A stretch of 62,883 nt of DNA, filler included, from Babesia bigemina (taxonomy: Eukaryota), in assembly GCF_000981445.1 (NCBI RefSeq). It is 8 parts of 8 records of this genome, joined end to end, with 100 filler letters (N's around TTAATTAATTAA, not from the genome) between each part and the next. Parts side by side here need not be neighbours in the genome. Positions count along the whole stretch, not along the records: positions 1 to 18,475 come from NW_012237204.1; 7 more parts are not named here. One strand, given 5' to 3'. The notes under the pieces were generated by a model, which was not told where the DNA came from, did not search any database, and saw nothing but the letters and a program-made list of their open reading frames with translations. Positions 1 through 62,883 of this stretch are shown in pieces; position 1 is the stretch's first letter, and every line of letters begins with the position of its first letter. A program made the translations under genes and the position numbers.

Positions 1-3000
1 TCCTTTGCCACTATTCCCTTCCCCCGTCATAAGTGGGGATAACCCGAATTTTGGGGGGCTGGGTAAACTGTCGCGCCTTTGAAGTCCTCAATAAGGTCTT
101 CATAATTTGGCTTCCGAAATTTTCCGTATCCACTAGGTTGTCTTGATTGGGTTTCTTATCTCCACGATGGTTATGGGTTCCTCCGCCGATCCGCCAGGAT
201 GATGTCTGGCCTGTTGTATTCCTTAGTCTTCTGAGTCTTGACCGTCTTGTCGTACGCGATCCATCCGTATTTTCCATGTACTTCACTCTCGATCTGTGGG
301 CGTCTATCTTCTCCTTGGGTAGTCCTATTTGCCTCCCGAGTACTGAGTGGACCCGTTTTGCTACCTCGTTGTGCCTCTTCGTATATTCTAGGTGTAGTAG
401 TTTCTGGCACTTCGTCGCGAGGTGATCCACGTTCTTGCCGTTGTTGCATCTTGTGCATTTCTTGGACGAAGACATCCATTGCAGATTCCTATCCTGGACT
501 TCCGCTACGTTCGCTTCTTCTTCCGGAGTGAGTATTCCACACGTCAGGTACAAGGACGACGCCTCAATGTCCAGCTTGGGGTCCTCACGCTTGGCATACA
601 GAACCTTATGAGTTGATTTTACGTGCATTCTGTTGTACAGCCATTTGTTTTGGGCCACCCTGAGGTCCCTGAGGCTCTTGTCCGTAGTGTCCTCCATTCC
701 GAATTCCATTCCATATCTTCCTTCCAGGTGCATCTTGATGTGAGATATGTGCGCGTATGTGTCGCGAAAATGCTGCATGATCGCAGCTCTCCTGGTTGAC
801 GTCACCTCGTCTGCTGAAAGCGTCAACCACAGTCGTAGCAGCATGGCTTCCGCTCTAAATACCATGCTGTGGAGCCCTCTCCCCATCTCTTTCCGGGGGA
901 GGTAGAGCCTCTGTGTGTTCGCCCACTTCTTGTGTCCGTGCTTCGCGTTAATTATTCTCCGTACTGCCAGGTCGATCTTGTCGAAATGCGTGATGTCCAT
1001 GGGGATCACGCCGATGTAGTAGTTGATGACGCTGAGGGCGTACTGGTTGATGGCCATCGAGAGGTTTTTCCCCGACAGCTTTGACGCAGCCAGTAGCTCC
1101 GTTCTCCTGCATATCTCCTGTAGTATTATGTCGAACATTCCGTCGCTTGTCAGTGAGTTTGAAGTCTCTGTGACTCCCAAGTACTTGTACGTTTCCGGGC
1201 CTTCCATCTGCTTGGCGATGCTGGCGCACGCCTCCGTGTTGGTTGCCGACTTGTCGCGGTTGATCCTGAGTCCTATGTCGTTGAAGAACTTCTCCACTTC
1301 TCGGCCCATTCCTCTCATCGTACTTTCCTCGTGGGCGAAGAACTTGAGGTCGTCAATATAGAGAAAGTGGTTTGTGGCGAATATCCTGCCGCCGGTCACG
1401 CTTAACTCCACCTTGGGGAAGATGCGAGTCAGGTGCCTGCTCAGCGGGTCCAAGCACAGCACGAAGAGAAGGGGCGATAGGCTGTCGCCTTGGAGAATGC
1501 CCCTCTCCACTTTCTTGTGCATGATTGTGTTCTTGTTCCACCGTATCTCTATATTCCACCTCTTGATCGTCTGCTTGATGAAGTTTGATAACCACCCTGG
1601 TAGGTTAAGGTTGTCGATAACCCTTGCCAGGTACGCGTGGTCGATTGAGTCGTACGCCTTCATGACGTCGACCCACGTTGCAAGTAACTTCCCCTTGTGC
1701 TTCTCGTTGAGCGCGATGTTCGCTAACGCGTGCTCCTTTGCACCCTGTACGTTGCTCCTCGTGCCCATCTGGTTCTCGGACCGTAGTCCCCTGCCATCGA
1801 CTTCTCGCTTAAGCGTCTCCGTTGCACAGCGGGTAGTTAGCTTGTATAGGTTGGACATGCATGTGATAGGCCTGTACTGTGCGGCGGACTTTGGTTTCTT
1901 GTTCTTCGGTAGTAGGTACGTGATCCCACAGTAGAACCAGTCGTCCTGCACTTTGCCTTGCTGGCATGCCTCCTCTACTAGCCTGTAAATGACTCTGTGA
2001 AGGGACGTGAGCCATTTAATGTAGTAGTTGTAGATCCCATCCGCACCGGGCGACTTCCAGTCTCGCAATTTCTTGACGATCGTGACGAATTCCTCGTATG
2101 TGGGAAAGCCTGCCTTGTTCTCTGCCGGTGGTCTTTCGACCAGATATCCTTCACCGTTGTGCGGTGCGTTTGGCTTCACCCACATTTGCGCCCAGTACTC
2201 TATCATCATCCCCTCGTTTATCGCCGACTCGTCCGCGTCCTGCTTGTTCTCCAGTGTCCTGTAGAAGTGTCCCGTGTAGAGCTCGAACATGCGGTTGTCG
2301 TTGTACAACTCCTTCTTGAACTTGGCGTTCTTGAGTTTGTCCTGCTCCTTTTGGAGCTCCTCTTGAGTCCTGCTGATCACGTATGACAGTTCCTGCGGCT
2401 TGTCCGCGATCATGTTGTACTTGTCCATTTGGCGATAAACGCGTTTCCTATCCTCCTTCTCCAGGGGGACCTTCTGCTTGTATTTCAGAAGTAATGCTCC
2501 TATCTCCTCCAGCTCCTTGATCCTCCTCTCAGCTGCCTCCTTCTTTCCCGAGGACGACGATGGTTTTGCGCTGTACTTGTCGTAGCAGTCCTGTGCCGTC
2601 TGATACAAGACGGCTAGCATCCCCATGTCAGTGACTGGGTTGTGCTTCACGTAGTTGTGGACCACTAGATCCAGCGACCTTATCGCCGTGAAGTCGAGGG
2701 AGTCCATGGTGTGTCTTTTGTTCTTTACTGTCCTAATCACTCCAGGCTCCCTCAACCTCTGTGCCATGATCCGGTCGAAATCCTCCTGCAGGGCGTTGTA
2801 TGAGTCGACGTCGTGCAGCGATGCTATTTCTCCAACGTCCGTCGGTTGGCTCCGCGCTGCTTTGGCGACTACCTGTCTTGCCATCTGCTCCACCTCCTTG
2901 TGGGTCTTGTGGAATTCGAAATGCTCGTTGGCATATTCCGCGAGGACTTTCCATCCTCCTCGTGGCATCCTCTGATACTTCGTCACTACTGCCTTGTAGA

Positions 3001-3990
3001 CGTCCGGTACCCAATGACACCATGGTCCATCGATCTGACGCATGACACAGTGCAGGAACTGTAACTTGGCATTCAGCCTAGCGTAGTTCGGCGGCATTTG
3101 TGGCGTGTTCCCGGCCCGTTCAGCCTGCGGGGCGTGCCCTTCGGGTGCCCTCGGCAACGCAGCCGTCTCAGTGAGCGCCACCTCACTGGCGGTGCCCGGT
3201 GCTATACTGTTGTTTGATTCTCTCACAGGCCCGACTTGCTCAGGTTCCTCTTCGTCCACGTCCATAAAGTCATCCGACGATATGGAATACACGGTCGGAG
3301 AGCGGCAGCCACCGTTTCCGACAACCTCCCCTGCCGGTGGCTGCAGGGTAGACAGTGTCTGCACACACACGGGTGCGCGTTCCGAGGAACTCGGCCCGGC
3401 GTTGCAAACCACGACAGGCGGCGTTTGAGCCGTGTTTCCTGTCTTTTTGGCCTTCCGGTTGTTACCCTTTTGGCCCTGGGGACCGCCGTTCCGCGCTTTG
3501 TTTCCAGCGCCCTTCACAGCCGGAGTGGTTCCGGGCTGGTGTCGTTTCCGGCTTGCCTGCGGGATTGGCCGGCTTTCGCCGCCACGGCCGGCCCCCTTCG
3601 AATTTGTGGGTTTACCTTTAGGGCCCTGAACACCGCTTTGTACCGGTTTTCTGGATTCATGCCGCCTTTCGGGTTGCCGACACTCTCGGCGCCCCACGGT
3701 GGCAAGCGGAGCATCGATGTCCATCCCATCGGGGACGTCCACGTCAATAACCATGAGGTCTCCGTCCTCATCGATTTGACTGCTCAGCTGCACTTCTTGT
3801 GAGCTCTCCATTGGTACCTTGTTCGTCTATCCAGCGCGCCTGTGTGGCCGCCTTTCGCCTCGCGATGTTGCCGCTTTAATTCCGCACTTTTGGCCTTCAA
3901 TACACCCCCCAGTGACATCGGAAAAATTTCCTTTCTGTGATAAACCCGAGAAAACACGTTTCTCAAAGTTTCCCCCAAAATCACAGAAGA
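1..3990 (-). mobile_element. Non-LTR retrotransposon, RLE-type (R2 group, R4/Dong-like), copy 1; 5' end present, 3' end runs off the window
   Basis: Single long ORF with RT, CCHC and RLE motifs. About 180-nt 5' UTR ending where antigen-gene homology begins (~3990). Near-identical to 20380-22246. Confidence 0.92.
11..3811 (-). CDS. Retrotransposon polyprotein: Myb-like, reverse transcriptase, zinc knuckle, restriction-like endonuclease (C-terminus frameshifted near the contig end)
   Basis: Motifs KSPGADGI, YRPITC, DVMKAYDSIDH, GILQGDSLSPLLF, YIDDLK, YKYLG, RLYLPRKEMGRGL, CTRC-x7-H-x4-C and RHN. One A is missing at ~295 relative to copy 2; the RPDIILAD motif continues in ORF 171..479. Joined with copy 2 the consensus is ~1347 aa. 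Confidence 0.93.
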   Translation of the reverse strand: MESSQEVQLSSQIDEDGDLMVIDVDVPDGMDIDAPLATVGRRECRQPERRHESRKPVQSGVQGPKGKPTNSKGAGRGGESRPIPQASRKRHQPGTTPAVKGAGNKARNGGPQGQKGNNRKAKKTGNTAQTPPVVVCNAGPSSSERAPVCVQTLSTLQPPAGEVVGNGGCRSPTVYSISSDDFMDVDEEEPEQVGPVRESNNSIAPGTASEVALTETAALPRAPEGHAPQAERAGNTPQMPPNYARLNAKLQFLHCVMRQIDGPWCHWVPDVYKAVVTKYQRMPRGGWKVLAEYANEHFEFHKTHKEVEQMARQVVAKAARSQPTDVGEIASLHDVDSYNALQEDFDRIMAQRLREPGVIRTVKNKRHTMDSLDFTAIRSLDLVVHNYVKHNPVTDMGMLAVLYQTAQDCYDKYSAKPSSSSGKKEAAERRIKELEEIGALLLKYKQKVPLEKEDRKRVYRQMDKYNMIADKPQELSYVISRTQEELQKEQDKLKNAKFKKELYNDNRMFELYTGHFYRTLENKQDADESAINEGMMIEYWAQMWVKPNAPHNGEGYLVERPPAENKAGFPTYEEFVTIVKKLRDWKSPGADGIYNYYIKWLTSLHRVIYRLVEEACQQGKVQDDWFYCGITYLLPKNKKPKSAAQYRPITCMSNLYKLTTRCATETLKREVDGRGLRSENQMGTRSNVQGAKEHALANIALNEKHKGKLLATWVDVMKAYDSIDHAYLARVIDNLNLPGWLSNFIKQTIKRWNIEIRWNKNTIMHKKVERGILQGDSLSPLLFVLCLDPLSRHLTRIFPKVELSVTGGRIFATNHFLYIDDLKFFAHEESTMRGMGREVEKFFNDIGLRINRDKSATNTEACASIAKQMEGPETYKYLGVTETSNSLTSDGMFDIILQEICRRTELLAASKLSGKNLSMAINQYALSVINYYIGVIPMDITHFDKIDLAVRRIINAKHGHKKWANTQRLYLPRKEMGRGLHSMVFRAEAMLLRLWLTLSADEVTSTRRAAIMQHFRDTYAHISHIKMHLEGRYGMEFGMEDTTDKSLRDLRVAQNKWLYNRMHVKSTHKVLYAKREDPKLDIEASSLYLTCGILTPEEEANVAEVQDRNLQWMSSSKKCTRCNNGKNVDHLATKCQKLLHLEYTKRHNEVAKRVHSVLGRQIGLPKEKIDAHRSRVKYMENTDGSRTTRRSRLRRLRNTTGQTSSWRIGGGTHNHRGDKKPNQDNLVDTENFGSQIMKTLLRTSKARQFTQPPKIRVIPTYDGGRE

Positions 3991-3991
3991 T

Positions 3992-6900
3992 TCCAACTCC
4001 CTTACTGACGATGCTACTAAGAAAGCTTTGGAGGACATTGACTCCAAGCTCATTAGCCTTGGTCACCTTGCTGGTCAACTTGGAGGATTTGTTGGTGAGA
4101 GTGAGAGTGTTAAGAAAGCCGTTATATATGCTATTATCGCTGTTTTTAACAATAATCCGCACCTTAAAAATGACTTAAAACATCTTTACTCTTCTCATGT
4201 TACTAACCTTTCTGAGTCTGTCAAGTCTGCTGGCAAGGCTGGTGACACCGGTGAAATTGAGAAGCTTCATGTTGAAGTGTCTAAAAAAATTACTGAAATT
4301 GACGCGGAAATTAAAGATCTTGAAAAGCCTAATAACCTCTATAATAATCTTCCTTCTTCCCCCTCTCTCTCTGCTGAGTCAGACAAATTGCAGTCCAAGT
4401 TGGAGGCTTTGAGGAAAGTGGAGAAGCTTTGTGGATTTTTGACTAATTCTAATAATCATCCAAATGATCCTAAAAATCTCTTAGATAATTTATGTGATGG
4501 TCTCGAAACCTTCCTCGGCTTCAATCCATCTTCCAAAGGCTACACTGGCCAGGGGATTGTGTACTCTGACCTGGACAGGCTGTGTGATGCAGTGATGGGA
4601 TTTTTGAGTGGAGTGCTTGGTGCGGTGAAAGATGATGAAGCAGTTAAAACGTACGATAAATACATGGATAGAAAGCTTAGTGAAGTACTAAAAGAGGTAA
4701 ATAAAAATATTGGCTCCGGGCGTGAAGGGCTTGTGGCGTCTGTCGACGCGGTGAAGGGGTGGTTGGAGGGGTATGATAACCAAATCAAATGGTTGACATA
4801 TAATGTTATGAATGATATGAACGAGTTAATTAACGATTTAGGAACTACATACTACGTTTCTATAAAAGCCGATCAAAATCTCGAAACTCAGTTGCACATC
4901 TGGAGGTCTGTTCTCCAGAAAATAAACGACCGATTTACGCAGATGGAACACAATGTTGAAAAGTTAGATCCGGCGTTACACGAACAGTTGAAAAAGGAAA
5001 TGATTATTTTCAAGAGGTCATTAGAGCTGTTACAGGAGTCGGCGAAAAATACGTCGTGTGAGGAGCAGATTAAGAAGGTGGATGAAACATTGTCGGAGCA
5101 GAAAAATTATATACAAAAACAGATCGAAGATGGGAGTTTAAAACTTAGACAAACTTTGGATGCCGACTTGTGGAAACTTCGCAATTTTGTCAAGTCTTTG
5201 GAAGAAACAAAAAACCAGAATATTAAGGATATACAGAATCGTTTGGATGATGCTAAAACCTTTCTGTCAAATAATTTCGATAGAGATTACAGAAATGTAA
5301 TTACTGGGCTTTTTTGTGACATACAACGACTTGTTGAGAATGTTCGAGGGTCTTTAATCGTAAAGAAAGCAGAACTGGCGGCGTTGGTAGAAGAGGCTCA
5401 GACACACTTTAAAGAAATTCAACGAGGGGTTGGTAAAGAAACTGGAGTACCAGGTAGTATATATGAACAATGGGGATTGCTTAAAGGAAGAATTTCGAGG
5501 ATTGTTGGAGACCTTCATGATAAGAAGGGAACTGCAACACCGAATTATTTAGGCAGGATATTGAATAACGTAACGAAGTATGTCAGTAATTTCAGAGAGG
5601 AATTAGGAGATGACGGGAACGGTTTTAACACTGTAGTAGAGCAGTGGATTGGAGAGATTTTGGGGCTTGACCCGGTGAGAGGGTGGGTTGAGGATTATGT
5701 TAATGCCAACAAGAGTGCTTTGCAACTACAATATACGACGGATACTCCGATCGGAAGTGGAATCTATGATACGTTAAACAAGAAGATTGCAACTAAGGTG
5801 AGGGAACTACTTCCTACAGGTGTTATTAGCAATGCCGTCGCGATGGCTAGCGGCTTTAACTCGAACGGAACCATAAATGATCATGTTAGAACCGTGCAGT
5901 TTGTTTGCATTGCATTTGCGAAACAGCTTGGCGACAAGATCAAGGGAACTGGTCTTGTGACACTTTCCTCCACTATAGTAGATGCGGTTAACTTGGCAGT
6001 AAAGCGTGCGGATCAGAATGTAAGCGGTACTCACATTACCCGCGCAATTCAATTTGTTCTTTACGAACTCGTTGGTTCAGCTCACGGAGCAATTGCCGAA
6101 CTTCAGCGATTCACATCAACGTCCGACATGGAAGACCTACTGAAGCAGGCTGTGAAAAACGTCGACATTATTGGCAGAGAATTCGACGACGCAGATACAG
6201 GAGAATACGGTAAAACAATCACGACATTGCTGAAAACTGCAGAGGCACAAATTGGCAAGCTGGGAAAAATATTAGGAAGCGCAGGAGTCACACTTAAAGA
6301 CCGCGTCGATAATATTCAGTGTGAGATCATTGAAAATCTTCATGGCATTTGCAAGAATGATGACGAAGGTGAAATCAATAAAAAGGGTAAAACGGCGTTC
6401 GATAATATCGAGGCATTGAAAAGCAAGCTGGGTGTCGACATATATCTCATCGGGGCGGAGGTTCAGAACACTGGTGTATATCTACAGTATGCAATCGACG
6501 CCGTCAGCGACTCATTGGGTGCAGCTTATAAGACAGCCATGACATCCGTTTCAGAACACAGGAATGCGCTCATCGACGCAACTACCAACGCATTCGACGA
6601 ACTAACCTCTCAGGTTCAAGCCATGTCAACCAGGCAGAAGCTTGCGAACCTAGAAGCGCTCAGAACGCTGGTGAGTGGGCAACACGAAATCATACACGAT
6701 GTCATTAAATATAATAGAAACAACGGCGTTAAGGGTCTATTAAAGTGGCTGTTTAAAGGCAAAGGAAATGAACTCGGTAAACTTAACGTTGATATAAGTC
6801 CAACTATCACACCGCAAGAACATTCAAACAAGTTCAAAAAATTATCATCGAAATTCCAACAATATGCTGACGTAATTTTGTCGTACACCGAGGAACAAGT

Positions 6901-9334
6901 AAAGACGCCTGTGCCAAACAAGTTCCCAGAACACAATACCCAATCTGGTCAGGTTCGCAAAATTAGAACCGAATTTGACATATTACTCGATCACCTAAAA
7001 ATCAACGAAAATAAAAAATACAATCTTGATGATGAATTTGAAAAGAAATTAGCTGTACTGAAGAACAATGTAAATTCCCGAACTCCCGCTACCTCCGCCC
7101 TCGACCCCCAAGCGCTGCCGGACGCAGGACGGCCCGTGCTCAAGGCGCTGCGGGATGGGATGATGGGATTCGTGGAGGAGTTGGGGAAGGGGTATGTGAG
7201 TAGGTATGATGGAGGTGAAAGTATTAAAGAGTGGGTTAAAAGAGAAGGTGAAAAAGACGTTTTGACGCCTGAAGGAAAAAATGGCGCCAAGGTGTTTTTG
7301 ACGCTGCTGGAGATGGTGAATGAGGACCTCGGGCATTTGAAAAATGAATGTGAAAGAGATTGGGGAAAATTTAAAATATACGAACAGGATAACGAAAGCA
7401 CAAATCCACTCGGTTCGTTCCTTAAACGATGTGGGTTCAAAGTCGCTGAACGTGACACTTCCAAAGATGGCGAGTTGAGGTTACCATTAAGTGGATTCAG
7501 CGGTGACCATATTACCAAATTGGAGCTTTTCACGTCCATTCCTCACACTAATGCCAGCAAGTTCCTTGTAAATCTCGACAGCCTTATCACTCACCTCAAC
7601 CAGTATAACCAAGTCGGCCACCTTAGGCATGTCAAGTCGCCTAGGAACCCGTGCAGTATTTTCGAAATGCTCGTATGGTCATATGGGCTGCAGCACAACG
7701 GTGTCTATGATGAATTGGTGAAATATTGTCATAAGTACGATACATCATATGATAAGAAACCAGATGCAGAATTCAAGAAGCGGTTGACAGACACTGTGGA
7801 TTACAGCCTACGTGCTCTGAGCGATTATTCACGTAATATACTCACAACCATACTCGGTACTGGTGACGAATACACAACGTACGCCGTTGACTACTCCGAT
7901 AATTCCCTCAATCTGAAATATCCTGCATCAGGTGAGGACTGCCTACATACGCTGCTGGACATCCTCCGTAGACTCCTGCCCACATTGCGATTTCTGAATA
8001 ACCAATGCAAGCTCAAAACCAAAGACAACGGTTGGTACGAATGCGAATATGGTATGTACACCGCTCCAGCCAAATGGCCGTGTACCGCCCACTCAAGCGA
8101 CAAGGCAACGAGTCAACCAAACACGCAACCAAAGTGCCAACCAACGTGCAAAGTAAACAGCCAAGCAAATTGCCAACCAACTTCCCCTCTTCAGTCTTAC
8201 TTAAATGACTGTCTACCTGGTCACCTACCTCATCGATTGATTGATGTCGGCTGTAAGTCGGAATGTAAAACGTGCTCTCCAAGTACCAGCGGCATGCCGT
8301 GTGTGACTCCCCTTGGCTTCAAGGCGTTTTCATGTAGCACGCGCCGTGGTGAAGACATATGTGCTGTGTTAAGCAAATTCTTTAACGTTGCGAAGCTTTC
8401 GCCTTTATTCTGCCTGGCGCCCAAACCACCATCTACGCTGCCAGAGCACATGGAATTTGCATTAGCGTTAGTCAAGGATTGGGATTCCGATGCAACGCAC
8501 CCTCTTAAAAATAGTATTCATTCCACAATACGAGGCGCATCTATTGAACTATGTGGAAAGCCGGAAGTGCTGACCACTGCGCTAACAAATGCGTACGGTT
8601 CATATTATGGCAGCCATGACACCTGTGATGATCAGCACATTTCTAGTCTCACAAGGTGGGATGCGTGTCCTGCACAGAATAAACGTTGTGCTCCATACCT
8701 TCAATCCTTATGCTACGATTACTATAGCTATCTTGTCAAGAAGCACTGCAATCTATACTTGTCATGGGCTGTATACCTACCATGGGATTTCTGGACTCAA
8801 CTGAACAATATGTGCAACGCGTTCAGCAATATCTCATGTCAAGATTGGGGATGCAGAGAGTGTCTGCGTGCCGACAAATGTAAGCGTGGAGAGCATGGGC
8901 TCAGCGTGAAAAAGGATGACGAATCCGAAGAGCCAAATTGTCGATGCCCTTCGATTATCAGCTGCAAAAGCGTTTCACCTATGTTGTACTCTTATGGATT
9001 AACCTTTGGTCACCCTACCAAAATTCTTACCAACAAAAAATGTAACGACTTTTACAATCAGTTGCACAGTGTCTTAAATTCAAAATATTTTATTGACCTA
9101 CTGACAAAATGTGATGAATACCTGCGCGATATTAGATGGCCATTTATGCTCACCGTCCTGACCCTCTGGCTCCTCTCTTTCCTCTACCTCATCCACATCA
9201 TGGTCATCCGCCTAGATCTCCTCCATATCAAATCGCATTTGCATAGTCCATCATCGCATCGTATCGCTGCTCAATCCTTACTTGCTGCTGCACGTGTTAA
9301 CAAGCTTAACAGAGTGTTTTACCTGCAACCATAA
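3992..9334 (+). CDS. VESA/ves2-like variant antigen, class 1 tail; 5' end displaced by the retrotransposon
   Basis: GIVYSDLDRLCDAVMGFL motif, coiled-coil middle, Cys-rich domain, TM helix, tail LDLLHIKSHLHSPSSHRIAAQSLLAAARVNKLNRVFYLQP. The ORF track starts at TTG 4028. Confidence 0.88.
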   Translation, partial: SNSLTDDATKKALEDIDSKLISLGHLAGQLGGFVGESESVKKAVIYAIIAVFNNNPHLKNDLKHLYSSHVTNLSESVKSAGKAGDTGEIEKLHVEVSKKITEIDAEIKDLEKPNNLYNNLPSSPSLSAESDKLQSKLEALRKVEKLCGFLTNSNNHPNDPKNLLDNLCDGLETFLGFNPSSKGYTGQGIVYSDLDRLCDAVMGFLSGVLGAVKDDEAVKTYDKYMDRKLSEVLKEVNKNIGSGREGLVASVDAVKGWLEGYDNQIKWLTYNVMNDMNELINDLGTTYYVSIKADQNLETQLHIWRSVLQKINDRFTQMEHNVEKLDPALHEQLKKEMIIFKRSLELLQESAKNTSCEEQIKKVDETLSEQKNYIQKQIEDGSLKLRQTLDADLWKLRNFVKSLEETKNQNIKDIQNRLDDAKTFLSNNFDRDYRNVITGLFCDIQRLVENVRGSLIVKKAELAALVEEAQTHFKEIQRGVGKETGVPGSIYEQWGLLKGRISRIVGDLHDKKGTATPNYLGRILNNVTKYVSNFREELGDDGNGFNTVVEQWIGEILGLDPVRGWVEDYVNANKSALQLQYTTDTPIGSGIYDTLNKKIATKVRELLPTGVISNAVAMASGFNSNGTINDHVRTVQFVCIAFAKQLGDKIKGTGLVTLSSTIVDAVNLAVKRADQNVSGTHITRAIQFVLYELVGSAHGAIAELQRFTSTSDMEDLLKQAVKNVDIIGREFDDADTGEYGKTITTLLKTAEAQIGKLGKILGSAGVTLKDRVDNIQCEIIENLHGICKNDDEGEINKKGKTAFDNIEALKSKLGVDIYLIGAEVQNTGVYLQYAIDAVSDSLGAAYKTAMTSVSEHRNALIDATTNAFDELTSQVQAMSTRQKLANLEALRTLVSGQHEIIHDVIKYNRNNGVKGLLKWLFKGKGNELGKLNVDISPTITPQEHSNKFKKLSSKFQQYADVILSYTEEQVKTPVPNKFPEHNTQSGQVRKIRTEFDILLDHLKINENKKYNLDDEFEKKLAVLKNNVNSRTPATSALDPQALPDAGRPVLKALRDGMMGFVEELGKGYVSRYDGGESIKEWVKREGEKDVLTPEGKNGAKVFLTLLEMVNEDLGHLKNECERDWGKFKIYEQDNESTNPLGSFLKRCGFKVAERDTSKDGELRLPLSGFSGDHITKLELFTSIPHTNASKFLVNLDSLITHLNQYNQVGHLRHVKSPRNPCSIFEMLVWSYGLQHNGVYDELVKYCHKYDTSYDKKPDAEFKKRLTDTVDYSLRALSDYSRNILTTILGTGDEYTTYAVDYSDNSLNLKYPASGEDCLHTLLDILRRLLPTLRFLNNQCKLKTKDNGWYECEYGMYTAPAKWPCTAHSSDKATSQPNTQPKCQPTCKVNSQANCQPTSPLQSYLNDCLPGHLPHRLIDVGCKSECKTCSPSTSGMPCVTPLGFKAFSCSTRRGEDICAVLSKFFNVAKLSPLFCLAPKPPSTLPEHMEFALALVKDWDSDATHPLKNSIHSTIRGASIELCGKPEVLTTALTNAYGSYYGSHDTCDDQHISSLTRWDACPAQNKRCAPYLQSLCYDYYSYLVKKHCNLYLSWAVYLPWDFWTQLNNMCNAFSNISCQDWGCRECLRADKCKRGEHGLSVKKDDESEEPNCRCPSIISCKSVSPMLYSYGLTFGHPTKILTNKKCNDFYNQLHSVLNSKYFIDLLTKCDEYLRDIRWPFMLTVLTLWLLSFLYLIHIMVIRLDLLHIKSHLHSPSSHRIAAQSLLAAARVNKLNRVFYLQP

Positions 9335-9455
9335 TCGTACTCACGTGTTTACTGTCTACACTCACCTAGCATCACCTACTCACCTAACTTATGAATTGTT
9401 GTTTAATCTGTTGTATCACTCATTAATCGTTGTATGTGGTTGTGTAATAGTTAAC

Positions 9456-9570
9456 TAAAGTGTTGACCAATGCCATGACCAAGGTGCTGACCAATGCCAT
9501 GACCAACGTGCTGACCAAAGTGGTGACCAAGGTGCTGACCAAGGTGCTGACCAAGCACCTGACCAAGTTG
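9456..9570. repeat. 12-bp degenerate repeat (GTGCTGACCAAG), class 1 3' flank
   Basis: Direct reading; also at 17095, 41547 and 56648. Confidence 0.85.
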
Positions 9571-9912
9571 ATGGACACGGCAGCGATGATATGGTTACGG
9601 CAGCGATGACATGGTCACGGCAGCGATGACATGGTCACGGCAGCGAGGACATGGTTACGGCAGCGGTGACATGGTCACGGCAGCGATGACATTGCCACGG
9701 CAGCGATGTCATGGTTACGGCAGCGATGACATGGTCACGGCAGCGATGACATGGTTACGGCAGCGATGACATGGACACGGCAGCGATGACATGGACACGG
9801 CAGCGATGACATGGACACGGCAGCGATGACATGGTCACGGCAGCGATGACATGGTCACGGCAGCGATTTCATGGTGACGGCAGCGATGACATGGTCACGG
9901 CAGCGATGACAG
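9571..9912. repeat. 20-bp satellite (GGCAGCGATGACATGGTCAC)
   Basis: 20-nt periodicity visible directly. Confidence 0.95.
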
Positions 9913-9934
9913 TGGTGACTTAAGTGGTATTTAT

Positions 9935-11660
9935 CATCCACCCTACATCGCCCCTTTATCCACTCTACATCGCCCCTTTATCCACTCCACATCGCTCCCT
10001 AACCCACTCTACATCGCTCCTTAACCCACTCCACATCGCTCCCTTATCCACTCTACATCGTCTCTTAAACCACTCTACATCGCTCCCTAACCCACTCTAC
10101 ATCGCTCCTTTACGCACTCTGCATCGCTCCTTAACCCACTCTACATCGCCCCTTTATCCACTCCACATCGCTCCCTAACCCACTCTACATCGCTCCCTAA
10201 CCCACTCCACATCGCTCCCTAACCCACTCTACATCGCCCCTTTACCCACTCTACATCGCTCCTCTACCCACTCCTCATCGCTCCCTAATCCACTCTACAT
10301 CGCCCCTTAACCCACTCTACATCGCTCCTCTACCCACTCTACATCGCCCCTTTACCCACTCCACATCGCTCCTCTACCCACTCTACATCGCCCCTTTATC
10401 CACTCTACATCGCCCCTTATCCACTCCACATCGCCCCTTAACCCACTCTACATCGCCCCTTAACCCACTCTACATCGCCCCTTAACCCACTCCACATCGC
10501 CCCTTTAACCACTCTACATCGCTCCTTTAACCACTCTACATCGCTCCTTATCCACCTGACATCGCTCCTTTATCCACTCCACATCGCTCCCTAACCCACT
10601 CTACATCGCTCCTTTATCCACTCTACATCGTTCCCTAACCCACTCTACATCGCCCCTTAACCACTCTACATCGCTCCTTATCCACTCTACATCGCCCCTT
10701 TACACACTCCACATCGCCCCTTAACCCACTCTTCATCGCTCCTTTATCCACTCCACATCGCTCCCTAACCCACTCTACATCGCTCCTTTATCCACTCTAC
10801 ATCGTTCCCTAACCCACTCTACATCGCCCCTTAACCACTCTACATCGCTCCTTATCCACTCTACATCGCCCCTTTACCCACTCCACATCGCCCCTTAACC
10901 CACTCTTCATCGCTCCTTAACCCACTCTACATCGCTCCCTAACCCACTCTACATCGCCCCTTTATCCACTCTACATCGCTCCTTTTTCCACTCTACATCG
11001 CCCCTTAACCCACTCTACATCGCCCCTTAACCCACTCTACATCGCTCCCTTACCCACTCTACATCGCTCCCTAACCCACTCTACACCGCCCCTTAACCCA
11101 CTCTACATCGCCCCTTTACCCACCCTTCATCGCTCCCTAACCCACTCTACATCGCCCCTTAACCCACTCTACATCGCTCCTCTACCCACTCTACGTCGCC
11201 CCTTTGTCCACTCTACATCGCTCCTTTACTCACTCTACATCGCTCCCTAACCCACTCTACATCGCCCCTTTACCCACTCTACATCGCCCCTTAACCCACT
11301 CTACATCGCTCCCTAACCCACTCTACATCGCTCCTTCATCCACTCTACATCGCTCCCTAACCCACTCCACATCGCTCCTCTATCCACTCTACATCGCTTT
11401 TCTATCCACTCTACATCGCTCCCTAACCCACTCTACATCGCCCCTTTACCCACTCTACATCGCTCCTTTATCCACTCTACATCGCTCCCTAACCCACTCT
11501 ACATCGCTCCCTAACCCACTCCACATCGCCCCTTAACCCACTCCACATCGCCCCTTTATCCACTCTACATCGCTCCCTAATCCACTCTACATCGCTCCTT
11601 TACCCACTCTACATCGCCCCTTAATCCACTCTACATCGCTCCCTAACCCACTCTACATCC
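9935..11660. repeat. 22-bp degenerate satellite (CCACTCTACATCGCTCCCTAAC)
   Basis: Tandem 22-nt units, C-rich on +. Confidence 0.97.
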
Positions 11661-11687
11661 CTCGAATTACCTCGCCATAATACCGCT

Positions 11688-14600
11688 ATGACCTCTTTAG
11701 ACCATTATAATAACTTGTGCCTTGTCACCCTTCACTTCCCCTCTTCCACCTCTTGCCACTGCCCTGACCATGTGTCGCCTAGGGAGCTTGACAAGAAATT
11801 TGACTAAATTTTGAACCTTAAAATTACCTCAAATAATAACCCTACTAACATCCTTAATAACCTCTGCACTGGCCTCGAAAAGTTTCTCGGCTTCAACTCT
11901 GAGTCCAAAGGCTACACTGGCCAGGGGATTGTGTACTCTGACTTGGATAGGCTGTGTGATGCGGTGATGGGATTTTTGAGTGGTGTGCTTGGTGCGGTGA
12001 AAAACGAAAATGAAGTGATAACTTATGATAATAATCTTCAAACAAAGCTTAAAGATGTACTAGACACCTTAAATACTAAAATTGGCTCCGGGCGTACTGG
12101 GCTTGCGGTGTCTGTCGGCGCGGTGAGGGAATGGTTGGAGGGGTATGAGGGTGAAGTAAAAAAGAGAACAGAAAATGTTAAAAAACGTTTAAATGCATTA
12201 AGAACAATAATTGCAAACACTACTAGTGAAATAGACAGTTTGAAAAATTCTAAGCTGGAAACCCAATTAAGCCACTGGAAGACAACAGTCGGAGAGATGG
12301 ACAAATGGGTGGAAGAGACTGAGAGAGAACATATAAGCAAGTTGAATGGCGCGTTGCAGGTCGAAATAAAGCGGGAATTAAAACCGATAAAGACGGTTAT
12401 CAATGTATTGCATGAGTCTGCGCAAAACGACCTGTTTCAGTGGCAGGCTGGGCAGGTTGATAGCGTGCTGGTGAAGCAGATGACAGAAATAGTTACAGGA
12501 ATTAATGACCTACGTGAAGAAAAGCAAAAACATTTTATAAGTATATATGGGCGTTTAAAGAACGCCGAAGTTTTTCTGAAGAATGATCTGGATAGGGAAT
12601 ACAGGGATGTGATTACGAAGAAGTTTGAAAATCTGAAATTGCAGATGGCGCAAATCGATCCTGATAATGTATTATTTGGAGCTTACAATAAAAACTCACA
12701 AATCTATCAGGAAGTTAATGATATTACGACAAAGCTTAGAACAACTGGTGAAGAGCTAAAAAGTAATAATGATAATCTCAATGCGTGGAAAAGAGAAGCC
12801 GAAAAAGCCATTTCAAAAGCAAAACAAAAGGTAACAGATGTGGTGGACGTCCTCCATGGAAGAGAACAACTAAAGGAAAATAATGTGACAAAACGTATCG
12901 CTGTAGAAACCGCAGCAAAGGTGTTAAATGATGAAGCTAAGATACTGATGCGTGCCATAGAAGCGGCTAAAGGCAACTTGAGTACAACAGTCGCCGCGGC
13001 GCAGAGTGCTATTAGAGATGTGGACGGTTCGCTTAAAGACGGTTTACATAGACTGAAAACAGGTATAAATGCAGGTATAAGGAGTTATGTCCAAAAGCTG
13101 GCAGATGCTTTTACAGCGGGGATACCTAAGGCTGGATGGTCTGGGAGAGAAGGGTTCAACGCCTTTAAAGGTGTTATGAAGGGAAATACGTTAAACTCTG
13201 ATAGCAAGTTTGGCGAGCAGTTGGAGGATATCGGTTTTTCGAATCCTGATCTTGCTCTTGCCATAGAAACCGCACTGAAATATTTTAATCAGCAAAAAGC
13301 GGCGTGGGATAAGAAATCCAAAGATCTCGCGAGTGCTCTCACACAGGACCTCAACGACAAAGTGGAAGCATTTTTGCCAAAAGATAAAGAACTAGTTGGT
13401 TCCTCGGAAAAGGTTGGTCTAGAGCAGCTGCTTCCATACAGTAGCAATCACGGTACGGGCTCGAAGAAAGATCTTGATGCAAAGGTCAGGGCCATTGAAG
13501 GCGTGGATAAAATACTTGACAATATCAATTATCCTGAAGGAAAGGGGAATAAGCTTAACATGAAGCATATATCAGAGGCACACAATGACATAAGGAAGAA
13601 GTTCAATGAATATACCGGTACTGTGGAAAAATTACTGCACGGTGATTTAAGTTTTTCCACGAAGGATCATCTTAATTTTCATCTGATGAAGTTGAGCGCC
13701 ATGCTTACTGACAATGTCACCTTATACTCCGACGTTACGCATGGCCTAGAAACAATTCATAAGGAACTTCAGGACATCTATAACAACGAGCTATCTACAA
13801 AACCTGGAAATATACAAACCGTTATAAACTCTGTTCTCACAAAAATAAAGAAATTAGAGGACATTCCGGCAGACATCGAAAAGAAAAAGGAGGAAGCTGT
13901 AAACAAGATGGCTGAGTTAAAGGCAGAAGTTGAAACATATATTGTTTTCATCCGTCAAGCCGTTGAACAGGCTGAACGTGCGTTTTCGGATGCCGTAAAT
14001 GCAGTGCTAATAGCAGTCAAATCATCTTTCAACTTCATAACAATTCAGTTCCGCAAGTTCTTCGCAGACGGCCGAAAAGCCGACCAGGTGGCGCTCAAAA
14101 AGTTGGTGGATGAACAGGTTCCCATTATTAAAAGCATCATTGATGATGACAAACGGAACGGTATTAAAGGCCTGCTTAAGTGGCTGTATGATGCGAAAGG
14201 AAGCAGGCTTAGTCAAATTGTAACAACCTTAGGTCCTCCCGCACAACCGAAGGATTATTCGGAGAAGTTCATGACGCTGTCCACCAAATTCGAGGACTAC
14301 GCCGATGTCATATTAGCCTACGTCGAACATCAAGCCATGACCCCCGGAAAAACTGCCAGCCTGCCCACCGACCAGTCCGAGAGGGTCAGAGACATCAAGA
14401 CCGTACTGGACAACTTGCTTGGCCACCTAACAATCAATGACACAAAAATTCATAATTTCGACCACATTTATGTGTCTTATTTGACTGCCCTTAATGACTC
14501 TCTTAATAAACTTTCTCCCACCTTCTCCTCCCCCTCCCCCCTCCTCGCCCCCCTCAAGGCCGGCCTCTCCAAATTCGCCGAGCAACTCGGCCACGCGTAC

Positions 14601-16973
14601 GTGAACAGGTACTCGGGTCAAAAATACACTGCGTTAACTGAACAAAAACAGGTTCCTGATCCTAAACAACCTGGCACCGACCAAAAAATAACCGTTGATG
14701 TTTTAACCCCTGAGGGCCGGAACTGCGCCAAGGTCTGCCTGACGATAGTGGAGATGGTGACCAAAAATTTTGTAGAGTTGCAAGATGAATGTCAAGTCTA
14801 CAAAAGTAAGCAAATTAACACGTATGATGATAATTTATTTGGCGAATGTTTTACGAAACGTGGTTTCACGGTGACGTCCGACAAGGGTAGGCAGCACGGC
14901 GAGTTACAAGACAAGAGTGACATGAACGGTATTAAAGTCGAAAAGTTGCGTAATAATGTTATAAGTAACGCCGCCAATAATGATCTGTTAAAGAGGTGGA
15001 AACAAGCCAAAAATGCGAAAAATAAAGTACGTCCCACTAAAGGAACTGTGGATATAACACTCTTCGATGTAATAGACTTTCTGCAGGGTTACCTCGTCAC
15101 GTATTACAAGGTCCGTCACCTTCGCCATATCGAGAAGCCCGTGGCTCCGTCCAACGTCTATCAAATGCTACAATGGCTCCTCGGTTTGTGGTACCATCCG
15201 GTATGTTTCCCATTGAGGGTATCCACTATGGAGTTGTTCCCTAAGCCTAAAGGGATGGAGGGGAAAACGCACAGAGAAATAGGTTCCGCGAATTTGAAGC
15301 TTGAAGCGTATCCTCATACTTTGACACCTAATGGTTTTGCAACTAAGCTGCTGGAAAACGTTTGCTTATATTCAAATGACGTATTGATTGCTATCCTCGG
15401 CCACGGCCACGCAGGCGGCCGTTATGCTTGCGACTTTTATACTAACGAAGATAACTTGGATTATCCCAGCAGCGCCGCTTTATGTTTCGATATGCTCGTC
15501 GATGTATCGTTCAGAGTATACGAACAGCTCTACTTCCTATTCGTTCAGTGCTCACGTACGTACGAATCTAACAGCTGGCAGGAGTGTTGGTATGGCCAAG
15601 GTATTGCCGGCTCATCATGGACGTGTAATGAAAAGCAATGTGGCAACCAAAACTGCCCTCAATTGGCTGACCAAAAGGCCAACCAAAACGCTGGCCAAAG
15701 AGCCAACCAAAGTGCTGCCCTAACGTGTGACTTGCACTCTAAATGCGGCCTAAAATCGCCATTGCAATCATTCCTTGAAGATGGTCTGCAAGGTTTTCTT
15801 CCTCACCAATTCGAGAAGCCAGGGTGCAAGTTGACATGTACTGTGTCTAAACACGGCGGTATCCCGTGCAAAACGCCCATGGGTTTCTCGTATATAGGGA
15901 GTATTTCATCGCATACTAAACAAGGTGAGCACATTGCGAAAGCGCTTGATGCATTCTGCGGACAGGTGGTTAGTCCACTAAGCAAATTTTGTGCCTACTT
16001 GGTGTGCCTGTTGCAACGCCCTCCACAAAACCTGAGTGACATGTTCTCCTTCTATAACAATTTCCTCTATGGGTGGGAAAATGCTGGCAAAGATCATAGA
16101 AGTGATGCGTTCGATAGCGCTGTCACTAAGGCCTACTTTGGAGTTTCATATGAAGAATTGGACCCATCATTACTGTTTAGTAGTAGCCATTCCGCTGAAC
16201 ACAAAAGTCGTGACTTATTCAGTCTCCTATGCCACGGGGACAATAAAACAGTGACCACCTGCGGCCGATACTTGCAGCCTATCAGCGCTAATACATGGAC
16301 TTTGTTTTCCAAACAAAATGGCGACAAGTATTTGTCGTGGATTGTCTACCTCTCAGAGTCCTTCTATAATTTGCTTGATCAATTATACAAGGAGTGTTGC
16401 AAAAATTGTACATCTGCTGGATCACGTTGCCACGGTAAAACCTGCGTCGCGGATTGCAAAGTCAGATCCCACTACGCATCTCTGGCATCTGCTGCCGAAA
16501 GCAAAACTCCTGCCCCCGCACCTACCGATCACCATCACAACCAGTTATGCAAACCCATATCCCACTGTCCGTTCACACGTCCCACCTTCTGCAAGTATGG
16601 TTTTGTATTGAAAAGCCTATCCAATATGAGCGGTGACAATGGCGAAGAGACGATGCGTACCTGCAAAGATCTATGTAACGCATTGCAGAAGGTTCTGAGC
16701 GATAAAATAGATGATGGCGCTCCACTCGCGAAACTGGTACACGAGACGATTCCAAACTTCCTCTTCAAAATTCGGGAACCATTCATCTGGCTCAACGTCG
16801 CCCTCTGGCTCCTCTCTGTCCTGTACCTCCTCCACATCATGGTCATCCGCCTCGACCTGCTACACATCAAATCGCATTTGCATAGTCCATCATCGCATCG
16901 TATCGCTGCTCAATCCTTACTTGCTGCTGCACGTGTTAACAAGCTTAACAGAGTGTTTTACCTGCAACCATAA
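11688..16973 (+). CDS. VESA/ves2-like antigen, class 1 tail; leader ATG 11688 interrupted by in-frame TAA at 11805-11807
   Basis: ORF 11811..16973 has the family motifs, KSPLQSFLEDGL, a TM helix and the class 1 tail. The leader matches the open MTSINHD... start of the gene at 31436. Confidence 0.88.
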
Positions 16974-17094
16974 TCGTACTCACGTGTTTACTGTCTACAC
17001 TCACCTAGCATCACCTACTCACCTAACTTATGAATTGTTGTTTAATCTGTTGTATCACTCATTAATCGTTGTATGTGGTTGTGTAATAGTTAAC

Positions 17095-18475
17095 TAAAGT
17101 GTTGACCAATGCCATGACCAAGGTGCTGACCAATGCCATGACCAACGTGCTGACCAAAGTGGTGACCAAGGTGCTGACCAAGGTGCTGACCAAGCACCTG
17201 ACCAAGTTGATGGACACGGCAGCGATGATATGGTTACGGCAGCGATGACATGGTTACGGCAGCGATGACTGGTCACGGCAGCGATGACATGGTTACGGCA
17301 GCGATGACATGGTTATGGCAGCGATGACATGGTCACGGCAGCGGTGACATGGTCACGGCAGCGATGACATTGCCACGGCAGCGATGACATGGTCACGGCA
17401 GCGATGACATGGTCACGGCAGCGAGGACATGGTTACGGCAGCGATGTCATGGTTACGGCAGCGATGACATGGTCACGGCAGCGATGACATGGTTACGGCA
17501 GCGATGACATGGACACGGCAGCGATGACATGGACACGGCAGCGATGACATGGACACGGCAGCGATGACATGGTCACGGCAGCGATGACATTGTTATGGTC
17601 ACGGCAGCGAGGACATGGTCACTGCAGCGAGGACATGGTCACTGCAGCGATGACATGGTTACGGCAGCGATGACATGGTCACGGCAGCGATGACATGGCC
17701 TAAGTGGTGATTATTATCCACTCTACATCGCTCCTTTACCCACTCTACATCGCTCCTTTGTCCACTCTACATCGCTCCTTTACCCACTCCTCATCGCCCC
17801 TTAACCCACTCTACATCGCCCCTTAACCCGCTCTACATCGCTCCTTTATCCACTCTACATCGCTCCTTTATCCACTCTACATCGCCCCTTACCCACTCTA
17901 CATCGCCCCTTAACGCACTCTACATCGCTCCCTAACCCACTCTACATCGCCCCTTAACCCACTCCACATCGCTCCTTATCCACTCCACATCGCCCCTTTA
18001 TCCACTCCACATCGCCCCTTTACCCACTCCACATCGCCCCTTAACCCACTCCACATCGCTCCTTTATCCACTCCACATCGCCCCTTTACCCACTCCACAT
18101 CGCTCCCTAACCCACTCTACATCGCTCCCTAACCCACTCCACATCGCTCCTTTCCCCACTCTACATCGCTCCCTAATCCACTCTACATCGCTCCCTTACC
18201 CACTCTACATCGCTCCTTTATCCACTCTACATCGCTCCTTTATCCACTCTACATCGCTCCTAACCCACTCTACATCGCTCCCTAACCCACTCTACATCGC
18301 CCCTTTGCCAACTCCACATCGCCCCTTTACCCACTCTACATCGCCCCTAATCCACTCTACATCGCCCCTTAATCCACTCTACATCGCTCCTTCATCCACT
18401 CTACATCGCCCCTTTACCCACTCTACATCGCCCCTTTATCCACTCTACATCGCCCCTTTATACACTCTACATCGC
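17095..18475. repeat. 12-bp repeat (17095-17209), 20-bp satellite (17210-17698), 22-bp satellite (17716-18475)
   Basis: Same order and units as 9456-11660. Confidence 0.95.
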
Positions 18476-18575
18476 NNNNNNNNNNNNNNNNNNNNNNNNN
18501 NNNNNNNNNNNNNNNNNNNTTAATTAATTAANNNNNNNNNNNNNNNNNNNNNNNNNNNNNNNNNNNNNNNNNNNN
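18476..18575. other. Artificial contig linker N44-TTAATTAATTAA-N44 (also 23938-24037, 43926-44025, 47549-47648, 50034-50133, 58330-58429, 60453-60552)
   Basis: Seven identical 100-bp spacers with stops in all six frames. Confidence 0.97.
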
Positions 18576-20379
18576 AGCTGAATAAGATAAGATGAGTAGC
18601 AATAACAAGGCAAATTAGAATCAAGGCTTATCTAAGGCCAGAAACAGGAAGATGAGTAGCTGAATAAGATAAGATGAGTAGCTGAATAAGATAAGATGAG
18701 TAGCTGAATAAGATAAGATGAGTAGCTGAATAAGATAAGATGAGTAGCTGAATAAGATAAGATGAGTAGCTGAATAAGATAAGATGAGTAGCTGAATAAG
18801 ATAAGATGAGTAGCTGAATAAGATAAGATGAGTAGCTGAATAAGATAAGATGAGTAGCTGAATAAGATAAGATGAGTAGCTGAATAAGATAAGATGAGTA
18901 GCTGAATAAGATGAGTAGCAATAACAAGGCAAATTAGAATCAAGGCTTATCTAAGGCCAGAAACAGGAAGATGAGTAGCTGAATAAGATAAGATGAGTAG
19001 CTGAATAAGATAAGATGAGTAGCTGAATAAGATAAGATGAGTAGCTGAATAAGATAAGATGAGTAGCTGAATAAGATAAGATGAGTAGCTGAATAAGATA
19101 AGATGAGTAGCTGAATAAGATAAGATGAGTAGCTGAATAAGATAAGATGAGTAGCTGAATAAGATGAGTAGCAATAACAAGGCAAATTAGAATCAAGGCT
19201 TATCTAAGGCCAGAAACAGGAAGATGAGTAGCTGAATAAGATAAGATGAGTAGCTGAATAAGATAAGATGAGTAGCAATAACAAGGCAAATTAGAATCAA
19301 GGCTTATCTAAGGCCAGAAACAGGAAGATGAGTAGCTGAATAAGATAAGATGAGTAGCTGAATAAGATAAGATGAGTAGCTGAATAAGATAAGATGAGTA
19401 GCTGAATAAGATAAGATGAGTAGCTGAATAAGATAAGATGAGTAGCTGAATAAGATGAGTAGCAATAACAAGGCAAATTAGAATCAAGGCTTATCTAAGG
19501 CCAGAAACAGGAAGATGAGTAGCTGAATAAGATAAGATGAGTAGCTGAATAAGATAAGATGAGTAGCTGAATAAGATAAGATGAGTAGCTGAATAAGATA
19601 AGATGAGTAGCTGAATAAGATAAGATGAGTAGCTGAATAAGATAAGATGAGTAGCTGAATAAGATGAGTAGCAATAACAAGGCAAATTAGAATCAAGGCT
19701 TATCTAAGGCCAGAAACAGGAAGATGAGTAGCTGAATAAGATAAGATGAGTAGCTGAATAAGATAAGATGAGTAGCTGAATAAGATAAGATGAGTAGCTG
19801 AATAAGATAAGATGAGTAGCTGAATAAGATAAGATGAGTAGCTGAATAAGATAAGATGAGTAGCTGAATAAGATAAGATGAGTAGCTGAATAAGATAAGA
19901 TGAGTAGCTGAATAAGATAAGATGAGTAGCTGAATAAGATAAGATGAGTAGCTGAATAAGATAAGATGAGTAGCTGAATAAGATAAGATGAGTAGCTGAA
20001 TAAGATAAGATGAGTAGCTGAATAAGATAAGATGAGTAGCTGAATAAGATAAGATGAGTAGCTGAATAAGATAAGATGAGTAGCTGAATAAGATAAGATG
20101 AGTAGCAATAACAAGGCAAATTAGAATCAAGGCTTATCTAAGGCCAGAAACAGGAAGATGAGTAGCTGAATAAGATAAGATGAGTAGCTGAATAAGATAA
20201 GATGAGTAGCTGAATAAGATGAGTAGCAATAACAAGGCAAATTAGAATCAAGGCTTATCTAAGGCCAGAAACAGGAAGATGAGTAGCTGAATAAGATAAG
20301 ATGAGTAGCTGAATAAGATAAGATGAGTAGCTGAATAAGATAAGATGAGTAGCTGAATAAGATAAGATGAGTAGCTGAA
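18576..20379. repeat. Homogeneous higher-order array: 22-bp unit A (GATGAGTAGCTGAATAAGATAA)n alternating with a 60-bp unit B
   Basis: B units start at 18591, 18910, 19163, 19267, 19454, 19663, 20097 and 20218. No substitutions seen. Confidence 0.97.
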
Positions 20380-22246
20380 ATAGAGATACGGTGGAACAAG
20401 AACACAATCATGCACAAGAAAGTGGAGAGGGGCATTCTCCAAGGCGACAGCCTATCGCCCCTTTTCTTCGTGCTGTGCTTGGACCCGCTGAGCAGGCACC
20501 TGACTCGCATCTTCCCCAAGGTGGAGTTAAGCGTGACCGGCGGCAGGATATTCGCCACAAACCACTTTCTCTATATTGACGACCTCAAGTTCTTCGCCCA
20601 CGAGGAAAGTACGATGAGAGGAATGGGCCGAGAAGTGGAGAAGTTCTTCAACGACATAGGACTCAGGATCAACCGCGACAAGTCGGCAACCAACACGGAG
20701 GCGTGCGCCAGCATCGCCAAGCAGATGGAAGGCCCGGAAACGTACAAGTACTTGGGAGTCACAGAGACTTCAAACTCACTGACAAGCGACGGAATGTTCG
20801 ACATAATACTACAGGAGATATGCAGGAGAACGGAGCTACTGGCTGCGTCAAAGCTGTCGGGGAAAAACCTCTCGATGGCCATCAACCAGTACGCCCTCAG
20901 CGTCATCAACTACTACATCGGCGTGATCCCTATGGACATCACGCATGTCGACAAGATCGACCTGGCAGTACGGAGAATAATTAACGCGAAGCACGGACAC
21001 AAGAAGTGGGCGAACACACAGAGGCTCTACCTCCCCCGGAAAGAGATGGGGAGAGGGCTCCACAGCATGGTATTTAGAGCGGAAGCCATGCTGCTACGAC
21101 TGTGGTTGACGCTTTCAGCAGACGAGGTGACGTCAACCAGGAGAGCTGCGATCATGCAGCATTTTCGCGACACATACGCGCACATATCTCACATCAAGAT
21201 GCACCTGGAAGGAAGATATGGAATGGAATTCGGAATGGAGGACACTACGGACAAGAGCCTCAGGGACCTCAGGGTGGCCCAAAACAAATGGCTGTACAAC
21301 AGAATGCACGTAAAATCAACTCATAAGGTCCTGTATGCCAAGCGTGAGGACCCCAAGCTGGACATTGAGGCGTCGTCCTTGTACCTGACGTGTGGAATAC
21401 TCACTCCGGAAGAAGAAGCGAACGTAGCGGAAGTCCAGGATAGGAATCTGCAATGGATGTCTTCGTCCAAGAAATGCACAAGATGCAACAACGGCAAGAA
21501 CGTGGATCACCTCGCGACGAAGTGCCAGAAACTACTACACCTAGAATATACGAAGAGGCACAACGAGGTAGCAAAACGGGTCCACTCAGTACTCGGGAGG
21601 CAAATAGGACTACCCAAGGAGAAGATAGACGCCCACAAGATCGAGAGTGAAGTACATGGAAAATACGGATGGATCGCGTACGACAAGACGGTCAAGACTC
21701 AGAAGACTAAGGAATACAACAGGCCAGACATCATCCTGGCGGATCGGCGGAGGAACACCATAACCATCGTGGAGATAGGAATCACCAATCAAGACAACCT
21801 AGTGGATACGGAGAAGTTCAAGAAGCAGAAGTATGAAGACCTTATTGAGGACCTCAAGGCGCGACAGTTTAACCAGCACACCAAGATCAGGGTTATCCCC
21901 TACGTTATGACGTGGGAGGGAATAGTGACAAAGGAGCACAGCAAGTACAGACGGGACCTGGGCATATCGGATCGCATGGAAGCCCACATACAAAGGGTAG
22001 TGATCCAAGAAACACATAAAATAGTGATGAGGGATATGAAGCCGAAAGAAGACTACGATTCCGTAGAAGACCCTCAAGCCCAAACTGGATGGATGCCCGC
22101 ATGGATGGCACCAGTGACGTCCGGCAATGGACCGGCGTGGATCCCGCAACCGGTTTCAGCGTGAGGCGTTAGCCCCGCAAACACGAAAACCGGCCCTAGG
22201 CACGTAGCCACATAGCACACTATAAGATGAGATAACTTAATTTAAC
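20380..22246 (+). mobile_element. Same RLE-type non-LTR retrotransposon, copy 2; 5'-truncated inside RT, 3' end intact
   Basis: Position 20380 corresponds to 1552 of copy 1. The 82-nt 3' UTR ends ...TTAATTTAAC with no poly(A), then antigen-gene sequence ATGATGCTACTAGAAG begins at 22247. Confidence 0.93.
20410..22164 (+). CDS. C-terminal 584 aa of the retrotransposon protein (RT C-half, CCHC, RLE)
   Basis: QGDSLSP, YIDD, CTRC..H..C, RHN, and RPDIILAD..IVEIGIT..K..KY (PD-(D/E)xK type). Confidence 0.9.
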   Translation: MHKKVERGILQGDSLSPLFFVLCLDPLSRHLTRIFPKVELSVTGGRIFATNHFLYIDDLKFFAHEESTMRGMGREVEKFFNDIGLRINRDKSATNTEACASIAKQMEGPETYKYLGVTETSNSLTSDGMFDIILQEICRRTELLAASKLSGKNLSMAINQYALSVINYYIGVIPMDITHVDKIDLAVRRIINAKHGHKKWANTQRLYLPRKEMGRGLHSMVFRAEAMLLRLWLTLSADEVTSTRRAAIMQHFRDTYAHISHIKMHLEGRYGMEFGMEDTTDKSLRDLRVAQNKWLYNRMHVKSTHKVLYAKREDPKLDIEASSLYLTCGILTPEEEANVAEVQDRNLQWMSSSKKCTRCNNGKNVDHLATKCQKLLHLEYTKRHNEVAKRVHSVLGRQIGLPKEKIDAHKIESEVHGKYGWIAYDKTVKTQKTKEYNRPDIILADRRRNTITIVEIGITNQDNLVDTEKFKKQKYEDLIEDLKARQFNQHTKIRVIPYVMTWEGIVTKEHSKYRRDLGISDRMEAHIQRVVIQETHKIVMRDMKPKEDYDSVEDPQAQTGWMPAWMAPVTSGNGPAWIPQPVSA

Positions 22247-23937
22247 ATGATGCTACTAGAAGAGCCTTGCAGGACATTGACTCCAAGCTCATTAGCCTTG
22301 GTCACCTTGCTGGCCAGCTTGGAGGATTTGTTGGTCAAAGTGAGAGTGTTAAGAAAGCCGTTGTGAAAGCTATTAAAGCTTGTTTCGACACTAATCCACA
22401 CCTTAAAAAAGACCTAAATGATGTTTACTCTTCTTATGTTACTAAGCTTTCTGAGTCTGTCAAGTCTGATGGCCAGGCTGATGACAACCAGAAAATTAGT
22501 GAGCTTAGTGAAGCAGTTAAGAAAGAAATTACTCTAATTACTCAACGTATTAATAGCCTTAATAACCCTCTTAATCCCTCTCCTTCTTCCCCCTCTGCCT
22601 CTGCTGAGTCAGCCAAATTGCAGTCCAAGTTGGAGGCTTTGAAGAAAGTGGAGAAGCTTTGTGGATTTTATGAGAATTCTAATAATCAACAAAATGAGCC
22701 TAAAAATCTCTTAGATAATTTATGTGACGGTCTTCAGAAATTCCTCGGCTTCAACTCTGCTACCAAAGGCTACGATGGCAGTGGGATAGTGTACTCTGAC
22801 CTTGACAGGCTGTGTGACGCGGTGATGGGATTTTTGAGTGGCGTGCTTAAGGATGTCAGCGAGAAACAGCCTTACAAAGTAGGCAAAGATATACTTGAAA
22901 ACATTGTTACTGACTTTGAATCCAAATTATCCACCGGGCGTAAGGGTTTTGAGGTCATTGAGACGGTGGCGCAGAGGGTGCGGGAGTATAATGATACAGT
23001 AAGTGAAAGAAGCAGTGAGGTCAGAAAAAAGATAACAGATTTAGATGATGAAATGACAACAATACAAGATCAAATTAAGAAAACATATCCTACCAAAGAG
23101 GAAAAAGATGCTGAACCTCTTGCAGACAAAATTGAGAAATCTAAAATTGAAGTGACTGAGATGGTAGAAAAATGTAAAAAGCTTGCCAAAACATTTAAAG
23201 CAGACTTATTTAATCTGAAAGATAAAATCAAAGATTTAGGCCATGAAGCAAACGAACAAATTAATAAAGCCAGAGACAATGTGGAGCGTGAAGGTCAGCG
23301 TCTTGGCAGAGTGCAGAAGAATGAGAAAGAACAGTACGAGGAGATGGAGACGAAAATTACAAGTGTTCTGTTAGTCGTAAAAGATAAGTTGAATCAGGAG
23401 ATTAGGAGCCAGGTGAATGGACTTATCAGTCTACTAAATGAGAAGGTCAAAAACATTTTGAAGGAGTGTAGGCATATTTGTCGTACGCTTGAAAATTATC
23501 TTCTGGATCTGGATAAGTGGATGGAGACGGCCAAAACGTTCATTGATAATGTAATCGAAAAACAGGTGGGAGCAATAAAAAAAGAAGTTGATGAAGCCGC
23601 AAAAGATAGAAAGCCGAACCACAAGAAAAATCTGGACACATCAATCAGCGAACTGGAAGCTGGATTGAAGCAGAGAGTCACAGAGTTGGATACATGGAAT
23701 AAGGCTGCAGGGAGCGCTGTTAGCGCGGCGAAGGAGAAGTGTAAGACAATTGGTGATATGGTGGAGACTAAAAGTGCAGGTAGTGACAAAATTTATAAGT
23801 TAGCTGAGACAATGAAAGAGAAGGCTGAGAAGCTGAGAAAGGCGGCGGAGCATATTAAGGGCAATATTGGTACATGGGTTAAAGATGCTCTAACGCAGGT
23901 GAAAGAGATGGACGGGAAGCTGAAAGAGGATTTGTGG
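22247..23937 (+). CDS. VESA/ves2-like antigen, partial; 5' end displaced by the retrotransposon, 3' end cut by a gap
   Basis: DIDSKLISLGHLAGQLGGF and GIVYSDLDRLCD motifs. Confidence 0.85.
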
Positions 23938-24037
23938 NNNNNNNNNNNNNNNNNNNNNNNNNNNNNNNNNNNNNNNNNNNNTTAATTAATTAANNNNNNN
24001 NNNNNNNNNNNNNNNNNNNNNNNNNNNNNNNNNNNNN

Positions 24038-25800
24038 TAGATTGGTTAAGGGAGCGATTTTGAGTGGATTAAAGGGGCGAAGTTAGAGTGGATAGAAGAA
24101 CCGATGTAGGGTGGATAAAGGGGCGATGTAGAAGTGGGTTAAGGGGCGATGTAGAGTGGATAGAGGAGCGATGTAGAGTGGGTTAGGGAGCGATTAGAGT
24201 GGTTAAGGGCGATGTAGAGTGGATAAAGGAGCGATGTAGAGTGGATAAAGGGGCGATGTAGAGTGGATAAAGGAGCGATGTAGAGTGGGTTAGGGAGCGA
24301 TGTAGAGTGGATAAAGGGGCGATGTAGAGTGGGTTAGGGAGCGATGAAGATTGGATTAAGGGGCGATGTAGAGTGGATAAAGGGGCGATGTAGAGTGGGT
24401 TAAGGGGCGGTGTAGAGTGGGTTAAGGGGCGATGTAGAGTGGGTTAAGGGGCGATGTAGAGTGGGTAAAGGAGCGATGTAGAGTGGGTTAAGGAGCGATG
24501 TAGAGTGGGTAAGGTGCGATGTAGAGTGGAAAGAGGAGCGATGTAAGATGGGTTAGGGAGCGATGTAGAGTGGATTAGGGAGCGATGTAGAGTGGATTAG
24601 GGAGCGATGTAGAGTGGATAGAGGAACGATGTAGAGTGGATTAGGGAGCGATGTAGAGTGGATAAAGGGGCGATGTAGGGTGGGTAAAGGGGCGATGTAG
24701 GGTGGGTAAAGGGGCGATGTGGAGTGGATAAGGGGCGATGTGGAGTGGATAAAGGGGCGATGTAGAGTGGGTCAAGAGGCGATGTAGAGTGGATTAAGGG
24801 GCGATGTGGAGTGGGTCAAGGGGCGATGTAGAGTGGATTAGGGAGCGATGTAGAGTGGATAAAGGGGCGATGTAGAGTGGGTAAAGGGGCGATGTAGAGT
24901 GGATAATAATCACCACTTTGGTAACCATGTCATCGCTGCCGTGTCCATGTCATCGCTGCCGTGACCATGTCATCGCTGCCGTAACCATAACCATGTCATC
25001 GCTGCCGTAACCATGTCATCGCTGCCGTGGCCATTTCATCGCTGCCTTAACCATGTCATCGCTGCCGTGACCATGTCATCGCTGCCGTGACTATCAGCTT
25101 GCCTGGGTGCCAGCTTACCACTTTGCCTGGTTGCCAGCTTAGCACTTTGCCTGGTTGCTAGCTTAGCACTTTGCCTGTGTGCTAGCTTAGCACTTTGCCT
25201 GTGTGCTAGCTTAGCACTTTGCCTGGCTGCTAGGTTAGCACTTTGCCTGGCTGCTAGGTTAGCACTTTGCCTGTGTGCTAGCTTAGCACTTTGCCTGTGT
25301 GCTAGCTTAGCACTTTGCCTGTGTGCTAGGTTAGCACTTTGCCTGGTTGCTAGATTGACACGTTGCCTGGTTGCTAGCTTAGCACTTTGCCTGCTTGCTA
25401 GCTCAGCACTTTGCTTGTCTGCTAGGTTAGCACGTTGCCTGCGTGCCAGCTTAGCACTTAGCCTGGGTGCTAGATTAGCACTTTGCCTGGGTGCTAGCTT
25501 AGCACTTAGCCTGGGTGCTAGCTTAGCACTTTGCCTAGTTGCTAGCTTAACACTTTGCCTGGTTGCTAGGTTACCACGTTGCCTGTGTGCTTGCTGAGCA
25601 CTTTGCCTGGGTGCTAGCTTAGCACTTTGCCTGTGTGCTAGGTTAGCACTTTGCGTGGTTGCTAGCTCAGCACTTTGCCTGGTTGCTAGCTTAGCACTTT
25701 GCCTGGTTGCTAGGTCAACACCTTGCCTGGTTGCTAGCTTACCACTTTGCCTGGGTGCTGCGTAGCACTTAGCTTGCGTGCTAGGTTAACACTTAGCTTG
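24038..25800. repeat. 22-bp satellite (24038-24905), 20-bp satellite (24920-25091), 24-bp repeat TTAGCACTTTGCCTGGGTGCTAGC (25096-25800), reverse orientation
   Basis: Direct reading; lies downstream of a class 2 gene. Confidence 0.93.
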
Positions 25801-25943
25801 GTCGTTCAGTCATCACCTAATCTAGGTGCTATTTAGTTCACAGGTTGCCGCTAGAGTAATTCGAGACATTAGACTACGTTTGTCGGTTAGGTGAGTAGGT
25901 GAGTAGTTACGTGAGTTGATGTGAGTTACAAACGTGAATACAA

Positions 25944-28900
25944 TTACGGCTGTAGATACGATATCTTGGCAAGCCTTCCGACTTGCGCTGCCGCCAACAA
26001 TGATTGCGCCGTTATCTTGTGCGATGACGGTATCCTCAGGTGTGAGCGTATGTGGAGCACATCCAGTCTGCCAACCATTACGCAGATTAGGTAGAAGAGG
26101 GATAGTGACCAAAGTGCCACGGTCATCCACAGGAACGGCGCTCTGATGGTGAACATGAAATTATCAATGGCTTTGAAAAACTTCACAAGATGTGAGTCCT
26201 TCTCAAATGCCTCCGCAAATACATTACAGAAATCTCTGCACGTGCGTTTTGTTTGCGATCGTTCACTTCCGCTCAGCCTCTCTGGATCGCCGAGAACGAA
26301 GCCGTATTTTGCCAATGTTGGCAGCGTAGCATTGCACTTCACTATGGATTTGCATTTGGGATCGTGATATCGTGGCGGTTTATACGTAGTTGATGTAGTT
26401 GTACATTCCTTGATGCACGCTTTTCCATGGCAATTCGATCCCCTGGAACCGCATTTGGAATTGCACTCGTCATACAATTTCTTCAGCAGATCGTAGAACG
26501 TCGCGGTCAGGTAAACGATCCACGACAAATATTTATCGGCGTGTTTTGATGAGAACGTCTCGTAGATGGCGTGACTGATGGGACGCAGATAAGGACCGCA
26601 TACGACGGAGTCCCTTGATGAGCATACGAGACTGCCAAGGCTACCATCGGAATGGCCCTTCTTCAATGCTGAGTGACTAGGGGTAAATAAGTGGTAGACG
26701 TTCAACTTATCATAATCACGTCCGAAATTGGCAGCGTTAACTTTCTCTTCAAATGCCTGCTGTTTATGCGTTTGACCATACATACCCCAGCGATCGGTGA
26801 GGTGATAGTAGAAGCTGAACATGTCCGCCAGCGTTTTCGGCGCACTAGGCAAAAGGCAGTTGAGGTAACTGCACAGTCTAGTGAGAGGCGATTTTGCACT
26901 CCCACAGTAAGCCTCAAGCACCTCGCGTATATTCTGGCCAATCATCGTATGCGAAGCGATGGCACTGATGTCGGCGAAGCCCATTGGCGTTCTGCACGGC
27001 ATACCAGGTGTACTACCACACGTGCCACATGACAGACTCCATCCCCTAGCTGCTACCGAATGCGGCAGGTGGCCTTTCAAACCGTCCTCCAAGAACGATT
27101 GCAGTGGCGACTTGACGCCGCAGTTGGGATAATGGCCAACCCCTTGGTTGCCACTTTGGTCATGCCTTTGGTCGCAGTCTAGCTTAGGGCACTGCTTCGT
27201 GTTGCACTGCCAGCCTGACCCACCGATGTACCTGCCGTAGTGGCAGTCCTTCCAACCGCTGAGCTGAGTTGTAAGTTGACACTGCTGCAGCAGGAAGTAC
27301 AGCTGGTGGTAGAGGCGCTTGAGCAGGTCGAACAACGTACACAGCAACTGGATCATGTTGGCAGGGTACTCTAATTTCAGCGAGTTGTCGGAGAAATCAC
27401 ACGCGTAAATTCCGTCCTTGTGACCGTGGCCGAGGATAGCGGTGAGGACGGCGTGGGAGTCAGATGAGACCTTGTACAGATATTCGTTAACGTCAGTGTG
27501 ATGGAAGCGAGACGGATGCGCATCGAAGGGCTGAAGCGTTTTAGTACCCGGCCTCTTTTTGTCCTCCTTCATGAACTCAGATTTAATTTGCGCCTTGAGC
27601 TTCTCGTACACGGGGTTGAACTGCAGGCCGTTGCACCAGACGAGAATTTCGTAAATGGAGCATGGAGCGCGGGGTTTGTCAATGAGGGTAAGGTGGCAGA
27701 CTTTGAAGTACGTCTTTAAGCAATCATAGAGTTTTCGGATGAGACCACTCTCCTCCGCGACGGTTACACTTAGCTCGTCCGACCCGGATGCCGATCGAGG
27801 AATGTCGGTGACGGGAGATGACAGTTGACTGAACAAATTATGCGTTGTATTGTTTAGGTGTTTGAGGATGTTGCTACCATTGAAGTCTTGTCTGTGATTC
27901 AGCTCGCCATGCTCAGCGTACTCAGGACGATGGACGTCATACCCGTTGTCGCGGAAGAAGAGAGCGTGGAGGCTGGAGGTGCCGTCAGCTGGGTGATATA
28001 TTTTGTGGCCATCCCAACCGCTGTATTCAAGTCCGTGCTTTAGAGTAGTTAATTCTTGATATAAGATGGGCGTGATGGTCAAGCCGATTTTGGCGTAGTT
28101 TCTTCTTTCCGCCTCGGTGAGTTTCTCCCATTCGATGGTCCTCAAAGAGTACGTTGAAACGTATGCCTTCTTGAGCTCCTCGACGAGAGGGGTGAAGCCT
28201 GCTTTAAGAGCATTGAGGAGCAAGGGGCACTTGGCTGCGCCGTAGGTAGCGGGCTTGAAGGCAGTGACGGCATTATCAAGGGCGTCAAGATTGGTACTGA
28301 ATTTGTCATCGAAGTGTCGTGAAGCAGCGAGTGTAGTAAGCAGATTGGTCAGAGCCGCATCCGAAGCCTTAATTTTTTGGAAGTCGGAAGGGAAACCCGA
28401 TTGCGTTTTTAACGCGTCGAGGAAGCTCCTGAATGCGGTTTTTAATATATTTGTCCCCTTCCTCAGCGGGGACTCTGCTTCAGAGGATGGCTCGTCCGGA
28501 ATGCTTCCCATTGGTTTCACTGTCGTGATAAATTTAGTTTCCATGTTCATCATAAAGCCCTTGTGACCCGTAGTCAGATCGTTATTAATGGCGTGTGGAA
28601 GATTGTCCAACTGATTCTCAACCGCGACGGCGAACTCTGTCAGGATCTCTTTCACTGACGTGACGTAGTTCTTGTTGACTTGAGTGATGAGAGTGTTCTG
28701 GGCTTCTTCGACGTTGGAGCTTACTACGCCTCTGATTGACGTGATTGTGGCCTGGGCTGTTGGATCGGCGCTGGTGAGGAAGTAGGTGGCCTCTGTTATG
28801 GCGTCCTTCAGATTTTCATTTTTCAGTGTGATGAGCTGATGTTTGATTCGTTTTATGCTGTTTCGGGCATCTTTGTAATCACGCTTAGACTCCTCGAAAT

Positions 28901-31436
28901 ACGTGTTTTTTAAAAACTGCAGATGCGAATTGAGGCTTTTGCCAGCCTTGTTAACTGCCGCGCACAGTTTTTGGAACCTATCGGTAATCACATCAGCGTA
29001 GTGAACGATCGCCTCTTTAGCACCGTCAATTCCGGACAATTCACGTATCACTTGTTCCCTAATGTTTTTTATCGTGATTGGAAGGGCACCTTTCAAGTTG
29101 TCAAGATTACTGACGGAGGTGGCTATACTATCTTGGTCAACTTGTTGCTTGTATTGATTGAATCCCTTGCTACCTAACGCGGAGATTCTGTCACCTGAAT
29201 CGCCTACACCTGCGAGAGGCGTTGTCCCGATGTGATCATTCGTCAAGGTGTCCATTTCCGAGATGGCGTTGTCGACGGCGGCGGCGTGGTTCGGCTTGGG
29301 ATCTCCCGGGCCAGCGTTGGGTGGTTTGCCAAGCGCCGTCCTTATATTATCATACAAGCCACTGGCGGTTGTCAACGCGTCTTGTATCATGGCTGCTGTG
29401 CTAGTTCTAGGTTTGTTGGGAAACTTAGGATCGAGAGCAAATGAATTAAGTGTTATGGCTGCCTGCCTGGCTTTCGATTGAATAGCTATAAGGGTTGATT
29501 CAACAGCAACTTTGAGATTTGGACTGTACGATGGAATTGCGTCATCTCTTACGACAGCTTTTTCAATATGCCTAACGATGTTTTTCACCTTAGCATGGAG
29601 TACGTCCCCAAGCCTTCTGGCAAACGTATCGCAACCTTCCCTGACACTTTCTACATAGAGCTTAATTTGGTCATTGGGATTACTTGAAACATTTGATATC
29701 CCACTAGTGATTGCTCCACCTGCCGCATTGGATTCTTCTCCAAGCTCATTTTTGACCTTATCCTTAACTTCCTCCATAATAGCACCCATGGTACCCTTAT
29801 CACTTTTAAATATTCCACTGTTTTCGTCGTCTTTAATATACCAATCTATACACTGCTTAACATAATCCTCCAGATAACCTTGTCGTCGATCCTTTGAGTC
29901 GTGCTTACCTAATATATCATCAACCCACGGACCCACAATGTCACCCCAAAAATTCATTTTGAAATTCGCAACATATCCAATAACTTTTGCTTTAATACCT
30001 TCTAGACCTCTGAAATCTCGTCCCCCGTCGGGACCTTTGATTTCCTTGATCATACTTTGAACCACTTCAATAACTTGCTCAATCCGTTCATCCCCCTGCA
30101 TAGCGTCTGCACCACTTCCATGTTTGACCACTTTGTACAACACTCCAATTGCCCCTTTAATATTTTTTATCTGCTCCCCTATCGCTTCCCTCACCTTATA
30201 CAAATCCTTTTTCAGCTCGCTATCCATTTCTTTCACCTGCGTAAGCGCCTCCTTCACTTTCTCCTGCACAGCGTTAATAGCATTCTGCCCGGCACCGTGG
30301 AGCACTCCGGCTTCTGTATTGATATGGCCGGCTGCCTGATTGATTTCATACGGTTTCTTATACGAATCCTTTTCGTCCATCTCTCCCATTATTGTATTCA
30401 TGTCTTTCTGCATTTCTACACCAATAAAACTTTCCACTTTGGTAATCCATTGCACCAGCTCATTGATATATTTTTCCAAGTCGCTACTAATCTCCCTCAG
30501 CTTCTTCAAAATTTTCTGCACCCTCACCATTAAACTTTTAACAAGCTTATCTATATCGTCACCCACCTGCTTGTTGATGCAGCTCTTGAGATTGCGAAAA
30601 CTTGTCTTAATCTTCTCCGTCGTCTCCTTCAACTCAGCGTCTTTCCGCTTATGCACGCTGGCCAGCCGGTGGCTCTCGTACTCAACAAGCTTACGAACAT
30701 GCAACACTTTGTCACGCAACTTATCATTAAGGTCATAAATGTTTTTTTTCATCTTAGTGTTGTTATTTGCCTTGGGGTCCAGAAATTCCGCGCACCTCTT
30801 GCTCCTCTCTGTGGCCTCCTTCAGCCGGTCCCCGCAGGACCTTACGGCGTCGGCCAGCTGTGGATCCAGACGATGACTCTCAGCCTGAATATTATTAATG
30901 CTAGTAATCAACTCACCTCCATTTTTCTTGGTGTAGTCGAGCAGTAATTGAAGGGGCTCAATCACTGCTTCATTAGAAGCTTTTACATTACCATTATACC
31001 CCCGCACCCCTGCGACCACACTTCCAATCGCAGCATTAAAACCTTTTTTACCGGCGTGTTTATTGGTCTTCAAAGCTTCAATTGCAATGTTTATAGCATC
31101 TTTATGCTGCCCTAAATGGCCTTGGATGTTACTGAGAACGCCATACAAAAATCCCATCACTGCATCACACAGTCTGTCAAGGTCAGAGTACACAATCCCC
31201 TTGCCAGTGTAGCCTTTGGAGTCAGAGTTGAAGCCGAGGAATTTTTCGAGGCCAGTGCAGAGGTTAGTAAGGATGTTAGTAGGGTTGTTATTTGAGGTAA
31301 TTTTGAGGTTCAAAAATTTATCAAATTTCTTGCCAAGCTCCCTAGGCGGCACATGGTGAGGGCAGTGGCAAGAGGTGGAAGAAGGGAGGGGAAGGGTGAC
31401 AGGGCACAAGTTATTGTCATGGTTTATAGAGGTCAT
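25944..31436 (-). CDS. VESA/ves2-like antigen, class 2 tail, open from the leader ATG (1830 aa)
   Basis: Family motifs, TM helix, tail LDVLHIRSHLRIPSSHKITAQSLLAAAQVGRLAKISYLQP. Confidence 0.92.
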   Translation of the reverse strand: MTSINHDNNLCPVTLPLPSSTSCHCPHHVPPRELGKKFDKFLNLKITSNNNPTNILTNLCTGLEKFLGFNSDSKGYTGKGIVYSDLDRLCDAVMGFLYGVLSNIQGHLGQHKDAINIAIEALKTNKHAGKKGFNAAIGSVVAGVRGYNGNVKASNEAVIEPLQLLLDYTKKNGGELITSINNIQAESHRLDPQLADAVRSCGDRLKEATERSKRCAEFLDPKANNNTKMKKNIYDLNDKLRDKVLHVRKLVEYESHRLASVHKRKDAELKETTEKIKTSFRNLKSCINKQVGDDIDKLVKSLMVRVQKILKKLREISSDLEKYINELVQWITKVESFIGVEMQKDMNTIMGEMDEKDSYKKPYEINQAAGHINTEAGVLHGAGQNAINAVQEKVKEALTQVKEMDSELKKDLYKVREAIGEQIKNIKGAIGVLYKVVKHGSGADAMQGDERIEQVIEVVQSMIKEIKGPDGGRDFRGLEGIKAKVIGYVANFKMNFWGDIVGPWVDDILGKHDSKDRRQGYLEDYVKQCIDWYIKDDENSGIFKSDKGTMGAIMEEVKDKVKNELGEESNAAGGAITSGISNVSSNPNDQIKLYVESVREGCDTFARRLGDVLHAKVKNIVRHIEKAVVRDDAIPSYSPNLKVAVESTLIAIQSKARQAAITLNSFALDPKFPNKPRTSTAAMIQDALTTASGLYDNIRTALGKPPNAGPGDPKPNHAAAVDNAISEMDTLTNDHIGTTPLAGVGDSGDRISALGSKGFNQYKQQVDQDSIATSVSNLDNLKGALPITIKNIREQVIRELSGIDGAKEAIVHYADVITDRFQKLCAAVNKAGKSLNSHLQFLKNTYFEESKRDYKDARNSIKRIKHQLITLKNENLKDAITEATYFLTSADPTAQATITSIRGVVSSNVEEAQNTLITQVNKNYVTSVKEILTEFAVAVENQLDNLPHAINNDLTTGHKGFMMNMETKFITTVKPMGSIPDEPSSEAESPLRKGTNILKTAFRSFLDALKTQSGFPSDFQKIKASDAALTNLLTTLAASRHFDDKFSTNLDALDNAVTAFKPATYGAAKCPLLLNALKAGFTPLVEELKKAYVSTYSLRTIEWEKLTEAERRNYAKIGLTITPILYQELTTLKHGLEYSGWDGHKIYHPADGTSSLHALFFRDNGYDVHRPEYAEHGELNHRQDFNGSNILKHLNNTTHNLFSQLSSPVTDIPRSASGSDELSVTVAEESGLIRKLYDCLKTYFKVCHLTLIDKPRAPCSIYEILVWCNGLQFNPVYEKLKAQIKSEFMKEDKKRPGTKTLQPFDAHPSRFHHTDVNEYLYKVSSDSHAVLTAILGHGHKDGIYACDFSDNSLKLEYPANMIQLLCTLFDLLKRLYHQLYFLLQQCQLTTQLSGWKDCHYGRYIGGSGWQCNTKQCPKLDCDQRHDQSGNQGVGHYPNCGVKSPLQSFLEDGLKGHLPHSVAARGWSLSCGTCGSTPGMPCRTPMGFADISAIASHTMIGQNIREVLEAYCGSAKSPLTRLCSYLNCLLPSAPKTLADMFSFYYHLTDRWGMYGQTHKQQAFEEKVNAANFGRDYDKLNVYHLFTPSHSALKKGHSDGSLGSLVCSSRDSVVCGPYLRPISHAIYETFSSKHADKYLSWIVYLTATFYDLLKKLYDECNSKCGSRGSNCHGKACIKECTTTSTTYKPPRYHDPKCKSIVKCNATLPTLAKYGFVLGDPERLSGSERSQTKRTCRDFCNVFAEAFEKDSHLVKFFKAIDNFMFTIRAPFLWMTVALWSLSLFYLICVMVGRLDVLHIRSHLRIPSSHKITAQSLLAAAQVGRLAKISYLQP

Positions 31437-31460
31437 AGCGGTATTATGGCGAGGTGAACG

Positions 31461-32130
31461 GGCGATGTAGAGTGGATTAGGGAGCGATGTAGAGTGGGTT
31501 AAGGGGCGATGTGGAGTGGATAAAGGAGCGATGTAGAGTGGGTAAAGGAGCGATGTAGAGTGGGTTAGGGAGCGATGTAGAGTGGATAATAATCACCACT
31601 TTGGTAACCATGTCATCGCTGCCGTGTCCATGTCATCGCTGCCGTAACCATGTCATCGCTGCCGTGACCATGTCATCGCTGCCGTGTCCATGTCATCGCT
31701 GCCGTGACCATGTCATCGCTGCCGTAACCATGTCATCGCTGCCGTGTCCATGTCATCGCTGCCGTAACCATGTCATCGCTGCCGTGTCCATGTCATCGCT
31801 GCCGTAACCATGTCATCGCTGCCGTGACCATCAACTGTCAGCGCTGCCGTAACACAAACTTTGCCTGGGTGCTTGCTTAGCACTTTGCCTGGGTGCCAGC
31901 TTACCACTTTGCCTGGGTGCTAGGTTAGCACTTTGCCTGGGTGCCAGCTTACCACTTTGCTTGCGTGCTAGCTCAGCACTTTGCCTGGATGCCAGCTTAG
32001 CACTTTGCCTGGGTGCTAGGTTCACACTTTGCCTGAGTGCTAGGTTAGCACTTAGCCTGACTGCTAGGTTAACACGTTGCCTGGGTGCTTGGTCAACACT
32101 TTGCCTGTGTGCTAGCTTAGCACTTTGCTT
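31461..32130. repeat. Short cassette spacer: 22-bp (31461-31587), 20-bp (31602-31852), 24-bp (31858-32130) repeats
   Basis: Same units and order as the other spacers. Confidence 0.92.
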
Positions 32131-32274
32131 TGCTGTTTACTCATCACCTAATCTGGGTGCTATTTAGTTCACAGGTTGCCGCTAGAGTAATTCGAGACAT
32201 TAGACTACGTTTGTTGATTAGGTGAGTAGGTGATTCGCTAAGTGAGTTACAGTGAATTACAAATGTGACGATGA

Positions 32275-35200
32275 TCACGGCTGTAGATACGATATCTTGG
32301 CAAGCCTTCCGACTTGCGCTGCAGCCAACAATGATTGCGCCGTTATCTTGTGCGACGACGGTATCCTCAGGTGTGAGCGTATGTGGAGCACATCCAGTCT
32401 GCCAACCATTACGCAGATGAGGTAGAAGAGCGATAGTGACCAGAGTGCGACGTTGAGCCAGATGAAGGGTTGTCTGATGATCCAGAGGAATTCGTCGCAT
32501 TTATCAAATAACTTAGTGAAGCAATTCGATTTTAAGACGTTAACGAGTTGGTTGTAGAAGTTGTGGCAATATCGTTTCCCTTCCACCTCAGACAAAGTTG
32601 CAGGGTCGCCGAATGTGAATCCGTATTTGTGGAATGCGCTACTTACTCCACGGCACTCTATTATTCCTCTGCACTGGCAGTTGTAGTCCGCACCATGTTG
32701 GCCCTTCTTGCATTTTCCGCGATGCATACATCTGCTGCACTCCCATTCCTGGCAGGAAACATTTTTGAAGGCGTCAAGTAGACTTTTAAGGTATGCATAA
32801 AATGTCCAAGGCAGGTACACCGTCCATGACAGATAGAGATTTGAATGTTGGTAGGCAAGATAATGATGCGTATCTATGCCTAGCGTATACAGGTATGGAG
32901 CGCAGTACAGCGTGTCACCGCTTGCACGCAGACAAGTTGATGGGAACATGAGCGTGTACACGTCCGCCTCCGTCGCTGGTGGATGGCTATGACCTTCGTG
33001 ACTTCGGTTATTATTATAGGCATTCTTAACGGCGGCAGTATAATTTGAGGGATTATCATGAAGGCTGATGGTGACTCCCTTGATGGACTTCTCGAATGCA
33101 TCGCTGAACGATTCTTGAGCGGGCTTCCTGACCGGCTGTCCAGCATTAAGCGCCGCTGCAAGTGACAACGCAAATCCGATATGCTCCGGTAGCGTTGCCG
33201 GCGGTCGCGGAGCTAGCGTGAACAGCGATGACAAATAATCGTTAGAGAAGAATGCATCGAGCACCTCGCATATATCCGTACCCTTGCGAGTGGAGCCGGA
33301 AAAAGCGCTGAACCCAAGTGGCGTTAAACACGGCATCCCGGGAGAGCTACCAGGACACGACTTGCATGTTGATTTACATCCAACACTGGTGAGTTGATGA
33401 GGCAAGTGACCATATAAGCAATCGGTTAGGTAGGACTGAAGCGGCGATTTTGCTTGGCAAGTTGGTTGGCACGTTGCCTTGTCGTTTGCTTGGCAATTAG
33501 GTTTGTCGGTTGAGTGATCTTTGCACTCCCATTTGGCTGACTTAACGTTCTTGCCGAATCTGCAGTCGGACCAACCGTTGAGCTTGGCTGTTACGCCGCA
33601 CTGTTTATGCAGATACCGAAGGCAATGGAGAAGCCGACGAAGGAGATCAGTGATCATCTGCAAACAATCCTCCCCTGAAGAGGGATACTTAAATCCAAAT
33701 GAATTATTGCAATAGTCGCTGCCGTAGGTGGTGTATGCGTCGCCGTAGCCTACGATGCAGGTGAGAACATCGTGGGATTTGGAACAAAGATGTTCGAGTG
33801 CGGAGACCACTTCACTGTATGGTATGTTGTTTGGGTAGGCTGCTAGGGATTGCGACGCCGGATCTATGACTGTGAACTCAAGACCCTCGTGCGCCTGTGG
33901 CTTTTGCTTAGATTTGTCAGTAAGAAGATCACTTATGGTGTCACGTAGCAGCGTTGGATAGACGGCACTGTAAGGTAGACTACAAAACCATATGAGCATA
34001 TCGTATATGCTGCTTGGTACTTTGGTTGATGACGCAGTGGGTATGTGACACAGCTCGTTGTACTTCTCTGCATGGTGGAACAGACACTGAGTAATATCAA
34101 GCAGATCGAAGTTATTACGTTTCTTGTGTTCATTTGACTCACAACTTTGGAGATGTTTAATCCGCTCGGCGTCGGTGAATTGCTGCTCAAGTACTTTCTG
34201 GTAGATGTGTTTACCGGTAAAGCTGACGGACGGATGCCTTAATTCACCGTCCTTCGAAGTCGCACTGCTGGCAACGTCAAATCCACACCGCTCCATGAAC
34301 TGCCCAAATGTATTGCTTTGGCGATTCTCAATCGCACAGCATTGCTTGTCATACCAAGCGCCGTTGCTCTTACACTGCTTACTAAATGTATCGAGATCCT
34401 CGTGTACGATGCAAAGGAGCGTCAAGAACGCTTTGGCATATTTTGCTGCGTCGGTCTCGTCGTACGTCAGTCCGGAGTACCGATTAACATAGGCTTTACC
34501 TAGCTCTTTGGTCAGCCCCTTGAGTCCCTCTTTGAGTGCCTGAGTGAGCACAGTCGTAGGCTCACCGAATTTGGATGGGTTGAATCCTTCGAAAGCATGT
34601 CTAAACGCGTTCAAATTATCGCTAAATGTATGGTCGTAGCACTGCGAAGTTACAAGGCCACTAAGCAAGTTGTCCAAGGCGTCGTGCACGGGCTTGATTT
34701 TCTTAATGTCAGACTTGAAATCTATTTGCTCTAAAAGCGCGTGGACAAATGCATCAAAAGCGTTTTTGAGTTCTAGGGAGGCTTGATTTAGTGGAGATGG
34801 TAGAGCAGAGGACGTCGTTTGAATTGTAGTAATAGCGTTCACATTGCTAACAAACTTGATACCTAATTTGTTCATGAAACCTTTGAAACCCATATTCAAG
34901 TCATCTTCGATTTTTCCAGGCATTTGATCCAACTCCGTTTTTACCTTGCCCGCGAACGCCGTCAGCAACTCCTTGACCGAGGAGACATATTGTTTTCCAG
35001 CGAGGGTCATTAATTTGTCTTCGACTTTCTTGATGTCCTGGTGCATTTCTCTTTTGAGAACTTCGGGTAATTGCGACTCTGCTGCTTGGACAAATGTCAG
35101 TAATTGTTGAGCTTCTTTAAACGCCTTAGCTACAGGACCTTGCAGCTTGTCAAGGTTATCATAGATGGACTGCAGCGTTTCTGCGTCAGCTGACTTGTTA

Positions 35201-38145
35201 ATTTTTGGTTTACCGATTTTCGTATCTATAAGCGTTTCTAATTTATAGTTCAGAACGTTGGCGGCCTCCGTTATTTCGTGAGTAAGAACATTTAGGTGTG
35301 CTTCTATTTGCTGAGCAATATCATTCAGCTTGACTGGTATTGTGTTGGCGGCCAGTTCGGAAGCGGTGTCTCTTACTTTCTCGATGGCACTGTCCAAGTT
35401 GTGGGCGTGATTCTGTCCACCGCCACTGGTTCTGCCAGTCGCCGCGGTGAGATAAGTATCAAGATTGGTGATTTGTTTCTTTAGACTTCCCATAAGCATA
35501 TCCACACCAGCTTGAGCTGCATCGAATTGCGTTTTTATGGAGCGCACTTCAGGTATAGCTTCATTCACTTTTTTGATGTTGGAACTAGTGGTAAATTTTG
35601 AAAGTGAATCGGCTGCACCTTTCACAGCCAATTGTACCGCTGTGAGTACGATGCTAACCACTCTTTGTAGGTTCTGATCATAAGGTGAGCGGCGATGTGT
35701 ATGCGTTTTGTTCACTTCAGCAGTAATTTGTTGAGCGGCCTCTGAAACCTTAGTATGCTTGAGTACTTCTTCAATACTACTGGCAAACGCTTGAAACCTA
35801 TCGGCAATATTTTCCGCCGTAGCATTTTGCAGCTTTTCTGTAGCGGTTGAGACAGCCGATTTTACCACGTCTTGCAATTGTTTGATGATCGTTGGCTTTA
35901 CACTAGATGCGTCAGCACTTGCGTACTGAGTTAGATACATGCCTACCGTCTTTTCATTCACAATTTCGGTGACCATCTTATCTATCGCAGTTTCAAACTC
36001 ATCTTTAAATTTCCCAGAATATTTCCCGATTCCGTCATCAATTTCATCGAGGAGGCCATTCGTCGAACCTCCCAGTGCACCATCTTCTTTACCAATAACT
36101 TTTTCAACGAGCTCCGGTATCTGCGGTTTCAATGTCTCCCAATATCCATTTATACCTGCACCTTCCCTGTCTCCCAAAACGCCACTTTTAATGCTTACGA
36201 CTTTCTTTTGCATGTCTTCAAAAATGCCCTTAACATTCTTATCTGCTTCTCTGCTGATATCCTTGAATTCCCCAGCAAGTGCCTTAATCTTTACATCAAC
36301 CTGTTCAGTAAATTCCTTAAGTTGAGGTATATATGTCTCTAACTTATCTTTCCAGGCCAACAACTTTTTCCTCTCATCCTCAATATTATGCTTCCTGCTG
36401 GTAAAATCGCCGCCGGCTTCATTCAAGATTTTCTTCACCTCGTTTTTCCTTAATCCCTCAATAAATTCTTTTGTCTTCGCAATCCACTCTGCTACATCCA
36501 GAACATACTGTCTCAGTTTTTTATCAATGTCCTTGAGATCTGCAAATATGCTCTCAACTCTCTGCCTAACCTTGACAACAAATACCTTAACATGCTCCTC
36601 AATTTTGCAATCTACATCAATTTTCAACTTACCTAATGCAGCACTAATTTGCTTTTTTGTCTCATCCAGCGCTTGTCTGTCCATCGCCGACAGCTTCTGG
36701 AGACGCTTAATCTCATAGTTCACGGCCTTCAACGCACTGGTCAATCTGGGTTCTAAGGCAGAATTCATGTAGCGTACAGCAGTTTTCACATCTAGTTTAT
36801 CTAATTTATTATCTCTAAATTCGAAAGTCTTATTGAACGTTTTGGCGAAGAAATTTATCTCGCTGTCCAACATTTCGTTTACTTGCTTCTCCGCCGCCTG
36901 CACTTTCTCGGGAACTTCACCCTCATTTTCCTGCGGCAATATATTTTGTACCTTTCGTGTAAATGTATCACCCACCTTACTTAACAAGTCTTCAATGGGC
37001 TTCTTGACTTTCTCATTGGACTCTCTCACTTCTATGTTGTATTTCTCGATCCCTTTAGTCAGACGGGGAAGAAGCTTAGTGAAACCATCGTGCCCTGAGC
37101 AAAGATGTTTGTTAATTTCATCACTTACCAAGTTTTGTAATGTTTTTCTACCCACATTGTATGTCTGAGTGTTTTTCACCGCCTCAAGCACACCACTCAA
37201 AAATCCCATCACCCCGTCACACAGCCTATCCAAGTCAGAGTACACAATCCCACTGCCGTCGTAGCCTTTGGACTCAGAGTTGAAGCCGAGGAAAGTCTGT
37301 AGGCCGTCACAAAGATTCTCTAAAAGGTTTTTAGGCTCATTTGGATGATTATTAAGATTCTTATAATTTTCACAAAGCTCCTTCACTTTCTTCAAAGCCT
37401 CCAACTTGGACTGCAATTTGGCTGGGTCAGCAGAGGGAGAGGGGGAAGAAGGAGAAGGAGTAAGATGGTTAGTAGGCTTTTCAAGTTGCTCTATTTGATC
37501 TGTAAGAGTCTTAATTTCTTTCTCAACTTTCTGCTTAAGCTCACTAATTTTATCGGTGTCAACAGCCTTCTCAGCAGAGTTGACAGACTCAGAAAGGGTA
37601 GTAACAAGAGAAGAGTAAACATCTTTTAGGTCATTTATAAGGTGCGGATTAGTGTCAAAAACAGCGATAATGGCATATATAACGGCTTTCTTAACACTCT
37701 CACTTTGACCAACAAATCCTCCAAGCTTACCAGCCAATTCACCAAGCTGGACAATCTTCTCTTCAACAGACTTCAAGGCAGGAGATGGAGGATGTTTTTT
37801 GTGAGCATTTTTACAATCTTCTAGACATGTTTTATAGAAGTTAATACTATGATTATCTGGGATATTTTCAACGGTTTTTTTGGATTCTTTGAATTTTTTC
37901 TCAGCCTCGTCATGCAGTCTCTGGTAGTACTGACAGTAAGTCTCCTTATCAGAGTATTTGAAGGGGCAAGAGAGCTTAGATTTTTCGGCTTTAAGGGAGG
38001 TAGTAGCGTTATTTATGGCCTCCTCAATCAACTTTTTCAAAGCTTGAGACAAGTGCTTAAGACCTTGGTCACCCTCACCATTCCCATACCTAACCTGGAT
38101 CAACCAGTCGATGGACTCAGTCAGAAGGGCAGTGAAGGGTGACAA
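32275..38145 (-). CDS. VESA/ves2-like antigen, class 2 tail, ESIDWLIQV-type N-terminus; no in-frame ATG until 37209
   Basis: 1956-codon open frame with family motifs. The leader ATG at 38179 is out of frame and stops at 38117. Confidence 0.88.
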   Translation of the reverse strand: MSPFTALLTESIDWLIQVRYGNGEGDQGLKHLSQALKKLIEEAINNATTSLKAEKSKLSCPFKYSDKETYCQYYQRLHDEAEKKFKESKKTVENIPDNHSINFYKTCLEDCKNAHKKHPPSPALKSVEEKIVQLGELAGKLGGFVGQSESVKKAVIYAIIAVFDTNPHLINDLKDVYSSLVTTLSESVNSAEKAVDTDKISELKQKVEKEIKTLTDQIEQLEKPTNHLTPSPSSPSPSADPAKLQSKLEALKKVKELCENYKNLNNHPNEPKNLLENLCDGLQTFLGFNSESKGYDGSGIVYSDLDRLCDGVMGFLSGVLEAVKNTQTYNVGRKTLQNLVSDEINKHLCSGHDGFTKLLPRLTKGIEKYNIEVRESNEKVKKPIEDLLSKVGDTFTRKVQNILPQENEGEVPEKVQAAEKQVNEMLDSEINFFAKTFNKTFEFRDNKLDKLDVKTAVRYMNSALEPRLTSALKAVNYEIKRLQKLSAMDRQALDETKKQISAALGKLKIDVDCKIEEHVKVFVVKVRQRVESIFADLKDIDKKLRQYVLDVAEWIAKTKEFIEGLRKNEVKKILNEAGGDFTSRKHNIEDERKKLLAWKDKLETYIPQLKEFTEQVDVKIKALAGEFKDISREADKNVKGIFEDMQKKVVSIKSGVLGDREGAGINGYWETLKPQIPELVEKVIGKEDGALGGSTNGLLDEIDDGIGKYSGKFKDEFETAIDKMVTEIVNEKTVGMYLTQYASADASSVKPTIIKQLQDVVKSAVSTATEKLQNATAENIADRFQAFASSIEEVLKHTKVSEAAQQITAEVNKTHTHRRSPYDQNLQRVVSIVLTAVQLAVKGAADSLSKFTTSSNIKKVNEAIPEVRSIKTQFDAAQAGVDMLMGSLKKQITNLDTYLTAATGRTSGGGQNHAHNLDSAIEKVRDTASELAANTIPVKLNDIAQQIEAHLNVLTHEITEAANVLNYKLETLIDTKIGKPKINKSADAETLQSIYDNLDKLQGPVAKAFKEAQQLLTFVQAAESQLPEVLKREMHQDIKKVEDKLMTLAGKQYVSSVKELLTAFAGKVKTELDQMPGKIEDDLNMGFKGFMNKLGIKFVSNVNAITTIQTTSSALPSPLNQASLELKNAFDAFVHALLEQIDFKSDIKKIKPVHDALDNLLSGLVTSQCYDHTFSDNLNAFRHAFEGFNPSKFGEPTTVLTQALKEGLKGLTKELGKAYVNRYSGLTYDETDAAKYAKAFLTLLCIVHEDLDTFSKQCKSNGAWYDKQCCAIENRQSNTFGQFMERCGFDVASSATSKDGELRHPSVSFTGKHIYQKVLEQQFTDAERIKHLQSCESNEHKKRNNFDLLDITQCLFHHAEKYNELCHIPTASSTKVPSSIYDMLIWFCSLPYSAVYPTLLRDTISDLLTDKSKQKPQAHEGLEFTVIDPASQSLAAYPNNIPYSEVVSALEHLCSKSHDVLTCIVGYGDAYTTYGSDYCNNSFGFKYPSSGEDCLQMITDLLRRLLHCLRYLHKQCGVTAKLNGWSDCRFGKNVKSAKWECKDHSTDKPNCQANDKATCQPTCQAKSPLQSYLTDCLYGHLPHQLTSVGCKSTCKSCPGSSPGMPCLTPLGFSAFSGSTRKGTDICEVLDAFFSNDYLSSLFTLAPRPPATLPEHIGFALSLAAALNAGQPVRKPAQESFSDAFEKSIKGVTISLHDNPSNYTAAVKNAYNNNRSHEGHSHPPATEADVYTLMFPSTCLRASGDTLYCAPYLYTLGIDTHHYLAYQHSNLYLSWTVYLPWTFYAYLKSLLDAFKNVSCQEWECSRCMHRGKCKKGQHGADYNCQCRGIIECRGVSSAFHKYGFTFGDPATLSEVEGKRYCHNFYNQLVNVLKSNCFTKLFDKCDEFLWIIRQPFIWLNVALWSLSLFYLICVMVGRLDVLHIRSHLRIPSSHKITAQSLLAAAQVGRLAKISYLQP

Positions 38146-38204
38146 GGCACAAGTTATAAGGATGGTTTATAGAGGTCATAGCGGTATTATGGCGAGGTAA
38201 TTCG

Positions 38205-41200
38205 AGCGATGTAGAGTGGGTTAAGGAGCGATGTAGAGTGGGTTAGGGAGCGATGTAAGGTGGGTTAAGGGGCGATGTAGAGTGGATTAAGGGGCGATGT
38301 AGAGTGGGTTAAGGGGCGATGTAGAGTGGATAAAGGGGCGATGTAGAGTGGATAGAGGAGCGGTGTAGAGTGGATAAAGGAGCGATGTGGAGTGGGTTAA
38401 GGGGCGATGTAGGGTGGGTTAGGGAGCGATGTAGAGTGGATGAAGGAGCGATGTAGAGTGGATAAAGGGGCGATGTAGAGTGAATAAGGGGCGATGTAGA
38501 GTGGGTTAAGGGGCGATGTGGAGTGGGTTAGGGAGCGATGTAGGGTGGGTTAGGGAGCGATGTAGAGTGGATTAAGGGGCGATGAAAAGTGGGTTAAGGG
38601 GCGATGTAGAGTGGATAAAGGAGCGATGTAGAGTGGGTAAAGGGGCGATGTGGAGTGGGTTAGGGAGCGATGTAGAGTGGATAAAGGGGCGATGTAGAGT
38701 GGGTTAAGGAGCGATGTAGAGTGGGTAAAGGAGCGATGTAGAGTGGGTTAGGAGCGATGTGGAGTGGATTAAGGGGCGATGTAGAGTGGGATAAGGGGCG
38801 ATGTAGAGTGGATAAGGGGCGATGTAGAGTGGGTAAAGGAGCGATGTAGAGTGGGTAAGGGGCGATGTAGAGTCGATAAGGGAGCGATGTAGAGTGGATA
38901 AAGGGGCGATGTAGAGTGGGTAAAGGAGCGATGTAGAGTGGGTTAAGGAGCGATGTAGAGTGGGTTAAGGAGCGATGTAGAGTGGATTAAGGAGCGATGT
39001 AGAGTGGGTAAAGGGGCGATGTAGAGTGGGTTAGGGAGCGATGTAGAGTGGGTTAGGGAGCGATGTAGAGTGGTTAAAGGGAGCGATGTAGAGTGGGTAA
39101 AGGGGCGATGTAGAGTGGGTTAAGGGGCGATGTAGAGTGGGTTAAGGGGCGATGTAGAGTGGATAAAGGGGCGATGTAGAGTGGATAGAGGAGCGATGTA
39201 GAGTGGGTAAAGGGGCGATGTAGAGTGGATAGAGGAGCGATGTAGAGTGGATTAAGGGGCGATGTAGAGTGGGTTAAGGGGCGATGTAGAGTGTAGTAAG
39301 GGGCGATGAAGGGTGGATAAGGGAGCGATGTAGAGTGGGTAAAGGGGCGATGTAGAGTGTAGTAAGGGGCGATGAAGGGTGGATAAGGGAGCGATGTAGA
39401 GTGGATAAAGGGGCGATGTAGAGTGGGTTAAGGGGCAATGTAGAGTGGATAAAGGGGCGATGTAGAGTGGATTAAGGGGCGGTGTAGAGTGGGTTAGGGA
39501 GCGATGTAGAGTGGGTTAGGGAGCGATGTAGAGTGGGTGAAGGGGCGATGTAGAGTGGGTTAAGGGGCGATGTAGAGTGGGTTAGGGAGCGATGTGGAGT
39601 GGGTAAAGGGGCGATGTAGAGTGGATAAGGGAGCGATGTAGAGTGGGTTAGGGAGCGATGTGGAGTGGGTAAAGGGGCGATGTAGAGTGGGTTAGGGAGC
39701 GATGTAGAGTGGATAAGGGGCGATGTAGAGTGGATAAAGGGGCGATGTAGAGTGTGTTAAGGAGCGATGTGGAGTGGATAAAGGGGCGATGTAGAGTGGG
39801 TTAAGGGGCGATGTGGAGTGGATAAAGGGGCGATGTAGAGTGGATAAAGGGGCGATGTAGAGTGGGTTAAGGGGCGATGTAGAGTGGGTTAAGGGGCGAT
39901 GTAGAGTGGGTTAAGGAGCGATGTGGAGTGGGTTAGGGAGCGATGTAGAGTGGATAAGGAGCGATGTAGAGTGGATAAAGGAGCGATGTAGAGTGGATAA
40001 AGGAGCGATGTAGAGTGGGTTAGGGAGCGATGTAGAGTGGGTTAGGGAGCGATGTAGAGTGGGTAAAGGAGCGATGAAGGGTGGGTTAAGGGGCGATGTG
40101 GAGTGGGTAAAGGGGCGATGTAGAGTGGGTTAAGGGGCGATGTAGAGTGGGTTAGGGAGCGATGTAGAGTGGATTAAGGGGCGATGTAGAGTGGGTTAGG
40201 GAGCGATGTAGAGTGGATAAAGGGGCGATGTAGAGTGGATCAGGGAGCGATGTAGAGTGGATAGAGGAGCGATGTAGAGTGGGTTAGGGAGCGATGTAGA
40301 GTGGATAAAGGAGCGATGTAGAGTGGATAAAGGGGCGATGTAGAGTGGATAAAGGGGCGATGTAGAGTGGGTTAAGGGGCGATGTGGAGTGGATAAAGGG
40401 GCGATGTAAGGTGGGTTAGGGAGCGATGTAGAGTGGATGAAGGGCCGATGTAGAGTGGGTTAAGGGGCGATGTAGAGTGGGTTAGGGAACGATGTAGAGT
40501 GGGTAAAGGGGCGATGTAGAGTGGGTTAGGGAGCGATGTGGAGTGGGTTAAGGGGCGATGTAGAGTGGGTTAAGGAGCGATGTAGAGTGGGTTAAGGAGC
40601 GATGTGGAGTGGATAAAGGGGCGATGTAAGGTGGGTTAAGGAGCGATGTGGAGTGGGTTAAGGGGCGATGTAGAGTGGGTTAAGGAGCGATGTAGAGTAG
40701 GTTAAGGGAGCGATGTAGAGTGGGTTAGGGAGCGATGTAGAGTGGATTAGGGAGCGATGTGGAGTGGATTAGGGAGCGATGTAGAGTGGGTTAGGGAGCG
40801 ATGTGGAGTGGGTAAAGGAGCGATGTAGAGTGGGTAGAGGAGCGATGTGGAGTGGTTAAAGGGGCGATGTAGAGTGGGTTAGGGAGCGATGTGGAGTGGG
40901 TTAAGGGGCGATGTAGAGTAGGTAAAGGGGCGATGTAGAGTGGATAAATGGGCGATGTATAGTGGTTTAAGGGAGCGATGTGGAGTGGGTTAGGGAGCGA
41001 TGTGGAGTGGATAAAGGAGCGATGTAGAGTGGGTAAAGGGGCGATGTAGAGTGGGTAAAGGGGCGATGTAGGGTGGATAAAGGGGCGATGTAGAGTGGGT
41101 AAAGGGGCGATGTAGAGTGGATAAAGGAGCGATGTAGAGTGGATTAGGGAGCGATGTGGAGTGGATTAGGGAGCGATGTAGAGTGGGTAAAGGGGCGATG

Positions 41201-41737
41201 TAGAGTGGGTAAAGGAGCGATGTAGAGTGGGTAAAGGAGCGATGTAGAGTGGATTAAGGGGCGATGTAGAGTGGGTTAAGGGGCGATGTGGAGTGGATTA
41301 GGGAGCGATGTAGAGTGGATAATAATCACCACTTTGGTCACCATGTCATCGCTGCCGTGACCATGTCATCGCTGCCGTAACCATGACATCGCTGCCGTAA
41401 CCAAGTCATCGCTGCCGTGTCCATGTCATCGCTGCCGTGACCATGACATCGCTGCCGTAACCATGTCATCGCTGCAGTGACCATGTCATCGCTGCCGTAA
41501 CCAAGACATCGCTACTGTGACCATGTCGTCGCTGCCGTGTCCATCAACTTGGTCAGGTGCTTGGTCAACACTTTGGTCGTGGCATTGGTCACCACTTTGG
41601 TCAGCACATAGGTCACCACGTTGGTCAGCACATTGGTCGTGGCATTGGTCAACACCTTGGTCATGGCATTGGTCACCACTCTGGTAAGGTGCTAGGTCAG
41701 GTGCTTGGTCAGCACTCTGGTCATGGCATTGGTCATC
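38205..41737. repeat. 22-bp satellite (38205-41320, ~3.1 kb), 20-bp satellite (41335-41544), 12-bp repeat (41547-41737)
   Basis: Direct reading. Confidence 0.95.
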
Positions 41738-41794
41738 AACGCGATCATTAATGTCTAGAACATTAGATGTCAGTTGCCAGTTAGGTTATTGCGA

Positions 41795-42275
41795 TCAGCT
41801 GCGCAGTAGATACCGCACCCTGTGGAACGGACGGATACGGAAGTAGATCATGACGCAGATGACGACGATGATGAGGGCGACGGGGACGATGATGTAAGGG
41901 GCGGGGGAGGAGGATGGATTAGAGTCGCCGGTTGAACGCTGTTGAATGACGGTTTGCTGCGGAACATGGGAGGAAGAGGAGTGACCGGGATAACCGGGGG
42001 AACGCTGCACAGTGGTGGACGATGAGCGAAGCTCTTGACTGGCGGCAAGTTGTTGACGCGTTTTAAAGCGTTTTTCTTCGCAACATTTACATTCACAATT
42101 GGAATGACACTTAATACATCCCTCACGATGGCATTGCTGTTGTCCACTTTGGCGCAAACTGTAGATATCGCGACACTGAAAAAAAACATCCTGTACATCC
42201 TCTACAACACATGTAGCAGCACCTGCAATTCGGCTTCTTACACCCATTGCCACACTTACAATCGTCCCAGGCCAT
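41795..42275 (-). CDS. Small Cys-rich membrane protein (~159 aa), frameshifted at the A8 run 42179-42186
   Basis: ATG 42275 gives MAWDDCKCGNGCKKPNCRCCYMCCRGCTGCFF. Removing one T joins QCRDIY...CIKCHSNCECKCC, a Ser/Pro linker, TM YIIVPVALIIVVICVMIYF and a basic tail. Confidence 0.7.
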
Positions 42276-42290
42276 CTTCCCCTTCCCCTC

Positions 42291-42575
42291 CCAGTCCCCT
42301 CAACCTGCAAACATATCAGTCACTTAAGCAAGCACTCACCAACTGCAACACGTACCACTGCCGCTCCCAGTCACCCCAACCTACAAACTTATCAATCACA
42401 TAAGCAGCACTCACCAACTGCAACACGTACCACTGCCGCTCCCAGTACCCTTAACCTGCGAACATGTCAATCACTCAAGCAGCACTCACCAACTGCAACA
42501 CGTACCACTGCCGCGCCCACTCCCCTCAACCTGCGAACATATCAATCACCTAGCAACGCACTCACCAACTGCAAC
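42291..42575 (-). repeat. ~75-bp tandem repeat, ~4 copies, each a ~41-nt exon-like plus ~34-nt intron-like segment
   Basis: On the minus strand each unit reads GTGAGTGC...TGATTGA...CAG or TAG, then GTT. Confidence 0.7.
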
Positions 42576-43066
42576 ATGACTTACTTAACCCTCACCCCTG
42601 TGTCCCCCCAGCCCGGGCCACCGACACCCACGCTGCCCGGGATACCACGGCTACGCCTGACGCGACGCATGTGATCAGCAGCAACCCTCACTCTTAATTA
42701 TTAAATATTCGCAACGCCGTGAAAATTGCAGCGACCCGTGCGCTCAACTCCCACAGTGCAGCAGCACCGTGCTACGAGCCGCGTTATAGACGCCATACTG
42801 GCGGAGCGTGTCGGCTACGTGCCTAAATGTGATATTAACCATCGCTACATTGCCGCCTATAAACGCTACTTAACCAGGCCAACGCCGATTACGCCACCTG
42901 CCAGTGACTCGCAACACATGACTTACGTCACCCGCCGCGGTCCTCACGACCGCCTACTTTAGCGACCAATCACCCAGCCTCACGTGACACTGACTCAATG
43001 GGCAACGCGGACGCCTCCCACAGTCAACGCACAACTCAACGCAACAACCAAGTTACGGTTCATCCG

Positions 43067-43180
43067 CCAGCTTAGCACTTTGCCTGCGTGCTAGGTCAAC
43101 ACTTTGCCTGGGTGCTAGCTTACCACTTTGCCTGGTTGCCAGCTTACCACCTAGGCTGGTTGCTAGGTTGACACGTTGCA
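43067..43180. repeat. 24-bp class 2 3' repeat
   Basis: TTAGCACTTTGCCTG... units. Confidence 0.85.
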
Positions 43181-43336
43181 TTGTCGTTCACTCATCACCT
43201 AATCTTGGTGCTATTTAGTTCACAGGTTGCCGCTAGAGTAATTCGAGACATTATACTACGTTTGTTGGTTAGGTGAGTAGGTGAAAAGCTAAGTGAGTAG
43301 TTAAGTGAGTTGTGTGAATTACAAATGTGACGATGA

Positions 43337-43925
43337 TTACGGTTGTAGATATGATATCTTGGCAAGCCTTCCGACTTGCGCTGCAGCCAACAATGATTGC
43401 GCCGTTATCTTGTGCGACGACGGTATCCTCAGGTGCGATTTGATGTGTAGCACATCCAGTCTGCCAACCATCACGCAGATGAGGTAGAAGAGGGAGAGTG
43501 ACCAGAGAGCCAGCACTAGGTAGGTGAACGGTTCTCTGATGGTCCAAATGAAGTTGTCACATTCCTCAAATAATTTGGTGAAGTGTTGCGATTTCAGTAC
43601 GTTACAGATTTGGTTGTAGAAGTTTCGGCAGTAGCGTCTGCTGTCAGTGTGCATCAATTGGCTAGCGCTACCAAATGTGAATCCGTAACTGTAGAATGTA
43701 CTAATAACGCCGCGACAAGTTACTAAGGCGTTGCACTTACAGTTGTATTCTTTACCGTGGCCACCTGGTTTACAATGACATCTGGTACATCCAAAGTTAA
43801 CACAATCAATTTGTTGGAAGGCGTCAAGTAATGATTTCAGGTAGTTATAGAAAGTCCACGGTAGATACACAGCCCACGAGAGATACAGATCGGAATGTTT
43901 TTCTGCGAGATAGTTGTATGTATCG
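43337..43925 (-). CDS. 3' fragment of a class 2 VESA/ves2-like antigen (cut by gap)
   Basis: YLPWTFY, Cys-rich region, TM helix, VGRLAKISYLQP. Confidence 0.9.
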
Positions 43926-44025
43926 NNNNNNNNNNNNNNNNNNNNNNNNNNNNNNNNNNNNNNNNNNNNTTAATTAATTAANNNNNNNNNNNNNNNNNNN
44001 NNNNNNNNNNNNNNNNNNNNNNNNN

Positions 44026-44476
44026 CGAGAACAGCTTGATTCGTTCGCACAAGTCCAGTACGCCCGGAGCCAATATTTTTATTTAACAAGTCTAGTACAT
44101 CTTTGAGTTTTTTATTGTCTCCAGTGATGTAATTATCATAAGTTGTCACTTCATTTTCGTTTTTAACTGCTTCAAGCACACCACTCAAAAATCCCATCAC
44201 CCCGTCACACAGCCTATCCAGGTCAGAGTAGACAATACCAGTGCCGTCGTAGCCTTTGGAGTCAGAGTTGAAGCCGAGAAATTTTTCGAGGCCAGTACAG
44301 AGGTTAGTAAGGATGTTAGTAGGATTGTTTTTTAAGGTATTTTTAAGGTTCAAAATTTTACCAAATTCCTTGCCAAGCTCCCTAGGCGGCACATGGTCAG
44401 CGCAGTGGCAAGAGGTGGAAGAGGGGAAGAGAAGGGTGACAGGGCACAAGTTATAGTCATGGTTTATAGAGGTCAT
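44026..44476 (-). CDS. 5' fragment of a VESA/ves2-like antigen, open from the leader ATG (cut by gap)
   Basis: MTSINHDYNLCP...GIVYSDLDRLCDGVMGFL. Confidence 0.85.
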
Positions 44477-44502
44477 AGCGATATTATGGCGAAGTAATTC
44501 GA

Positions 44503-46025
44503 GCGATGTAGAGTGGATAAAGGGGCGATGTAGAGTGGGTTAAGGAGCGATGTAGAGTGGGTTAAAGGGCGATGTAGAGTGGGTTAGGGAGCGATGTAGA
44601 GTGGGTTAAGGGGCGATGTAGAGTGGGTTAAGGGGCGATGTAGAGTGGATAAAGGGGCGATGTAGAGTGGGTAAGGGGCGATGTAGAGTGGATTAGGGAG
44701 CGATGTAGAGTGGGTAAAGGGGCGATGTAGAGTGGGTTAAGGGGCGATGTAGAGTGGATAAAGGAGCGATGTAGAGTGGATAAAGGAGCGATGTAGAGTG
44801 GGTTAAGGAGCGATGTAGAGTGGATAAAGGGGCGATGTAGAGTGGATAAAGGGGCGATGTAGAGTGGATAAAGGGGCGATGTAGAGTGGGTTAAGGGGCG
44901 ATGTAGAGTGGATAAGGGAGCGATGTAGAGTGGGTAAAGGGGCGATGTAGAGTGGGTTAAGGAGCGATGTAGAGTGGGTTAAGGAGCGATGTAGAGTGGG
45001 TTAGGGAGCGATGTAGAGTGGGTTAAAGGGGCGATGTAGAGTGGGTTAAGGAGCGATGTAGAGTGGGTTAAGGGGCGATGTAGAGTGGATTAAGGGGCGA
45101 TGTAGAGTGGGTAAAGGGGCGATGTGGAGTGGATAAAGGGGCGATGTAGAGTGGGTAAAGGGGCGATGTAGAGTGGGTTAAGGGGCGATGTAGAGTGTGT
45201 TAAGGGGCGATGTGGAGTGGGTAAAGGGGCGATGTAGAGTGGGTTAAGGGGCGATGTAGGGTGGGTAACGGTGACATGCCCAGTGCCTCTCTGCATGGCC
45301 CCTTAATCCACTCTACATGGCCCCTTAATCCACTCTACATCGCTCCTTTATCCACTCTACATCGCCCCTTTACCCACTCCACATCGCCCCCTTATCCACT
45401 CTACATCGCCCCTTAATCCACTCTACATCGCCCCTTTATCCACTCTACATCGCCCCTTTATCCACTCTACATCGCTCCTTAACCCACTCTACATCGCCCC
45501 TTAACCCACTCTACATCGCCCCTTAACCCACTCTACATCGCCCCTTAACCCACTCTACATCGCTCCTTAACCCACTCTACATCGCTCCTTAACCCACTCT
45601 ACATCGCCCCTTTACCCACTCTACATCGCCCCTTAACCCACTCTACATCGCCCCTTAACCCACTCTACATCGCCCCTTAACCCACTCTACATCGCCCCTT
45701 AACCCACTCTACATCGCCCCCTAACCCACTCTACATCGCTCCTTTATCCACTCCACATCGCCCCTTTACCCACTCTACATCGCTCCTTAACCCACTCTAC
45801 ATCGCCCCTTTACCCACTCCACATCGCTCCCTAACCCACTCTACATCGCTCCCTAACCCACTCTACATCGCTCCTTTACCCACTCTACATCGCCCCTTAA
45901 CCCACTCTACATCGCTCCTTAATCCACTCCACATCGCTCCCTAACCCACTCTACATCGCTCCTTTACCCACTCTACATCGCTCCTTTATCCACTCTACAT
46001 CGCCCCTAACCCACTCTACATCGCT
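44503..46025. repeat. Inverted pair of 22-bp satellite arrays around a ~28-bp unique centre (45269-45296)
   Basis: G-rich strand on + up to 45268, C-rich strand on + from 45297. Confidence 0.95.
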
Positions 46026-46210
46026 CGAATAACCCTGCCATAATACCGCTATGACCTCTTTAAACCATCCTAATAACTTGTGCCTTGTCACCCTTCACTT
46101 CCCTCTTCCACCTCTGCCACTGCCATGTCCCATCATGTTCACCCTAACTCCAAATCTCTCGAATTACCTCGTCTTATTAACGCTATGACCTCTATAAACC
46201 TTAATAATAA

Positions 46211-47548
46211 CTTGTTGATGCCGACCATTCTCTCACTGATGATGCTACTAGAAGAGCCTTGAAGGACATTGACTCCAAGCTCATTAGCCTTGGTCACCTT
46301 GCTGGACAGCTTGGAGGATTTGTTGGTCAAAGTGAGAGTGTTAAGAAAGCCGTTGTGAATGCTATTAAAGCCTATTTTGACAATAATCCAAGCCTTAAAA
46401 ATGACCTAAAAGATGTTTACTCTTCTCATGTTACTAAGCTTTCTGTGTCTGACAAGTCTGCTGACCAGGCTGATGACACCGTGAAAATTAGTGAGCTTAG
46501 TCAGCTAGTTAGTAAAGAAATTGCTAAAATCAGTGCAGAAATTGAGCATCTTGAAAAGCATAATAACCTCTATAATCACTCTCCCCCTTCCCTATCGCCC
46601 TCTGCTGACTCAGCCAAATTGCAGTCCAAGTTGGAGGCTTTGAAGAAGGTGAAGGAGCTTTGTGGATTTTATGAGAATTCTAATAATCAACAAAATGAGC
46701 CTAAAAATCTCTTAGATAACCTTTGTGACGGCCTCGAAACCTTCCTCGGCTTCAATCCATCTTCCAAAGGCTACACTGGCCAGGGGATTGTGTACTCGGA
46801 CCTGGATAGGCTGTGTGACGGGGTGATGGGATTTTTGAGTGGTGTGCTTGGTGCGGTGAAAAACACTCAGACATACAATGTCGGTAAAAATACATTACAA
46901 AACTTGGTAAGTAATGAAATTAACAATCATCTTTGCTCAGGGCACGAGGGCTTTAAAAGGCTTTTCGAAAAGTTGCCCAAGGAAATCGAGAAGTATAACA
47001 GGGACGTGAAAAAACAGAATGATGATATCACAGCCAAGATAAACAATTTAGAGATGCAGTTAAATACCATGAATGATAAGGTAAGTAAAGTTTTAGAAAA
47101 TGATGCTGTTTCAGGTACAACCAAGAAATCCGTGCAGGCTGTGACGTACAGTGAGGAGCACGTGGAATACGCTGTGATAAATATTAGGCAGTATCTTCGT
47201 GACTGTCAATATAATGCCGATAGATTCAACGAAGCATTCGACCTAGAACAAAGATTAGACATGCAAACTGCTGTTAATGATCTTAACTCTAAGTTACGTA
47301 ATGATGTACTTGTAGCCACGAAGGCAGTCAAACATGAAACACAGCGACTTGAGCAGTTGGCGCAGAAGGAGTGGGATGACTATAAATACATGAAGAGAAC
47401 GGTGAGAGCAACGATGGAGAGTCTGAAATTATCAGTTAACGGTGAGGTAAAATACCAGGTAGATGAACTAGTTAAGAAATTGAAAGAGAAGGTTACGGAA
47501 ATGAAAAATAACCTTGAACCAATTAGAGACAATCTCGGGGAATACATA
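46211..47548 (+). CDS. 5' fragment of a VESA/ves2-like antigen; doubled leader, out-of-frame ATG; carries the empty retrotransposon target site
   Basis: Frame opens after TAA 46208 as LVDADHSLTDDATRRALKDIDSKLISLGHLAGQ. Confidence 0.85.
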
Positions 47549-47794
47549 NNNNNNNNNNNNNNNNNNNNNNNNNNNNNNNNNNNNNNNNNNNNTTAATTAA
47601 TTAANNNNNNNNNNNNNNNNNNNNNNNNNNNNNNNNNNNNNNNNNNNNCCGCATGCCGCCTAACTCAATGCTCCTAACACTCCCATAGCCCCTTTACCGA
47701 ATATACATCGCTCCCTTATCCACTCAACATCCCTAGAAATACCTCGCCATAATACCGCAAGGACCCCCTTTAAACCACAATACTAACTTGTGCC

Positions 47795-50033
47795 TTGTCA
47801 CCCTTCACTACCCTTCTGACTGAGTCCATCCACTGGTTGATCCAGGTTAGGCATGGGAATGGTAAGGATGGTCCTACCCAGTTGGCTGAAGCTTTGAAAA
47901 AGTTGATTGAGGAGGCTATAGGTAACGCTACTAAGTCCCTTAAAGCCGAAAAATCTAAACTCGAATGCCCTGTTAAGTACAAGGGAAATGAGTCCACTTG
48001 CCAGTTCTACCAGAAGAAAATTGCTGAACTTGAAAAATCTCAAGAACTTGGAAAAAATTCAAATGGTTTTACTTCTAATGATCTTGAAGAAGCTAAACAA
48101 AAATGTGCCGCATCACATGAATATAAGCGTACCGATGCCCAGAAGAAAGCCTATGAGGACATTGACTCCAAGTTGAAACAGGTTGAAGAACTTAAAAAGA
48201 GTCTTGACAAATTCACTGAATCACTTGGTAAAAATGGTAATGAAAATATCCTTACTAACCTCTGCACTGGCCTCGAGAAATTCCTCGGCTTCAACACTGC
48301 TTCCCAAGGCTACCCTGGCCATGGCATTGTGTACTCTGACTTGGATAGGCTGTGTGACGGAGTGATGGGATTTTTGAGTGGGTGTGCTTGGTGCGGTGAA
48401 AAACGAAAATGAAGTGACAACTTATGATAAATACATCAGTGATGAAGATAAAAGACTTAATAAAGTAATTGAGAAACTGAATAATAAAATTGGCTCCGGG
48501 CGTACTGGGCTTGCGGCGTCTGTCGACGCGGTGCAGGGGTGGTTGGAAAAATATTGGACGCAGGTATGGAACTCAACAGGTACGGTAAATAAGAAGTTAA
48601 GCATGTTAATATATGACAAAATCGGTGACGAATGTATGAAATCTGTTTCAGTCAATGACACGAATCCACTTAATGAGCAGTTGGCCAATTGGTCCCGTGT
48701 CGTTGAGAAAATCAATAACGAGGTGAAGGGCATTTCCAGTGACGTCAGGGAATTAGATTCGTCGTTAAAGCAAAAAATAAGTAATGAGATGAAGCTAATT
48801 ATCAGCGGTGTTGTTTCGCTGGAGACGTCTCTAAAGGACAGGCCGTTTGTGAAGCAGGTGAATGAAGTTGATAGGCAGTTGAAGGAGCAGAAACAATATG
48901 TAGAAAAGACAATCAATGAGGGGAGTGAGAAGGTTCAAGAGAGCCTGAAACTGGAAAAAACCAAAATAACCCAATACATTGATATGAAGGGTGTTGAATT
49001 ACAACGGAATTTTCACTCTCAATTTTGGAAGATATGCGACAAATTGGGGGGGTTACGAGATGAGAGGAAGACAAACTTTTCTGCATTAAAATCAAATATA
49101 AATGACGCTCAAAAGTTAATAGAGTCATATATTGCGCACTTCGACGATAGATATAGGCATGCGATATCGAGGAAATTTGAAAACATAAAATCGCAAGTGC
49201 AGTATGTTGATTCTGATAATACGATATTTGCCTATGAGAAACGTTCGCTTATACAACAGGAAGTTACGGAACTCAAGTCTGCGATAGATGCAATAGGTTC
49301 GGAGTTGCAGAGACATGTTTTGAGCCTTGGGGATAAAATTAGACAGGCAGAATCGTTGCGCGCAACGGCATTTGATAATATTAGTGAGGTGTATAATAAA
49401 CTAGACACTTATAATCACGAAAAGAATAAGAGGGAGAAAACAAGGCTTGGTCAAGAAATTGATAAAATCAGCAGTTCCAACACCTTAATCAAGAATGGTC
49501 CAGATAGCGCACAAAAAGAGGTAGAAAAGTTAGTTACTGCAGTTACTGAGCAGGTTGGTCAGTTGGATGTGCAGATTCAAAAGGATCTTGACGAATTAAA
49601 ACGAGGCATGAATATTGACATTTTGGCCTACGTCTCGGGGTTGGTGAGAAATATGATGGAGGCTGCCAAGGAGGCAAGTCCTGGGTCAGTGGGCAGTGGC
49701 GGTAATGGTATTAAGAAACTTTTAGAAAAGATTGGAACCGATTCAACATTTCAGAAGTTAAAAGCATGGATACTAACTCTAGGTGATGAAGAGAAGAAAA
49801 ACTTAGAATCCGGCCTTTATGCTTTAAATGCTTACAGTAAGACGTCAACCAATGTATATTACGATACGCAAAATATCACGAAAGCTCTATATGAAGATAT
49901 TAAGGAGTCAGTTGGAAGCGCATTTATGGGTGCGGATTCAGATTCTTAGCTAGTAAGAACACTCCTGGGACCATATAGAGAGCACATTGAAAACGTCGGA
50001 AACAATACACTAAAAACCAAATTGGACGCCGTT
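47795..50033 (+). pseudogene. Partial VESA/ves2-like antigen with a +1 frameshift at ~48381 and a stop at 49947 (pseudogene or low-quality contig)
   Basis: Extra G in GAGTGGGTGTG versus GAGTGGTGTG in paralogs. From 48540 onward it is near-identical to 51512 onward. Confidence 0.7.
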
Positions 50034-50133
50034 NNNNNNNNNNNNNNNNNNNNNNNNNNNNNNNNNNNNNNNNNNNNTTAATTAATTAANNNNNNNNNNN
50101 NNNNNNNNNNNNNNNNNNNNNNNNNNNNNNNNN

Positions 50134-50720
50134 TCACGGCAGCGATGACATGGACACAGCAGCGATGACATGGTCACGGCAGCGATGACATGGTTACGGC
50201 AGCGATGACATGGACACGGCAGCGATGACATGGTCACGGCAGCGATGACATGGACACGGCAGCGATGACATGGTCACGGCAGCGATGACATGGTGATCAG
50301 AGTGGTATTTATCATCCACTCTACATCGCCCCTTTACCCACTCTACATCGCCCCTTTATCCACTCTACATCGCTCCCTAACCCACTCTACATCGCCCCTT
50401 TATCCACTCTACATCGCCCCTTTACCCACTCTGCATCGCCCCTTTATCCACTCTACATCGCTCCCTTATCCACTCCACATCGCTCCTTAACCCACTCTAC
50501 ATCGCCCCTTAACCCACTCTACATCGCTCCCTAACCCACTCTACATCGCCCCTTTTGTCCACTCTACATCGCTGCTTTATCCACTCCACATCGCCCCTTA
50601 ACCCACTCTACATCGCTCCTTTACCCACTCTACATCGCCCCTTAACCCACTCTACATCGCTCCCTAACCCACTCTACATCGCCCCTTTATCCACTCTACA
50701 TCGCCCCTTTATCCACTCTA
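50134..50720. repeat. 20-bp satellite (50134-50293) and 22-bp satellite (50313-50720)
   Basis: Direct reading. Confidence 0.93.
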
Positions 50721-50746
50721 CTATACCGCTATGACCTCTTTAAACC

Positions 50747-53700
50747 ATGATAATAACTTGTGCTATGTCACCCTTCACTTCCCTTCTGACTGAGTCCATC
50801 GACTGGTTGATCCAGGTTAGGTATGGGAATGGTGAAGGTGACCAAGGTCTTACCAAGTTGTCTCAAGCTTTGAAAAAGTTGATTGATGAGGCTATTGAGA
50901 AGGCTGAAAAGTCCCTAGAAGCCGAAAAATCTAAACTTGAATGCCCTGTTAAGTATAAGGGAAATGAGTCCACTTGCCAGTACTTTGGTAAACTACTCAA
51001 CAATTCTAATGCATCTAAAGGTACTGCGAATTCTAATTCTATATCCGATGTAGATAAGAAAAATTATCAGAAATTCATTGATGACTGCAAATCTTCCCAC
51101 TCCCGTAATCAGGACGCTGCTACTAAAAAAGCTTTGCAGGACATTGAGTCCAAGTTGTCTCAGGTTAACAAGCTTAAAGAGAGTCTTAAAGGATTGACTG
51201 AAGAAGAGAATTGTAAAAATCTTTTAGAAAACCTTTGTACTGGCCTCGAGACTTTCCTCGGCTTCAACTCTGCTTCCAAAGGCTACGATGGCCAGGGGAT
51301 AGTGTACTCTAACCTGGACAGGCTGTGTGACGGGGTGATGGGATTTTTGAGTGGTGTGCTAAGTGCGGTGAAGGATGATGATGCGGTTAAAAAATATGAT
51401 TTATATATTAAGAATGCCGATGAAAGATTAGCAAAACTTCTTAATAAACTCAAATCTTCAATAGGTAAGGGGTCTGCGGAATTTAGTACGCGGATTACAG
51501 AGGTGAGTCAGTGGTTGGAAAAATATTGGTCGCAGGTATGGAACTCAACAGGTACGGTAAATAAGAAGTTAAGCATGTTAATATATGACAAAATCGGTGA
51601 CGAATATATGAAATCTGTTTCAGTCCATGACACGAACCCACTTAATGAGCAGTTGGCCAATTGGTCCCGTGTCGTTGAAAAAATTAACACCGAGGTGAAG
51701 GGCATTTCCAGTGACGTCAGGGAATTAGATTCGTCGTTAAAGCAAAAAATAAGTAATGAGATGAAGCTAATTATCAGCGGTGTTGTTTCGCTGGAGACGT
51801 CTCTAAAGGACAGGCCGTTTGTGAAGCAGGTGAATGAAGTTGATAGGCAGTTGAAGGAGCAGAAACAATATGTAGAAAAGACAATCAATGAGGGGAGTGA
51901 GAAGGTTCAAGAGAGCCTGAAACTGGAAAAAACCAAAATAACCCAATACATTGATATGAAGGGTGTTGAATTACAACGGAATTTTCACTCTCAATTTTGG
52001 AAGATATGCGACAAATTGGGGGGGTTACGAGATGAGAGGAAGACAAACTTTTCTGCATTAAAATCAAATATAAATGACGCTCAAAAGTTAATAGAGTCAT
52101 ATATTGCGCACTTCGACGATAGATATAGGCATGCGATATCGAGGAAATTTGAAAACATAAAATCGCAAGTGCAGTATGTTGATTCTGATAATACGATATT
52201 TGCCTATGAGAAACGTTCGCTTATACAACAGGAAGTTACGGAACTCAAGTCTGCGATAGATGCAATAGGTTCGGAGTTGCAGAGACATGTTTTGAGCCTT
52301 GGGGATAAAATTAGACAGGCAGAATCGTTGCGCGCAACGGCATTTGATAATATTAGTGAGGTGTATAATAAACTAGACACTTATAATCACGAAAAGAATA
52401 AGAGGGAGAAAACAAGGCTTGGTCAAGAAATTGATAAAATCAGCAGTTCCAACACCTTAATCAAGAATGGTCCAGATAGCGCACAAAAAGAGGTAGAAAA
52501 GTTAGTTACTGCAGTTACTGAGCAGGTTGGTCAGTTGGATGTGCAGATTCAAAAGGATCTTGACGAATTAAAACGAGGCATGAATATTGACATTTTGGCC
52601 TACGTCTCGGGGTTGGTGAGAAATATGATGGAGGCTGCCAAGGAGGCAAGTCCTGGGTCAGTGGGCAGTGGCGGTAATGGTATTAAGAAACTTTTAGAAA
52701 AGATTGGAACCGATTCAACATTTCAGAAGTTAAAAGCATGGATACAAACTCTAGGTGATGAAGAGAAGAAAAACTTAGAATCCGGCCTTTATGCTTTAAA
52801 TGCTTACAGTAAGACGTCAACCAATGTATATTACGATACGCAAAATATCACGAAAGCTCTATATGAAGATATTAAGGAGTCAGTTGGAAGCGCATTTATG
52901 GGTGCGGATTCAGATTCTAAGCTAGTAAGAACACTCATGGGACAATATAGAGAGCACATTGAAAACGTCGGAAACAATACACTAAAAACAAAATTGGACG
53001 CCGTTAAGGGAGACGCATTAACGGCTATCAGGAGTATTATACGACCAGAGACCGGCACGATTGCGTTTTCCATATCACAAATTCAGTCGCAGCTGGAAGA
53101 ACTTAGGACAAAATTGCATAATGACGTTATCAGAAAGCTCGATGAACTACGAAACAAACTGGGGAAAGATGCTCAAGATACCGGTGAATTAAGCCTCGGA
53201 CAACTTAAAAACGAAATTAGCAATATACAAATGAATCAGATTACTAATGAAACTAGCAAAGTTCAAACACTTATGCAGGCAATACTTGGCAAAATAAGTA
53301 TGCTTGAGAAGGCCCCTAAATTCGTTGACGAAAGAAAAAAAGAGGTTGAAGCGTTGATGGATGAGTTACGGTCTGAATTCGTGCAACTGCAGAACGATAT
53401 GAATTACATTAGTGCTGTTGTAAACGCCGCCGATGTCACCTTAAGCAATGGCATTGATTCGGTTGGTGAGGCGCTTAAGGCAGCTGAACAGAACGCATAT
53501 GACGTAATTTCTACGCTGCAGTCTGAGCTCAGTGATACAGTCCGACAAGCGTTCAACGATTTGCAACTATCCGTTTCTTACTTCAAATCCCAACTTCTCT
53601 CTGACGTCGACGCCTCATTCGCCAAAGTGTCCTATGAAGTCAAACAACTTTTCGCTAAACAAAAAAAAGCTGACCTGAGATCGCTACAAGCCTTGGTGTC

Positions 53701-56524
53701 GAGACAATTAAAAACCATTAAAATCATCATTGAAAAGGATTTATCGAGCGGAGTGAAGGGATTCTTAAAGACCATGGGAGACGTCTCGGTCGAGACTACA
53801 ACCCTCACCGTTTCCCCCAAGAAGCTCAACGCATTGAAAGATAAAGATACCGTCGCTGCTCTGTCCACTGGCTTCCAGTCCCTCTTCATGATGCTTAAGG
53901 ATTACATAAAGAAAGATATTACAAGGGTGCATAACGAGCATAAGAACGCTACTGATCCGGAGGGGAGCGAGGTGCTCTACACTGAAAAGCTGCTAAATGT
54001 CACGCTCTCACTCAGTGCCCTACTCTTAAACATCAAGAATAAAAATAGATACGATCATCGCGTCCCCGGGATGCTGGACGTATTGTCCGATACGATTGCT
54101 GGTCTCACTCCACAAGGCTTCGCCAAGCACACAACACCTGTTCTGGATTGCGTCACCAAAGGCGTTACTAATTTTGTCGGCGAACTGCAGAACGCGTACA
54201 TATCCGTTTATGACGGTCAGGCATTCACGAGCGAGCTATGTCAAGTCATTGGACACGAATCTAACCCCCGGGAACCAAGGACGATATATGATCAGACTGA
54301 CTACGGTCAGAAGTGCGCGAAAGTATTCTTGACTCTACTGGCGACGCTATTTAATGATTGTGAGAAGTTGAGGAAGATATGTCAAGAAACGCCATTTAAT
54401 CACATATACAGATCTTACCCGAGATATGATAATAAGCTCGGAGATTTCTTCAGCTATCATGGATTCAGTGTTTCTATGTTTCGTGATTCGCATGAGGGCG
54501 AGTTGAGGAATAAGGCAAATTTCACTGGCACAGATATTCATGCGATGATCCACGAAAAAATTTTTGACGTTTCCGCAATTAACCTTTTGAAACAGTGGAT
54601 GACTAAAAAGAACAAGGCAAGCGACGTAGCTTCTACTGATGCAGATAACATGAGTCTTCTCGACATACTTCAGTTCCTGTACGAGTGCCTTGAAACGTAT
54701 TACCGTGTCTGCCACGTAACCAGTTCCTCAACCGGCAAACATCCATCGTCCGTCTACGATATGCTGCTTTGGCTGACCGGTCTAACCCATAATCGCGTGT
54801 ACACAGATCTGGCACTTAACGGCTTTGAAGATTTATTTGAGAAGCCTAAGGACGATGATGCCGTTGAAGCTAATACGGAAGACGGTATAGCTGTTGGCGT
54901 TGAAAAAGAAGTATCGCTAGCAGCCTATCCTCACGATATCACGGTTCCAAGATTATCGGCCAGCCTTCGCGACGTCTGCGTCTATTCCGAAGAAATGCTT
55001 GTTGCCATCATGGGTCACGGCCATTCTGAAGGCCGTTACGCTTGCGATTTCAATACCAACCCGGACAAATTTGCGTATCCCAGCGACCCATCCAAGTGCT
55101 TGGACATGCTTTTTGAAATTTTGCTTAGACTTCAAGAGCAACTCTACTTGCTCTATATGCGCTGTCGGCGTACCAGAGATACGATGAGTTGGCGTGAGTG
55201 TTGGTATGGCCGTGGCGTCGGCGGTTCGTCATGGAAGTGCAATACCATGCAATGTCCTGAGCAAATCTCCAACCAAAGTGCTGACCAAAAGCATAAGCAA
55301 ACATGTAACCAAAACTGCAACCAAACAGCTGAGTGCGGTATTAAGTCACCCTTGCAATCTTTCCTCGAAGACGGGCTTCCCGGTTTTCTGCCGCACCCGT
55401 ACAGCAAAGCTGACTGCAAGATGACTTGCTCACTTGCTAACCACCGGGGCATACCGTGCAAAACACCGATGGGTTTTAGTGACATAAGCGTAATGGCGTC
55501 GCATACTAGTAAGGGTGAGCGAATCGTGGAAGCCCTTCGTGACGTCTGTGGTAGTAAGCATTCTCCTCTTAGCCAGCTCTGCAGTCTCCTGCTGTGTCTC
55601 CTAAACAGACCGCCGCAAACGCTCGGAGATATGTTCGCATTCTACTACAACTTCATCTCTAATTGGGGTGGAAAGGGGCGTGAGCATAAGAGTGATGCGT
55701 TCAACGGCGCGGTTAATGACGCCTATTTCGGGGCGGAGTATCAAGACTTCACCATTAAAAATGTATTCGGTTCACACATACACGACAAGAACAATCATCC
55801 CAAGGGTGACCTGTTTGGTTTGGTAGACTGTTACTCTGGTAAGGGTGACAGGACACCCAAAGGTTCTTGCGGTCCGTACATGAGGCCAATTAGCGGTGAC
55901 ATCCGCAACACATTTTCGAGCAAGCACGCCGGCACTTATCTTTCATGGATCGTCTACATCACAGAGACGTTTTATGACTTGCTTAAGAAATTATTCGAAG
56001 AATGCAACAAATGTTGCGGCGACGATAAACCGAAGTGCCGTACTGCACGGTGCTCACGAAATTGTAATTTCAATGGCAAGAAGCCAGACCCCAATCACGC
56101 CGATTCATGTGAGTCCATTGTCAAATGCAAGTTTACCAGGCCGACGCTGTACAAATATGGCTTCGTAAATGAAGACGCATTGATGCTTGCCGATAAGCCA
56201 ACCAAACGCACGTGCAAAGATTTCTGCAAGGCCCTAAAAACTGTTCTCAGTGATAAAGTAGATGACGACGCGGCACTTGCAAAGTTGGTATATGTAACGA
56301 TTCCAGAATTCCTATACCAGATCCGTTTCCCCTTCATGACCTTAACCCTTTCCCTCTGGCTCCTCTCTCTGTTGTACCTCATCCACATCATGGTCATCCG
56401 CCTCGACCTGCTCCACATCAAATCGCATTTGCACTCACCCTCATCACATCGTATCGCCGCTCAGTCACTACTTGCTGCTGCTCGCGTTAACAAGCTTAAC
56501 AGGGTGTTTTATCTGCAACCATAA
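50747..56524 (+). CDS. VESA/ves2-like antigen, class 1 tail, ESIDWLIQV-type N-terminus (1925 aa)
   Basis: In-frame ATGs at 50747 and 50765, family motifs, TM helix, VNKLNRVFYLQP. Confidence 0.92.
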   Translation: MIITCAMSPFTSLLTESIDWLIQVRYGNGEGDQGLTKLSQALKKLIDEAIEKAEKSLEAEKSKLECPVKYKGNESTCQYFGKLLNNSNASKGTANSNSISDVDKKNYQKFIDDCKSSHSRNQDAATKKALQDIESKLSQVNKLKESLKGLTEEENCKNLLENLCTGLETFLGFNSASKGYDGQGIVYSNLDRLCDGVMGFLSGVLSAVKDDDAVKKYDLYIKNADERLAKLLNKLKSSIGKGSAEFSTRITEVSQWLEKYWSQVWNSTGTVNKKLSMLIYDKIGDEYMKSVSVHDTNPLNEQLANWSRVVEKINTEVKGISSDVRELDSSLKQKISNEMKLIISGVVSLETSLKDRPFVKQVNEVDRQLKEQKQYVEKTINEGSEKVQESLKLEKTKITQYIDMKGVELQRNFHSQFWKICDKLGGLRDERKTNFSALKSNINDAQKLIESYIAHFDDRYRHAISRKFENIKSQVQYVDSDNTIFAYEKRSLIQQEVTELKSAIDAIGSELQRHVLSLGDKIRQAESLRATAFDNISEVYNKLDTYNHEKNKREKTRLGQEIDKISSSNTLIKNGPDSAQKEVEKLVTAVTEQVGQLDVQIQKDLDELKRGMNIDILAYVSGLVRNMMEAAKEASPGSVGSGGNGIKKLLEKIGTDSTFQKLKAWIQTLGDEEKKNLESGLYALNAYSKTSTNVYYDTQNITKALYEDIKESVGSAFMGADSDSKLVRTLMGQYREHIENVGNNTLKTKLDAVKGDALTAIRSIIRPETGTIAFSISQIQSQLEELRTKLHNDVIRKLDELRNKLGKDAQDTGELSLGQLKNEISNIQMNQITNETSKVQTLMQAILGKISMLEKAPKFVDERKKEVEALMDELRSEFVQLQNDMNYISAVVNAADVTLSNGIDSVGEALKAAEQNAYDVISTLQSELSDTVRQAFNDLQLSVSYFKSQLLSDVDASFAKVSYEVKQLFAKQKKADLRSLQALVSRQLKTIKIIIEKDLSSGVKGFLKTMGDVSVETTTLTVSPKKLNALKDKDTVAALSTGFQSLFMMLKDYIKKDITRVHNEHKNATDPEGSEVLYTEKLLNVTLSLSALLLNIKNKNRYDHRVPGMLDVLSDTIAGLTPQGFAKHTTPVLDCVTKGVTNFVGELQNAYISVYDGQAFTSELCQVIGHESNPREPRTIYDQTDYGQKCAKVFLTLLATLFNDCEKLRKICQETPFNHIYRSYPRYDNKLGDFFSYHGFSVSMFRDSHEGELRNKANFTGTDIHAMIHEKIFDVSAINLLKQWMTKKNKASDVASTDADNMSLLDILQFLYECLETYYRVCHVTSSSTGKHPSSVYDMLLWLTGLTHNRVYTDLALNGFEDLFEKPKDDDAVEANTEDGIAVGVEKEVSLAAYPHDITVPRLSASLRDVCVYSEEMLVAIMGHGHSEGRYACDFNTNPDKFAYPSDPSKCLDMLFEILLRLQEQLYLLYMRCRRTRDTMSWRECWYGRGVGGSSWKCNTMQCPEQISNQSADQKHKQTCNQNCNQTAECGIKSPLQSFLEDGLPGFLPHPYSKADCKMTCSLANHRGIPCKTPMGFSDISVMASHTSKGERIVEALRDVCGSKHSPLSQLCSLLLCLLNRPPQTLGDMFAFYYNFISNWGGKGREHKSDAFNGAVNDAYFGAEYQDFTIKNVFGSHIHDKNNHPKGDLFGLVDCYSGKGDRTPKGSCGPYMRPISGDIRNTFSSKHAGTYLSWIVYITETFYDLLKKLFEECNKCCGDDKPKCRTARCSRNCNFNGKKPDPNHADSCESIVKCKFTRPTLYKYGFVNEDALMLADKPTKRTCKDFCKALKTVLSDKVDDDAALAKLVYVTIPEFLYQIRFPFMTLTLSLWLLSLLYLIHIMVIRLDLLHIKSHLHSPSSHRIAAQSLLAAARVNKLNRVFYLQP

Positions 56525-56647
56525 TCGTACTCACGTGTTTACTATCTACACTCACCTAGCATATCACCTACTCACCTATACAACTAATTGTTGTCTAATG
56601 TTTTGAATCACTCATTAACCGTTGTACGTGATTGTGTAATAGTTAAC

Positions 56648-58224
56648 TAAAGTGCTGAACAATGTGCTGACCAAAGTGCTGCCCAAAGTGTTGACCAAGG
56701 TGCTGACCAAGATGCTGACCAATGTGCTGACCAAAGTGGTGACCAATGTGCTGACCAAGGTGCTGACCAATGTGCTGACCAAGGTGCTGACCTATGTGCT
56801 GACCAACGTGGTGACCAATGTGCTGACCAACGTGATGACAGTAGATGGTTACGGCAGCGATGTCATGGTGACGGCAGCGATGACATGGTTACGGCAGCGA
56901 TGACATGGTTACGGCAGCGATGACATGGTCACGGCAGCGATGTCATGGTGACGGCAGCGATGACATGGTTACGGCAGCGATGACATGGTTACGGCAGCGA
57001 TGACATGGTCACGGCAGCGATGACATGGTCACGGCAGCGATGACATGGTTACGGCAGCGATGACATGGTCACGGCAGCGATGACAGAGTCACGGCAGCGA
57101 TGACATGGTTACGGCAGCGATGACAGTGGTGACCAAGTTGATGACATGGTGACCAAGTTGACGACATGGTTACGGCAGCGATGACATGGTTACTGCAGCG
57201 ATGACAGGGTCACGGCAGCGATGGCATGGTCACGGCAGCGATGACATGGTCACGGCAGCGATGGCATGGTTACAAGTGGTGATTAGTATCCACTCTACAT
57301 CGCCCCTTTATCCACTCTACATCGCCTTTTCACCCACTCTACATCGCCCCTTATCCACTCTACGTCGCCCCTTTACCCACTCTACATCGCTCCCTTACCC
57401 ACTCTACATCGCTCCCTAACCCACTCTACATCGCCCCTTCATCCACCTTTCATCGCTCCCTAACCCACTCTACATCGCTCCCTAACCCTCTCTACATCGC
57501 CCTTTTACCCACTCTATATCGCTCCTAACCCACTCTACATCGCCCCTTTACCCACTCTACATCGCCCCTTAACCCACTCTACATCGCCCCTTAACCCACT
57601 CTACATCGCCCCTTTATCCACCTTACATCGCCCTTTTACCCACTCTACATCGCTCCTTATCCACTCTACATCGCTCCCTAACCCACTCTACATCGCTCCC
57701 TAACCCACTCCACATCGCTCCCTAACCCACTCTACATCGCCTTTTTATCCACTCTACATCGCCCCTTTATCCACCTTACATCGCTCCCTAACCCACTCTA
57801 CATCGCCCCTTTGTCCACTCTACATCGCCCCTTTACCCACTCTACATCGCTCCCTTATCCACTCTACATCGCTCCTTTACCCACTCTACATGGCTCCTTC
57901 ACCCACTCTACATCGCTCCCTAACCCACTCCTCATCGCTCCCTAACCCACTCTACATCGCCCCTTTATCCACCCTACATCGCTCCTTAACCCACTCTACA
58001 TCGCCCCTTTACCCACTCCACATCGCTCCTTTACCCACTCCACATCGCTCCCTGACCCACTCCACATCGCTCTCTAACCCACTCTACATCGCCCCTTTAT
58101 CCACTCTACATCGCTCCCTGACCCACTCTACATCGCTCCTTTATCCACTCTACATCGCTCCCTAACCCACTCCACATCGCTCCTCTATCCACTCCACATC
58201 GCTCCCTTATCCACTCTACATCCC
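56648..58224. repeat. 12-bp (56648-56835), 20-bp (56846-57272) and 22-bp (57288-58224) repeats
   Basis: Same spacer order as elsewhere. Confidence 0.94.
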
Positions 58225-58250
58225 TTGAATCACCTCGCCATAATACCGCT

Positions 58251-58329
58251 ATGACCTCTATCCACCATGGCAATAACTTCTGCCTTGTCACCCTTCACCT
58301 CCCTTCTTCCACCTCTTGCCACTGCCCTG
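58251..58329 (+). CDS. Leader/start of another antigen gene (cut by gap)
   Basis: CCATAATACCGCTATGACCTCT leader, MTSIHHGNNFCLVTL. Confidence 0.7.
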
Positions 58330-58429
58330 NNNNNNNNNNNNNNNNNNNNNNNNNNNNNNNNNNNNNNNNNNNNTTAATTAATTAANNNNNNNNNNNNNNN
58401 NNNNNNNNNNNNNNNNNNNNNNNNNNNNN

Positions 58430-60452
58430 GCGCTGCCGGCACGCCTGCGGAGCCGCCACGGCCAACTGCAGCTGCGGCTGTACGGCACGCCAGACGCCGC
58501 CAGTGTCGCGCTGGTGCCACATTGGTGTGGTTACGTGCCTGTGTTGCCTCCCTGCCCCAGCCCACATCCGCCCGTTGTGCCGGGCTCCGGTGCGTGAGGT
58601 CTGCGGGCGGGGTGCCCGGACTGGGGGCTTGGCAGTCGAGGCACCAGACGGATGGCAGCTAGGGCACGGCAGTGAAGCAGTGCTGGCGGATGACATATTG
58701 GACCAGGTTTGGCGCAGTGCTGCGTGTTGTAGGCCGTGTCTGTCTGCCTCGCTCCACGACCCCCGGCGCCGCGCAGCCGCCGTGTCAGCGGATACGGGGC
58801 GTAGCAGATACCACAACTCAATGCGCTACCGGCACCTAATAGCTATAAGACGTAGTATCGTACGCACTTTGATGTGGCTGTGATGGCCTGGCTCCCAACA
58901 CCCGTCACCCTGCCGCCACCGCCGCCACGCCTACACCGCTGCGGACGGGCTCTGAGGCAGGCGGGTCGTGGGCACTGGCGGTGGCACCAGGCGTCATGAG
59001 ACGATACTGTCATCGGAGCTGCCTGGCACCACACTTGCTGAAATAACACTTGCTGGCACTCGTCCAGCTGCTACCCGGGCATCCACTGCCGCCAACACGC
59101 CTGGGGAGGGTCTGTGGCGCCGGGTGGAGTCGCTGGGTGGAGTCGCTGGGTGTGACATCGCCAGACCGCGGCAGGCGCAGCGCAGCACACGATGTGACCT
59201 GGTGTCGCGGTATAGCTGCTCTATATGTACCATCCACCGACACGCATCCGGGCAGTCCGGGAGCGGCGCTGCCGGCACGCCTGCGGAGCCGCCACGGCCA
59301 ACTGCAGCTGCGGCTGTACGGCACGCCAGACGGCGCCAGTGTCGCGCTGGTGCCACATTGGTGTGGTTACGTGCCTGTGTTGCCTCCCTGCCCCAGCCCA
59401 CATCCGCCCGTTGTGCCGGGCTCCGGTGCGTGAGGCCTGCGGGCGGGGTGCCCGGACTGGGGGCGTGGCAGTCGAGGCACCGGAGGGATGGCAGCTAGGG
59501 CACGGCAGTGAAGCAGTGCTGGCAGATGACAGATTGGACCAGGTTTGGCGCAGTGCTGCGTGTTGTAGGCCTTGTCTAACTGCCTCGCTCCACGACCCCC
59601 GGCGCCGCGCAGCCGCCGTGTCAGCGGATACGGAGAGTAGCAGATACCACAACTCATTGCGCTGCCGGCACCAGGCAGGCACTGATGTAGTATGGTACGC
59701 ACTTCTATGTGGCCGTGATGGCCTGGCTCCCAACACCCGTCACCCTGCCGCCACCGTCGTTACGCCTACACCGCTGGGCAAACGGCCTCTGAGGCAGGCG
59801 GGTCGCGGGCACTGGCGGTGGCACCAGGCGTCATGAGACGACGATACGTGTGACCGAGGCTGCCTGGCACCACACTTGCTGAAATAACACTTGCTGGCAC
59901 TCGTCCAGCTGCTACCCGGGCATCCACTGCCGCCGGCACGCCTGCGGAACCGCCACGGCCAACTGCAGCTGCGGCTGTACGGCACGCCAGACGCCGCCAG
60001 TGTCGCGCTGGTGCCACATTGGTGTGGTTACGTGCCTGTGTTGCCTCCCTATCCTAGCCCACATCCGCCCGTTGTGCCGGGCTCCGGTGCGTGACGCCTG
60101 CGGGCGGGGTGCCCGGACTGGGGGCTTGGCAGTCGAGGCACCAGACGGATGGCAGCTAGGGCACGGCAGTGAAGCAGTGCTGGCGGATGACATATTGGAC
60201 CAGGTTTGGCGCAGTGCTGCGTGTTGTAGGCCGTGTCTGTCTGCCTCGCTCCACGACCCCCGGCGCCGCGCAGCCGCCGTGTCAGCGGATACGGGGCGTA
60301 GCAGATACCACAACTCAATGCGCTACCGGCACCTAATAGCTATAAGACGTAGTATCGTACGCACTTTGATGTGGCTGTGATGGCCTGGCTCCCAACACCC
60401 GTCACCCTGCCGCCACCGCCGCCACGCCTACACCGCTGCGGACGGGCTCTGA
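58430..60452. repeat. GC-rich long-period tandem repeat (units from ~58430, ~59266, ~59930)
   Basis: The block GCCGGCACGCCTGCGGA...GCCAACTGCAGCTGCGG recurs three times; periods ~835 and ~660 bp. Confidence 0.9.
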
Positions 60453-60552
60453 NNNNNNNNNNNNNNNNNNNNNNNNNNNNNNNNNNNNNNNNNNNNTTAA
60501 TTAATTAANNNNNNNNNNNNNNNNNNNNNNNNNNNNNNNNNNNNNNNNNNNN

Positions 60553-60843
60553 CAAAAATCCCATCACCCCGTCACACAGCCTGTCAAGGTCAGAGTACAC
60601 TATCCCACTGCCATCGTAGCCTTTGGTAGCAGAGTTGAAGCCGAGGAAAGTCTCGAGGCCGGAGCAGAGGTTAGTAAGGATGTTAGTAGGGTTGTTATTT
60701 GAGGTATTTTTAAGGTTTTAAATTTTGTCAAATTTCTTGCCAAGCTCCCTAGGCGGCACATGGTCAGGGCAGTGGCAAGAGGTGGAGGAAGGAAAGTGAA
60801 GGGTGACAAGGCACAAGTTATTAGGATGGTTTATAGAGGTCAT
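60553..60843 (-). pseudogene. 5' fragment of an antigen gene with an in-frame TAA at codon 42 (60720-60718)
   Basis: MTSINHPNNLCLVTL...KKFDKI*, then NLKNTSNNNPTNILTNLCSGLETFLGF...GIVYSDLDRLCDGVMGF. Confidence 0.8.
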
Positions 60844-60871
60844 AGGGGTATTATGGCGAGGTAATTCAAGG

Positions 60872-62870
60872 GATGTAGAGTAGATAAGGGAGCGATGTAG
60901 AGTGGATAAAGGGGCGATGTGGAGTGTGTTAGGGAGCGATGTAGGGTGGATTAGGGAGCGATGTAGAGTGGGTTAGGGAGCGATGTGGAGTGGATAAGGG
61001 GCGATGTAGAGTGGGTTAAGGGGCGATGTAGAGTGGGTTAGGGAGCGATGTGGAGTGGGTTAGGGAGCGATGTGGAGTGGGTTAGGGAGCGATGTGGAGT
61101 GGGTTAGGGAGCGATGTAGAGTGGATCAAGGGGCGGTGTAGAGTGGGTAAAGGGGCGATGTCGAGTGGGTTAGGGGGCGATGTAGAGTGGCTTAGGGAGC
61201 GATGTAGGGTGGGTTAAGGGGCGATGTAGAGTGGATAAAGGGGCGATGTAGAGTGGATAAAGGGGCGATGTAGAGTGGGTTAAGGAGCGATGTAGAGTGG
61301 GTAAAGGAGCGATGTAGAGTGGGTTAAGGAGCGATGTAGAGTGGTTTAGGGAGCGATGTAGAGTGGGTAAAGGGGCGATGTAGAGTGGATAAAGGGGCGA
61401 TGTAGAGTGGGTTAAGGGGCGATGTAGAGTGGATAAAGGGGCGATGTAGGGTGGGTTAAGGAGCGATGTAGAGTGGATAAAGGAGCGATGTAGAGTGGGT
61501 TAGGGAGCGATGTAGAGTGGGTTAAGGGGCGATGTGGAGTGGGTTAAGGGGCGATGTAGAGTGGATAGAGGAGCGATGTGGAGTGGGTTAGGGAGCGATG
61601 TAGAGTGGGTTAAGGAGCGATGTAGAGTGGATAAGGGAGCGATGTAGAGTGGATAAAGGAGCGATGTAGAGTGGATAAGGGGCGATGTGGAGTGGATAGA
61701 GGAGCGATGTAGAGTGGGTTAGGGAGCGATGTAGAGTGGGTTAAGGGGCGATGTAGAGTGGGTTAGGGAGCGATGTAGAGTGGATTAGGGAGCGATGTAG
61801 AGTGGATAAAGGAGCGATGTACAGTGGGTTAGGGAGCGATGTAGAGTGGGTTAAGGGGCGATGTGGAGTGGGTTAAGGGGCGATGTAGAGTGGGTTAAGG
61901 GGCGATGTAGAGTGGGTAAAGGGGCGATGAAGGGTGGATAAAGGGGCGATGTAGAGTGGATAAAGGGGCGATGTGGAGTGGGTTAAGGGGCGATGTAGAG
62001 TGGGTTAAGGGGCGATGTAGAGTGGGTTAAGGGGCGATGTGGAGTGGATAGAGGAGCGATGTAGAGTGGGTTAGGGAGCGATGTAGAGTGGATTAAGGAG
62101 CGATGTAGAGTGGATTAAGGAGCGATGTAGAGTGGGTTAAGGGGCGATTAGAGGAGGTGAAGGAGCGATGTGGAGTGGGTTAGGGAGCGATGTAGAGTGG
62201 GTAAAGGGGCGATGTAGAGTGGATAAAGGAGCGATGTGGAGTGGGTTAAGGGGCGATGTAGAGTGGGTTAGAGAGCGATGTAGAGTGGGTAAAGGGGCGA
62301 TGTAGAGTGGGTTAAGGGGCGATGTGGAGTGGGTTAGGGAGCGATGTGGAGTGGATAAAGGGGCGATGTAGAGTGGATAAAGGGGCGATGTAGAGTGGAT
62401 AAAGGGGCGATGTAGAGTGGATAAGGGAGCGATGTAGAGTGGATAAGGGAGCGATGTGGAGTGGGTTAAGGAGCGATGAAGAGTGGGTTAGGGAGCGATG
62501 TAGAGTGGGTTAGGGAGCGATGTAGAGTGGATAAAGGAGCGATGTAGAGTGGGTAAAGGGGCGATGTGGAGTGGATTAGGGGGCGATGTAGAGTGGGTTA
62601 AGGGGCGATGTAGAGTGGGTTAGGGAGCGATGTAGAGTGGGTTAAGGAGCGATGAAGGGTGGGTAAAGGGGCGATGTAGAGTGGATAAAGGGGCGATGTA
62701 GAGTGGGTAAAGGGGCGATGAGGAGTGGGTTAGGGAGCGATGTAGAGTGGATAAAGGGGCGATGAAGAGTGGATAAGGGGCGATGTAGAGTGGATTAGGG
62801 AGCGATGTAGAGTGGATAAAAGAGCGACGCAGAGTGGATAAAGGGGCGATGTGAGTGATAAAGGGCGAGA
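60872..62870. repeat. 22-bp satellite, reverse orientation
   Basis: GTAGAGTGGGTTAGGGAGCGAT units. Confidence 0.96.
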
Positions 62871-62883
62871 AGACGGCTCCTTT

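What the first reader, a model, noticed from the sequence alone, without database searches (positions are those of the whole stretch)
3985..4030. Both retrotransposon copies hit the same site in the variant antigen family, in opposite orientations
Seen: the copy 1 5' end abuts TCCAACTCCCTTACTGACGATGCTACTAAG (~3992). The copy 2 3' end abuts ATGATGCTACTAGAAG (22247). An uninterrupted paralog reads CATTCTCTCACTG|ATGATGCTACTAGAAG (~46226-46254). The two junctions map within ~15-20 bp of each other in two different genes. Known: RLE elements are often site-specific for multicopy targets (rDNA, SL genes, microsatellites). Inference: this element targets a protein-coding antigen family and removes gene 5' ends, a target class I do not know of. 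It could also supply breaks for antigen recombination. Only two insertions are seen, each with only one junction visible.
Basis: partly seen in the sequence, partly recalled or inferred. Interest (0 to 1): 0.92.

Follow-up and report, generated by a model that had tools for sequence, protein, structure and literature searches.

The report
Retrotransposon crowding into Babesia antigen genes
A recently active jumping gene of a cattle blood parasite sits almost only beside or inside the parasite's variant surface-antigen genes, likely because it prefers them, but it lands at several places in them rather than at the single site first proposed.

Summary
The junctions are real. Two near-identical copies of a 4.3-kb RLE-type non-LTR retrotransposon abut two Babesia bigemina ves1b genes in opposite orientations, about 10-20 bp apart at the 'TDDAT' codons. 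The 'uninterrupted' paralog is itself 5'-truncated 25 bp upstream. Of 17 models of this ves1b subtype, 15 lack the normal start, and most of these begin with a leader, so loss of 5' ends cannot be charged to these insertions. Published gene order shows a strong family-level link. In B. caballi, 89 of 103 element loci are next to a ves-like gene (background 10.7%). In B. bigemina, 10 of 10 chromosomal loci lie within three genes of one. A single site is not supported: fused gene models place other junctions at about residue 410-600 and about 1,300-1,400 of ves1ba, and Theileria equi carries relatives without ves genes. Best reading: a ves-preferring, loosely site-specific element with a local hot spot. 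Purifying selection alone is the main rival. The elements are in print, and trypanosome RHS genes are a precedent for a protein-coding target. I found no report of the ves link. No reads or whole genome were available.

The parts
1..3988 (-). Element copy 1: 5' UTR (about 177 nt), single ORF from ATG 3811; 3' end (about 310 nt) cut off by the contig start; indels near the contig end
   Evidence: (RVT_1 E 2e-30); first contig is 18,475 bp
3934..3988 (-). Predicted terminal hairpin at the element's 5' end; used to place the boundary
   Evidence: no Rfam match
3989..9334 (+). ves1b gene body (TDDAT subtype), starting at the copy 1 junction
   Evidence: family label via P0172 = CDR96096, ves1b
18576..20379 (+). 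Near-perfect tandem array (22-, 17- and 60-bp units sharing a 12-mer) joined to copy 2's truncated 5' end through about 3 bp of microhomology
20380..22246 (+). Element copy 2: lacks the first ~2,440 nt; RT end, CCHC knuckle, RLE endonuclease, stop at 22164, 82-nt 3' UTR, no poly(A)
22247..23937 (+). ves1b gene body (TDDAT subtype), starting at the copy 2 junction and running into a gap
46049..46215 (+). Doubled leader after a 22-bp minisatellite; it replaces the canonical ves start in the paralog
46216..47548 (+). Element-free ves1b paralog of the same subtype; body begins 25 bp upstream of the site

Best explanation
This is a recently active single-ORF RLE non-LTR retrotransposon whose copies lie beside or inside ves antigen genes, likely because it prefers ves loci as a region and uses several sites, the TDDAT stretch being a likely local hot spot. 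Shown: the protein architecture, many identical or near-identical copies, a 5'-truncated copy, both junctions, and the gene-order association. Inferred from the family: insertion by target-primed reverse transcription, with the C-terminal endonuclease nicking DNA and the RT priming on the nick. Inferred here: recognition is loose (ves chromatin, break-prone leader/body boundaries, or a short motif read by the N-terminal helical domain), so either strand can prime. That would give opposite orientations, junctions some bases apart and no clean duplication. Purifying selection in a compact haploid genome likely sharpens the pattern.
For: Architecture: RT motifs, C-x2-C-x8-H-x4-C, RHN and PD..E in the intact 1,347-aa copy; model pLDDT 86, best PDB matches are R2 proteins (E 2e-30). 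Youth: 25 B. bigemina RT models, identical proteins at up to 3 accessions. B. caballi: 89 of 103 element loci adjacent to a ves-like model, 49 of 103 flanked on both sides, 100 of 103 within 5 tags; background for 4,865 other genes 10.7%, 3.3% and 30%, and 35% and 11% for the 1,475 genes already within 5 tags of a ves; 10,000 random draws gave at most 25. B. bigemina: 10 of 10 chromosomal loci within 3 accessions of a ves-labelled or ves-module gene, 6 of 10 adjacent or fused. Several sites: P0121 joins ves1ba at about residue 410-600, within 2-3 codons of where 5 to 6 truncated relatives join their leader; P0287 runs into an element fragment at about residue 1,300-1,400; P0048 joins a B. caballi ves near its start.
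Against: Gene order cannot separate targeting from survival. No DNA flank outside the window was seen, and the three other junctions come from predicted gene models that may hide splices. The hot spot rests on two copies. T. equi has at least 13 related models and no ves-like family. Three of 103 B. caballi loci lie 18-60 tags from any ves. No B. bigemina background was computed, and only the first 5 rows per accession prefix were seen. The N-terminal domain gave only weak fold matches (Z 4-5 to homeodomain and trihelix chains, best Z 7.3 to an unrelated enzyme).
Confidence: 0.5

Rival explanations
1. No targeting. The element inserts broadly, insertions in core genes are purged in haploid stages, and survivors pile up in redundant ves arrays. 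The two close junctions are chance, or the result of later recombination at the subtype's existing leader/body breakpoint.
For: Compact genome, 66% coding; haploid asexual stages; T. equi relatives without ves; some pair among about 24 copies would fall this close with probability 0.2-0.65; junctions at unrelated ves positions.
Against: Only 3 of 103 B. caballi loci lie away from ves although non-coding DNA exists elsewhere. Adjacency (86%) far exceeds that of other genes in ves neighbourhoods (35%) and of another multicopy family (7 of 58). For this pair the chance is about 0.001-0.004.
Confidence: 0.27
2. The two junctions are not independent. They are the two ends of one event that bridged two head-to-head ves1b genes, or the product of a rearrangement or misassembly of one locus.
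For: Copy 1 shows only a 5' junction and ends at a contig edge; copy 2 shows only a ves 3' junction; the contigs are separated by padded gaps; the copies are about 99.7% alike over the good-quality overlap.
Against: Copy 2 has its own 5' junction with microhomology to an array and two residue changes not seen in the other copies I read. All copies in this species are near-identical, so likeness does not pair these two.
Confidence: 0.12
3. Strict sequence-specific insertion at the TDDAT site of ves1b, in the manner of R2 in 28S rDNA.
For: Both window copies sit at this site in the same subtype; GATGCTACTA is exact only in the three subtype genes; 3 of the 6 adjacent or fused chromosomal neighbours are labelled ves1b.
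Against: Opposite orientations and a 10-20 bp offset; no N-terminal zinc finger found; other junctions elsewhere and neighbours of the ves1a module; many element-free copies of the site.
Confidence: 0.11

Closest known systems
LINE-like elements of Babesia bigemina, B. ovata, B. divergens and Theileria equi (PMC9141347); RT gene cluster 03 and repeat R=9 of B. caballi (PMC10463595)
   Same: Same family: window protein 97-100% identical to B. bigemina models and 53-59% to B. caballi. The papers give 0.97% of the B. bigemina genome and a 4,018-bp repeat with 313 appearances in B. caballi.
   Different: The first paper has no occurrence of ves1, VESA, insertion site or target site in its main text. 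The passages seen of the second do not link the RT cluster to ves loci.
R2 retrotransposons (28S rDNA)
   Same: Single ORF with RT, CCHC knuckle and C-terminal RLE; best structural matches.
   Different: No N-terminal zinc fingers found, no single target, orientation not fixed, no Rfam ribozyme match at the 5' end.
R4/Dong-type RLE elements, and RT elements annotated in microsporidia (Vairimorpha, Hamiltosporidium)
   Same: Nearest named non-piroplasm relatives, 40-47% identical; Babesia copies form one clade among them. The R4 label is recalled and comes from no call.
   Different: R4 and Dong target rDNA and TAA repeats. No RNA gene was found in 20 of 80 related metagenome loci scanned.
ingi/RIME and L1Tc insertions in trypanosome RHS genes (PMC7563717)
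   Same: A retrotransposon hot spot in the 5' coding part of a multicopy protein gene family of a protozoan parasite.
   Different: RHS are nuclear proteins with one defined site. Those elements use an APE-type endonuclease (recalled). Here the family is the variant surface antigen and several sites are used.

Membership tests
RLE-type non-LTR retrotransposon | Single long ORF with non-LTR RT domain | tested here: met
   RVT_1 E 2e-30; QGDSLSP and YIDD; 1,347-aa intact copies
RLE-type non-LTR retrotransposon | CCHC knuckle followed by C-terminal PD-(D/E)xK endonuclease | tested here: met
   Motifs at residues 1119, 1146 and 1202; fold closest to R2
RLE-type non-LTR retrotransposon | 5'-truncated copies with intact 3' ends | tested here: met
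   Copy 2 lacks about 2,440 nt; P0287 fragment
RLE-type non-LTR retrotransposon | Target-site duplication or defined deletion | tested here: inconclusive
   None at copy 2, whose 5' flank is an array; copy 1's 3' end is absent
R2-like strictly site-specific elements | One target position and one orientation | tested here: not met
   Opposite orientations, 10-20 bp offset; other positions in gene models
R2-like strictly site-specific elements | N-terminal C2H2 zinc fingers | tested here: not met
   Pattern search found none in P0002; Pfam gave only RVT_1
R2-like strictly site-specific elements | Myb-type DNA-binding domain | tested here: inconclusive
   Confident small helical domain; weak matches to helix-turn-helix DNA binders, Z 4-5; none at E<=0.001
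R2-like strictly site-specific elements | 5' HDV-like ribozyme | tested here: inconclusive
   No Rfam match; terminal hairpin only
R4/Dong clade | RT phylogeny grouping with R4, Dong, Rex6, EhLINE | not testable with these tools
   No reference sequence of these was returned by any search; the trees hold none
RHS-type hot spot in a protein-coding family | Many independent insertions at one homologous position | tested here: inconclusive
   Two junctions only at base level; no genome or reads available

The most novel reading that the evidence does not exclude
The element actively homes to variant-antigen genes and nicks them at recurrent points. Its cuts and its RT then made the leader-capped, 5'-truncated ves subfamilies and feed ves rearrangement: a selfish RLE element using the antigen archive as its safe haven and acting as an engine of its diversification. 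The match between element junctions and leader/body breakpoints in two different ves subfamilies (window ves1b; P0121 ves1ba) is what this would predict.
Probability: 0.2. Interest if true: 0.85.

Novelty: new variant of a known kind. Interest (0 to 1): 0.55.

Why it matters
Most apicomplexans have few or no transposons, and what starts ves rearrangement is open. An active RT-endonuclease element almost confined to ves arrays in two Babesia species gives a concrete candidate source of breaks and of reverse transcriptase; a retro-origin has been proposed for B. bovis ves1-alpha. It also makes targeting versus selection directly testable from existing genomes. If only selection is at work, the result is a modest genome-ecology note.

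Tried and rejected
No whole genome is held for this window and no sequencing runs were obtained, so far flanks and other base-level junctions stay unseen. An exact 3'-UTR pattern found 0 matches in metagenome contigs. The 80 related metagenome loci are 24-45% identical to the query, mostly on element-sized contigs; 20 of 80 scanned had no Rfam hit, nor did the window. A search for longer fused proteins gave 6 distant hits, none from Babesia. The Atlas search was uninformative. I first read the window's genes as ves1a and corrected this to ves1b. I dropped CDR94843 as a neighbour because it lies across a chromosome boundary. I did not count the 14 RT models on unplaced contigs, because accession order crosses contigs (CDR71790 and CDR71791 differ in contig length). 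Monophyly of the piroplasm elements was neither shown nor rejected (support 30); the careful tree did not finish. A retrocopy origin for the truncated ves genes was considered; no poly(A) follows the one 3' end I read, so it is not supported. A recalled link between Giardia GilD and vsp genes was not found in print (0 papers) and is not used. Three look-ups of earlier findings returned nothing.

Full report
What the window is. It is a scaffold of eight contigs joined by padded gaps, filled with long ORFs of one antigen family and minisatellites. The RT protein is 97-100% identical to proteins named for Babesia bigemina, and the antigen ORFs match B. bigemina and B. ovata models. One member of the same subtype, P0172 = CDR96096, is labelled ves1b in a published table and shares the C-terminus of window genes, so I call these genes ves1b.

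The observation. Copy 1 runs from the contig start to about 3988 on the minus strand; copy 2 spans 20380-22246 on the plus strand; no other piece of the element is in the window. Both abut ves1b bodies at the TDDAT codons. The copy 2 junction is 2 bp before GATGCTACTA. The copy 1 junction is 12-22 bp before it, most likely 19-21. The two flanks are 82.5% alike, so they are two genes. For this pair the closeness is unlikely by chance (about 0.001-0.004), though not for some pair among about 24 copies (0.2-0.65, a rough estimate). Copy 2's other junction is visible: a 5' truncation joined by about 3 bp of microhomology to a tandem array found nowhere else in the window, with no duplication.

The 'empty' paralog. 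Its canonical start is replaced by a minisatellite and a doubled leader, and the body begins 25 bp upstream of the site. Among the 120 of 176 listed ves hits, 17 carry this subtype's motif, 15 of them lack the canonical IDW start, and most of those begin with the leader. The missing 5' ends are thus a property of the subtype, and the element's junctions fall at or just inside that existing boundary.

The element. Intact copies encode 1,347 aa with RT, CCHC knuckle and RLE motifs and no N-terminal zinc finger by pattern search. The model (pLDDT 86) matches R2 proteins best. A small N-terminal helical domain has only weak fold matches. B. bigemina has 25 RT models, some identical at three accessions, which indicates recent activity. 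Babesia copies form one clade among elements annotated in microsporidia; the position of T. equi is unresolved.

Genome-wide test by gene order. The 141 merge into 103 loci: 89 adjacent to a ves-like model, 49 flanked on both sides, 100 within 5 tags, and 3 far away. Backgrounds are 10.7%, 3.3% and 30% over 4,865 other genes (about 5,875 tags assumed), and 35% and 11% for genes already near ves; another multicopy family scores 7 of 58 adjacent. For B. bigemina, supplement 2 of PMC5660447 gave 11 chromosomal RT models in 10 loci. All 10 lie within three accessions of a ves-labelled or ves-module gene, and 6 are adjacent or fused: 3 ves1b, 1 ves1ba fusion and 2 unlabelled members of the ves1a module. 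Only five rows per accession prefix were shown, no background was computed, and the 14 unplaced models were not counted (seen, not used).

One site or many. P0121 joins the element's end to a ves1ba body at about residue 410-600 of full-length relatives, again within a few codons of where truncated relatives join a leader. P0287 (unnamed, 76% identical to the element over 63 aa) runs from ves into a 5'-truncated element at about residue 1,300-1,400. P0131 continues into a low-complexity tail unlike the TDDAT region. P0048 joins a B. caballi ves near its start. These are predicted models and may hide splices, but together with the opposite orientations they argue against one fixed site.

Mechanism. 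The likely mechanism is target-primed reverse transcription (established for the family, not tested here) with loose, regional preference for ves loci, sharpened by selection (0.5). Rivals are selection alone (0.27), one event or misassembly (0.12) and strict specificity (0.11). Against an essential role in antigenic variation: B. bovis shows segmental conversion of ves genes with no TE detected, and T. equi has the element without a ves-like family.

Literature seen. PMC9141347: passages and part 1 of 5 of the supplement. PMC10463595: passages and supplement parts 1-5 of 18 plus search rows. PMC4066756: passages and part 1 of section 22; its supplements were not opened and may bear on element positions. 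PMC5660447: a word search of the main text with no hits for reverse, transpos or retro, one supplement part and search rows. PMC7563717, PMC3505731, PMC7485966, PMC3774820: passages. Ten searches showed no paper linking these elements to ves loci; the library lacks most subscription papers and Repbase.

Verdict. The feature is real, the element family is known, the ves association appears unreported and is strong, and the single-site claim is not supported. Interest 0.55; new variant of a known kind.

Noticed in passing
window 18576-20379: Near-perfect complex array (55 x 22 bp, 8 x 60 bp, 5 x 17 bp units) at copy 2's 5' junction. It shares the 10-mer ATAAGATGAG with the element's 3' UTR (7 of 728 control windows hold any array 10-mer). 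It could be filler made by a slipping RT, or an unrelated minisatellite.
   Followed up: partly
window 11686, 31438, 38181, 44478, 46049, 46183, 50729, 58249, 60845: The element-free ves1b starts seen all follow a 22-bp minisatellite and a shared leader joined to the gene body at three different points; none has the canonical MAPKKLTDCPENL start found in chromosomal models.
   Followed up: partly
window 1-3811 (protein tree): Piroplasm RLE elements nest among elements annotated in microsporidia (40-47% identity), a lead for horizontal transfer; direction and T. equi placement unresolved.
   Followed up: partly
P0121 relatives: A second truncated subfamily (ves1ba, leader ending LHPSFQ before WI) breaks at the same place where the element joins in BBBOND_0308820.
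   Followed up: partly
accessions CDR94844, CDR96093: Two full-length copies appear to be the first or nearly first genes of chromosome scaffolds (inferred), suggesting subtelomeric positions.
   Followed up: no
window 58430-60452: A GC-rich repeat of about 520-680 bp in three copies at 92-99% identity; not examined.
   Followed up: no
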